This document shows, one piece after another, positions 1-64,000 of a stretch of 64,000 bases of DNA. Within the stretch, counting starts at the first letter, position 1. Each line of letters starts with the position of its first letter. A program made the translations under genes and the position numbers. The stretch is from Tricharina praecox. Lineage: Eukaryota. The notes under the pieces are model-generated. The model had not been told where the DNA came from. It worked only from the letters and a program-made list of their open reading frames with translations, and searched no databases. The stretch spans positions 434,001 through 498,000 of the forward strand of contig NW_026250429.1 in assembly GCF_024521635.1 (NCBI RefSeq). Direction: 5' to 3'.

Positions 1-887
1 TCTCAACTCCGGATCCCTCATGACCGTCTGCTTCAGCAGCCCGCCGACTTGCATAAGGGTAGCCGCATTCTGAATTTTCTTCAGCGCCTCGTCGACCCTT
101 TCCTCAGCTATGACGCCCTCCCAGCCCAGCATCCACCTTCTTGTCGCACTCAACCACAATACTAGCCCCAGCAGCGCATCTATCGCCGCAAAGCCGACCA
201 AGCGCACGGTCCTCATACTCCAGTAATGCCAAACAGTCGTCCAATTAGTCTGCCAACCCCAAACAGCGATATTATCCTGATACTTTTGTAGTCGCCAGAG
301 CTCGTAGGCAGGCAGGGCCAGCATGGGGACAGAAGCGTAGAAGCGCCAATACGGGCCGAAGCGGCCGAAGCGGCCATTCGTCAGCACGCCGATAAACGCC
401 GCGTGGAGGAGATGCGGCAGCAGGATCCGCGGCGCGGCGTAGATCAGGAAGGACTGTGGCGCGGAAAAGCTGCACCAGCTGCAGTGCAGTAATGGCGTCG
501 GCCCCACCCACGCGTAGATCAGGCGGCCTTCCGCCGCGCTGAGGAGCGTGCGCAGTGTCGTGTCCACGGAAGTCAGGTTGCGGTACGTGGATAGCGCGGT
601 GAATACATCCGACGCGTGCGTGGATAGGTCCGTCTTCGTCGCGAGGTACACGTTCTCGGGCGCGAAGTAGGGCGTGCTGAGCGCGAGGAAGAGGATGGAG
701 CTCAGGAAGAGGATGTCGAGCAGGCGTTTGGTCGTTGCCGGCAGTGGGATCGTCGATGCTTGCCCGCGGTACAGGAATTGCGCTTTTTGGTAGAGGACGG
801 GGACGAAGAAGACGAGGAGTCTGCAAGGTGTTAGTCCCGTCTGTGCAGGGGAGTGGAAGGGAGGTCCTACCCCACGTAGAGGTTCAT
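1..887 (-). CDS. Conserved fungal multi-pass membrane protein of unknown function, 3' end beyond window. Exons 887-871 and 820-<1
   Basis: ATG at 887; 50-nt intron 870-821 (GTAGGA...CTAAC...CAG). The spliced frame is open to the edge: MNLYVGLLVFFVP...PYFAPENVY...RLIYAWVGPTPLLHCSWC...PHLLH...QTVMRDPELR, with several hydrophobic segments and a CxxC. The ORF track shows the wrong frame. Confidence 0.8.
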
Positions 888-1207
888 GGCGAGGAGCGTG
901 TGTAATGGTTGTGCTTAGGTGGAAGGTGCCGGGGTGAGCTCCTGTGCAAGTAGGGCCCCTGCCAAGACATCTACCACCGATATGCGACGGTAGCCAAAAG
1001 AATGAATACAAAAGAATAGACAAATCAAAGTGAATGACAACGAGATCTGCATGGCCATTCGACTTGTGTCTCCACGAGTGAGCTTGACCCGACCCCCAGA
1101 AAACCGCATTCCCTCCCTGCCTCCGAGTGATGCCGTGTGCAAAGCCACACCCCGCCGTCCCATCCTTGGCGTTAGATGGCGCTAGTCACTAGCCAAAAGC
1201 CCGCAGG

Positions 1208-1234
1208 TCGCGAAAAAAAAAAACCTAACTTATC
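1208..1234 (+). promoter_or_regulatory. Putative ribosome-biogenesis promoter elements (RRPE-like A-tract plus CTTATC/GATAAG PAC-like variant) in the divergent promoter
   Basis: TCGCG-A12 followed by CTTATC at 1229-1234, ~90 nt upstream of the NOP15 ATG. Motif assignment is from recollection of filamentous-fungal RiBi promoters. Confidence 0.35.
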
Positions 1235-1322
1235 TTCACGCCCGAACAGTCCCCAACCCATCAACCTCTCCCTCTCCTCCACAACTTCCTCCTCCACACA
1301 CACCCACACGCACACATACAAA

Positions 1323-2920
1323 ATGGGCCCCGAATTACGGAAACGCAAGGGTATGCACAACCTTCACAGCACCACGGATGAGAGGAATTGAATTGGATTG
1401 ACGGAGTATGTGCTGACAATGATAATATAGCTGCGCCAGCCTCCTCCCCCCAGGCGAAGAAGTCGAAGAAGGATACTGCCGCCGCTGCGAAGAAGGGGAA
1501 GGTCGAGAAGGTCGTCGCTCCTCCTCCCGCAAAGAAGGAGAAGGCCGTCGCTGCCGCTGCAGAGAAGGAGAAGGCTGTCACTGCTCCTGCAAACGACGTC
1601 GCTGCTGCCCCCGCAAAGAAGGAGAAGGTTGCCGCTGCCCCTGCCGCTGCAAAGAAGGAGAAGGCTGTCGCTGTTCCTGCAAAGGACGTCGCTGCTGCCC
1701 CCGCAAAGAAGGAGAAGGCCGTCGCTGCCCCTGCAAAGAAGGCCGCCCCCGCAAAGAAAGAGAAGGCCGTCGCTACTCCCGCAAAGGAAGTCGCTGCTGC
1801 TCCCGCAAAGAAGCATGATGCCGCTGCCGCACCTACAACTAAGGCCCCGGCGGTGAAGAAGGCGAGCGCAAAGAAGCCTGCGAAAAAAGAGGTGAAGAAA
1901 GCCAAGGCTGCATCACCGATACCAGAGCCAGAACCTGTTGTGGAGGAGAAAGACGCCGAGGAGGAGGAGCAGGATGACAATGAGATTTCGTTGAACGATG
2001 ACGGCCCCAACACCGAGTCCGAGGCTGAGTCCGAGGCGGGTGATCAGACCACAAGGCTGCTACAGGGCTTTGAGAGCAGTGACGATGAGGATGAGGATGC
2101 CGCCAATGGGGAGAGCATTGATGCGAAGAAGTTGGCGAAGGCGGGGATGCCGGATGAGAAAAAGGTCAAGAAGAAGTTGGAGAGTTTGAAGGGGAGGGAA
2201 AGGGTACGTTCTCTCCAATCCGCGCTTTTGGTTCTTCACCGTCTTCCACGATTCCCTCTTCACCGGACGCATACAATGATGAGTCAAGAAAATTCGATTA
2301 GTCTTTAAGACATCTACATGGTTTCACATTTATTTTCTCTGATACCCCGCGTTCCGAATTGCTCCTTCCTTCGTTCATGCATTCCCTTACCAGCAGTTGG
2401 CTAACGGAGTTCATGCGCGCAGTCAACGCCCGGCATAATCTATCTCGGTCGTGTCCCCCACGGTTTCTATGAGCATGAGATGCGCTCCTACTTCTCTCAA
2501 TTTGGCACAGTAACACGTCTGCGCCTTTCCCGCAACAAGAAGACGGGACACTCAAAACATTACGCATTCATCGAGTTTTCCGATGACGAGGTAGCACAGA
2601 TCGTGGCCGACACCATGAACAACTACCTGTTATTCGGCCACATCCTCAAGTGCAAAACCGTGCCGCGCGACAACATCGAGTACGTCGAGCAGCTGTTCAA
2701 GGGTGCAAACAAGCGCTTCAAGGCGAGGCCCACAGCAAAGATTGCGAAGGCGCTTATGGAGAAGAAGAAGCCTGAGGAGGCATGGGTAAAGAAAGTTGAT
2801 GCTGAGAACCGGAAACGGAAGAGGATCAATTCGAGACTCCAGGCGAAGGGCATTGAGTACGAGTTTGAGGCGCCGGCTGCAAAGAAGGCGGATAGAGTCG
2901 AGGCCGAAGTCGTCGTATAG
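1323..2920 (+). CDS. NOP15: Ribosome biogenesis RRM protein Nop15/NIFK. Exons 1323-1350, 1431-2203, 2423-2920
   Basis: Spliced product contains PGIIYLGRVPHGFYEHEMRSYFSQFGTVTRLRLSRNKKTGHSKHYAFIEF...ADTMNNYLLFGHILKC. It has a long K/A/P repeat and acidic N-terminus; both introns are canonical and phase-consistent. Confidence 0.93.
2276..2342 (+). ncRNA. Intronic box C/D snoRNA (LSU rRNA 2'-O-methylation guide) in NOP15 intron 2
   Basis: Box C ATGATGA 2276-2282, box D CTGA 2339-2342. TTCGATTAGTCTTT (2293-2306) is antisense to the conserved LSU motif AAAGACUAAUCGAA. Flanking stem CGGACGC/GCGTTCCG; the host intron (219 nt) is the longest intron in my gene models. Confidence 0.85.
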
Positions 2921-3179
2921 GGTGGCGAGCTGTGAAACTTCAGTTGAAGGGAGATATCCGGGTACATATAATTCAAATGCGCCGCCTGGTTTTGCAATAA
3001 AGATGCAGCTTCGTGACTTACACTGATGTTCGAATGATCTGTGCCCATAAATGCCTACCTAAAGTACTTGATATCTCCGAGTTCAACGGCATTATTCAAT
3101 TCTAGCCACAAGTGATCTCGACACAACCCCACGTGATCATGTAATGTAAAGAAGCTGTCGAGGGACAATTGCTCTTGAC

Positions 3180-4105
3180 AAGTTGCAGTGGCCATTGGCG
3201 GCGGCGGTGGGCTGCAAAAACCCGTGCTCGACCACGAGTCACAGGTTGTGTCACTCAAACGCGGGTGTTATGTACATGCGAGGCTGTCTTCTCGGATCGG
3301 AGTTCTCAATCGTGCTCGGGATGGAGATGCTTGACTGACAAGTGACGGGGGTGGGTTGCCGAGGTGGGCTGTCGAGGGTGACGAAGATAGGCTGACGAGA
3401 GCGACGGAGGTGGGCTGTCGAAGGCCATTGCACTGGCAGGTTGCAGACTTGCAGCGGCGGCGGTGACCTAACACCGTCGATCGCGGGTGTTATGTACGAG
3501 GCTTGCTTCTTGGAATTGTCAATCATGCTCGGGATGGAGGTGCTCGACTGGAGGAGGTGGGCTGTCGAGGGCTGTCGAGGGTCAATTGCACCTGGCAGGT
3601 TGCAGACTTGCAGTGGCGGCGGTGACCTAACACACTCGATCGCGGGTTTTATGCACGGAGCTGTCTTGTTGGAGTTGTCAATCATGCTCGGGATAGAGGG
3701 TGCTCGACTGACAGGTGACGGAGGTGGGCTATCGAGGGCTGTCGAGGTCAATTGCGCCTGGCAGGTTGCAGACTTGCAGTGCCTTTGTTTTTTTTGTGTA
3801 TTCATTGATTGCATGCGACCTGTGGCAATGGTTGCAGTCCCAGCGGTGACCTGCCAAAAATTGTGCTCGACCACGAGTCATAGGTTATGTCACTCGAATG
3901 TGGGTTTTGTGCACGAGGCTTGCTTCTCGGACTTATCAACCGGGCTCGGGATGGAGGTGCTCAACTGACAGGTGCTCGATTCATGGGTGGCGGAGGTGAG
4001 CTGACGAGGGTGGGCTGTCAAGGAGGCGGGCTGTCGAGGGCGGACTGTCAAGGGTCAATTGCACTCGCCAGGTTGCAGACTTGCAGTGGCCGCGGTGACC
4101 TGTCA
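3180..4105. repeat. Four diverged tandem copies of a ~160-290 bp unit
   Basis: CAGGTTGCAGACTTGCAG near 3437, 3597, 3762, 4069; GCTCGGGATGGAG-like motif near 3314, 3527, 3687, 3944; GTGCTCGACCACGAGTCA near 3224 and 3863. Confidence 0.85.
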
Positions 4106-5424
4106 AATACCGTTCTCGATCACTACACAGGAGGCTGGTGTTGGGAATCGGGTGATGAGCTTGCCATTCACGCTCTCGATCACTACGTAGGGGCCCTGGT
4201 GGTCGGGGATCGGGTGTTGAGTTTGCTTGCCATTCACGCTCGGGCGGAGGAGGGGAGCGGTGCCTCTGGAGCCGTACAGGAGTATCCGGCAGGGTAGGTG
4301 TTGCCTGTGCTGGGTGTGGACAATGAGCGTGACCATGTTTTCCTTTGTAAAACTGGTTGGGAGGCAGCGGCACAGCAACGGGCCGTAGCGGGCAGTGGGG
4401 CTTGCTCTCTACCCTCGCCGAGCTTGGAGGAGCTTGCAGGAGAGGGCAGGAAAGGTCGGGTTGTGGTCGGCATAGGTAGGCAGTCTAATAAGGCCGTGTG
4501 TAACAGTAAATAGACGTTCGCTGCGTCCCATTCATACGCGGAGGAGCTAGGCAAATAGAGAAATCCGGCTCACCCGGAGCTGAGGATACGGCTTGTGCGC
4601 GGTTACTATCTCACTCAGTAGTCGAGTGACGTCGTGTTATCGGTAGTCCGATGGCTGGACAAGATGAATGCGGCGCCAGACAAAGTGGTAGTAGGGCGAC
4701 CCGCGGTACACCTCCACAAAAAGAAAATTCAAAGCCGTCTTCCTAAAGCTCTACCAGATCTCGGTGACAGTTTTGCCGACTGATTACTACCGCCTGTACA
4801 TTCGGAATCGAGAATGGATGGTTGTCGGTCCGGGGGTGCCTACGTCAACAAGCCCGCGATGACGAGGCCGCACTGATCGGCCACTCCGGCTGGTGCGAAC
4901 CCTCTCCCTCTTTCCCGAAGGTGAATTAGTGCCCTTCCGATAGTAAATGCCAATTTCCAGCCAGCCACAGCCGCACAGGATGGGGCTGTAACACCATCCG
5001 AGTGATCTCATGTGATTGGCCTATTTGGGCCTGTAATTGCATCATTGCTATCGGCCAGGGGTCCTTCGCTGTCTTCCGCGTGCAGCTTGCACACATACGA
5101 CCGAGGCTGTCTACGAGGTCTACGAGGTCATGAACAGGAGAATGTATCGGGACCAGAAGCCAGAGTCGAAAATGGGATTATTGAGACCTGGGACGCGTTT
5201 TTTTATTTGTTTATTTATTTTGGCATTGTCCTGTTGACCTGATGATGTTCTCTACGTTATTCGCTGCTCTCGCTCTTTGCGACTGCTTTTCTGCCGTGCT
5301 GCGGCTATGCCCTTTCGACGGAGCTGCAGCCCACAATGGCTACTTAAACCCCCCCTCCCCCCTTCTCTCGCTCCTTCTCTTCCTTCTTCCTCCCTCATAC
5401 TCATCTCTCATTCTTCTCTCCTCA

Positions 5425-5500
5425 TGATCACTCCTCACAATCACTTCTCACAGTCACTCCTTATGATCACTCCTCACGATCACTCCTCACGATCACTTCA
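5425..5500. repeat. 13-bp minisatellite (GATCACTCCTCAC), ~6 imperfect copies
   Basis: Read directly. Confidence 0.8.
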
Positions 5501-5870
5501 TCTCTCTTCTTCAATCCTATCGCCGACCATCGTCAACCATCCCAGAGCATCGGTGGCACGAGATCATTCACCTTCTTGGCATACCTTTACCTTGACTTGG
5601 TACCTACTCGTATTTCGTACTGTATCTACCTCGTCGGCTACTCCTCGGCCATTTGGCCTTACCGGGACAGACAACACACGCCTTCATTGCGTGTCGTTTC
5701 CTCGTTCTATTCTATTATATCCTTTAGTTCTTCCTTCTCTCCGAAATCTTAATTTCGTATGCACCTATGCGTTTGTGATGAGAAATTTATTTCTTCGCCT
5801 TCTCCTTCTTCATATCCTTTTTCCTTTTCCTTTGATTTTCTCTCTCTTCTCTCTTGACTGTGTCCTCTAC

Positions 5871-6116
5871 CCATCCATCAATCTTCATCGTCGGTTCTCC
5901 TATCTCAGAGTCGTATCCAAATTGTTCTGGATCGAACTTCTAAATTCTTCAAGTATCCCTCAATCTTCATCATCGGTCCTCCTATCACTCGGGGTCGTAT
6001 CTAAGCTCTTCTGGATAAAACATACTTGCTCTTGTCTCCCTACCTATCCCTCAATCTTCATCTGCGGTATCCCTATCACCCAAAGCAATCTCAAAATTGT
6101 TCTGGATAGAGCATAC
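5871..6116. repeat. Three diverged copies of an ~85-bp unit
   Basis: TCAATCTTCATC...CCTATC...TTCTGGAT repeated from ~5871, ~5954 and ~6045. Confidence 0.8.
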
Positions 6117-6590
6117 TTTACGGTACACGACGACTACGGCTTTGACGGGGACACTAGTCCAAACATCCAATAATTTCGGCTCCCCCAACACCAAACGTGG
6201 GGACGCAGTCAGAATAATTTACGCCTGGCGGTGGCGTGGAGGATTGGTCGGCATCAGGAACGATCACAACGACTACATGTGTGATCTATGGAGATTGCGG
6301 CTTACCCTCCACCTACTGCCAGAAGAAGTCGGCAGTAATATAAGGTATGTACTTCGCTTCAGTTGAGTGCGATGCATGGCGTAATGAGTGGTTGGCTGAC
6401 AGACAGACAGAGAACACATGTCAGACCCCCCGCGCTATCGTCGTACGCCGATCGCTTTGACGACCTAAGCCGACCTTCGGCTTCCATTGGGACGATACCC
6501 GCTACAGTTCATGGGGTTTTCGTTGACTGTCTCGGTCCAACATTGCGTCTCGTTATGTCTCGGTGTACGATTGCGTCTGGTTATCGCTCC

Positions 6591-6704
6591 GTCCACATTG
6601 CCGATCAATATGGATCCGTCCATCATTGTTTTTCGTTGTGGCTCGGTCCACAATTGCCGATCACTATGGATCACTCCATCATTGTTTTTTGTTTTGGCTC
6701 GGTC
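6591..6704. repeat. Tandem duplication of ~55 bp
   Basis: GTCCAC(A)ATTGCCGATCA.TATGGATC..TCCATCATTGTTTTT...TGGCTCG occurs twice. Confidence 0.8.
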
Positions 6705-7000
6705 TAGTTTTGCTGTATTTGAACCATCGTCTCACGTTTCCAAATTTATTGTATACTGCGGGCATTGAGAAAGATATTATTTTCCATTTTCCCTCTGCTG
6801 ACGAAGACGTGAGAGCTGATGAGTTTGATACTAGTTAATGCCGGTAGAGCCGGAACCGAATTGGCGAGAATGCGAGATGAAGTCCCTCCAGACAACCGGC
6901 CGTGACGACATCGCCATCCGAGTAATTCAAGGATTCTTTTCCTCACCCGTGAGGTCCATGGAAGAACAGCTAGCCGGACATCCTAATGGGCATTGATTAC

Positions 7001-7145
7001 CTTTGCCCGGGTACTCTAATCAGCACACCTGGGAAAACATCCTTCAACTATGCGAGGGTCCTTCTACCCGGACACGACGAAGGATATCGCCGAGCTTTGC
7101 CCAGGTACTCCAATCAGCACACCTGGGAAGACATTCTCCAGCTTT
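7001..7145. repeat. Direct repeat, ~50-bp arms, 94-bp period
   Basis: CTTTGCCCRGGTACTCYAATCAGCACACCTGGGAARACAT at 7001 and 7095. Confidence 0.8.
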
Positions 7146-7743
7146 GTCCAAATACTCCTACCATTGCGCCTCGGAAGACATCCTCATTACGGTTTGTAAC
7201 AAGCATTCCTTCATAGCAAAGCACACTGCACTGACCTCTCTCCTAGTGGACGGCATTCGCGCCAACGCGCCTCACGATGAAGAGGCAGGGGGAGATGGAG
7301 TGTTAGGAGGACCTTTATTTCGCAGCTTTCTTTCCTTGGTGCGCACTATCTCGATCCTTATCATCGGGACGCTCGACGAAAGTAGGGTTGGACAGTGGCG
7401 TGGAAACGGTCGGAGCAGAGTGGGGAGGAAACGGGCGGGGCAGAGTGGGGAGGAACCGGTTATAACTTATGTACACAACTACCATGATCTACTAAGGTCG
7501 AATTCAATGATGATTATTATTCAAAAACAAAAAGAAGTTGGTAACAGAGGTTTTTTCTTCCTCATCCAATGGCCCCCACGCAAAAGCTCCGCGAGTGACC
7601 ACTCATGTTCAAGAGCTACCCCAGCTCGGTACTTACCTCTTACCTACCAACTATTCTGCACCATCCCACCCAACCCTCACCGCACCTCACCTACCTCACC
7701 CCACCGCACCACACCTCCAACAACACCAACAACCAAAACCACC

Positions 7744-8331
7744 ATGCCCCCCACCCGCCGCACGACCAACCCGCGCCTCCTCCTGCCGCTGCCACCCCCA
7801 TCCACGCCGTCGACCTCAACCTCAACACCCACCGCGACCGTAACACCAACGCCCACGCTCCCCTCGCCCAGCAGCACGCGCACACCCTCACACACGCACA
7901 CCCACGCCTCGCCATCTCCACCGCGGCCCGCACCCACTACAGACCCGCTGTGGCACACGATGCAGTCCACGCTCTCCACGCTCCCGGGACACTCCGGCGG
8001 CAGCGGCAGCAATGTATTCTTCACCGCAGCGCACACGCGCGCGCTCGATGAGCTACGCATCGCGCAGATGGCGCTGGCGCAGGCGTGGATGAGTGATGCT
8101 ACTTCTTCCCCTAGCGGTGGGGAGGTGGGTGCGGGCGGGGCAGGGGGAGTGGGTGGTGCGGGCGGTCAGGGTGCGGGCGGCGCGGCGGCTTGGGAGAAGA
8201 AGCGATTGGCTAGTGATGCGCATTTTGGAAGGGTTGCCAGCGGTGTGCGGGACGTCGCTGCGAAGCTCGATAGGGTCGTAGACGCGATGGGGGATGTCGA
8301 GGTCGAGAGTAGGGGCATTTGGGGGGGGTGA
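7744..8331 (+). CDS. Conserved fungal protein (DUF5315-like), single exon
   Basis: ATG 7744 in ACCATG context. Motifs DPLWHTMQSTL, FTAAHTRALDELRIAQMALAQAW and HFGRVASGVRDVAAKLDRVVDAMGDVEVESRGIW resemble a conserved ascomycete family; the Pfam name is from memory. Confidence 0.75.
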   Translation: MPPTRRTTNPRLLLPLPPPSTPSTSTSTPTATVTPTPTLPSPSSTRTPSHTHTHASPSPPRPAPTTDPLWHTMQSTLSTLPGHSGGSGSNVFFTAAHTRALDELRIAQMALAQAWMSDATSSPSGGEVGAGGAGGVGGAGGQGAGGAAAWEKKRLASDAHFGRVASGVRDVAAKLDRVVDAMGDVEVESRGIWGG

Positions 8332-9623
8332 GGGTGGGTTGGCGTAGGGGATGGGGATAGGGAGGGGAGGAGGAAGGGAGGGGGGATGGCATGGTTGGAG
8401 TTTGGGAGTTTGCTTTACTTTACTTTGCTTGATTTGATATAACTACTGGTACTGGTAGTAGTACCTACTACACACGAGCGTTGATAATGGGATGGGATGG
8501 TTGGGAACATCACTACTGCCAGACGCGCTGCTGCCGGACGTGTGAGTGAGTGAGTGAGATCCCAGACGCGTTATCACGAGTACCGACTGTGCTAGGTAGT
8601 ACCTATCCTACACGTGCCAAATACGAACGCGTATGGTACTGGTACAATCAGTCAAGTCCAGTCCACACAGACTAAACCGCGCTTGCCCCCACTCAATGGC
8701 AAATGGCATCACATGATATCACGTCGACACACGCCGACCCACGTCGGACGTTATGTAGCAGAAGGCCGTTCGTCCGGCCGTGTGTATGTAACACCGCAGC
8801 TCGCCAGTATGTACTCAGTACATATACCTGGTAGTAAAGAAATGAAGCAAACGAAACAAAACGAATAGGTAATCTTACGAGTCACAAGATGGGCTGATGG
8901 GCATGTGGATGGGCTGATGGATGAGCATGTGGGCATGTGATTATTGTGCCAAATCGAGGATCATGTCCCGACCACATCTGATACCTACCGTATGATCCCA
9001 CCCCGTGGGCCGTCAGAGGGAGTGGGTCGAGGAATCACATCAATCCGCTGCGTGTTTCTAAGTACATACCTACATACTAATTACCGGCGCCGTACTCGGT
9101 CAAATGGAGGGTTTGAACTTTGCGGTGCTATGACTGGCCGGTCGAAAACCGACCGAGATTACGGTCCGAGGCGGGCCAGCGGAGACGCTCGTGATACGAG
9201 GTAGATACCACGTTTTTCATTCGGCTCTCTGGAGCTTAGAGGAAGCGTGGATTTGGAAATTTGGAGAGGAGCATAAGCTCCTTCACCCTGAGGGTCATTC
9301 TGTGTTGGTTATGGTTATACATCAACCTGAGTAAATAGTTCCAAGACCGGGTGGCAGTCAATGACACGCCCAGCTCCTTCTCCTCCAAGTAGGTAGCAAG
9401 TATGTAGCCTGGGAGGGGCTATTCATGCACCCATCGCTGCCCTCCAAACGGCCATTCAACCGACTTCGAAAAGTTACCTACCTCTATTCACACTCCCATG
9501 CGAGTGATACGGCGCGTAAATCCCCTCACAAGCTATTCTCCCTACCTTGTCTACGTCATAACCCCGGGAGCGTAGTGCATAGCGCTTCCCCGCCACACCC
9601 ACCCAGGTACATTCCCACGCACG

Positions 9624-10772
9624 ATGTCCCCGCCACCCTCCTCCTCCTCCTCCTCCCCCTCCTCCTCCTCCCCCTCCTCCGAAGACGCCTACACGCTCCT
9701 AAGCACATACCTCCTCTCACCCACGCCACTGGAGATATCTCTCCTGCCCTCCATCACCCCCTCAATCCTCTTCACCCCACCCCACCTCGGTATTCCAAAG
9801 CGCCAACTCCTCGACGCCTTCGCGCACGCACACGCGCTATTCTTCCCCGCCTCCCCCGCAGCCGCCCCACCCGCCGCCCACGATGTAGTCAGGCAGCAAG
9901 CGAGCCTCCTCCTCCTCCTCGCAAGCAGCGAGCACGTCACAGCGATTAACGCGCGGAAGCGCCTTCTGCTCTCCGCCACTGATGCCCCCATTACCACACC
10001 GCCCGCACCGCCCGCAATAACGCCGCAGCTAGAACTATCACTAACGCACAGCCTTCTCACCAGCGCGCTGATGCGGCACAATAAGAGCCCCGCGATATGG
10101 GCGTACCGAAGGTGGTTGCTTATTACGTTCCGCACTACTCTTCTTCCCGCCGCAGTGGATAGAGAGCTCGGTGAGAAGCTAGGTAGGGAGCTCGCCATAG
10201 TCAGGGCCTCGGCGGAACAGCACGCGAAGAACTACTACGCGTGGGAGCATGCACGGTGGGCGGTGGGGTTTTTTGGCTCTGGCACTACCCACGGCGCCGA
10301 CACACCCGCCGCCGACACCGCAGACATGAGCGCAGACACCGCAGACACGAGCGCAGACATGAGCGCAGACATGATTGCGCAACAGCTGCGCTGGTGCCGA
10401 CAACACGTCTCGGATGTTAGCGGCTGGACGTTCCTGGCGTGGGTACTTGAGCGCTCCGCTGCCGGTGTCGGGGCGGGTGCGGGTGCGAGGGAGGGTGTGC
10501 TCGCCGAGGTGCTGAAGTTTGCGGTTGTGGCGCCCGGTCATGAGGCGCTGTGGGCGTTTGTTAGGATTGTTGCTGTGGGATTGGAGCGCGAGGCGTGGGA
10601 GAGGGTTTTGGTCAAGGGGGTGGGCGAGCGGGAGGGGGAGGGGGGTGGCGAGGGGGGGGGTGAAGAGAGGGAAAGGGATAGAGTACTGAGGGAAAAGGCG
10701 GTTGCGTGGGTTGCCAAATGGGGCGGTGGACGGACTAAAGCGGCAGAGCACGGAGGACATAACCATAGCTGA
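9624..10772 (+). CDS. ECM9: Protein prenyltransferase alpha-subunit repeat protein (PTAR1/Ecm9-like)
   Basis: PFTA repeat motifs EHVTAINARKRLL, RHNKSPAIWAYRRWLL, AEQHAKNYYAWEHARW, HVSDVSGWTFL, PGHEALWAFVR. Confidence 0.82.
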   Translation: MSPPPSSSSSSPSSSSPSSEDAYTLLSTYLLSPTPLEISLLPSITPSILFTPPHLGIPKRQLLDAFAHAHALFFPASPAAAPPAAHDVVRQQASLLLLLASSEHVTAINARKRLLLSATDAPITTPPAPPAITPQLELSLTHSLLTSALMRHNKSPAIWAYRRWLLITFRTTLLPAAVDRELGEKLGRELAIVRASAEQHAKNYYAWEHARWAVGFFGSGTTHGADTPAADTADMSADTADTSADMSADMIAQQLRWCRQHVSDVSGWTFLAWVLERSAAGVGAGAGAREGVLAEVLKFAVVAPGHEALWAFVRIVAVGLEREAWERVLVKGVGEREGEGGGEGGGEERERDRVLREKAVAWVAKWGGGRTKAAEHGGHNHS

Positions 10773-10835
10773 TGAAATTCTAGATTGTGATTCTCGATGA
10801 TTGGCTGCGCGCGACTACTTAGGTGTGTACAATGA

Positions 10836-12262
10836 CTACGGCGCAACCTTCCTCGCCACCCAGAACTGCGCCAGATACGCGTTGCGGGTGAGCATGTTCG
10901 GGTCCCAGCTGTAGCCGGCAAGCTTTCCGCGCACCTTGCCCCTCCACCCCTCATCCGTCGCGAACGTGTCCTCGCCCCACTTTTCGTCTGCGGGTAAGAA
11001 CTCGAATCCCAACTTCGCGGCCACCGTCAACACCTCATCGAGGCTCAACTCGACCAGTGGCGCGGTGCCGTACAGCAGCGGGCCAAGATTGATCCACACG
11101 CCGCCGGGCTTGAGTACCTTGGCGATGGTCTCGAGATAGTCCACCAGGTTCCGGGCCGTGTCGATGAAGAACAGCGTTGCGACGACATCGAACGCGCCGT
11201 GCTCGTGCGGCAGGAACCGGGTCACAAAGTCCCCTTCGACCAGCTTCAGCCGGGTGAGAACCTGCGCATCGGGCACGATGTCGGGGAACTGCACCGCGCG
11301 CAGCAGCGACTCGGTACTGCGGTGGTGGCTCCACCACTCCAGGTTGGGATGGAACGTCAGGCTGTTGGGCTTCACGCTCTTGAGCGAGAGCATGTAGCGC
11401 TGGGCCAGGACCATGTACGGCGAGAATTCATTCGCGACGACGTCGAAGCCGGCGGCGGCCAGGTCGTAGCTCAGCCTCCCCAGCCCAGCCCCGGGGACCA
11501 GCACTCTCACACCGCTCCTCGGCGCGGGAAACATATCGACCAGCGTCTCGAGGATCTGGGGGAAGATTGCGTCGCGCTCGTGACGGCCGACGGTGGACCA
11601 GTCGCGCACAAAGTGCTTCAGCGCCTGCGCGACCTGCGAGTGGTCGCCGACGTTGCGGTGGATCTTGGCGTAGCTCTGCAGCTCGAACGGCGAGATGCCG
11701 TAGTACCGCAGACCGTGCTCGAGGACTGCCTGGGCCGTGACGTCGTTCATCGCCGCTGCGTTTGCGACCGCTGAGATCTTCGAGACGTAATTTATCGTCG
11801 AGCCAAGCAGCTGCTTTTGCAGTTAAATCCAACATCGTGGCGGTTGGATGGGTGGGGGTGCGCAAAGGGGAGGAGAAAGGGGGAAGGGGGTGCACGAACT
11901 AGCTTCTGCGATGCCGGGAGCTTGTTGTATTCTGCTCGCTTCTTCTTCCACGTCACCGAGGTCTTCGCTCTGTAGCGAGACATGCCAGCGAGCGCGGCGA
12001 GGAGCTTGCCGCGATCGATGCCCCCCGAGCTGCTGTCGGCAATCGCGGCGGTCGACGAGGAAACGGTGGCCTGGCTGAGGCGTTGGAAGTACGAGACGAG
12101 CATTGGATACTGCAGGGCGGCGACGACGACCAAGCAGGCGAGCAGCAATGAGATACGGGTGCTAGTGGAGGATCCGTGGGGCTGGGGCTGCTGCGGGAGC
12201 TGCACTAGCATCTCGGTCGGGGCTGCGGATGGTGGTGGTGGTGGTGGTAGTGGTGAAGACAT
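10836..12262 (-). CDS. N2227-like (carnosine N-methyltransferase/CARNMT1 family) SAM-dependent methyltransferase with N-terminal TM segment. Exons 12262-11900, 11810-10836
   Basis: QALKHFVRDWS, VLVPGAGLGRL, ANEFSPYM, VEGDF, TLFFIDTARNL, LKPGGVWINLGPLLY; phase-0 intron GTTCGT...CAG. Confidence 0.9.
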
Positions 12263-12407
12263 CCCGTCGGTGCTGGTGGTGGTGGGTGTTCGCTGTTGAG
12301 TCTAGGCGGGAGCTATGGTCTCAGGTCTGGGAGCCAACAGGGTGTCTCTAAGATGGATCTCGATACGCGTGCGCGAGGCTTGGCGAAACACTACGCTCCG
12401 GGTCTAG

Positions 12408-12496
12408 CTCGCGAGTGATGGGAGAGTGATTGGTCACAATTGAATGCTCGAGAGTGATGGGAGAGTGATTGGCCACAATTGAATGCTCGAGAGTGA
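12408..12496 (-). promoter_or_regulatory. 39-bp tandem duplication carrying two CCAAT boxes upstream of the methyltransferase
   Basis: CTCG.GAGTGATGGGAGAGTGATTGG.CACAATTGAATG x2; GATTGG reads CCAATC on the gene strand. Confidence 0.5.
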
Positions 12497-12723
12497 GCGG
12501 CGTGTTCCGAGTGCGGCCAATGATCTGGTGTCCAGCTCACGATGCGTTCGTCTGACTGTTCGGTAGGTAGGAGGGTGCTAGTATGTAGTAGTATCGCCAA
12601 CCCGCGGCCACGGCAGAGTAAGCACACACACCCCACAGCACCCAGGCTACAGTACAGCACCCACAGCACAGATATGCACAGTACAGTACACCTACCAACT
12701 ACCGTAGCGTAGTCCATACAGTG

Positions 12724-12771
<48 letters not shown>

Positions 12772-12786
12772 TGATTTGATTGATTG
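12724..12786. repeat. (GATT)n microsatellite
   Basis: Read directly. Confidence 0.95.
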
Positions 12787-13300
12787 CGCGATTGCATGAT
12801 TTGCCCGATGAGGAAGCGCTCCCATCCCCCAAACAGGCCTCCCGTTCCCTGTGCGACAACCGGCTTTGCAGGAGATCAGATGTCGCCGGTCGACGCGGTA
12901 TGTAACCTAACGTAGCGCACACATCACAAATGATACAGAGCATGTACAGTACATACTCTGGGATGGCCGCAGACAGACAGACAGACAGACAAGAGCAAAC
13001 GGGAGTCGGGACGAACGAACGCCTTGGACTTGGACGGAAGAGGACACGCGGTGGGTAGGTACGTAGGACCAATATCTCGGAAGTGGTGGGGTGGGGGGGA
13101 CGGGCGATGGCGGCAGTGGGAGTGGGAGTGGGAGTGGGAGTGTGGGACGCACACATTTGCGGTCCGCCAGGGAGTTTTTTCCTGTCTGTCTCGTATGTAA
13201 GTGAATATGTGGAGAGAGAATGGAATGGGCTATGGGCCAGCCAGCGTTGGTGCAAACAAGGCGGCCAAACAAAATGCAACGAGGGAAAAAACAAAAATAC

Positions 13301-13534
13301 AAGAAAAGAAAAGAAAAGAAAAAGAAAGAAAAAGGAAAAGGAAGAAAAAGAAAAAGAAAGAAAAAGGAAAAGGAAGAAAAAGAAAAAGAAAAGAAAAAGA
13401 AAAAGAAAAAGAAAAAGAAAAAGAAAAAGAAAAAGAAAAAGAAAAAGAAAAAGAAAAAGAAAAAGAAAAAGAAAAAGAAAAAGAAAAAGAAAAAGAAAAA
13501 GAAAAAGAAAAAGAAAAAGAAAAAGAAAAAGAAG
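13301..13534. repeat. 234-nt uninterrupted purine tract including (GAAAAA)x23
   Basis: No pyrimidine on the plus strand from 13301 to 13534; perfect hexamers 13393-13530. Confidence 0.95.
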
Positions 13535-14489
13535 TGAAGAACTGGAAGTGAAGAAGTGCAAACCCTTACTTCCTGTACTCTGCGATCGTCGAGTTCGCTC
13601 GTGGCTCGTGACGGGGAGTGGCCGGGGCATTCTTTTAGGGGGGGGCGGGTGGGAGTAAAGGACGACAACAAAAGAGAAGAGTCTGTCGATCCCACAGGCC
13701 ACGGGCCACGACGAGACGAGACGAGACGAGACGGGAACCTCCTCCAAGCCACCGATGGCCACCGACCCAAGCTTGCTATGCTCCATCTTCGGCAATCAGG
13801 AATCAGGAGGGATGGATGGCAATGGATGGACGGATGGCAGTGGATGGCATAACTACATGGACCGGTAACCACTCGTTGCACGCATGCATATGACTCTGCT
13901 ATGTGCAAATCTACATACGACCTCGGGCGAACACACTGCACATTGCACACTGCACACTGCACACTGCAAACAGCGGCCGTGGCAGACGGATCACCCCATG
14001 ATCCCCGTATGTGCACCAAGCACCAAGCACCCCATCATACATAACCCCAGATAAAATCGCGGGAGCGAGGGAGTAAGGAGGGAGCGAACAAGACCAGTCA
14101 CCAGTGCAAACGAACATCCGGACGGAACCCAACCCTGTTTTTTTTCTTGCTTGCTTTCATTCATTCCGCGTTATCGAGGCGAGTCTGGCGAGTCTGTCTG
14201 TCCGTCCGCAAGCGAAAACCGATTAAGGTTCGCGATCCCTCCCAGTTGCACCCACCACCGCCACCCCACTGCACTGCACTTCCTGCACTGCACGACATTT
14301 CTTGGTGTTCCGGGGGGGGGACATGGTACTGCTAGCAGCAAATATCACGGGGAAAAAGGAAAAAGGAAATAGGAAACCCCAGTCCTCCCCAAAAAAGAAA
14401 AAAGAAAACACCATCGAGCGTCGCCCGAATGTCCGATTACGTTTATCTAGGGTAGGGTACCGGTAGTTCAGACTCTGAGATGGGCTATG

Positions 14490-14764
14490 TATGTATGTAC
14501 CTAGAGTACTTCTGGCTCGCAGTACATATCGGTACTTGTGTCGTGCTGTGTCGTGCTGTATCGTGCAGTGTCGTGCAGTGTCGTGCTGTGTCGTGCTGTG
14601 TATGTATGTACCTAGAGTACTTCTGGCTCGCAGTACATATCGGTACTTGTGTCGTGCTGTGTCGTGCTGTGTCGTGCTGTGTCGTGCTGTGTCGTGCTGT
14701 GTCGTGCTGTGTCGTGCTGTGTCGTGCTGTGTCGTGCTGTGTCGTGCTGTGCCGTGCTGTGTCG
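14490..14764. repeat. (GTCGTGCTGT)n decamer satellite with a 111-bp-period duplication of flanking unique sequence
   Basis: TATGTATGTACCTAGAGTACTTCTGGCTCGCAGTACATATCGGTACTTGT at 14490 and 14601, each followed by decamer arrays. Confidence 0.92.
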
Positions 14765-16404
14765 CATTGCGTTGTTGGGAAGGAAGGAAGGAAGGGAGAT
14801 GTCGGTACTCGGCACTGCTGGGGCACTGGGGGGGTACTGGGGGTACTGGGGGCACAAACATCTTAGCTTATGTAGCTTATGTAGCCTCTATGTAGGACTA
14901 TTGACGGATCCCTCTACCGAGATCTCTCGCAGCCGCAGGCCTCCACAGGCCTCCGCACTGCACTGCACTGCACGAATTCGCCGCAGCAGCGATGGAGGTA
15001 CCTTAGGTACCTCCTAGCATAAATACCGTACCTAGTCCCATGCGGTGCGGGGATCGCGGATCGCGGACGGAAAAAATGTGGTTTGCATACCTACCTAGGT
15101 GGTTTGCATCAGTGGTTTGCATCTGCGCCCGCCCCCGCCAGCCAGCCCGCCCGCGCGCACGACGTTTGCTCGTGCCGGCCGTGGGGGGCGGCGTGGGGTG
15201 CTCGAGGCGCATCAAGCTGAGACCTTCGTACATATCGTGATTCGTGAGCTCGTGTCTGCCGGACGGACGGCAGTCGTGCCCTCCTCAACAATAATGGATC
15301 ACCATCTATACACGTATGGCTGGCCGCTGGCGCACATGGACTGCGGCTCTGCGGATCGGATGCGGCTCTGCGGGTGCGCTTGACAGACGAGTCGCGACTA
15401 CGACTGGTCCACGAGCCTGGCACGAGGGCTCGGAGAAGCTTAGCTGTCTAGGGGGCTTGGCAGCGGGCTAGGTATATCGAATAAAAATAGAAACAAAAAG
15501 AGTGGTGATCTTCCAGGCTTCCGTGAAAGTGATGGGTGGGCCACTGGGCGTGGGCGTGGGCGTGGGGCCGAAGGAGCTGTGTCGGCAGTGTGTATACCGT
15601 AATTACCTTATCGTACCGTGCCGTATCGTACCGTGCCGTATCGTCCGTTGTCGTCATCGTCGTCGTTTCAACCCGGAGCTGCGGACCTGGGACTGGGAGA
15701 GACCGATGGCCAAGAAGTTGTGAACGGACTGGGACTTGTTGAGACCAACTCGGCTGGGGGTGTGACTGAGGGCGGAGAGGGTTGTTTTCATTCGATTCGA
15801 GAGCGGGTTGAGGGCGGGTTCTGTCTGAGCTGGGAGCGGGCATGAGAGTTGAGGGATGCACGAGCGGGCAACTTTTGCCGACTTGGCTAGACCCGATACG
15901 GCGGGCCAAACGTTCGAAGGGCTCTTGTTTATTTTGTTGACCGGTTGTTTTGTTTTCTCATCATCTGCGCATGCATCTTCATCCTCATCTCGCCATTCAA
16001 CTCGCGGGGTACTTGAGGTTCATCACCTGAAGAACACAGGTGGCTCTTTTCTTTCATTGTCGTTTCTCTCTCTAGTCGAATACAATCGGTTTTCTATCTT
16101 TAATCAAGGTTTTCTGAAGATCATCTCGTCCCGACTCCCCAGTGCTTCAGTATGTGTGTCTCCAAGCCCGTGTGTCTCCAAGCCCGTCTGCCTCAAAGCC
16201 GTCCCCAACCACAGCGCTACCACAGCCACCAAGGACCGAGGACCGTCCTCATCCCCGGCCCGCTACATATCCACCCAGTCGGTGTTTCTTACCCTCTGCG
16301 GTCGCCAGTCGGTATGTGCCGGTATGTATAGTACGGTACAGTGGCACCGCCGGTATCGCTACTTACCTCTGCATGCCTACCTTGTACCTACCAGCCCTAC
16401 CACA

Positions 16405-16492
16405 ACCGCAATCGCAACCACAACCGCAACCGCAATCCCACTCGCAACCGCAATCCCACTCGCAACCGTAATCCCACTTGCAACCGCAATCC
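16405..16492. repeat. 18-bp minisatellite (ACCGCAATCCCACTCGCA)
   Basis: About 4-5 imperfect copies, read directly. Confidence 0.8.
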
Positions 16493-17816
16493 CCCCGCAA
16501 GATACCGGCAGTTACGGCAATACACTACCCACGGTCCACGGTTTCGACGACGACGACGGAACACCGATCCGTGGCATACAGACGCAGAGCAACACGCGGC
16601 CCGAACATCCCATGCGTGCGTTGACCCAGGTGTCTCCGCGGGATTGCAGATGAGCGAAGATGAGCTCGGGGTAGATCCAGCACTCGAGCTGATCTACTTA
16701 TCGATCTACTCATATACGTGCAGCCCAAGTAGCCCAGCTGCAGCCCGCTTCGAGTCTTCAGGTCTTCGAGTCTTTGATCCAATAGACGGCAGCGAATATC
16801 CACATCCACCTACCGTACCTACCTCGTCACCTACCTCGTCACCTACCGTACCCTGCCGTACCAGGTACCTACCCCACCACCGTGAATAGGTACGGACTCC
16901 CACCATCCCATCATCCCACACTCCCCACTCCCCACTCCTCACTCCCCATCATCGAGTACCGGTACAGGTACTCTATGTACTTGTGCCCGCCAAGTCACCG
17001 CGCACGCACTCTGGAAACATTTGTATCTATGCAGAGTACTCTACATCTCCCTGCCAGGTCCTCTGCCAGGTTCACCACCGCGCATTTCGTTCGTTCGTTT
17101 ACCACCCTCCACCCCCCTCCCTCCCCGGCCCCCTTCCATCTCATGCAGGGTCCTAGTTAACCACTACCTAGCACATACATACCGTACATATCCCCCGGCC
17201 ACCCAACGTGCCATCACACCCCCAGAACAAACCCTCTGCCTCTGCCTCTGCCTCTGCCTCTGCGACTGCCAGCACAACTTCTGTTTGCATGTACCATACT
17301 CTACACACTCTCTCTTTCGCGAGGGACGGACGGCCCCCAGTCACACAAAAGATTGCGGATCATCCCATCATGGTCCGCAGAGTACATGGGCCGTACATGG
17401 GCCGCGCGCGCCCGTTTGATTATTCGGTTCGGTTCCGAATTCGTTTGTCTGTCTGTCTGTCTGTCGCATCACCACCACCACCACCATCATCACAGGAAGT
17501 ACGTCGAGTAGGTAGGTAAGGTAAGGTATTAGAGTAAAGTAAACGGGCTGACCACCGCTCTATTTACAACACAGTTCCGCGTCCGCGTCCATCCCTCCTC
17601 CCTCCCTCCCCCCGTCCCCGTCCCCATCATCGTCCTCCGCGCGCGCCCTCCCATTCTCCCGCTGTCCCGATCTCCAAGCAAGCAACCAAAGCCATGTGCA
17701 TGTGCAGGTAGTATCCACCGAAATAAAAAAATAAACAAAGGAAAAAGGAAAAAAAACAGCAATGCAAACAAACACAAAAAAATAAACGAAAACGCAAATA
17801 AAGTAGACAAAACAAA

Positions 17817-17922
17817 CACACACACACACACACACACACACGCACGGGTTGGGAATGGAATGAGGAACACACACACACACACACACACACGCACGGGTTG
17901 GGAATGGAATGAGGAACACAAA
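17817..17922. repeat. (CA)n plus ~30-bp unique unit duplicated in tandem, in the probable SOK1 3' UTR
   Basis: (CA)n-CGCACGGGTTGGGAATGGAATGAGGAACAC occurs twice. Confidence 0.85.
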
Positions 17923-18773
17923 CACAAAGAGGGAGCAACAACAACAAAAGCCAAAGTCAAAGATTAAAGATCAAAGATTCAAAGGTTCAAAGTACACCGA
18001 GAAGGCAAGGTAAGGTAAAGTAAAGTAGAGGTCAAAATAATGAAGGGCCGAGTGATGAATGGATGGCATTTTTAACCTTCCACGCCCCACGCCGCCGCCG
18101 ATTCTCTCCCCAATGACCAACGAAAAAATGCAAAAAATAGTAAAAAAATAAATAAACCACAAAACCAAAACCACAAAATGAACTTTGAGAAGCACTTCCT
18201 GAAGAACAACAACTGCCTCTATGTAATGGACGCCCCCCAAAACAAAAACAAAACTTGGAAAAACCACAAAACAAAAAAAAAAACACAACGAAAAGCAAAA
18301 AAAAGGAAACAAAAAAAGGAAATACCAAAAATCCGGATATAATAAAACACAAAAAAAACCCGAAAAACAAACCCCACCCCTAAAGCAAGCAAGACGAGAG
18401 ACCAAATTTACGATTCTAGGAAAACAAAAACAAAAACATAACACAACATGCAAACAGTGTGTGTGTGTGTGTGTGCGTGTGGTGTGTGTGTGTATGTTTG
18501 TGTGTGTGGTGTGCGTGTGGTGGTATACTTATGGCAATAGGTAGAGGCGGGTCCAATAAAAAACAAAAATAAAAACTGGTAGGGTGATAGCAAGATGACG
18601 TCCAGACCGCGCGCACATTATAGATGGAGGAGGTGGTGGAGGATGGTGGTGGTAGTGGTGGAGGGTGGAGTATGGTGGTGGTAGTGGTGGAGGGTGGAGG
18701 AGGCGTGGTAGTGGACGTGGTCCGGTCCGGATAGAAGAGTATCGAAAAGAAAGGAGGCAATCGACGCGAAATC

Positions 18774-20684
18774 TCACGAGCTGGCGGCATAGAGTTTGCC
18801 AAATATCCTCCAGTGCAGAAAGGCGATGTGAGCTATCCGCTGCGCGATCGAAGCCAGTTCCACAGACGAACCGGTAAGATCTGCCGCCTGCAATATCGGG
18901 GAGGTCGATAGCGACGACCAGCTCTTCATCACCTGCTGGACGAGTGTGGTGACGTCCTTGACGACGCCCACCTCTACGTGGACGTATATCGACGAATCGA
19001 CGCGCAGGTGCTTCTGGAACCAGTTCTCGGCCATCTTGACTGTCGAGGCGTCGACGAGACCCGTGTTCCCGCTGAACTCGAAGGCAGCCTGTGCGAGGTG
19101 TAGTGCCACCGCGTTGCTGCCCTTCACCCAGCGATACGGTCCCTCCTCTTCGCTGAGGATGGCCAGCAGCTTCGCGCGCAGGTTGTCGACGGTTGCCGCG
19201 TCCATGTCGCGCTTGCAGTTGAACTGGTGCAGTAATTGCCGGAAAAACAGCAGCGCGAGCTTGAGACACGTCGCCTCACGGATGTCGTCCCTGATGGCAT
19301 CTAACCGCTCAAAGTCGAATGTGAAGGTAGCCGGATAAGCCGAGTATTTCGATGGCGATAACATCTCGGTGGTAGCGCGGATGAACGAGTTGTACGGATC
19401 CGTGCTGTCCTTGATGGCGTTTTGGAACCATATCCTCGGCTCCCTCATATCCAGACGCCCCGACTCAATTCGCTCCTGAAAGTATCCTTGCTCAAAGTGA
19501 ACGGCCGTGGAGACGAGATGTGGTCGCAGTGTTCGGATCTGGTGATTTGCGACGTCCTGGATGGAAGGTTAGCATAAACTAAGAAAGAAAAAAAGGGTAC
19601 TCGGCAACCTTGTTGCGATAGAGTGGAGACTTACGAGCTTCATCGCCTCCAGGATACCAAACACCATCTTCAGCCCGTCGCGCAATGCCCACGTCTTGCC
19701 GTTGTCGACTCCGAATGCCACCTGGGCAACCATCTGTTCGACCCATTGGTCCCTCATCGGCGCGCAATGCGCCTTCAACACGCCCGCCAACCACTCCGAC
19801 AGCTTCTTAAAGTCCAGCACACCGTACTCCAGCTGCTGCTTCAATAACCCCTCATCCAGCGCCGCCTCGACGTCGTCCCTGTCGCTCTTGGGCACCAATG
19901 TCGACAGTATCTCCTTCATGGTCTTGAACAGTGTGAGCAGCTTGACGGCCATCCCAGCCACCCTTGTCTGCCGGTTCCTCACGTTGGCAAAGAGCATGTC
20001 GCACTCGTGCAGCACCTGCTTCCAGTAGATGTCGGCCTGCTCCCGCTTCTTCCTCCCCCGACTGCCATCCAGATTCGGTCTGAAATGCAGCTGCGCGTCG
20101 AACACGACGTCGTGCCTCAACTTTGGATTCCGGTAGATCTCGCTCAGATCCAGCTCGCGTAACGTGTGCAGAGTGACGGGTGGCAGATGTTGCTGCACGC
20201 TGTCCTGCGCCCTCCTCCTCTTCCTTCCGAATGTAGGGGGTAGCGATCTCGACCGCCCGAGGGGCTTGGATGGGAGGTGACTCGACAATCGGTCCGCGAC
20301 CGAATCGGACGGCGCCGACGACTCGGAGCCCGAAGATGGAGACAAAGGAGGTGTGTTATTGTTGCTGGCGGCAGTGATAGGGGGCGGCGTGGATTCGTCC
20401 ACTCGCAGACGCTTGGGCTTGATGTCGGATGTGGGTTTCGAGTCGTTCGAGCGTTTTGTCGGCGCAGGACTTGGGACCGACGACTGATGGTATCCGTATC
20501 CAGGGGTTGAAGTGCCCGACGCAACACCACCAACATGCCCGGAATCAGGTATCTCGATGGTCTGGGGGGCTGTTGTGCTCGTGCTGGCCTCGTATTCACC
20601 GTCTGCTGGTGCCTGGAAGTGAATGGACGGCTGTCTCTCATGACCGGCGTGGCCGCGAGGATGGCTCGAATCTATGGGGTCCAT
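18774..20684 (-). CDS. SOK1: cAMP-signalling protein Sok1 (Tcp11 domain). Exons 20684-19635, 19556-18774
   Basis: PVTLHTLRELDLSEIYRNPKLRHDVVFDAQLHFRPNLDG, LKAHCAPMRD, ILEAMKL|DVANHQIRTLRPHL, YPATFTFDFERL, IAFLHWRIFGKLY; intron GTAAGT...GCTAAC...CAG. Confidence 0.93.
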
Positions 20685-23196
20685 TTGGGCCGGAATATGA
20701 AAGCCTATGGGGAAGGGGGGTTTCTTCTTCTTTTCTTTCCGAGTCGAAGTAAATAAGGGAGGGAACAGGTCACGTCCAACAAAGACCAGCCGAAGGAGGG
20801 ATGAAAGAAGGTGGCGCTCCTTTTTGTCGAGAAGTTATTATTATTATGGTTGACTACTTTGGGCCGAGTTGGGAGGAGCTATTGTTATTGTTGTTGTTGT
20901 CGATGTTGTTCGCGTGGTGTACTGGATCGGCTTGGGAGGTGTCGAGCTTGCTGGAGCTAGGTAGGTTGTATATGTTCTTCCACGTTGGTTCGAAAGGGGC
21001 TCGAGATGTCGACGAGGTGGTGGTTGGGTATTGCTGGAGGATGACAATGGGCAATACAGCTGACAGGGAGGGTGTTGAGGTGAGATTGGGAAGAAGAATA
21101 AGGCGGACAAGAAGAGCAATCGTAAACGAAGGAGGTGGGGCGGGGATGATAAGTATTTATGAGAAGGGGCGAGGAAGTTGGGGCCAAGTGAGTGAGGTTT
21201 CTGGAGGCAATTTTTTATGGGGAGCGAACAGTTGGGGGAGAGCGGAAGAGGAACTTGTAGATGGATGGATGGGAACGCAACTAGAGTACTCTTACTAGCA
21301 GAGTTGCGTTCGTTCGGGAAGCGGGTCTGACAAGGGAGGGATTTACCTATATATTTTTTGTTTATTTGTTTTTTCTGCGTGTGGATGGCGAATTTAGCGG
21401 CGCAGGTAGCTGATTTGGTTGGGGTTTTGGGTTGGGGTTTGGGTTGGGGGGGATGGATGGGTGTGGGTTTGGGTTTGGGTTGGGGGAGGGGGGGGACGTA
21501 TAGGCAGGTAAGCAATGGTACATAGAGTACCGTAGACGATTGCAGGAGAGCGGATGGAGAGTTTGTGTTTTGGAATTCCCTGTGGCGCGCGAATTGGGGG
21601 GGGAGGTTTGAGGGCGAAGTACTCTAGGTACTCTACCGTAGCAGAGTCAAAAGAGGAGGAGGACCGAGTAGCGGCAGGAGCTACTCTAGGAAGCAGAGCT
21701 AGGAGTCGGGAGCGGCCCATGGGAGAGGATGAGAGGGAGGGTGCGTCGAGTGGAGTGGCGGGGGGGACGGACGGTAGGAGGTCGATTCCGTTGCTAGGGA
21801 GCGGCGGAGGCGCGAACGGGGAGAGGCCTGGTGGTGAAGGAGTGGCCGAGGAAGCTGAGGAATCCAAAGAGGCGCGAACGGCGAGGCATGGAGTCGGTGG
21901 TGGTGGTGGTGATATTGGTGGTGATATTGGTGGTGATATTGGTGGTGGTGATATTGGTGAGTGAGACCGAGAAGCTGAAGAATCTCTAGAGGCGCGCTCG
22001 AACTCGGGTTCGTCTCTGAAGCTGAAGACTCCTCTCCCCTTCCTTCAGAAGCGCGCTGGAGCTCGAGCTCGAGCTCGTCTTTCTGCCCCCGTGTCCGTCG
22101 CATCACGTAAGTGAGGTCAGAGGTACGTTACGTAGGGTACGGTACACACGGAACATACGGAACATACGGTACATATCCGCAGTCCACGGCACGGCATGGT
22201 AGAATATACCTACTGTATCTACTGTAACCGTGAAACTTGCCGACTACATACGGTACGGTAGGTTCGGTACACAACCTACTCTCTGGCACACGGGCGTTAC
22301 GCAGAATCGAGCGTTGGGAAAATCCGAAAATTCGTTGTGGGCACGCAATTCTTTCTTCACCTCGGTGCGCCAGCCAGGACCTTCTCCGTCCACGGCGGCC
22401 ACCACTCGGCCACTAACCACGACGATAGCCTGGATAACCTACATGCGATACGATACGATACGACGGGGAGGGGACGGCTTTGCCGCTGCAAGTGGTGCAG
22501 AGTGACATTTATGTGTGGTACATACGATAGGTACCTATTACCTATAACTACCATACCATTACCATACAATTGCTAGAGTCACTAGAGTAATCACGGTATA
22601 TCGCAGTTCAGTTCGCGTTCGCATATCCACGCGTCGTCGTTCGTTCGCTCGTTCGTTCGCTCGTTCCTAGTCGGCTATGTACCAAGCAAGCAAGCACTTT
22701 CCTGGTCACCCTTGACCGTTGCAGCCACACCCTCCCTCCCTCCATCCCTCTCTACATAGAGTACATACCAACACCGTAGAGCAGCGGCGTGCATTGTACC
22801 TACATCTGGGTATACCTACCCTACTACCGGTACGTATACTCTACACCTGGGTACCGGTATGTACACGGTTGAGTATACGGTAGTAGTGGACACTTTCCTT
22901 TTGCCTTTCCTTTGCTTTTGGCCCACGCTGGACTGCACTGGACTGCACTGGGCGATCGATGATACTCGCTCTACATACTACATACCGACATCGTACGTGC
23001 TCATCCAGCCAGACAGAAAAGACAATACAAGACAAGACAAGGGATTGCGTATGTGCTCATGTAGGCAGTTGGCACAGTTCAGTGCGAACGGAGGAAGCAA
23101 GCACGCAAGGCAAGGCATCGCATGGCCGTATGTATGAGTGCTGTCTGGCTGGCACGAGTCGGGAAGGGAAGAGACGATGGACATGAAGCTGAAGCT

Positions 23197-23250
23197 GAGG
23201 CAGAGGCAGAGGCAGAGGCAGAGGCAGAGGCAGAGGCAGAGGCAGAGGCA
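23197..23250. repeat. (GAGGCA)x9 microsatellite
   Basis: Read directly; one of many SSRs in 20.7-35 kb. Confidence 0.95.
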
Positions 23251-26200
23251 GGTGCAGAAGATGACGATGACGCAGGACGCAGGCAGAGCAGAGCAGGACA
23301 GAGCAGGACAGGACAGAAGGCATGGGATATATGGGCCGTTCGGTTCCGCCTCGAGCTTTCGGTATGTACATACGGACGGACAGCCAGGTCTCAGACTTTC
23401 AGTCCGACGGCGGCGACCGACAGCGGCAGACCGGTCGGGCGGTCAATCTCCAGCCGCAACCATGGCCACGTCCTTCCCTGGGTACTTCCTCGCAATCAGA
23501 CAATGCACGGAAGCCTGAGGGGAAGCATGCAAGCAGGGAAGGGGCGCGGGAGGGACGGGAAGGTCGGAAGGAAGGATGGAAGGTAGAGGGAAGGAAGGAT
23601 GGAAGGTAGAAGGAAGGGAGGACGAAGGAAGGAAGGAAGGACGGAAGAAGGCGTCTATGTTGTGGATACGCATCGGTACGTGATAAAGGCACCACTACTC
23701 TACTATACACGAGCACTTACCTGATACATGTGTGATGATGATGATGATCGTATGCTAGTATGCGCCAAAGTGCCTTCATTCATTCATGCTCGCCCCACCT
23801 GCCGAATCGTCTGGAACGGATAATTACCTACTCGAGTGAGCATGCATACGTACTTGCCAGTTTCCCCATGTACTACGTACATACTAATGTTTTGTGGATA
23901 TATAAGGTAGATATCATCATCGTCGTCGTTCGAGTCCTATGTAGGTACCGTCCCAGCTTCACTTTGAAGTTCGTCCCATCTACGGGTCTACTCCCTTAGG
24001 TACCTTCCTACCATACTCTACCTGCTCCGTCAGAGATACGGATGCGTTCGCAACCGGACCAGTAGGCGGTCAGCCCACGGTCAGCAGCAGCTGCTGTTAC
24101 TGCTGGTGGAAATGCAACGCCCCGGTCATTAACCTTCACCACGGCATAACGAGAGCAGTCGTGGACAGAATTATAGAGTAGTACCAGGTACTTGTTACTT
24201 GTTACCTAGTAGAGGATACCTGAGCGTGCACACACACACATGCTCACACACGCACCCACTCCGGGCGGAACTACTTGCCTAGCATATCTACCTGAGCACA
24301 CACACACACTTTCTCTCTCTCTTTCTCTTCAGGCGGACGGACGGATGCGTACCTACTGGAGTTACGGTCGATATCATATCATGGCAAGGGTGCCTCATGG
24401 GGTACGGACGGCCATGGGCACATCACACACACGGGGGGCAAGGATGCAGTCTGTGGGTAGAGTTTGTATGTACCTAGCGGATGGGTCCCCACGGTTCGAG
24501 TTCCAGTGAGACGGACCAGGTGAGACATCGCCCATGCAAACCAGAGCAGATATGTTAAGCCCGAACCGCACCGCACCGTACCGCACCGCGCTGCACTGGA
24601 CGCAGGCAACCTTGCGCTGCAGCCTGCAGACAGGCAGTGGTGGCATAGAATCGCATAGCATAGGCTCGCCCCTAGGTCGCGGGGCCGTCACTCGATTGCT
24701 ATCCTCCTTCTCCTCCTCCTCGTCTTCCTCTTCCCTCGATGGGATCGATCTGCGCATTGCCTGCCTGCCCTGGCCCGCCGCCCCCGCCTACACGGGTTTT
24801 ATGTGTGTGTGTGGTGTGTGGTGTGTGGTGTCTGCGTCTGCGTAAACGGCAACGGCAATCACAAGCCTACGGTAACCAAGCAGGTGGTGGTTGCTAGTAG
24901 AGTAGAGTACCGAAGTGATCTCAATTCGGTGCACAGAGTCGCACAGTCAGTCATGGACCAAACGCCCCGTCCGAAATCCCCTATTATTCGATCGTGATCC
25001 TGATCCTGATCCTGCCTATTATTATATCCCCCTCCCCACCCCCCCCCCACCCCCCACCCCCCACTGCTGCCCCCAGTCGTTCGTGCCATGCCTCGTCGGC
25101 AGTATTTGCGCCTCCAGCTTCCCTCCTGCCTCCTCCCCCCCAGCCCTTTCCCGCACCCATAGCTCTCTAGAGATCCAGATATCCTATCAATCGTCCGAAC
25201 TCATCTTGGCCCCATCTCAGGCCTGCAACCTGCTACTCGCTACTCGCTACCTACTTGCTGCTTTGAGCCCGTTGGCGAACCATCCGCATAAAGATTCCCG
25301 GTCACCCACCACTACATCCACCACCTCCACCACCACCACCATTACCACCACCAACAACAACACCCCTCACCACCTCCTTCACCATCACCTCCACCACCAT
25401 CACTACCAACACCTCCAACACAACCACCCCCCACCATCGCGGCCACCACCGCAGCAGTAACTCGCAGGAAAAAAAAGAAATTCCGACGTCTGCTGCTGCT
25501 GCCGATGTGCCCCATCGCAGCGGCGGCGGCGGTCCAGCCGTGCAGCAATCCGTATATCTCTTTTCCGTATCCCGGATAGAGTGGATGTGCGAATGAGCAA
25601 TGTCGCGCCCTTTCATAAACAGCCAGATTTCAAGTATCCCCATCCCATCCAACCCCGTTGTCTCATTTCTTCGAGACCTGCGCCGGCCCGGTCTTCCCCC
25701 TCTGATTAACTTGCTCCCCCCTCCCCCCCTCCCCTCCATTTCTTTGATATTGTTTGTTTCCCACGGCTGTTCCATCGAGGCCACACATACACACATGCAT
25801 ACATACTTTAAGTACTTGCTCACTCTGACGAACGACAATATTGCAATCACGTTCGTTCGGTGCGTGAGCTTTCTCTGTCCTCCTTCCCGCACTCGTCAGC
25901 AGCGGCAGCAGCAAACGTTAACCTTCGCCATGTCTCTCAGTTCCCGCTTCCGGTTCCCGTGGAACGGACGGGAATCGTACGCTTGTTCGCCCGTCACAAA
26001 ATCTCTCCTGCTTCTGAGCAAGGACAGGGCTGGTTAGGAAAGGATAAAAAATACCTACCCTGAAGGAAGAAGATTCACACAAAAAGAAAAGAAAAAAAAA
26101 AGGGAAAATTTCTTCACGCTTCATGATCAAACGTTACGATGACCGGCGGCGATTCAGGCTTTTCCGATCGTCCGTACGTTCGTTCGTTCGCTCTTTCGTT

Positions 26201-27738
26201 CGTTCGCTCTTTCGTTCGTTCGCTCTCAACTGCGCCCGCCGGCGCCGGGGTAGGCATCGTGCTTCCTTCTGCGTGGCAGTACGGGCGTGTACGAGTACAT
26301 ACATCTGCAGTAGAGTAGGTACTTTCTGCTCCTACTGGCTGTACCATATCTTGGCCACGCCGCCACGGCCATCATCACAACAACCCCGGTGGCGCAGGTC
26401 CTCTCCCGACGAATCTCCTGGCGGACTGGACTCGAGGCCTGACACCGGATAGGTATCGTCTTTTCACCCGTGGCCACACCAGCACCAGCAGCAACACCAG
26501 CAGCACCACTGCCACTGCCATCGGTCAGACTGGAGCATCCGAGCAAGCATGCTCGATATGTCTCGAGTTGCAGCGATGGCCGGTACGTGGGGCACAGCAG
26601 TTGGACAAGGTTGAGTGGACGTATGTATGTACAGCCACCACCACCACCACCACCGCCGACCGAGTTTCGCTGGTTGGATCACATGCACCGACAGCCCATC
26701 ACATCCAGCGCTCAACGGCGGGTTCCCTGTCGATCCAGAAGGAGTGCGTTCCATGGTTCCGACCAAGCCGCAAATCATAAAGTATCGACAAGTCACCCAA
26801 TTTCAGTGGCCCCGGTCGATTGGCTGGGAATTTTCCCAGTACTCTACCCTACGGTGGTTGTAGGGTAGTTGGAGCACATTCGGACCCGCTCTGTTTGAAG
26901 CAACGCACTTTGGCAGTACTGGCTTGCTGGCTGACTGGCTGGCTCGCTGACTGGCACCATGGCCGCAGGAAAAGATTCTAGTAGCTGGGCGTCGGCGGCG
27001 GCGAACACCGAGTCAACAACCATAACCCGCATGATTGCGCTGTGGCTTCTTCTCCTTCTCCTTCTTCTTCTTCTTCTTCTTCTTCTTCTTCTTCTGCTTC
27101 ATCTGCAAAGATGAGTGTCATCGCTGCTAGGAGGAGGTGGCTAGGTATGTACCTATTGCGTGGTGCATCATGTAGGTGGGGTCTGCGTGGCTGGCTGGTT
27201 GATGACTGGCTGACTGACTGGCTGACTGACTGACTGAGTGGCTGGCTGGCTTGCTGGCTGGCCGGTACGTACACGCTCGTGCATCGGACTGATATGTACG
27301 AGTACACGGCAGCACCAGTAGCCTGCCTGGCTGTCCTATCGTTATGTGCAGCAGCTGCCGCCCGGTTGTCCGATCAGCGCGGCTTTCCGCACAGAGAAAG
27401 TCACGTATGTACTTACACAGGTACATGCCCGCGCAGAACGAAAAACAGAGTTTCCCGTAACACTGCAACTGCAACCGCAACCGTGCCACCGGGCGGAAGG
27501 TTATGCGCATGGCCCGGACCATGCTGCGAACTCTCTCTCTGTCTTTTTTTACTTTCTTTTTTTTCTTTTCGGCTGCCGCCCAGTGCCACCTACACCGACG
27601 GCATCCTTCCTCCCGATCCAACGTCACGTCGTCGTATGTCTCTCGGACGCTGATTCTCGCCCACCCGCGATAGCCCAAAGGCTAATAAAAGAGTGTACAT
27701 ACCTACCTCATACCCACATACATACGGCTGCCGCCTGC

Positions 27739-27776
<38 letters not shown>

Positions 27777-30700
27777 TGCCTCTACATATACACACGCAAG
27801 AAGGCTGGGCTGTCGGCAGTTGGAACCTTCTCCCCGGGTAGCTAGGGAGCGGCTTTGCTGGCAAGTTTGCAGCAGAAGCACCAGCAGCAGCAGGAACTAT
27901 ACTCGCCTACATACATCCTCACCACCCAGCACAACCCACAACCAGCAAAACTAGCACAACCAACACAACAATGCGCGCCGCTGGCTGGTGTGGTGCTGCT
28001 GCTGGTGGTGCTGGTGCTGGTGGTGCTGGTGTCTGCTCCCTCGCACTCCGTTGGGGCGGCCACTACATATAGCATACCGTAGTAAAAGCACGCTGTTTGC
28101 GCGCACATACGGTATGAGGGTGGACACCGGCCGGCCAATGTGCTCTGTCGCCCCCCATCCCCTTCCTCCCCGAGACCGACCGTTGGAGGACAGGGGAATG
28201 GAGGGAACGGGGGTGGGAACGGGGGATGTTCGAATCGTATCATTGGGTTCGTTAGCGGCTCCGATACGATGCGATAAAGTATCCGTAGTGTGCTTACATA
28301 GTTACCATAGCTAAGTTACCATAACATCCATAACATACTACCTATAGCTACATACGCTCTTGGTTACCTCCATGTTGGACACGTTATGAGCACGAGGTTG
28401 CGTTCAGCCACAGGCGTCACAGGCGTGCGCGGTGGGCTGGTTCATTCCATCCTTTCCATCCAGATTCCATTCCATCCATCCCAGCTGTCATTGGCTGCCC
28501 CATTCGAGCGCATGGTGCGTATGGTGCGGCGCGTCCGTCTGTGCTGGCGGAGAAAGCAGCGTGGAGTAAAGTCCCCCGGCGCACCAACTGCGTATGTGAG
28601 CATACATAGCCCGGCGTTCATTATTCATCCGCATCCCCTCGTGATTCGTGATTCGTGATTCATGATTCATGAAACTTATTCTCGTCCGTAGATAGAGACT
28701 CGAACTCTACTCTATCCGAAGCACTGCAGGCGGCCTGGGTAATCAATTATCAATTATCAATCAGTCAATCAATCAATCAGTCAATCGATGGATCAATTAA
28801 TAGCCGTGGCACCGTCGTGTTGGAACTTGGAACAACCTTTTTATTTGGAGAGTCCGTCGTCGAAAAGAAAAAGAATAGATGAAGAAGAAAACAAAAGAAG
28901 AAGAAAAACATCGTCTAGCTCCCCCATCACGCCCGCTAACCAAGTAAGAAGCAAGTAATATCGTGATCCTCGATCCTCGTTCGCCTACACACGACCTCAA
29001 CTTACGATACTAGTTAGCTAGAGTAGAGTAGAGTTAAGTAGAGTTGAGTAGAAGAGCGCGTGCAACCGCAACACCGCCGCAACACCACCACAACACCATC
29101 ACCACAACGCCAACTCGATCGCCGACGCCGACGCCAGCGCCAACGCCAGCGCCAACGCCAAGAATCTGAGATTCAGATGCATCTGCATGCGTGCATGGGT
29201 GGGGGATCACGTTTATGTAGACTACCTATTTTACTATGTATGTTCCTAGATATGTCATAGAGTTTCTACTCCACCTACATATCGCGAGTAACATGAGCGA
29301 GAGCGAGAGCGATTACCTAGAGTTGAGTCGAGTGAACTTTGGAGTCGAGCAGAGTCGAGTCGAAGCTGTCCGTGGCCTATGGGCACTGGGAACTTCATTC
29401 GAACGCTCAATGCTCAATGCTCATGGCGACTCTTGAGCTGTGGTCGGCCCGGGGGGATGGGGATGGCGGTGGACTTGTGGCTTCCCGAGGGCGGAGATTG
29501 GTACCTTATGTGATGGTATGATGGTATACATATGATGGCATTCTCCCTCCCTCACTCTCTCCATCCCTCCTTCCTTCTCTCCCTCCACCGCAACAGAGGA
29601 TGATCAATTACCTATGCTACCGCTCCGAACTCCGAACTTTGAAGATATCGAATCGGACTGACGGACTGACTGACAGACTGATGGACGGGACGGACTGACG
29701 GACTGACGGACGGGACGGCCGGCTGTTCCCCGCTGGTACGATTGGTGCGATTCGTACCCAAATACCCAAGTACCGGTATACACCCGGCTCTTCCGTGCCG
29801 AAAACCCAACCGTGACGATATCGGTATCATCGAAAGCTAGGTGGGTACTCTGGGTATGGTATGATACCGGTACTCTAGGTACTCTACTCCACCGTGCCAA
29901 CTCTACTCCAGAACCAGCTCCAGATCCACCTCCAGCGCCGAAGCCGGTCAGTACCGTACACGGTATCGGTACTGGTACATATTGCGACATATCGATCGAC
30001 AGATGGATCCTTCGAAGTTCTGGCTTCAGCCACCGAGTGTGGTGCCAGACCCCTAACTGGCCTGACGGGTTCCCCCCGTCGATCTTTCGTATGTACTCTA
30101 CTATGTACCGTATGTACTGGTAGTATGTACCGCCAACGACCGTGCGGCATGCGACGTTCGGTGTACGGCGTGCGGTGTGCTTAAGGACTGGACTGCTGGA
30201 CTTCTGGACTGCTGGCAGTGGTGCGGCGGTGTCAGCCTCTAGCCTCTAGGTGCTAGGTGGGAGTCGTGTCGTGTCGTGGTGATGCGCTTGTCCGTGGATC
30301 TACGGTCTACCTACCTTCTCGCTCGGGAGTCAGCCCGTGACGCTGCGAGGCTGTGAAACAACACAACACAACACCAGACCGTCGCGGCCTTTTTCCTGAG
30401 CAACCAGAAACATCCGGATTCCGCAGGCCCGTTTACTATACCTCCGTCTCTCTCTCATTCTGTCTCTTTCCGAAGCGAAGCGAAATTCATCATCATCGTC
30501 ATAATCTACCACCCTCCCCCCGCCTCACGACTCAGTGCTCACGACCACATCCCGCCGCCTTGCCTTTCCATGCGTTGCGCTGTCATTGTCATCCTCGGAT
30601 CCTCCCTTCTTTTGGGGGAAATTTGTCACGAACCTCACTCTCACACCCTCACACCCTACCTCCTCTACCTACCCTACTCTACCGTACTCCACTTCACAGC

Positions 30701-33700
30701 AGTGAGACAGAAAACGTGGCAAGCCTGCCCCAGTGCCCCAGTGCCCCCCTTCCCCCGTACCTAGATACAGCATGGGCAAGGGCAAGGGCGGAGCATGGGC
30801 ATCGGCATGGAGCATGGAGCAAGGGTCTACTCTACGCGAATTCGATTCACTTCGGACACACTCCACGATTCAAGGGAGCGGTCGCGGTCATGGTCGCGTG
30901 GAGCGTTCCGCGTGGAGCCGGTGCGGGTGCGGATATATATCAGACTCGTGTTGCTGGCAGCCGTATGGAGTGCAGTGGAGTGGAGAGTGGTCGGCAAGGG
31001 AGTGGAGTGGGAGTGCAGTGGTCGGCAAGGGGAGTGGAGTGCCATAGACGCCGGCGCCGCGCGCGCACACGCACGTACTCTACGCACGCAAGCAAGCACT
31101 CATCCACTCTTCAGCGGCGACGGCGGCGGCGGCGAGGAGTTGCTATTGCTACCTATTGCAGATCCGGTGACGATGACGATGACGACATTTCGCCTTCTTT
31201 CGCCTTGTGTTTTTTTCTCTCCTCTTGCGTCTTTTTTTCTTCTTTTTTCCCCTCACTTCTCGCCCCTCGCCCCTCGTGGCCTCGCCACCTCCATCCCGGC
31301 TTTTCGTTCGGAAGGCCGTTGGCTGAACGGGGGGAGAAAATAAGGTATCCCCACAAATCGAATCGAATCGAATCGCCGTGGCGCTGGGTGATGGGTGAGC
31401 GCGACTGCGCGCGATTTCAGAAGAGCTACTAGAGTTAACCATGTAGGTGCTTGGATAGGTGCCTAACTTCTATGTGAGGTATCTATGGGATGTAATTGTA
31501 TGGTACCTGAGTACCTACTAACCACACGGCGATAGATACTGCGTGATACCAGAATAGAAGAGGCAGAAGTCTAGAAGAGGCCCCCATCCTCCATAGGGCG
31601 TTCCTGGCGGCAGCGGGCGGGAGCGGCAATCGGATCGGGATGCCCACCCGTGCGTCCGTCTATCCGTCTAACTAGCGGGGGGGCGCACAGGTCCAGTCCC
31701 GTCCAGTCCCGGCCAGGCCAGAACTCGGCCGACAATGTCGAAATATCTACATAGCCTTCGATTTGCTAACGCAGCAGCAGCAGCAGCTTTTTCTTCTTTT
31801 TTCCTTGCTTTCTTTTTTTCGGGTTTCTTTTTTCGGGTTTCTTCTAGCAGGCGTGCACACATCAAAGCCTGGGTAGAGTACCAAGGTGCTTGAGCAGATC
31901 TTTTATGCTCCGCCCCCCGAGCCGTCATATAGCCTCGTAAGTAATCGCCGCTCGGCACAGGCGCGGCCGCGGGGTGGTCACTGGTGGTCTAGATTCCACA
32001 TACATAGAAGCAGGCAAGCAAGCAAGCACGGCGATCAACACGCGTGCCGGCGATCACGGAGTGGGATGGAAGGTACATACATACACACAGCACTCTACAT
32101 AGACAGGATAGGTAGGGTAGGAGCGGAAGGCACCCGTTATGCATGAGATGCTGGTGATGACGCTGGTGATGCTGCTGCTGGTGGCGATGGGATGTCGAAT
32201 CTCGAATCTCGATACGCCACACACATCACACACGCACGGGTTTGCGAATCGTTTGGATCGTTTGGAGCCGGAATTGGAGCTGGAGGGAGGGACGCGGGGG
32301 GCTTTGGCCTGGCGTCAAAATCTAATCGGGCACATCGTCACATCGTCATATCGTCGCATCGAGGGCACACGCAGTGCTCACACACAGCTGTCAGGCGCAT
32401 GCCAGACTCCAGTGCATAGTGCATAGTAGGCACGGCGTTTGATCTACGCCCCCCCCCCCCCCCCCCCCGCGAGTCGCGACAATCGGAGCGCTCGATTCCG
32501 CCCGACGTCGATGATCGGCAGCCGACGAGTTCCTACCGGGGACTGGATATACTCTACATACCCCACACTCGACGCCGACAACGAGGATGGGGTTGAGGTT
32601 GCCAACGACTTTGGCTGGCCTGCCTGCCTGTCTGCCGGGCTACTTATTCTGCCGCCGGCGGCGATGGTGCTGGCGGTGGTGGTCCTGGAAGGTTGCTACA
32701 TACGTGGTGGACGGAGCATAGCGATACTCATTGTTTGGCTGTCGACCGCTACCTAGGCGACTGTAAATATGTCGGTCCCCGGTGCGAATGTTGCGTTGCG
32801 TTGAGGTGAACATTGAACAGGTGGCACTGGTGTGGGTGCGTGGTCGGCTCAGCCACAGCCACAGCACACTGCTGGAGAGAGCAGAGTGATCTGCAGCCTC
32901 TGGTTGGGTTGGGCTGGGCTGAGCTGCTTTGCTGCAAGGGCGGTGGGTCATCACCACCAGTCATCACCATCACCAGTGACCACCGCCGCAACCACCACCA
33001 CCACCAGCATCACCAGTGACCACCACCACCACCACCACCACCACCACCACCACCACCGCAACCACAACCACAACCGCATCGGATCGCCCTGCCTCCGCGG
33101 AACGTCTTACCTCGCACTGGGCTCTCGGATGTTTGTCTGCCATATATGCTGTCTGATATGTATGCTGTCTGATATGCTGCATGCGAGTGTACTGTACATG
33201 GATTGGGCCGGAATGTGGCTTGCCCTACGCAAACATTATTTCGAATTTTGCATTTTGGCCCCAACATTTTCTTGCACTCTCGAGACTCCAGACAGACGCA
33301 GTGAAACATCCCAGTGTCGCGTCCCACAGCACTGGCACGCGCCCCCCTCCCTCCCCCACCCTCATCCTCATCCGAGTCTCCGAGTCTCCGAGTCTCCGAC
33401 AGGACCGACCTTAAGTTAGGTTTTAACTAATCGCTGCATCGCTGCATCGCGGCATGCATGCATCGTTTATTTGCGTCCGTGCTCAATCCTCAATGCTCGT
33501 ACACCTCCCTGTTACGGATCACCTACCTGTGTCACTGTGTAGAGTAGGTTTACGGTTTGTTTACGGTTTGTTTTGTTTTTGTTTCCCCCCGCCACCAGGA
33601 CCCAGGTCGGAATCCGGATGGCTGCATGCGGACTCCGGAGAGAAGGTAAAAACTTTACTCTGCTCTACTCTGCACATTTCTGTGCCACGGGTCCACGATG

Positions 33701-35101
33701 ATACGATGATGCGATTGAGGAAAAGCGAGAAAAAAAGAAAAACAAAAAACAAAAAACAAAAGACAAACAAAAGAAACAAAAAGCCAAAAAAAAAATAAGG
33801 CCCCGTTCCACGCACAATGCACATCCGCTCGTGAGCTGCGGCTGGTCTGTACCAGTACTAGTAGTTTTTCTTTTTCCCCGACGCCGACGCCGAATGATGA
33901 CGCCGATGATGACAGCAGCAACAGAAGGCGGACGGCGGCGGCGGCGGGCGGCGAATACGGACCGCTTTCGGAAGTCCTCCGGAAGGAGTTACTACCGCTA
34001 CCATGCTTCGCGGCTTCATCTCGCCTTCACCGGAGCCTGGACAACCCACCGGCGAACAACCCACCGGCGAACACCCACGGTCCACCACGGCCCACCAGCA
34101 GACGGTCCACCCCACCCCACCCCACCCCACCCCATCCCATCCCATCCCATCCCACCCCACCAGACCCCACTCAGTCCCACCTATATAGAGGGCGGTTTAA
34201 GGCTGCCGCTGCTCTCGAAGGTACCGGTACCAGGAACACCGCGTCATGGGCTCGGAACACTCGTCTGGGGAAGCCCTACTCTTCCCCCCTCCCCCCCCCC
34301 TCCACCAGGTACCCCCGTAGGCCGTACCCACTCCGTCGGTACGCAGTGCGCGGTACTACTATACGCGAGTGCTAGACCGTGAATAACCCAGTGGCCAGCC
34401 CCGGGCTTCGGGGTCCGGGGATCATGCTTGCCCAACCGCCTGCCGACTGGGCGAGGATGGAGGAGTGGGGAGGGGGCGAGGAGGGAGCGAGGATGAGCCG
34501 ATAGACTGACTGAATGATTGACTGACTGACGGGTGCCGCATTGCCGGTTTCAGCCCCGTTTCGGAGTCGGGGAGATGGCCGGAGTGTATGTACTATAACA
34601 AGGCGGCTGGCCGGGGCAGCGGGATAATTGGCTCCGGGCGATGGGTGATGTCTCTAATCGAACTATATGTACCTAGGTAGAGTACCTAGGTAGAGTGGGT
34701 GGTTGGATTTCCGCATGTGAAATTTGAAGGAAGAAGCGAAATGATGGTTATCTGTCATGGTGGAGCACTCGGTCTGGCCTCTCTTGGTGGCGGTGGTGCT
34801 CCATCTATCCGCCAGGGTTCTAGATAGGCTGCATGCGAAATAAAACAGGAAGATCTCTCTCTCTATCCGCCAGGGTGGGCCGATTCTCGAGATTCTCGAG
34901 CCTCAAGACCTCTGACCGGTTATCACGAGCGTTTCCGCTGGGTCTCGGACCGTATCATATGCATGATCTCGGTCGGCCGGCTTTCGACCGGTCACTCATA
35001 ACCAGCACCGCAAACCCTCCATTTGACCGAGTACGGCACCTCTGACGGGGTGGGAGCATTTATACGGTAGATCAGATGTGGTTGGGACATGGTCGTACAT
35101 A

Positions 35102-35287
35102 CTGTATAGTCAAGGGGGGGGGGGGGGGTAGAAAATACGCTTGTTTCCCACAGGACGCATATTGATATCGTATAAGGGCATAAAAAATACGTATTTAGAC
35201 TGTACTGATACGATATCACTAGCATTTTCTTAAAGATACGTTAGCACTACAATTTGTTTTGCCCCCCTCCCCCCCTTGACTATACAG
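35102..35287. mobile_element. 186-bp MITE, TA target-site duplication (Tc1/mariner-type, non-autonomous)
   Basis: Terminal inverted repeats CTGTATAGTCAAGGGGGGG (19 bp perfect, ~30 bp imperfect), flanked by TA at 35100-35101 and 35288-35289; AT-rich non-coding interior. Confidence 0.88.
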
Positions 35288-35483
35288 TAGGTACCGCGGG
35301 GTAAGCACTATGCTCCCCGGATTATGACGTGAAATACCCACCCAGGTAGTTTGGTGAGCGATTTTACTTGTCATATCACTCGCGCGGAGTTGGTGAATAG
35401 AGGTGGGTAATATTCGATGTCGGTTGAATGAGCGTTTAGAGGCAGCGGTGGATCCGTGTTTACTTAGATAGGGTGCGTGAATG

Positions 35484-35988
35484 GGTAGCCCAGGACAGAA
35501 ACTTGCTGTTTTGAGGTGTCATTGACTGTCACGCGGTCTTGGAACTACTGAAAGAAATTGGATTGATGTTCTAGTATAACCATAACCGACACCGAATGGA
35601 GGGCGATGGAGCTTATGCCCTTCTCTCTAAATTCCCAAATCCACCCCTCAAATGTGGAATGAGATCCTCACGGCTGCCGGTAGCTTGGTACAAAGTGATC
35701 CTCGATGATTGACTAACAGGTAGCCCGGGACAGAAACTTGCTGCTTGGGGGAGAAGGAGCTGGGCGGGTCATGGACTGCCACCCGGTCTTGGAACTACCT
35801 TTTGAAAGAAATCGGGTTGATGTATAGGTGGCCATACCAAATAGAATTGAGGGTGAAGGAGCTTATGCTTCTCCAAATCTTAAGTCCACGCCTCCTCTAG
35901 AGAGCTGAATGAAAAATGTGGAACGAGAACGAGATCTTCACGGCTGCCAGTAGCTTAGTACAGAGTGATCCTCAATGATTGACTAACA
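35484..35988. repeat. Diverged tandem duplication (235 bp + 270 bp)
   Basis: Both copies run GGTAGCCCRGGACAGAAACTTGCTG ... GGTCTTGGAACTAC ... GGAGCTTATGC ... TCACGGCTGCCRGTAGCTT ... ATGATTGACTAACA; junction at 35718/35719. Confidence 0.9.
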
Positions 35989-36130
35989 TAATTACAAGCA
36001 AACAAAACGCCCACTACCATTCGATTCCCAGTACAAGATTCCAGCTCACTATATAGGAGTAAAAACAACCATCCATCCACCCAATTACAACCATACATCG
36101 TCCTCGTCCTCCCCCTTGCCTTCACAAGCT

Positions 36131-37170
36131 CTACCCCCACGGCGCCGGCAAGCTCCCCGCATACCCGCCATAGGCGCCCACGCCGTCGCCCGCGGGAAAC
36201 GCTCCAACACCACAGAAGCAAGCGCAGCTGCAGGCGCCGGCGTTCGGCTGATTATTCCATCCGGGGGCGATCATGGTGGCGGTAGGTTGGGCGATGAGGG
36301 CGACCGAGGTGGTGGACGCCGGTGGGGCATTGCCGTTGTCGACGGTCAGCGTTACTGGCACCGACGCTGGGGGCGGTGCAGTGGTCGCTGCGGCATCGGT
36401 GCCGTTTTGCGCGATCGCCTTGTCTTTGAACGCTACGAAACTCTTCTCGGCTGTCGGGTTGATCGCGAAGACCATGCCCTTGCCGCAGTGCGTGCCGGTG
36501 CGTTGTCGGCAGTACCACCCTGTTTTTTTTCCCGTCAGTCTCACACACTCCGGATCACTTTAGCAATGGGGTGGGTGGCTTACAGGTCGCATCCGTCGTG
36601 CCGACGGCATACTCGAACGTGGGCGCAGTTGCGGCATCGGACTCCGCATTTGGGATGAACCCGCTGTCGACTCCGCCCACCATCCGCACACACGGCGTGT
36701 CGAATGTGCTCTGCGTTACCGTGTGGTTCTTCATGAGCATGACGAACTTCACCACGTCGCCGACGGCGGCGGTGACTTCGGAAGGATCGTAGACCAGGCC
36801 TGCGGTGCCGCCGACTACAACCTGAGATCGGTGTTAGCGGGGTGAACAAATCCGGAAGGAGAGGGTTGAGGGTGGGGGGAAGTACGGTGTGTGTGGCCGC
36901 CGCTGCGACGGCGGCCTCGGCGGTTGTGGTGTGAACCATCGCCGCCGTGGTGGTCATAATGTTTTCCTCGGCGGACTCCATTGCCATGACGGTTGTCATG
37001 ACGTGTGCGGCCGGAGCGGTGACGGTTACGACGGAGTGGACCATTGCTGGTGGGGTCACGACGGAGTGGACCATTACCGGCGGGGCCACGACTGACTCCG
37101 CCATCATCGGGTGCTCTGCCCATACTCCGGCGGCAGCGGAGAGGAGGAACGATATGGTTGTGAACTTCAT
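36131..37170 (-). CDS. Secreted cupredoxin-fold protein (fungal extracellular serine-rich family). Exons 37170-36886, 36821-36584, 36519-36131
   Basis: Signal peptide MKFTTISFLLSAAAGVWA; THTVVVGG...AAVGDVVKF...KNHTVTQSTFDTPC...DSGF...WWYCRQRTGTHCGKGMVFAINP; C-terminal CSCACFCG motif; two canonical introns. Confidence 0.9.
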
Positions 37171-38004
37171 TTTCTTTCTTTTCTCGTGGATGTGTATTAA
37201 AATGGGCACCGTTCAACGATGGAATTACGTCAAAGGACAGAGTAATAAGAAGAAAACAAGAAAATCGAAGTCGCTGACTCGATGTGAAAGAAGTGGAGTG
37301 AGGAATGCTGTGACTGAAGATGGAGAAAAAGGAAGCGAAGCAGGTGTTTATATTCCCCGTCCCAGGTGTACCGCAACACGTTCGGTTCCAGAACATGATC
37401 GCTGAGACATCTCTATCGCGGGGTTACTCGCTGGAAACAGCAAGTGGTGGTGGAATTATTCCGGGCCAGAGCGAAAGTCGTGTGCTTCGCTTGTATCAGG
37501 TTGCGTTTCTGGTGTTGTATCAGATCTTCGCGTTGGCGTTTGAGCCTGTAGCCAGTGGTGTAACGCGCCTAACGAGAGATATCTCGCCCATCGTTTATAT
37601 CCTTTCCACCGCACCCACCCCCCGCAGACAACCCGCCAAACAACCGATGTCATCAGGAAGCGCACGCTGAAGAAGAGGAAGAAGACTGTGTTGTTTCGGG
37701 TACGCTACTTACCTCCCGAGCGGACAGTTTGATCTTCCCAGTACATTTCCATCCGTCAGCCACCATCGATGTCCATTTGTATTTCTAAACGGCATAAGCG
37801 CTCGCTCTCTACCGTCTTCAAATCAATTGCACAGCCCCCCCGGGAGAAGACGCGGAAACACGGACAGCCTCACCGTGATGGATGTTTCATTTGGCCTTCC
37901 AGTTCCATTATTGTTTTCTCAACCTCGACCTACCGAACTGGATACAAACCTCCCCTCGGAGTATCACGTCCCAGTAACCGCCTCTGCCTCCGCCTACCCT
38001 ACCA

Positions 38005-38752
38005 CTACTGCTGCGGTTGCTGGCCTTGCTGTCGGCCCTCGTGGAGCCCAGCATAATACCCAGCCCAATACCACGACATCATGAGGTTACGCATCACTTC
38101 GTCGTCTAGAACAGTTAGGACTTTATCTTACTCGTAGCACGGATGATGGACTCACTGCCGCCGATGGCGTAACCCGCGGCCGCGCCGGCGGGGTGCTGTA
38201 CGGAGAACGGAAAAGGCGCTGCGGCTGAAGGAGGGGTCAAGGCTGCGGGCTCTTGTCCGGCCGGCGCAGCTTCGGTCTCCACTGCTACCGCTTCCGCCTT
38301 CACCGTCTCCGTCTCCGTCTCAGGTTCTTTGACAGCAGGCGGCGGCGATTCCTCAATAGTAATCTCCATCTGCGTCGGATCCTGATCCTCCGTCCTCGGC
38401 ATCACCGGGCCAATAATTTTCGCCTCTCCACTACTACTGCTCGCAATCACAGCACCAGCAACAGCATCAGGAACAACAGGAACAGCGGCTCCCTTCTCCA
38501 TGGTTTCGACGAGAATCTTCGGATCCTCTCCGGTCGCCGCGATACTGTGGTACTTCTGTGCCCAATTTATCAGCCACCGTTTCTCACAGAAGCTCCTCCA
38601 AGCTCGCCTTCCCCAGGAACATAGCTCACCTTGTACTCCCCCATAGCCTCATCCCACGCTTCCACTAGCATCGAGTCGTCCCATATCTCGGCTTGCGTGA
38701 GCTCGAGGACTATTTCGTCGGGGTTCTGGATTTTATTAGCGGCGGTTGACAT
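38005..38752 (-). CDS. SMN1: Survival motor neuron (Smn1) homologue. Exons 38752-38630, 38555-38156, 38105-38005
   Basis: Gemin2-binding N-terminus EIWDDSMLVEAWDEAMGEYK|KYHS, and C-terminal YG box NLMMSWYWAGYYAG in a third exon missed by the ORF track. Confidence 0.92.
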
Positions 38753-39339
38753 TGTGGAGGTGAGGTTGATAGAGTTGGATTTCGTGGAGCTGGGAGACGC
38801 GACGTGACGTGACGTGATGGCGGACGCGTTGGGCTGGCGCGGTGTGGTGGATCGGCGAATAATTGAGTGCCAAGATAATTACGGTTTAAAACGCGAGAAC
38901 TTTTTTCTTCTCACTTTCCCCCCCCACTTCATCACAACCACTACAACGTCAATTTCAACGACAACGCTCACCACATTAACAGTTCTCAGCGTATATAGAA
39001 ACTCAATGCAACTCGATTATTCACCCCATCTCTGTCCTGCGATACCCCCAAGCCACAAACATCGGCACAACAAAGGAAATACTGGCACTTTCGAAGCTTT
39101 GTCGTACCTCTCCATGGTCGATGAAGTCAAAAAGTTTGTCATCTCTCGAAGATGCACATGTCAAGCCTATAAGAACACGTGAACTCTCAGTATCTGGCAC
39201 CAAATTTACTGTGGTTGTTGCCTCGAGAGAGAGATACATCTCATCAAGTGAATTGTGAATTATGAATTGGGCTGATCCGTCCGGTATGCTACATATGACC
39301 CGCATCATAAACAGAACGCTGCCATGGCCATTTCAAACT

Positions 39340-40220
39340 TCAAAGCCCAAGATCCTGCCGATACCCTTTCGCCAACACGCTCGCATCCCTCGCCTCATCC
39401 TCATCCTCCCCCTGCGGAAATCTTCCGATGCCATAAGCACTAGAGCCGCTGCTCTGTCTTCTGATGTAATACGCTCTCTCCGGTATCTCCGGCATTTCCT
39501 CATGTCCCGCGTTGTCCCCACCGTCAGTCGGATATGGACTCGTGCTCTCCACCCCGACCACGGCAGCACCGCTCTCCTCGTGGCCCCGAACCCTCCGCCG
39601 CGCGCGGAAGCTGGTGATAGACCTGACCTCTCGCGTTGTAGGCGTGCGGAAGAGGATACCCTAAACATACACACACTGCATCAGCAATTAGGTACTCCAT
39701 AAGCCCGGGGAGCAGACGTACGGCAATGATTCCTCCCGCGCCGGCGATCACAACCGTAATACCGGCAGCTAGGAGCACGGTATCAACCGTTGACATCCCC
39801 TGCTGCTGTCTCTTCGCTCCCTTTTTCTGCGCGGCCGCTGGGGTCCTGTAGGGTATTGACAATAACACTGCTCCGATAGCTACCTCCAACGCTCCCAGCC
39901 ATACCAATCCCGCATCGCGCGCGAACAGCGGCCAGGAGTACTCGAAGTAATTGGGGAATAGCGAGATTTCGGAGAAGAAGAGGAACAGGAGGAGGGGGGT
40001 CGGGAAGAGGAGGAGGATGAAGGTGGAGAAATGGAACTAATGGGTGTAACCACGGTTAGCTAGGAAAAGGACGACAGTAGGAGGGGGGAGGGGATACTTT
40101 TCCGGTTGTGATGCTCAAGACTATGCTAGCAACACTTGTGGTGAGCGAAAGAAGGAGGGCGATAATGCTGAGGAGTCGCAGAGCATTCAGGATGTAGAAG
40201 GCGCGTGAGTTCGAAACCAT
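39340..40220 (-). CDS. Fungal multi-TM hypothetical membrane protein. Exons 40220-40098, 40036-39722, 39660-39340
   Basis: MVSNSRAFYILNALRLLSIIALL...FLFFSEISLFPNYFEYSWPLF...GLVWLGAL...GIIA|GILFRTPTTREVR; ~4 hydrophobic segments; two phase-0 canonical introns. Confidence 0.82.
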
Positions 40221-40850
40221 GATGATGATAAGTTGGTACTGTGTCGTCGGTGTTACAGTGTACGGTGATGAAATGGGAAGAGCATATGTTTACAGTCCGA
40301 CTGGTTTCCGGTAGTTGTCAGTTGTCGCCTTCTTGTAGTCATTGGTGGGTGGGTACGCCGTCATGTTGAATTCACCTCACCGGGCAGCGACTTCAATCTC
40401 AATGACTGCTTCCTTCTGTTACATCAAATTGCGCTCGACCCTATCCTACCACGGCGAGCCCCGCGCACCTGTTCCATCCTTTCCTAGTTTCTATCCCCAA
40501 TTCACAGGAGCCCTGAGCCTTTTGGGGAGTGCCTATCGCAATGGCCGCTGCAAATCCCACCTCGTCGACAAGACTCGCCGAGTGAGCTCGTATGCACCTT
40601 GCCTTGGCGCACGAATCCAGATTCAGCCACTCTGGCCAAACGCCGAGCCACACCCTGGCTCCAGCCAGCGCTCAAATATCACTCTCTCCACCACCACCAC
40701 CACCACCACCACCACCACCACCTTCTACCACGCACACCATCTTTTACCTCCATCCACATATCCACGTTCCCCACCCACCACCACCCCGACCAAGCACAGT
40801 CCCCACAGTCGTTCTCCCACCGTACCCGTTACCGTCCACCGACCGACAGA

Positions 40851-41283
40851 ATGACCCGTGGCAACCAACGCGAGCGCGACCGCGCAAAGGCCCAGAAAGC
40901 GGCGCAGGGCCAGAAGAAATCTACAGGCGTACGGTCCCTCCACTCCCCTTCCCACCGCCCACCGCCCACCCCCCTCCTCCTCCCCTCGGCCATCAGGAAA
41001 GGGAAGGACAACAGAGACTGACGAGGAATGCGAATGTAGAAATCGGGTTCGGAAATGCTCCGCGACAAGGACAAGGTGGCCCAGATTATGCGGGAGAAAC
41101 AACAAAAAGGTATTTCACCCACCACCACCGCCACCACTTATTTGAGGAGGATGGGAGAACGAGTGCGATGCTCGGCGAAGGCAGAGAACTGGAAACTGAC
41201 TGTGACCAGCTGAGGAGAAGAGAAAAGCGGATGCCGCAGCGGGCGGTGGGGGCGGCGGCGGTGATGGCGAGACTCCGAAGTAA
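40851..41283 (+). CDS. SERF/4F5 family small protein. Exons 40851-40928, 41040-41109, 41210-41283
   Basis: MTRGNQRERDRAKAQK...RDKDKVAQIMREKQQKAEEKRKA; hallmark MxRGNQR start; canonical introns with CTGAC branch sites. Confidence 0.92.
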
Positions 41284-41778
41284 CCTTACCACCTACAATG
41301 TCCGCCGCCGACCGATACATGCTACAGTACGAACGAACGAACGATATGCGGTTTACAACGAGTTATGGATCATACGGGTTTTTCGGTTTCGGTTTTTGCG
41401 GCTTTGCGATACCCTCGGGGGGGGGGAAGTCTTTTGCCAAAATACACTTTTGCTTGATCAAGTACTTTGTTTGACTTGGGACTTTTTTTTTGATTGGCGG
41501 TTGGTTTTCTCTGGCGTAGAATGCGGTGCGAATACATTTCTCTACTGCCGAGTTAACAGGCGTTGGATGATGGGTCAATTTTACAAGATGCCGGCTGTTG
41601 GTATTCTCTTTTGGGCCATTTTTGTTTTTTTTCCTCCTTCGCTTCTCGAGATGAGATGAGCAGAACAGATGAAATACTGTCCAATTTCACAAACAATCGT
41701 CGTGAATTGCTTTACTGGTTTGCGAGGAAAGACAAGCAGAGAACGACAGCTTACTAGTCCAAGTGAAAGAACGACTGC

Positions 41779-42887
41779 TCAAATAATCCCGAACAGCCTC
41801 ATGATTGGTTCACCAAAGACCCACCATGCCGCTGTTCCGGCCGCAAACACTTTCATCGCCGTTTTCTTCTCCTCGCTGAGTTGCGGGCCCATATCATCCT
41901 CCCTCGGCGCAATCGTGCTTTCGCTCTCCGGCCCCTTCTCGCTCTCCACTCCGATCAGAACCTCATCCAGCACCCCCCCATCCCCGAACCCTCCCTGCAT
42001 GCCCTCCACTGTATGACTGAGCGAGGATGTAGCAGCAATGCCACTCACATCCGCGTCCACCGTACTGACAGCCGGCCGATGTGGCGGCTGGACCTCCGGA
42101 ACGAACTCCTTTCTGTGGTACTTTGAAAACTCGTTGTCAGGCAGAAACGGAACCCTGATCGCTGGTCTGCTGGCATCTTCAGAAGGCGCAAACTCCCAGG
42201 GCTTGGGAATTATGAGCGGTGTGAAGTCGGCGGTGGTGGCGTAGCCGCGTGTGGTGGGAGTGGTGGGAGTGGTTGGGACGCGCTGGAGACGGAACGCAGA
42301 CGCTCTAGGCGCAAATGCGCTGCGCACCGGCGTGGTGGGCGCGGTGGGCGGTGGAGTTATGGGCGGGTAGGAGAGGTGGGCGCGGTAGAAGGCTGTCTGC
42401 ATTATCTTTGTCGGCTCTACGGCCTCGGTGGTCTCGAGAAGCGCATTTTTCTCGAGCATTTCTCCAGCTATTCGCACACTGTCCGTAGAGTCAGCATCTT
42501 CTAGCTGTGAGTGACGTGCGTGGTGGAGCGAATACCGCTTCAGGGCTTTCATGCTGATCTTGTTCTTCATTATGCGTGGGGAGATACAGATGGTGGGTGA
42601 CTTTTTGTTGATTCTGTCGTCGTGTTCGAGGCGGAGGATACACTGTTTGGACCCATCAGCCGCGTCTCTGCACCCTCGGGATGGCAATTGCGTACCACTA
42701 ATTTCGTCCCTTTCGTCTGCAGCGCGCGATGATGCAGTTCCCTACGCAGTTCCTGTAGCGGAATGGAGGAGTAGTCAATGGCGGAGACGCGGGGCTGCTC
42801 GTGGACTGATGCTGGTGGTGGTGGGTAGGGCGAGGCGATGTGAAGGCCCCGCACTGTAATGAGGCGGCGAAGCGTAGAAGTAGGCAT
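41779..42887 (-). CDS. SAP-domain protein, probably mitochondrial (Aim34-like). Exons 42887-42696, 42642-41779
   Basis: Basic presequence-like MPTSTLRRLITVRGLH; SAP motif YSSIPLQELRRELHHRALQTKGTKLV|CILRL; IRVPFLPDN and C-terminal TM AGTAAWWVFG. Confidence 0.75.
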
Positions 42888-43449
42888 TGTACGGGGTGTG
42901 TGCGAAGTGCGGGGTAGGGGGTGTGGTGTGTGATGTCGAGCTGATGCGTGTGGTGATGATCTTATCGAGACGTGAGGAAGTGTGGGAACACGACAGATGC
43001 TGAGCTTGAGAGACACAAAAACGTGGACGGACCAATGTGCTACTTACTAAGCTATTATTGTGCAGAATAAGAAACGAATAGGTACAAAATACAGGCAACG
43101 AGATGGGTTACGAGTCTGATCTCAGCTGGGTCACACCTTCGCCGCCTTCCTTCCAAACCAAGGTCGTTTGCTACATTCATAATGCGCAGCTATGCTAGAG
43201 CACTTGATAGGTGCTTATTTGGAATAGTACCTAGAGTAGGCTAGTGTGTTCTGGAAGTTCCATCCCGATTCCCCACAACAACAACGACAATAACGACAAC
43301 CACTCAACCTTTTCATACAATTCCACGATCTCAGCTCTCGGCAGCATGCTCTTTTATTCCCAACGACCCCCGTTTCCTAAGTAACGCTTGTGTCGTGTAC
43401 TTACACACGACTCTAGCGCCCGCGCTGATCCATAAGCTCTCGCTCACTC

Positions 43450-44230
43450 GGACTTTATCCCATCACCAATAAACATCGGTGGTGGCTTGTGAATGAAAGA
43501 CCCCACGGGATATCCCACTGAAAAAGACAATCCGAAATCATCCTCCATAGGAATTCGCCGTTTGCCACCATCACTTTTCTGGTAGTAGATGAGCTCGAGG
43601 ATCTAACGAGTTTTAAAATAGGCTTCTCGAAGGGGGGAAAGCAGACTACCTTTCTACGGGCGTCTACTGCACTTGATGGAATAGAGGACGGTCTAAACAT
43701 CCTGGGGATCTCGAGAACCGTAATCCAACGCCTTACAATCCCATGAACCATCCCAACATAGGAGAATAACTGTCGAAAACGTTGGCGGTGCAGAATCGAT
43801 TTTTCAATGGGTGGACACCATTTGCTAAATTCAAATTTGAATTGTCCTGGAGGCAGAGATTATTCGTTACGCTCGTGAAGAACCTTTACGAAGGTCTGAT
43901 TTGTTATTTGATGGGATGGCTCACACTTTGTGCTCGGTGGACCGATGACCTCATCCTCCCGTTGTCGAATGGATTTTACATGAATGTACTGGAGCCGTAA
44001 CGGCACCCACCAGGCTCTCCTACGAAACTCATCGACTCGAGCATGTCCTCCCTAGAAAATGCCTGTATCGCTACCGTCATCATCGGGCTCCAATGGCTCT
44101 TGACTTCAATTAAAGCATGGCTCATGCTTACACTTGGGAACTGGAGCGAGTGGGAGCGCCGCTTTACCCAAAATACCACTGTGAATCGATGTTTAGATGC
44201 GGTTACGAGCCCATTCGGAACGTGATCGAG
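43450..44230 (+). pseudogene. Possible decayed coding sequence of unknown origin
   Basis: High-complexity, less GC-rich tract with protein-like plus-strand frames broken by TGA/TAA (e.g. FATITFLVVDELEDLTSFKIGF; IVLEAEIIRYAREEPLRRSDLLFDGMAH). No family recognised. Confidence 0.3.
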
Positions 44231-44802
44231 CTAGCGTGCGGACCAACGCTGCAGCTCAACAATTTTCTGGCATTGGTGATGGATTAACCTTCGCAGGCCA
44301 GTCACGGTCGCTATCCTCCGTACGATCACCTACAAACCCCCGACAGGCCCACACACATATAAGCTTCAATGTGTGCAAACATCGACCAAGATTTAGCTCC
44401 TAGACCTATTGATCTAGACCGTCTGCTGAATGGCCTGGGGTTCTCGCCAACTTCATCAATTAGTAGTCCCCCAGCGTCCGTGGTCCGGTCTTCGTCTCAG
44501 ACTATGGCGGTGTCATCACCCTTTCTATTCCCCTGTCTGCAGTCCCGATAATGGACTCGATGAAAAAGTCGTTGCATCCCGAGAGCAAAACAAACGGATA
44601 GCCCCGAAGCGAGTGACATTCAATGATCACCTGACAGGCTTAAGCTAACCCCCTCGCCAAACTTAGAGCTAATCTTCTACCTTATAAAAACAGGGGTACG
44701 TCACGGCACAGGCTGCATCCCTTGCTTCTCGCTTCCCTCCCCCTTCCTCCCCTCCCCCAGCTACCCAGTACTTACACACCACCCAGTGTCCACAGCGCCA
44801 AC

Positions 44803-45945
44803 ATGCCACAAGAACGGAAACGCAAAGCGGAGGACATAATCGAAATCCCGTCGGACAGCGAGGACAGCGACGCATCGGTGCAGATCCTCGGTGTCCGCCG
44901 GACGGGCCAGCCGTCGTTCGATAGCCGAGCACGTCCCCACTCCAGCTCTTCCACGACTGGAGCCGATCGCGGTCCACCTCCGCCGATTCCTACATGGTCG
45001 AGACCCAATGGTACCCCCACGGCACCCGTGGTTCCGCCTCGAGTCAATGCCATACCCGCAGCACGGCGTCAGAATGGCGAGCACCACCGACCCCCAAGAG
45101 CACATCCATCCACCCCCCCGCGTCCCGCACATTCACCACACTCCCAGCAACCCTCAGGCCGGTGCCCTTTGCCCTCACGAGGACTTTTCGCGGGCCCCCC
45201 ACCACCACCAATGCCACTACTTCCCGCCGCCCCGCTCGAACAGCGCCGTGCGCGCTTCATAACCCATCCCCCAGCCTACACCGTCGAACGCCTTTCCCGC
45301 GCCATGACGCAGCAAATGTACATCCTCCATCGCAGCGGGGTCACCGCACTCCGCGAGACCTTCACCGTTGCGGGGTCCACAGGAAACGTCTACACCGTCG
45401 TCATCGGCGCTGTCCCCAGCTGCGACTGTCCGGATGCAGTAGGTACGTGCAAGCACGTTCTCTACGTCATGATGCGGGTGTTAGGTGCGCGGCAGCAATT
45501 GTCGTATCAAGTGGCGTTGTTGGAGTCCGAGTTGAGGGAGATTTTTGAGGGTGCGCCGAGGGCGGCCGCCGTTGTCACGAGATTACCGGGTCAGCGCAGA
45601 GAAGAAAGGCCAAATGTGGCAAGGAAACCACTGGATGGGGAGTGTCCCATTTGTTTTTGCGACTTTGAGGACGAGGAGGAGGAGGGCGTCGTGTGGTGTA
45701 AAACCCAATGCGGGACGAACGTACACTCCGAGTGCTGGCAGAAGTGGAAGAATAGTGGGCCGGGCCCGGCCAAGTGTGTCATGTGTCGCCAGGTTTGGGA
45801 GGAGGACGGGGGTGTTAGAGGGATCGAGGGGGCCGAGGAGAACGAGATGGCGTATCTTAATGTAGCCCGACAGCTTTGGATCAGTGAGGATAGGGATGTT
45901 GGGATTTACAGGAGGAACAGGCGGAGAAGGTGGAATGATTACTGA
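44803..45945 (+). CDS. SWIM zinc finger + RING finger protein (ZSWIM2/MAP3K1 N-terminus-like putative E3 ligase)
   Basis: FTVAGSTGNVYTVVIGAVPSCDCPD...CKHVLYVM; CPICFCDF...VWCKTQCGTNVHSECWQKW...CVMCRQVW. Confidence 0.9.
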   Translation: MPQERKRKAEDIIEIPSDSEDSDASVQILGVRRTGQPSFDSRARPHSSSSTTGADRGPPPPIPTWSRPNGTPTAPVVPPRVNAIPAARRQNGEHHRPPRAHPSTPPRPAHSPHSQQPSGRCPLPSRGLFAGPPPPPMPLLPAAPLEQRRARFITHPPAYTVERLSRAMTQQMYILHRSGVTALRETFTVAGSTGNVYTVVIGAVPSCDCPDAVGTCKHVLYVMMRVLGARQQLSYQVALLESELREIFEGAPRAAAVVTRLPGQRREERPNVARKPLDGECPICFCDFEDEEEEGVVWCKTQCGTNVHSECWQKWKNSGPGPAKCVMCRQVWEEDGGVRGIEGAEENEMAYLNVARQLWISEDRDVGIYRRNRRRRWNDY

Positions 45946-46177
45946 TGCCCGGTGGAGGCGAGCCCGTCGGATAGTGTTCTAGCTGAACTCCCGGCACGGT
46001 GAATGCCTGAACTTTCTTACGCGTTTCTCTGGCGGGACAACTGTTCATAGACACCCCCACAAAACAAGCATAGGTGGAAACGTTAATGATACTCATTATA
46101 GGTTCGGCTAATCTGTGGTGCGATCGAGGATACGATGAGCAACGGATAAGAAAAGAAAAACTCCTTCCTCCAGCCAT

Positions 46178-47174
46178 TCATACTGGCGGTAAGAAGAGCT
46201 TCCCCGTTCTCAAGAACCCTTTATCGCCACACGAAGTCTTCCACTCAATACTGAGCTGACCAATATCATCCCCCTCCTTCTCCTTCTCCTCCCCCTCTCC
46301 CCCGCCAGGCTCGAGCAAGAACGCAACTTGCACAACGTCCCTACTCCTCAGCACCGGCACGCCTCCCTTCTTCCCATCCCAATTCAAAGACGTGGCCTTC
46401 CACCTCGTCTTCATACTCACATTACTCAGTGTGACCGGACCCTCACTAAGATTCTCCAGCTGGGCCTCCAGCACTGCGTTCCCGTCGCCCAGCGGTCCCG
46501 CCTTGGTGCGCACCATTATGCACTGTTGCGCCACAAACTGATACAGCTTCTTGAACGTCCTCACCCTGGTCTCGCCATCCTGCATAGCCTCGGTATAGCT
46601 CACGGTAACCGCAAGGGTATGTCCGCCCTCCTCCTTCAAGTCGTAGGAAACAATCTTCTGCAGCGACCCGCCCGGCTGTAGTTCAGCTCCCGCGGCGGCC
46701 TCTTCCTCGTCGGTCGAGAGCCGGATCGTCTGCGATGGCGTCTGCATCTGCGCGCTGATCTTGCCACCTGTCACCGAAACGCGCGATTCGTTGTTCGCCG
46801 AGAGGATGCAGCTAAAGGTCTCGCCGATGTAGACGCTGCCGAAGGAGGGCGGGAGCGTGAGCTGTGCGGGTCAGCGGGGTGGGGGACGGCGGCGGGTCGG
46901 CGGGAGCGTACCAGCGGGGTGAAGATGAACGTGTCATTGATATCGTGGCTGTGGTAGGCGTGCGAGTAGCGGGATGCTTCGAGGAGTGCAGGGTTTGGAG
47001 AGGAGGGGAGCGCCTGCTGTTCGCTGAGGGAGGGGCGGGATAGTCTGGTTCGCACGTCAGCGGGTGAGGCGGAAAAAGTGGGTGCGCGAGAGGATGCGGG
47101 GAGAGCAACCGGAGGACTTTGAGAGAGATTAGGTGCGGCTCCTTCACTTCGGAGAGGGCGCGTTCTCGTGGCAT
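46178..47174 (-). CDS. TRAPPC13: TRAPP complex subunit TRAPPC13-like (DUF974). Exons 47174-47110, 47044-46912, 46861-46178
   Basis: EPHLISLKVLR|LSRPSL, LTLPPSFGSVYIGETFSCILSANNE, LQKIVSYDLKEEGGHTLAVTVSY, RTFKKLYQF, LEAQLEN. Confidence 0.9.
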
Positions 47175-47376
47175 GCTGGGCGGTGGTGGTCGGATGTGGT
47201 TGGTGCGTGGGAGCTTCCCCAGGGTTGCAGCTCCCGCGTGTGCTAACTATACTACGAGAAGTCCGTAGTTGATCACCCCTAACCCTGGCCTTCACCCTGC
47301 CCCACCAAAGCAGGCAGAGCACGCGAAGTATCTTCAATTCGAGAATCACCACCGCTGCAGCTGCAACACGCCCAAC

Positions 47377-48038
47377 ATGATATCTCTACAGCGAATATCG
47401 ACGCTCAATCTGGTCCTCGACACACCAAGAGGTTCGTCCTCTCCATCACCATGCGACATACCATAGTTACCGAACAACCACTCCACATCCGCCAATACTG
47501 ACATCCTCGATTCCCACAGGCCGCGGAGTATTCGCCAGCGCGCCCATCGCAGCGGGCACGATAATTGACACGGCGCCGGTCCTGCTGCTAGGCGAGGCCG
47601 AGTTCGCCTCGCACATCACGCACACCTCACTCCTAAACTACAGCTAGTACCGCACCTTCCGCCTCACCTCCCCCCTCCCCCCTCTCCCCTCTATGTACAC
47701 ACACCGCATTAACGCTCCCGCCCCTCTCCTCGCCCACCAGTAACTGGCCGACCGCCGACCCCACCACGCCCGGGAAAACAGTGCTTCGACAGGCAATCGT
47801 CCTGGGCCTCGGGAGCATGTTCAACCACTCGTACCGCGCGCAGAATGTTGGCTGGAAGAGGGATCTCGAAAGGCAGGTCGTCGTTTACACCGCCCTGAGG
47901 GATATCGACTTGGGCATGGAGCTGCTTATCTCGTATGGTCCTCATCTGACTTTTGTCGATGTTGAGGAGATGGAGGTGAACGGCGAGGCAGAGGAGTCGG
48001 CGCTGGATGTGCTCGGACGGATCGAGGTGGATCTGTAG
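47377..48038 (+). CDS. Small SET-domain lysine methyltransferase (S. pombe Set7-like). Exons 47377-47431, 47520-47646, 47741-48038
   Basis: GRGVFASAPIAAGTIIDTAPVL, YSYNWP, LGLGSMFNHS, ALRDIDLGMELLISYG. Confidence 0.9.
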
Positions 48039-49765
48039 GCGGTGATGTGCCAGTCTCGGTTGTATGCTCAAATAGTTACCGTAGACGGTAGGCACGTGTA
48101 TGATATTTGTGTATGTAGGACTGCATCGATAGCCTGTGGAGTAACCACTATATAGTACCAGTATGATAGCACGTAGGCGGTGCACCGGTAACTCGAGTCT
48201 CGAGTACTTACATCCATAGCTGCAAGGGCCCGTCCCGTGTCTACAGTCTGGCCGTGACATACGACACGACACGTGTGACGTGTGGGTTATGTGGTACTTA
48301 CACAGTTACATGTAGAGTACGGGAGCGCGCTGTATCGCTCCCCGCTCCTCCCCCACATTTCCCACAGTGTTGCGGTTATTATTAGTACCGGTACATATTG
48401 TGTAGTACCCAAGCAGTTACTCAGGTACGCGAGTATATATCATAGCAGTATCGTGGATGGACACGAGTGCTCGATCGATGATTCGATGGACGCGTACACC
48501 ACCGCAACATGGGGCGGTGGGGGAGGCGAAAGTCGGCAATAGTTACTACCTCCTAATGCCATGATCTGATCTGATCTGATCTGCTCTGATCTCATCTGAT
48601 GTGATGGGACGACGTTGGGCGCGGTCCTTCTTCTTCTTCTTGTTTCCTCGCCGGCGGAGAGGAAATTGCGCTATACTACTATGGTGGACAGAAGGTATGC
48701 CTATATGTGGTAAACCTATAGCATATCTCCGGACGAGGCGAAGTTGACGAGAAGTTGACGCGCTGTGCCTGTGGGATCATCAATGATCATTGATCATTGG
48801 TTCGTCCGTGCGAATTGCGAATTGGGGGATTGATGATGGGCTGTGCAAGATATGTACAGGAACTTTACATTCCTGACGCAGGAGGGGGCTGTTTCCTTTC
48901 CTTTCCTTTCTTTTGTTACTCGAGCACGTGCACGAACCCGTCAGGCGTCAGGCGGCTCCGACTTACATATCTGCATATGTACATTCCTCTTCCTCTCCAG
49001 CACCCAGCTCGCTGCATGCACGCATGCAGGAACACGCTGAAACTCCGTTCCATATCCAAGTCCAGCTCCATGTCCGGGTCGGCTCGGGGTGCAGAGGTGC
49101 GCAGGTGCGGAACAGCGGGAACGGCGGAAGTTCAAACCTCAAACCACACTTCCGTAGGTACTCTAGTTACTCTCGAGCACTGTACTCTAGGTGCTCTAGG
49201 TGCTCTAGGTGCTCTAACTACCCGCGTGCGTGCGTGAGTGCGTGAGTGCGTGAGTGACGGCTAGTGAGGCTAACCGACCTACCAACCGACCGACCAACCG
49301 ACCGGCCAACCGACCTGGGGCCAGTGAGAGCACTGCTCGGCGATAGATCTAGATTCGTGCTGTGCTGTGCTGTGCTGTGCTGTGCTGTGCTGTGCTGTGC
49401 TGTATCTGGTACTCTACTCTAGTACTATGCTCTACTCTACCCGCGCATTGCATGGGATCGGGTTGTGTTATGTACGGTATGCTGTGCGTCCGCCGTCCGC
49501 CGTCCGCCGTTCGGTCCGTCACCGTCATTGTCACCGTCACCGTCATTGTCACCGTCACCGTCATTGTCGTTACTCGGTATTATCGGCCGGTGCAACTGTA
49601 TCGTAGGTACATTACTCCAGGTACAGACATAGAGTACCTGCGTGCGTGCGTGCGTGCGTATGGCAAACACTATCGCCCTTCGCATCTCTGATACCCGCTT
49701 TACTACCTGGTAGTATCGTCAACTCCGGGTTCTTGTACGCGTCCTGGGTGCGTTACACGCGCTTC

Positions 49766-49854
49766 CCCCCGTCCCCTGAGCTCCCCCGTCCCCTGAGCTC
49801 CCCCGTCCCCTGAGCTCCCCCGTCCCCTGAGCTTCCCCGTCCCCTGAGCTCCCC
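49766..49854. repeat. 17-bp minisatellite (CCCCCGTCCCCTGAGCT) x5; G-quadruplex-forming potential on the minus strand
   Basis: Five adjacent units, no spacers. Confidence 0.9.
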
Positions 49855-52000
49855 ACACACATTAGTACTCGATCGTGCTCCTGCCAGACTGACAGACTAG
49901 AGCGACGTCGACTCTTGAGGGTTGGGGGGACTTGGTTCTGGTAGGGGGTGATATGTATACGGTTGTGTGGGACAGTGGGACACTGGGGCTGGGGGTAACT
50001 ACCTGGGTGTAAGAGGGTACACAGATATGATATCTCAACGGCCTTTCGGCGCATGCGGCGGTGGGAAGGGGGGGACGTATACTAGTAGACGCATGAACGG
50101 TCTCGGGCCTGTAGAGTGGGTTCTCCTTTTCTACTATTTTATTACTATCATTACTATTATTATTATTTGGCGATGGATGAATGGATGAACCAATGGATGG
50201 GGCGCAGGGAGGTTGTTTGTTTGTTCGACTGCATTTACCAGCAGTCCGTACTTTCAACCTTGAAAAGCTGGGAAAAGTTGGGACGAGATGAGATGGAATG
50301 AGATGGGCTGGCCGATGAGATGTGACGGGCATTGGTAGGTCTCGGTGGTGTCGGTGGTGTCGGTGATCAGTGGTCGGTGGTGGTGGTCGGTGGTCGGCCG
50401 GTGGTCGGTGATCACTTGGTGGTGGTTAATGTTAATGATGTTATGGGGAAGGTGCCCACTGCCCACTGCCCCCCTTTTGGGAGATGAAGTCGGGGTATTA
50501 TTAGACGCAGAGGGTGGGTGGGTGGGTGTGCACGCTGGGCAGTGAGTGTGGATGGTTGATTGCGGACTCTACATATGAGATGGACTCTGGACTCTGGAGC
50601 GCGCGGGGGGAAGCGAGGTGGAAAGTTGATTGCAGTGCGATGCGGTATTGGTAGAGCGGGTAGAGTACTGTAGATGCCCTGACGTTATTGATGCCCTTGA
50701 CTCCCGTTGATGCCCTCAACCTCACATATCACCATCTTTGAAAAGTATGTACAAAATACCCGCGGGTAACTGACGGCGCTTTGGGTCTGGACCCCATCCC
50801 CCCGGGGAAAGCATCCCAAAGGCGGTCGATGACCATCCCAGCTACTCTACTCTACTCGACTCTACTCTGCTGTGCCTCTGGCAATTAATCATCTTCCAAG
50901 TGCGAATAGAGGCTGTATATCTATTGAAGCGGGGAAGGCGAATGTGGGGGGATCCGCTTTTGGTACCTTCGACACTTCGAGGAGTTGTATATAGTAGCTT
51001 AGCACCAGTCAGCGGTTTGGTATAGAGTATCACACATAGAGTATTCGGACACTTGTTGACGTTGTTTAATCTTTTCGAATCGATCCCGCAACTGTGCAGT
51101 GTGTGCAATGCGGCAGGCGGCTTGCTCGCTCACTTTCCTTCACTTTCAAAGTACCGTAACAGGTAACCAAGTAACTCGCATAGATACTCCAAGAGGCAAT
51201 GATCTTTGCCTTACTGTGGGTACGGTGCTCTTTCTGGCAGCTGGTATGTAGAGTAGATATCCCACATCGGGAATCTTGGCTTGTGCTCTGGGGAAAACAT
51301 TCAATCCTTATGCTCTCCCATTCACGGAGTCTCGCCTCACGACCGTCGACCACAACTCATCCAGCACGACACCCGCCGCACAACACACTTCAATCCGCGA
51401 TACTGCATCCTTGAGTCCCTGGCTGCCCGTTTCTTCCCCGTCCCCCAGGAAATCGCCATCCCACATAACCGTGGCGCAAATCTGGCGATTCTGCGTAACT
51501 ACGGTACTTGCCTGTTTAGTGCGCCTTCTTGGGTATGGCAATCCCGTGTTTTCTGGAGTCATCTAGAGCAGGTACGGTACTCTATGTACGGTACTTCTAG
51601 CAGATAGGGTTGGGCTGCAGGTGGACAGGGATGGCCGCTGCCAGGGATCGGGCGTCCCTGCGTCTTCTCGTCTTACCGTTATGTATGTGAGCATCAACGT
51701 TCGTACTTCATGCTGACGAACTTCATTGACGAACTTCGTCTCATGGGCTTTTGCTTTCTCGCTGGCGGCCGAGTCGCTGCGAATACTCTACTTTAACTAC
51801 ACTACCGATACCACCACCGAAGGACCACCACAATACATTACCGGTACCGGCACTTGTCACAGCATCATGGCAGCTTCCTGAATCCTCACCTCCGCTGTTG
51901 AATCCAATCCAATCCATTGGACCTGCAGTTCTCCTGGGCTTGCTATTGCCGCCATACCCCGCAACGAACCTGAAGACCAAAGAGGGTTCCGATGCCGAGC

Positions 52001-53051
52001 GTGGATGGACCGAAGTCCACCTGTACATCCATCCACCTATTCCGTGGGACAACAGGCTCTCGGAACGAATCGTCGGAACGCACACGGCTTATGACTTTCG
52101 GATGGATCCCTATCTCAGTGCAATGGAGGGCGCTATCCAGTCAGTAACTAACGGTTTGGTAGGCATTCGATCTGAGTGGGTTTCCTTCCTTGTTTCCTTT
52201 GCGTATCTATTTCCCGAGCAAATCAACTAATACCACACACAGCAGTGGCGGGGCTGTATATACACACCCCAAGGGACCGAGAGATGCCTCCACAGCACGC
52301 TGTGGGTTTCTACATAGCAACGGGGGTTTGGGATGACCGGAGTTCGCCCGACCACCGGTTGGAGCTCCGTCATGTTCTCGTCGGGGCCGTGTTGGTGGAC
52401 GGGATTCGAGCGGCTATTCCAACTATATATTGCATTCCTCCGCTGACGGTAATTTCCACGGTCACGGGTTGCCTCGGCCATAGCGGTTATGGCGGGGTTC
52501 ATGACGGCTGGAGTGGTTGGTGATGGGTTGGATTATCAGGGGAAAATAATATCGTCAAGCAGAGTGCAAGATGATTGTACAGTACCAGGACCAAAGTCTT
52601 CGTCCACCCGGCATTGGTTTCGGTAGGGAGGTCGATCAAGTACGGTCCGAATATCATGTCGCCGTCTTGTGGGCCCAACAAAGGTGGGGACAGCGGTCGG
52701 ACCTCGTGTGGCTGGTGTGGCTGCTTTTGGACTAGTTTTGGCAAGTTCAGCCACACGAGGTCGACCGCTGTACCCACCTTTGTTGGACCAGCGAGTACAT
52801 CTGGATTCGGAGCGGACGATCGCTCGGGAGTTCCGTGCGGTCGGTAGGGCGTCTGTCACTTCCGAAGCCGATCGACGGGTATTCCCCTGGTTAGTATTTC
52901 GGATCGAGTATTCCCCTGGTTGCGATTCCGGATCGTGAGTGTGGACGAGTCGGTGCCATTCGGCAGGGGGAACGAGCAGGCAGTCGGTAGTCGATATCCC
53001 GGAATGCACAATACGGTAGGGTCCCTTCGAGCCGGGACACTCGGACGCTAC
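52001..53051 (+). ncRNA. Candidate structured non-coding RNA (unknown class)
   Basis: Cluster of hand-paired stems, including a ~43-bp inverted repeat 52670-52790. G-U pairs work on the plus strand only; intron-like 52176-52242; no credible ORF. Confidence 0.45.
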
Positions 53052-54989
53052 TACCTATACATACATGATCATACGGCAGTGCATTTCATCTCCTTTGTGC
53101 GAGTTAAAAATAAGTACATAGATCCTTTCTTATGTACCATCCGTGCAAAAACCTGGAGAAGAGCATCGAGCATCATTGCAGAGGTGTCGTTGCACAATCA
53201 TGGCCCCCACCCTCAAAGGAAATCCGATGGAAGCGAAAATGGTCGGTGGACGGTGGTGGAAAGAGCAATGGTATTTCTTCATTGGCGGCGGCGGCGCTTT
53301 CCACATGCACACCTCTTTCGTCGAGCACCATGTAGGTACGCTTTACTTACCTTTGTATCTACAGCCTTCCCCAAGACTCATATTTTGCTCGAATAGGATC
53401 TACTCCCTTTCCACGTCGGACTCACACTTTTTCTTTTCTTCTTCCCTTTTTTTTTTTTTTTTTTTCCTCGGATGAGATCCGCTCCCTTTTCCATATCGCT
53501 GCCCCCTCCCCTCCCCGGGGGGTCCCCCCCTCGTACTGCAGATGGTGCACAGGACAAGACGGATGCTCAGAGCGAACTATAGTTACTCATATAGTACATA
53601 CATGATGGTTACTGCTGTCTGCCCGTCAATCAAGCAAGAAATCAATCTATTACTGCACTCACCAGCTTTGTCTGCATGTAATCAATTCCAAAGTCCCTGT
53701 GTCAATCAATGTATGTATGGTTGTTACATGCCTCGCTGCGGTCGATGTCCGAGTACGGTAGCCCAGCCCAGCACTGGGCACTCACACGCAAATGTTGGTC
53801 TGGCGTCTGGTTGTCTAGATGTCTGTCTGTCTGGCAGTCCGTCAATCTGTTCGTCAATCTGTCCGGCTGTCCATATGTCTATTCGTCACATCGTCACAAT
53901 CTATCCCCTCCTCTTCCTCATCTCTTCTCGTCGTCCCTTTCCTGGACGTCTCCATCTTCTTTTCTTGGACTGTCTTTCTCCCCCTGGCGCAGAGTGCTTC
54001 CTTCCTAGCTCCTCTGCCTGCAAAAGCTCACTAAGATCAAAGAAGCAACGCAGCGATGCACAGAGAGCGAGGGACGAGTAAACTAGATAGGTAGGTCTCC
54101 TTTAAGCCTGAACACCACCACCACCACCCAAACCACCGCCCAAACCGCTCCCTCCAAAAACTGCAACTACAACTGCAACTGCTGCAACTCCCAACTGCAC
54201 AGCTGCAGCAATCCCTCCCCCCTCCCTCTTCTCTCTTCCACCACCACCACCACCACCACCACCACCCCAAAGGAGAAGCAGAATCCTCGACTACAAACCC
54301 CCCATCACGCATAACTAAAACACGGCCAGTAGAGGCAAGCGCTGTCTTGACTACAACCGCTACCACCACTACCACCACCACTAACTACCACCACCACTAC
54401 TACCGCTACCACCACCACCACTGCCCTGACGCGAACCTCCCTGTCTCATCCGCACTCTCCTTCTTCTGGTTCTCCTTCTCTCTCATCCTTCTCCTCCTCC
54501 TCACCCTCACCCTCCTCCTCCTCATCGTTCAAACCTTCTCCCCTCCTTATACCCCCAGTCGCCACTACCATTACGCGAAGGCGCCCTCTCGTTATCACCC
54601 TTTCCCCAGAAATCGAAAGTCGCAGGCCCCACTCCATTACGCCACCCAGTCTCTACTGCCGAATGTCGTGAACGAATTCTACTCTGTTCAACAATCGTCG
54701 TTAAATTTCATACCGTAGTCAACAGTCCGGAGGTCTTGCGGATCACATCCATACACCCACCCACTCCCCACGTAACCCCCCTTCCCTAGCAATTGGATCG
54801 GCATCGTTGTCTTCGCCTCGCAAAGCTACCGATACATACTCACCCCCCCTCCCAACCCCAACCAATCCCTCGGTAGGGAGATATAGGAGAAGGAAAGAGA
54901 GTCTACAAGGAGGAGGAGGAGTGAGAGATAGATACCTGAGACACAACCGCCGAACCGCAGTAGCATCCACCCCCTAGCAGAACGCGGCA

Positions 54990-57900
54990 ATGTCGACCGG
55001 TAATCTCGATCCGCCTTTGGCCGACTACTTCTGGATCGCAGGAATCGACTCGATCTCGTACGGCGAACACCTCTCGTCCCCCGAATCGAAACCGATCGTG
55101 CGAAAGAGCTTTACGGACCAGCTTTTGGTGGCGATTGAAGCGGAAGAGGAGGGCCACGGTTCGTCCTTGCTGGTCCCCAACGGCCACGGTTCCTCGAACG
55201 GCGGCACGTCGTCGCCTACCAATAGACTCTCGACTACCTCGATCAACGGCGATGTCGGCGGCGGCGCGTCGCCTACCACTCGTTCGCCTACATCCTCGTC
55301 GTCGACGCTCGTTCGGAACGGTTCCAACTCGAGCAACTCCACCATCACGGAGACGTCGGCTGTCACCACACCTCTCAACACCCCCCTCAATACCCCCCAC
55401 AACACCCCCCACAACACCCCCCACAACACCCCCCACACCACCATGATCAATGGGGTGCGGCGCGATTTCGACTTCGATAAGGCGTTGCTGAAGTTTGCGG
55501 CTGAGCGGGATAGCTTCTTGGAGGATCTGTCGTTCAGCGCGGGGACGGTGGTGCCCAGCAAGCCGTTGGTGCACCCCAGAGCGCAAAAGGTTTTCAACGA
55601 GGACCCGCCAAAGCTCGAGAAGGCGAATTCACTGAGAAGGAGGATATCCCTTCGGGACCTCACATCCATGCGGCGGTCACCGTCAGTCATAAATAGGGCC
55701 TGTGAGTTTCACGCGCCATGCGGTGTTTTCGTGATTCTGAAACGCCCATGGGGCTAATAATGTCTTTTTGATAGCATCCATACGGACGGCTCGACGAATG
55801 TCCAACTACAATTCGGTGATACCAGTCCCGCAACCATTGAATACCTCCCCAAACATGCATCCCCTGAAACGAAAATTCGAACCCGTTCTGCTCGACCGCT
55901 ACCCGCCTAAGCACTTGACCGAGGAGGCCAAGCGACGAGGGCCCTTCCCTGACTACGTGCCGATGTTTGCGTTCCCGAACGATGTGAACATTGTTTCAGC
56001 GGACGAGAGGCCACGGTCGACATGGCATGGATTCGTAAGTCTGGCCCTCCCTGTATTGTGTTACGTTGCCTTACATGTATGTGGTGCCTTGGTAGACAAT
56101 GACTGGGGGTGACAATTCGAGGCTACATGGAATATGCGTCATCATATGGTTGCCATTGAATCCTACGGCAGCGGAGGATCTGGAGCGGAGATGCGAAGAA
56201 TGGAGACGAGACAACATGACGGAAGAGGAGCGAGAGTTGGCGGCGAGCTTGGGAGAAAGGTAGGAGAATTCGCAGTGCGTATTCGCCCGGTGGAAGCTTA
56301 TCTGACGTGGGATTACAGACTGGCTTTGGAACGGGCGAAACTTAGCAAGCTTTTGGCTCGGCTACCCGGAGTCGTCAACAACCAGGAGAAGAGGGAGGAG
56401 CTGGACGACGAGATTCTCGCCACCGAGGAGAAGATCGGACTGATGGCGGATCTTCTTCGGCCCGTTCGACATGGTGCGGCATCGAAGATTGAGGGCCTGA
56501 CGGACGGAGAGACCGGCCTGTGGATTCCTAGGGCTTACGGTATCCTCGGAAAGGATGCCTCGCTGACGGGTTTCTGGAAGGAGTGGCTGAAAGCGGTCGT
56601 GGTACCGATGACCAACGGTGCCATCGCCCGTGTTCCACCATCTTCGCCGAGAGTCGGCACATGGCTGCCCCTCGAAAGGTAATCCATTCCCAGTGTTACT
56701 ATTCTCGGTCAAAGTCTAACAGCAACCCTTTCCCCACACAGGTACGTTGTCAATCTTTGCGCAGAGGCACCAGCGCCATTGTCCTCTCAAACGCAGGTGG
56801 AAGTGAGCATCAGGGAGCTTCGTTTGTATGCCAGAAGGGAAGCTGCAAATGAGCTGCCAGAATCCAGAAATACAGATCTGTACAGTTTGTTCAGGGCGCT
56901 TGATATCCAGAACATAGTTGCTCTATTCGAATATGCACTGTCAGAATCTCGCATCATCCTGCTGTCTTCCCATACTTCAATGTTGCACCTCGTATCCCGA
57001 GCTTTGGTGAGCTTGATGTATCCTCTGAACTGGCTGGGAATCTACATTCCGGTCCTGCCAGCTCGTTTGATCGCAGCTCTCGAGGTACATAACACACACC
57101 CCCGCCAAATCTTTGTGGAAGGAGGAAACTGATTATATATAAAAAAACTACGCAGGCGCCGTGTCCATATATCGTCGGTATAGAACGCCGCTACGAGAAA
57201 CTGGAACTTCCGGAGGATGACTTCATCTGCGTCGACCTTGACTCCAACGTCATGTTCAAATCCAACACGGAGCCGTCCCCACTCCCGAGACAGCAGCGTC
57301 GCAAGTTGGTATCCCTGCTCCAATTGGCCGCGCCTCACCACAACCGATGCGGCGTTCCGATAGGACCGCCTCAGTACGCGGTTGAGACATTTCCCCACGA
57401 TTCGTTCATGTCGGAGTATCCGTCGGTGTTTGGCATGAGCCCGCCGCCGAGCATGCTCGCCAAATTGGTAAACCTGAATTCGACGGCTTTCGGCAATGCT
57501 GGCGGTTCCGATTTTGCTCCTAGGCCACCGATCATCAATGCTTTCTCGCAGGCCAGTGGCAACATCAACAACAAGTACGAGAGACCAGGCACCAGCGGCA
57601 CCATCCGCGGCGGCTCGCCGCCGTCGCCTCATTCGCCGCAATCATCGGTACATAATCCGTCCGGGTCAAACGTGTCCAGGAACGATTCCGGATTCACATT
57701 GACGGCCACTCTGCGCGGGAAACGGTCGGGCAACTTTGATGCAGCATCACGACGGAGTTCATCTTTCGGCTTCGAACGGACCCCGACGCTGAGGCGGCCC
57801 AGTCTGCCTTTTGCCAGCCACTCCCCGTCACCTTCGACTTCGTCTCTCGGAGGCAACTCCCAGGATGGCAACTCGGCTTCTTACGGTTACGCACCATCGG

Positions 57901-58883
57901 TATTTGCACCTTCCACTCTAGCCGCATCCACCATCATGCCGAACGTTCTCATGCAGCCCGTACGGAACACTGAAACCACACAGTGGATCGAGGGGCATTG
58001 CATGATGTACAAGCCACATGACGTCGAGACGATCTGCTCGATATGTGAGGAGAAGCCCGAGGATGGAATGTTCACGTGCGGAAGCTGCCGCGTCGCAGTG
58101 CATCCCCGATGCGCGCACATGGTTGTGCTGCCGTGTTCGGCAGCATTCTACCCGGATCAGATCCGGGCAGCATTCGTCCGCTGCTTTGCCAGTCTGTTCT
58201 ATACCTACCGGAAGTTCCTTGGACCTCCCACGGCCGACGGAAAGAAGGCGGGCAAGCTCTACCGGTTCAACATGGATGGATTCCTCAAGAGCATGCCACA
58301 GGAGAACGCCATGTACATCCAGATGCTGGAGCAGACGCAAGCGTTCAGCGAGTTCATCCATGACAGGGAGTCCAAGAAGGCCACCGATCCATCGGTCAAG
58401 CTCTTTGACGAGGTGATCCTTTCGAAGAAGAACCGCGGCAAGACGGGATTCTTCTCGCGATCCAGTATGTTGAACTCGGTGGGCGAGACGGCTTCCTGCA
58501 TGTCTAACTTTGCGACAGAGCCTGCTTATCTCTCGGATACCTCGGAGCACGTCTGGCGGACCGTCAACGCAGTCACGACGTCTTCGAAGGGAAACGAAGC
58601 CAGAGTGTCCCCCAACAGAAGTATGGATCCTCCTCCCTCTTATCGTTTTCTGTATCCTCCCTATCCATCGTCTCCAAATCCTTCCTCCTCCTGCTCATCA
58701 TCCTCCTTCCAGCGTCAATGTCGGTTAACCAATGAATCAGTACCGGCGAAGTTGGACCCTATTCTTCTTAGACCATCCAGGGCGCCCCAGCCAGCCCCAG
58801 CGGCCAATACGAAAGGATCTTCCAGAAAGAAACACACCAACCTACCGCAGGTCCAAATCAACGGGGGAGACGGGTTGTTCTAG
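54990..58883 (+). CDS. DENN-domain protein (putative Rab GEF) with C1-type zinc finger. Exons 54990-55701, 55775-56034, 56096-56259, 56319-56678, 56742-57084, 57156-58464, 58519-58620, 58741-58883
   Basis: PLADYFWIAGID, EPVLLDRYP, FPDYVPMFAFPND, LSESRIILLS, IYIPVLPARL..LE|APCPYIVGI, H..CSIC..CGSCRVAVHPRC..C, QTQAFSEFI; seven canonical phase-consistent introns. Confidence 0.92.
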
Positions 58884-59599
58884 GAGGCCATCCACCACCG
58901 CCACCACCACCGCCGCCGCCACCTTCTACCCCAACCACCACCATCGAGGGCGGGGATGAGGCCGGGAGTTTTGTACGATGATTGTGTTGTTGCTGTTGTG
59001 AATCCGAGCGTTGTCGTTTATTTTATTCAAACCGTAAAAAGTTGGGGACCTTTTTTTTTTCTTCTTTTTCTTTTCGTTTCCGTTTCGTTTCTCATCATCA
59101 TCCTGCTTCTGCTTCTGCTGCATTACAGCGCGTTCTTCTGCTTGCGTATTACTGTGTTTCTGCTATTGCCACCGTCGCTGCTGTTCCTGCTCCTGTTCCT
59201 GTTCCTGTTCCTGTTATTCCGATTCCTTCGTTTCTCGTTGTAGTTTCAACTCCTCTTTTTTCTTTTCTTTTTCACTCACTGTCGTTCCGAACTGTCTTGC
59301 CTAATGCCGTTTTTCACTTTCGTTTTCGTTTTTGTGTTCGTTTTTCGCCAGTATAAGTTTATTTTCCGCATCTTTTTGTTACTGGTCAGGTTCGGTCGGC
59401 AGTGGTGGCGTGGGTGTGGGCAGGTGGGGTGGGGGTGGGGGGGGTATGTAATAACCTTGTTTCTGTTTTTTTTCGTTTCGTATTCTTTTCGTATTCTTTT
59501 TCACCGCTTTGTGTTGTACTTGAGTTTTTGCTGCTGCTATTGTGCTGCGTTTGTAGGAGTGTGAGGGAGTAATTTTGCTGTTACCGTTGCTGTTACCGC

Positions 59600-59735
59600 T
59601 TTGAACTTGACTTGACTTGATGTGATTTGAGTTGGCTTGATGAGACTTGACTTAGGTTGACTTTGACGTGGCTTGAGTTGAGTTGACGCGGCTTGATCTT
59701 GACTTGATGAGACTTGGCTTGACTTGACTTGAGCT
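59600..59735. repeat. Degenerate (CTTGA)n pentamer array
   Basis: Read directly. Confidence 0.75.
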
Positions 59736-61260
59736 GTTCACCCATACATACATCATACCTTATCTCCGTTTTTGGTGCGTTACGTTAAGTAGGAAGTAAG
59801 TTCGCTGTGCCTCGCTGTGTCTCGCTGTGGTGTTGGTAATTGGAAGTAGTTGGATAGAGGGTGAAGGGAGTGGGCGGGTGCATTAGGAATGGAGAAGCAT
59901 TTAGTTACTTGGTTACTTGGTTACTGATGTTTCTAGTGCTGTACAGTGATGTGATGTTGAGTTGAAGTGAAGTGAAATTGAAATGAAGTTGGAGTGATAG
60001 GTACGTTGTGTGTGCGGTAGGATGCTGAGCCTGATTCTATGGAGTCTGGATGTGAGATTATTAGGAGGAATGCCTCCGAAGGCGAACGAGCGTGCCCAGC
60101 TAGGTTCTGTGTATGTGAACTGTGAACTGTGTGCGTAGGGGTAGAGGGAACGACGAAAGATGGAGGGCGACTACGGCCATGCTTCATTTCGCTTTCCCTT
60201 TCCCTTTCCCTCTCCGTTGAAGCTTGGAAGCTACAGCGCTACACTCCACCCAAGTATGAATGGCTAAGTAGTTACGAGCCTACCAACTAGAAGCCCAAGG
60301 ATGAATGGATAGTTACGAGCACTATGGTAGCTGCACGACAAAACAGAACAGAACATCAGCCATGATTCGCTCATGCACCAGCACTCGCAACTCTTCAGCA
60401 CTCGCGCCTCTTCTTTCGCGTGACTCTTCTTCTGTGTGACTCTTCTTCTGTGTGACTCTTCTTCTGCGTGCTTCTTCTTCTGTGTGGGATCCTCCAACTT
60501 CCAACTTCTAAGCCCTGTTCTATATCGTGATCAGTGGGTGCACAAGGAACCTCAATGGCCATTCGACTTGAGTGCCTAATTATGAGACGATATACCTAGT
60601 AGAGGTCAAGTCCGAGCAATCCAAGCAATCACAATTTTTCAGTAATACTATTCGCCTCCTCCCGGGCCGTTCTTCTAGGGAGCATCGGCATCGGCATCAT
60701 ACGGAAAATACAGCCATAGCCACAATCACCACCACCACCATCACAATCACCACTAGCACCACCGTCCTCAACAGACCATTAACCGCCAATCAAAGTAAAT
60801 CCAGTGAGAAACAGCAAACATGAAACCAGAAAAGCACAAACATCATCGAGCACAACAACAGGTATTAAGGTGTATGTATGTATGGGTCAGCAAGACGTAA
60901 GACGCAAGTTAACAATATCGTATCCATCATCATCAATCATCATCAATCATCGCCATTACCATCGTCAGATTAGGATATAGTCAGCACGCAACAAAAGCAA
61001 GTATCGTAAGTATCGGTATCGGTATAACGCAAGCAAGCAAGCCATGTCAAAGCAAAAAAAAACAAGTATTGCCATCAGTATCGTCGTCATCCGTCCATCC
61101 GTCCACCAGTCCGTCAGCAAGCGTATGTAAATCATTCCCAGCAACCGAACCACATCAAATCAAAGCTAGAGTCCATCAAAGTCCAGTCAAGCCACTCCGT
61201 TTCGCGCCCAATACCAAGCCCCAGTTCATCCATCCATCCCTCTCACAGCATATCCGCATG

Positions 61261-62689
61261 CTAGTCCTCGCTGAAAACGAACATCTTGCGTGCCGCCTCC
61301 GTCTCCACCGGTGCCGCCCTCTTGACCCTCTTGCCGTAAACGTGGGAGGAAACGGCTTTGGCCGCAGTCTTCGTGGCGGCGGCGGCGGGGGAGGCGGTGT
61401 TGATGGTGACACTGGCGAGTTTCAGTGTTCTGTCCTTTTTCGCAACGGCCGGCTCGGGCATGGAAGTACTGGCGGAGGCACGGGTGGTGTCCTCTGGAGG
61501 AGCGATGGTGGATTCGCTCTCTGCATCCTCCTCCCCCTCCTCCTCCTCCTGCTGCTGCTCATTCTCCTCAAAAATCTCCACCCGCTTCCTCTTGCGAACC
61601 CCATCCCTCGGCGTAAACTGTGCAACTGGGCTCACGGAGAACATCGCATGCTTCTTTTGCTCCCGCTTCCCCTGCTTCCTCTGCATCCTCTGCTTCCCCT
61701 TCTCCACAACAGCACCCTTATCAGGCGCAGCCTGCGTGGCTACAGTATCCTCCCCATCGTAACTCACAACATAGCGTCCATCCGGCAACGTAAGTTCATC
61801 CGTATCTCGGCCCATGAGGCGAACAGGTAGAAGTCCCCGCCGAACGGGAGTGGACATAAAAGCGTCCTCATCTGCCGCATTGCCGCTGGGGACAGGTGGT
61901 GAGGAGGGGATGACAACCAGTGGGGTACGGCCCGCATCGATGACGGCGTCCACGTCTCCATCGGTGATGACCCGCTTCCTCGACGTGATGGAGACCTCCG
62001 CTGCTGTAGCAGGCGGGGAGATCGCCGGGTCCTCGTCGGCCGGGACTGCGGTTGCAGGGCGGGGTTTCTTCCCCCGAACATGTCTAGTCCTGACAGCGGG
62101 AGGTGGAGCGACGGGCGCAGAAGGTGCTAGAACGGGTGGAGACGATGGAAATACCTCCTCTTCTTCCTTGACAGCGGGTGCAGCAGCAGCTGCTGGACGA
62201 AACATCCTCCCGCGGACACGATCATCTTGCCGAGCCGGGCGTGGAATTGTAGGTGCTGGCGGTGCCACACCACCTACCTGCCGAGCCGGGTGTGGAATTG
62301 TAGGTGCTGGGGGTGGTACACCACCTGCCTGCCTCGCAGCAGACCGGCGAGGCGGCACGTTCGTCGTCTTCACGCCGAGGATCTTCTTCCTCTCCTTGAA
62401 CGCGCGGGTATCGGTGAATGGATCATCTTTGTCCGGCTGCTTTGGCGGCGGGACGTTCTCGCCCGCTGGCTCGGGGTTGTAGGCTGTTCTGTCAGTCTTG
62501 GAACTCATTGACATATATGAAGGAAAGAGAAATGCGCATACTGGAACGAATGGCTGTGGCGCCGGAAGTTGGTTCATGGGCATCTGGGGAGCGGTACACT
62601 TGGAAACGACGCTTCTTGTGCTTCTGCCCGGGGTTGGCTGCGGGTTTGGAGGGCTGTTTCTCCAGGAGGGCGGTATGTTTGGGAGGCAT
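61261..62689 (-). CDS. Hypothetical P/A/K/R-rich disordered protein. Exons 62689-62542, 62483-61261
   Basis: ATG 62689; intron GTATGC...ACTGAC...CAG joins into a 400+ codon open frame; internal PARQxGGVxPPAPTI repeats; NLS-like basic clusters. Confidence 0.75.
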
Positions 62690-62919
62690 TTCGGAGGAAG
62701 AAAGTAGACGAAGGTACAAATCAAAGATCCTGGTAGCAAAATAGGCACACAGAGTCCAACAGATAGCTAGACTAGCAAGATTGAGAAATGAAGAAGGGTT
62801 TAGGCCAAGGCGAAGAAGAGTTGAAGATCAAATGCAGAGTAGGAAATGAGGCAGTGCTGGAATGGAGAGATGTGGGTGCATTGGTACGATGGAGAGGATC
62901 GATGCTGCTGTTATGGGTA

Positions 62920-62922
<3 letters not shown>

Positions 62923-62956
<34 letters not shown>

Positions 62957-63022
62957 GAAGAGAGAGAGTGGGATAGAGAGAGAGAGAGAGAGTGGAAGAG
63001 AGAGAGTGGGAGAGAGAGAGAG
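62923..63022. repeat. (AG)n microsatellite
   Basis: Read directly. Confidence 0.9.
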
Positions 63023-63366
63023 AACATCAATTGATTGTCCCATTCGGCCTTTCTCGCATATGATACTTAGTAAACAGCTCTGACGTTGTACACTCAATTC
63101 CCTGTACCGAGTGACCCGAAATGAACCATGCAAATTTGGGCATTGCTATTGACCTTTGTAATTGCTATCGGAAATCGGTATCTCTGCGTCAAAAAGTACA
63201 TTCAATCATTATAAAGCAGTATTGGCCATTTGATTCCACCCCCCGTCAAGGCACAGATTAAACAAAATGCCCCGTCGTACGTACCGGCCATCACACAAGT
63301 CCCAACCTCTCGTTACACGATTCTAAGAGTGGATTTAGTATACTCGAGATGGGATTACCGGGCCGA

Positions 63367-64000
63367 TCATCGCTCGCTGTAGTCATTAAGCGCCACACAA
63401 ACGGCTCCGCGATGGTGTCCGTTGTACTGCCGGATGATCTGTTGGCTGTGTCCGGCATCGATCAGCATCTGTCTCACGAGAGGTGGGGTTGCCGTTGAGG
63501 CGACTCCGTACTTGCTCAGTTCCCAAAGCCTGGCAAAGTGGTCCGAGCAAGCAGTTACGAGGTAGGCGCTGTCCGCGCTGAATGCGCAGTCCCACACCCA
63601 TCGCTGGTGCCCGTGTAGTGTGGTCTCGAGTGTGAACTTCTTCTCGTCCACGGACCAGATCTTGGCGGTGTGGTCCGCCGAACACGTCGCGAGGTGTCGC
63701 ACATCGGGTGAAAGGAGGACCCGAGTGATGTACTTGGTGTGCGCTTGAAACTTGGTGACCGGCATGAGTTGTGTAACGTCGCGGTTCTGGATCATCCGCC
63801 ACACGTAGCAGTTGCCCTGGAAAGTCATTCGTCAGGCCAACCGTGGAGCCAAGGGGAATTGTAGGAAGGCATGCTACTGACTAGGTTGTTTCCAGCTACA
63901 AGCATACTGCCATCTGTCGCCACGGTAACACTCCGCACCGGAACGTCGTCTTCTGGTATCAACTGGTGCGTGCACTTATTTTCACCCAAATCCCAGATCC
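63367..64000 (-). CDS. LST8: TOR complex WD40 subunit Lst8, 5' part beyond window. Exons >64000-63882, 63816-63512, 63445-63367
   Basis: WDLGENKCTHQLIPEDD, GNCYVW, TKFQAHTKYITRVLLSPD, LATCSADHT, GHQRWVWDCAFSADSAYLVTACSD, RQYNGHHRGAVCVALND. Confidence 0.95.

Follow-up and report, generated by a model that had tools for sequence, protein, structure and literature searches.

A spliced intergenic transcript and a near-perfect DNA palindrome in the region upstream of an ascomycete DENN-domain gene

A sequence-only reading of the window analysed here (the whole stretch of DNA, 64,000 nucleotides, from a filamentous ascomycete) had singled out the interval 52001-53051 as a candidate ~1.1-kb structured RNA and as the window's best candidate for an undescribed system. 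We find that the interval probably holds no single RNA gene and that, in the explanation we favour, it is ordinary intergenic DNA in which a non-coding spliced transcript and an unrelated, foldback- or MITE-like palindrome happen to lie near one another. The interval is overlapped by a plus-strand transcript with one intron and contains one 118-bp palindrome, and other structure is absent. We infer that the transcript is non-coding and that the palindrome is a member of a repeat family; both are features of already known kinds.

Results

The interval lies in a gene-poor stretch upstream of a DENN-domain gene

The window is eukaryotic, and a scan for bacterial-type promoters and terminators, which are not relevant to a fungus, gave counts at or below the shuffle expectation. 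The gene downstream of the interval is identified by a Pfam search, in which the ORF at 57093-58883 carries DENN, dDENN and C1 domains. Its first exon (54276-55701, plus strand), comprising leader and coding sequence, is defined by the ORF together with RNA contigs of two runs (X3, record 18; X4, record 25), and the three domains sit in an exon downstream of it. The first ATG of the open frame of exon 1 is at 54990, the same two contigs define three GT..AG introns further on (joints 55701/55775, 56034/56096 and 56257/56317), and RNA contigs cover the mRNA from 54276 onward. A low-level plus-strand RNA contig upstream of the mRNA contig (53799-54057; X4, record 24; depth 7.07) is possibly the upstream start of the DENN leader.

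The best named relatives of the DENN protein are in the Pezizomycotina, at only 55-60% identity (metagenome-assembled genomes labelled Trichoglossum and Geoglossum), and metagenome relatives are 90%, 81% and 74% identical. The closest of these, P0001, which is 90% identical to the DENN exon product, comes from a 17,963-nt metagenome contig, and the locus of a close relative thus exists in public data.

The region from 47385 to 54990 (~7.6 kb; about 47.4-55.0 kb), inside which the interval sits, contains no ORF of at least 200 codons with a domain match. It is rich in microsatellites and low-complexity runs and is unusually gene-poor for a compact fungal genome. An ORF at 47637-48035 (plus strand) has coding-like codon usage, with a GC3 of 0.71, and may be an exon of another gene.

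Several sites between the interval and the DENN coding sequence, or within the latter, vary in length or attract spurious cover. At 53840-53862 the window holds 1.9 copies of a 12-nt tandem repeat, and contigs of metagenome runs X1 and X2 carry one extra unit behind 53839, the X1 contig being otherwise identical to the window; the extra unit reflects either copy-number polymorphism or assembly collapse. At 55392, in DENN exon 1, 12 bases are absent in RNA runs X3 and X4, within a stretch encoding a short repeated peptide motif; the window and the sequenced isolates differ here by an in-frame length polymorphism. At 54319-54519, in the DENN leader, an (ACC)n-type low-complexity tract draws RNA contigs from many other loci, with many loose ends, so that the summed depth there (3273-4503) is meaningless as depth.

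Excess folding energy is confined to one palindrome

The minimum free energy of the interval is -427.1 kcal/mol on the plus strand and -374.8 kcal/mol on the minus strand, and comparison with 25 shuffles per strand yields z-scores of -2.96 and -5.31, respectively. With positions 52672-52789 removed (933 nt left; 25 shuffles each), the z-scores become +0.21 and +1.04. A sliding scan against shuffles, using 53 segments of 120 nt across 51400-53599, gives the same picture: the two segments that hold the palindrome alone stand out (z -5.24/-3.58 and -7.53/-11.77), the segments without it range from -3.04 to +2.03, and 20 control segments in the DENN coding exon reach -2.83. Among the 24 segments that lie inside 52000-53039, the z-scores of the 22 without the palindrome lie between -1.26 and +1.45 (plus strand) and between -2.31 and +1.71 (minus strand). 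We conclude that the excess folding energy of the interval comes entirely from the palindrome at 52672-52789.

The complementary stretches from which a large structure had been built by hand are present in the sequence (for example, GTGGATGGA at 52001-52009 and TCCATCCAC at 52028-52036; likewise 52613-52623 and 52862-52872), and the hairpin at ~52670-52790 is real and far beyond chance. The rest of the stem set pairs in sequence but, by shuffle z-scores and DENN-exon controls, folds no better than chance. The four small stems (52001-52036, 52100-52138, 52333-52373 and 52477-52493) score only -1.1 to -2.7 on the plus strand, and this when cropped exactly to the ends proposed for them, which is a biased choice. 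The flanks of the proposed 'rod' around the hairpin score -1.24 and -0.29, and for the alternative 3' stems (52921-53008 and 52987-53051) the scores are +0.4 and +0.8.

The many G-U pairs on the plus strand, which had been put forward as an argument for a plus-strand RNA, are an effect of composition. Shuffles of the plus strand fold at -396 kcal/mol and shuffles of the minus strand at -340 kcal/mol, a difference of ~56 kcal/mol in favour of the plus strand; the shuffles thus reproduce the strand gap, and the plus-strand advantage and the abundance of G-U pairs come from the G+T-rich composition.

Searches for known RNA families give no match at threshold. Over 50000-55000, Rfam yields nothing at the gathering score and only two matches at E-values up to 10: mir-BART3, at 29.8 bits against a gathering score of 70 (E 0.021), and ST7-OT3_4, at 18.4 bits against 80. 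We regard the mir-BART3 match, so far under its threshold, as generic hairpin likeness. A 9-nt permuted telomere-template motif, taken from the TTAGGG repeat and allowed at most one mismatch, has no match inside 52001-53051 and has 17 matches over the whole window, where 10.3 are expected. With no Rfam match at threshold and no template-like match in the interval, telomerase RNA is rejected, in agreement with the earlier judgement that the interval should not be called one.

These results bear directly on the proposal that the interval encodes a large structured ncRNA of ~1.1 kb, for example a telomerase RNA or a new structured lncRNA. The proposal draws on the many stems that can be paired by hand and on the lower energy of the plus strand (-427 vs. 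-375 kcal/mol). Against it, z is ~0 once the palindrome is removed, the sliding segments agree, one rod flank attains no more than -1.24, shuffles reproduce the plus-strand advantage, and the interval contains neither an Rfam family at threshold nor a telomere-template match. A large structured RNA is highly improbable on this evidence, and the proposal is largely refuted: what was read as a kilobase of structure is one 118-bp inverted repeat that folds equally well on both strands.

The palindrome scores equally as RNA on either strand and as DNA

The palindrome at 52672-52789, identified by inverted-repeat searches (I1 and I2) and by fold z-scores, is a near-perfect DNA palindrome of 118 bp. 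Its 43-bp arms occupy 52672-52714 and 52748-52789 and enclose a 33-nt loop (52715-52747), and the pairing is interrupted by a G.A mismatch (52689/52772) and, in the left arm, by a single bulged G. Folded as RNA, it has z-scores of -9.73 (plus strand) and -10.12 (minus strand), and none of 200 shuffles is as stable on either strand; folded with DNA parameters, it has a z-score of -9.56, and again none of 200 shuffles folds as well. Because the score is the same on both strands, the palindrome does not speak for a plus-strand RNA. Scores that agree between strands and between RNA and DNA parameters are those expected of an inverted repeat at the DNA level.

The junction of left arm and loop carries a 9-nt tandem duplication (GTGTGGCTG twice, at 52706-52723; a Tandem Repeats Finder row with 100% matches), such that the first nine bases of the loop repeat the last nine of the left arm, and several of the differences between copies of the palindrome (below) cluster at these positions. 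The description of the interval as free of microsatellites holds; the only repeats found in it besides the inverted repeat are this 9-nt duplication and a 29-nt tandem duplication at 52876-52933 (two copies, 83-85% alike; repeat searches). The 64-kb window contains no second copy of the palindrome, no direct repeat that would constitute a target-site duplication was found flanking the window's copy, and ORFs across the palindrome have no homologues.

A second palindrome-bounded element, unrelated in sequence to that at 52672-52789, lies at 35095-35294. It is ~200 bp long, has 33-nt terminal inverted repeats that are 94% complementary and end in G/C runs, and has an AT-rich core with a 37-nt palindrome of its own; it looks like a MITE.

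A plus-strand transcript is spliced at the predicted intron

Overlapping contigs of X3 and X4, RNA runs from two studies, tile 51635-52342 on the plus strand. Exon 1 extends at least from 51635 to 52175 (X4 record 22, 51635-51953; X3 record 17, 51850-52164; X4 record 23, 52109-52175), and exon 2 extends at least from 52243 to 52342 (X4 record 23). Between them lies a 67-nt spliceosomal intron (52176-52242) with a GTGGGT donor, a CAG acceptor and an ACTAAT branch-site-like motif at 52226-52231, 12-17 bases before the acceptor. The intron had been predicted from sequence, and the prediction is exact: the joint 52175->52243 in the RNA contig skips precisely those 67 bases, GT..AG. One X4 contig (depth 4.5) carries the joint, its shorter side being 67 letters long.

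Two observations exclude an artefact of genomic DNA. Since X3 and X4 splice the DENN gene at three GT..AG joints, both runs contain RNA; and since both are blank over 50500-51634, the cover of 51635-52342 is not genomic DNA carry-over. Contig depths of the transcript are 4.5-6 and those of the DENN contig are 88-106, contig depth being a poor measure of expression. Being spliced by the spliceosome, this unannotated plus-strand transcript is presumably a Pol II product, as the sequence-only reading had proposed.

The extent and the structure proposed for the RNA do not fit the transcript. Its RNA-covered part starts 366 bases upstream of 52001, and the RNA-covered model has a folding z-score of +0.57, that is, no excess structure. 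The palindrome starts 330 bases past the last RNA-covered base (52342), and no RNA contigs lie over 52343-53798, palindrome included, a hole in contig cover that is not equivalent to evidence of silence. Of the proposed spliced, structured ncRNA, the splicing and the lack of a convincing ORF thus stand, and the large structure falls.

The transcript is most likely non-coding

The longest ATG-initiated ORF in the RNA-covered model has 55 codons and is preceded by three upstream ATG-ORFs. A frame of 179 codons stays open across the splice but has no ATG before 52102. For ORFs of at least 55 codons, codon log-odds are -0.09 to +0.04 and GC3 is 0.47-0.59, which is background level; the corresponding values for DENN exon 1 are 0.18 and 0.77. 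Homology searches are uniformly null: none of 12 regional ORFs is above the Pfam cut-off (one sub-threshold match, to DUF3658, has an E-value of 0.1), phmmer with a 166-aa ORF against 1.84 billion representatives gives no hits, word-seeded searches of two further ORFs give no hits, and a PDB search gives none. Over 51663-52090, the strain represented by X2 differs from the window at nine positions, five of which fall in one codon phase, numbers too few for a test of constraint. A decayed coding gene, the outcome that had been named as fatal to an RNA gene here, is not supported, given the null homologue searches (no protein homologues) and the background codon usage.

The transcript might encode a small lineage-specific protein, for example from the 55-codon frame, which crosses the intron, or from a 79-codon frame beginning at 52284. 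Orphan small genes are common in fungi, and the 179-codon frame is open across the junction. The late first ATG of that frame, the three upstream ATG-ORFs that precede the candidates, codon usage and GC3 at background and the absence of homologues nevertheless make a protein product very unlikely. We conclude that the transcript is most likely a spliced long non-coding or 'orphan' RNA, for which a micropeptide or a non-AUG product is conceivable.

Metagenome contigs suggest further copies of the palindrome

The evidence for other copies of the palindrome consists of contig fragments from metagenome runs X1 and X2. In X1, a soil metagenome, the contigs of this locus are identical to the window, and their flanks reveal no second allele. 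Of the variant contigs in that run, one (record 3, 3743 nt) matches 52675-52762 with its terminal 88 bases, at seven differences, the remainder lying elsewhere, and its depth of 7.1 is the same as that of the locus contigs (6.6-7.6); another (record 4, 77 nt) has four differences and one gap. Five X1 contigs have unlike sequence up to the palindrome arm and join it at exactly 52675. At 52718 and 52741, variant letters recur, each in two or three contigs of X1 and in two contigs of X2.

X2 derives from a strain with scattered differences from the window. In this run, the orthologous left-flank contig (record 11) runs on after 52676 as the reverse complement of 52797 downwards, from which it follows that the left arm of the X2 allele is 11 bases longer, matching the right flank, and that the window's copy is shortened. 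Read most simply, the window's copy would lack 13 bases, bounded by CC microhomology. The longer X2 allele begins and ends with TA, which is indistinguishable from the palindrome itself.

A scan of a metagenome collection with a 20-base arm motif returned two loci, both chance matches inside AT-rich coding DNA, which, like the lack of a second copy in the window, counts against a dispersed family. Copy number estimated from depth is unreliable, in that overlapping contigs and flipped arm alignments get summed.

The best reading of the palindrome, judged from these fragments, is that of a small dispersed foldback or MITE-like repeat, which would have originated by transposition; its apparent presence in multiple copies speaks against a dedicated RNA gene. 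The arms are identical over 55 bases and the differences between copies gather in the loop, a pattern that would also fit selection on the hairpin.

A different account of the same contigs is that the palindrome is an inverted duplication at a single locus, conserved in related soil fungi, for example as cis-regulatory or cruciform-forming DNA upstream of DENN, and that the variants are orthologues. The variant contigs could then carry orthologous hairpins from related soil fungi, with flanks too divergent to pass the 90% likeness cut-off. The palindrome is single-copy in the window, the metagenome relative with a 90% identical DENN protein indicates that related species are around, and the consensus of the X1 loose ends before 52675 has a faint likeness to the window's own left flank, which, with invariant arms and differing loops, would point to conservation of a hairpin and not to mobility. 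But X1 flanking contigs without a second allele, together with a 3743-nt variant contig at locus depth, better fit a paralogue in the same genome, and five different entries into the arm exceed what a few co-occurring species would easily give. We consider a conserved single locus unlikely, while giving it more weight than any other alternative to the dispersed repeat.

Identical arms and variable loops are also what may be cited for a small-RNA locus, in which the transcript would run ~450 bases further, with the palindrome in its last exon, and would serve as primary transcript for Dicer-made small RNAs (milRNA or long-hairpin siRNA). The 43-bp, almost perfect stem would be an ideal Dicer substrate. 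The stem of a typical miRNA precursor is much shorter and less perfect. A plus-strand Pol II transcript begins 1 kb upstream and its 3' end is undefined, and the one sub-threshold Rfam match adduced here, mir-BART3, is to a miRNA precursor model. That match reflects generic hairpin shape far below threshold, the fold is equally good on both strands, and the signs of several copies with other flanks fit a transposable element. Like fungal milRNA loci, the palindrome would be an intergenic hairpin near a protein-coding gene, with a Pol II transcript of the same strand close by. A re-analysis of fungal milRNAs requires small-RNA reads and excludes loci that overlap transposable elements (PMC9757828); the palindrome differs from the loci so accepted in being known from DNA alone and in probably being a repeat, which is a ground for exclusion there. 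We judge a small-RNA locus rather unlikely, slightly behind a conserved single locus.

The boldest form of this idea combines it with the copies: the palindrome would be one of several conserved long-hairpin RNA genes forming a small family, with arms held identical as loops drift, and this copy would sit in the 3' portion of the spliced ncRNA and yield Dicer-dependent small RNAs. We hold this to be unlikely, more so than a small-RNA locus as such and somewhat less so than a small protein. If true, a poorly studied lineage of soil ascomycetes would possess a fungal family of hairpin small-RNA loci, present in multiple copies and served by a defined Pol II host transcript.

Discussion

Our results favour an explanation in which the interval belongs to an extended gene-poor region upstream of the DENN-domain gene and in which its two features would have nothing to do with each other. 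The first is a weakly expressed plus-strand transcript, at least 51635-52342, with one canonical 67-nt intron. Any effect of this transcript on the downstream DENN promoter, which lies on the same strand, would presumably come from the act of transcription. The second would be one copy, slightly shortened, from a small foldback or MITE-like repeat family. As duplex DNA, the palindrome would probably be inert, save for a proneness to cruciform extrusion, slippage and deletion, and it would act as an RNA hairpin only where transcription happens to run through it.

For the transcript, a tandem non-coding transcript that regulates the next gene by transcriptional interference is known from budding yeast, namely SRG1 upstream of SER3. 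The transcript would resemble SRG1 in being a non-coding Pol II RNA upstream of, and on the same strand as, a protein-coding gene. Unlike SRG1, it is spliced, and ~1.5 kb separates its last RNA-covered base from the point where RNA cover of the DENN leader begins.

For the palindrome, the closest comparison is with fungal MITEs, of which 13 families are described in Epichloe festucae (PMC3227409) and of which the mimp elements occur in promoters of Fusarium oxysporum (PMC3599309). The palindrome is like them in that it is non-coding, lies upstream of a gene, spans no more than about 120-130 bp between inverted repeats and, according to the metagenome contigs, is apparently present in several copies with different flanks. 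It is unlike them in that its inverted repeats make up almost the whole element (arms of 43-54 bp and a 33-nt loop), as in a foldback element, whereas the short terminal repeats of MITEs surround a core. It differs further in that no direct repeat flanks the window's copy, in having no known autonomous partner and in its apparently low copy number.

The 'best candidate for an undescribed system' of the window thus dissolves into two ordinary features, and the main value of the analysis is that of a correction: one long inverted repeat sufficed to make a whole kilobase look 'structured'. For annotation, the gain is one unannotated spliced transcript, whose junction had been predicted from sequence alone, and one palindromic repeat. 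If the palindrome family were transcribed and diced, it would provide, in a fungal lineage without small-RNA data, a well-defined hairpin small-RNA locus.
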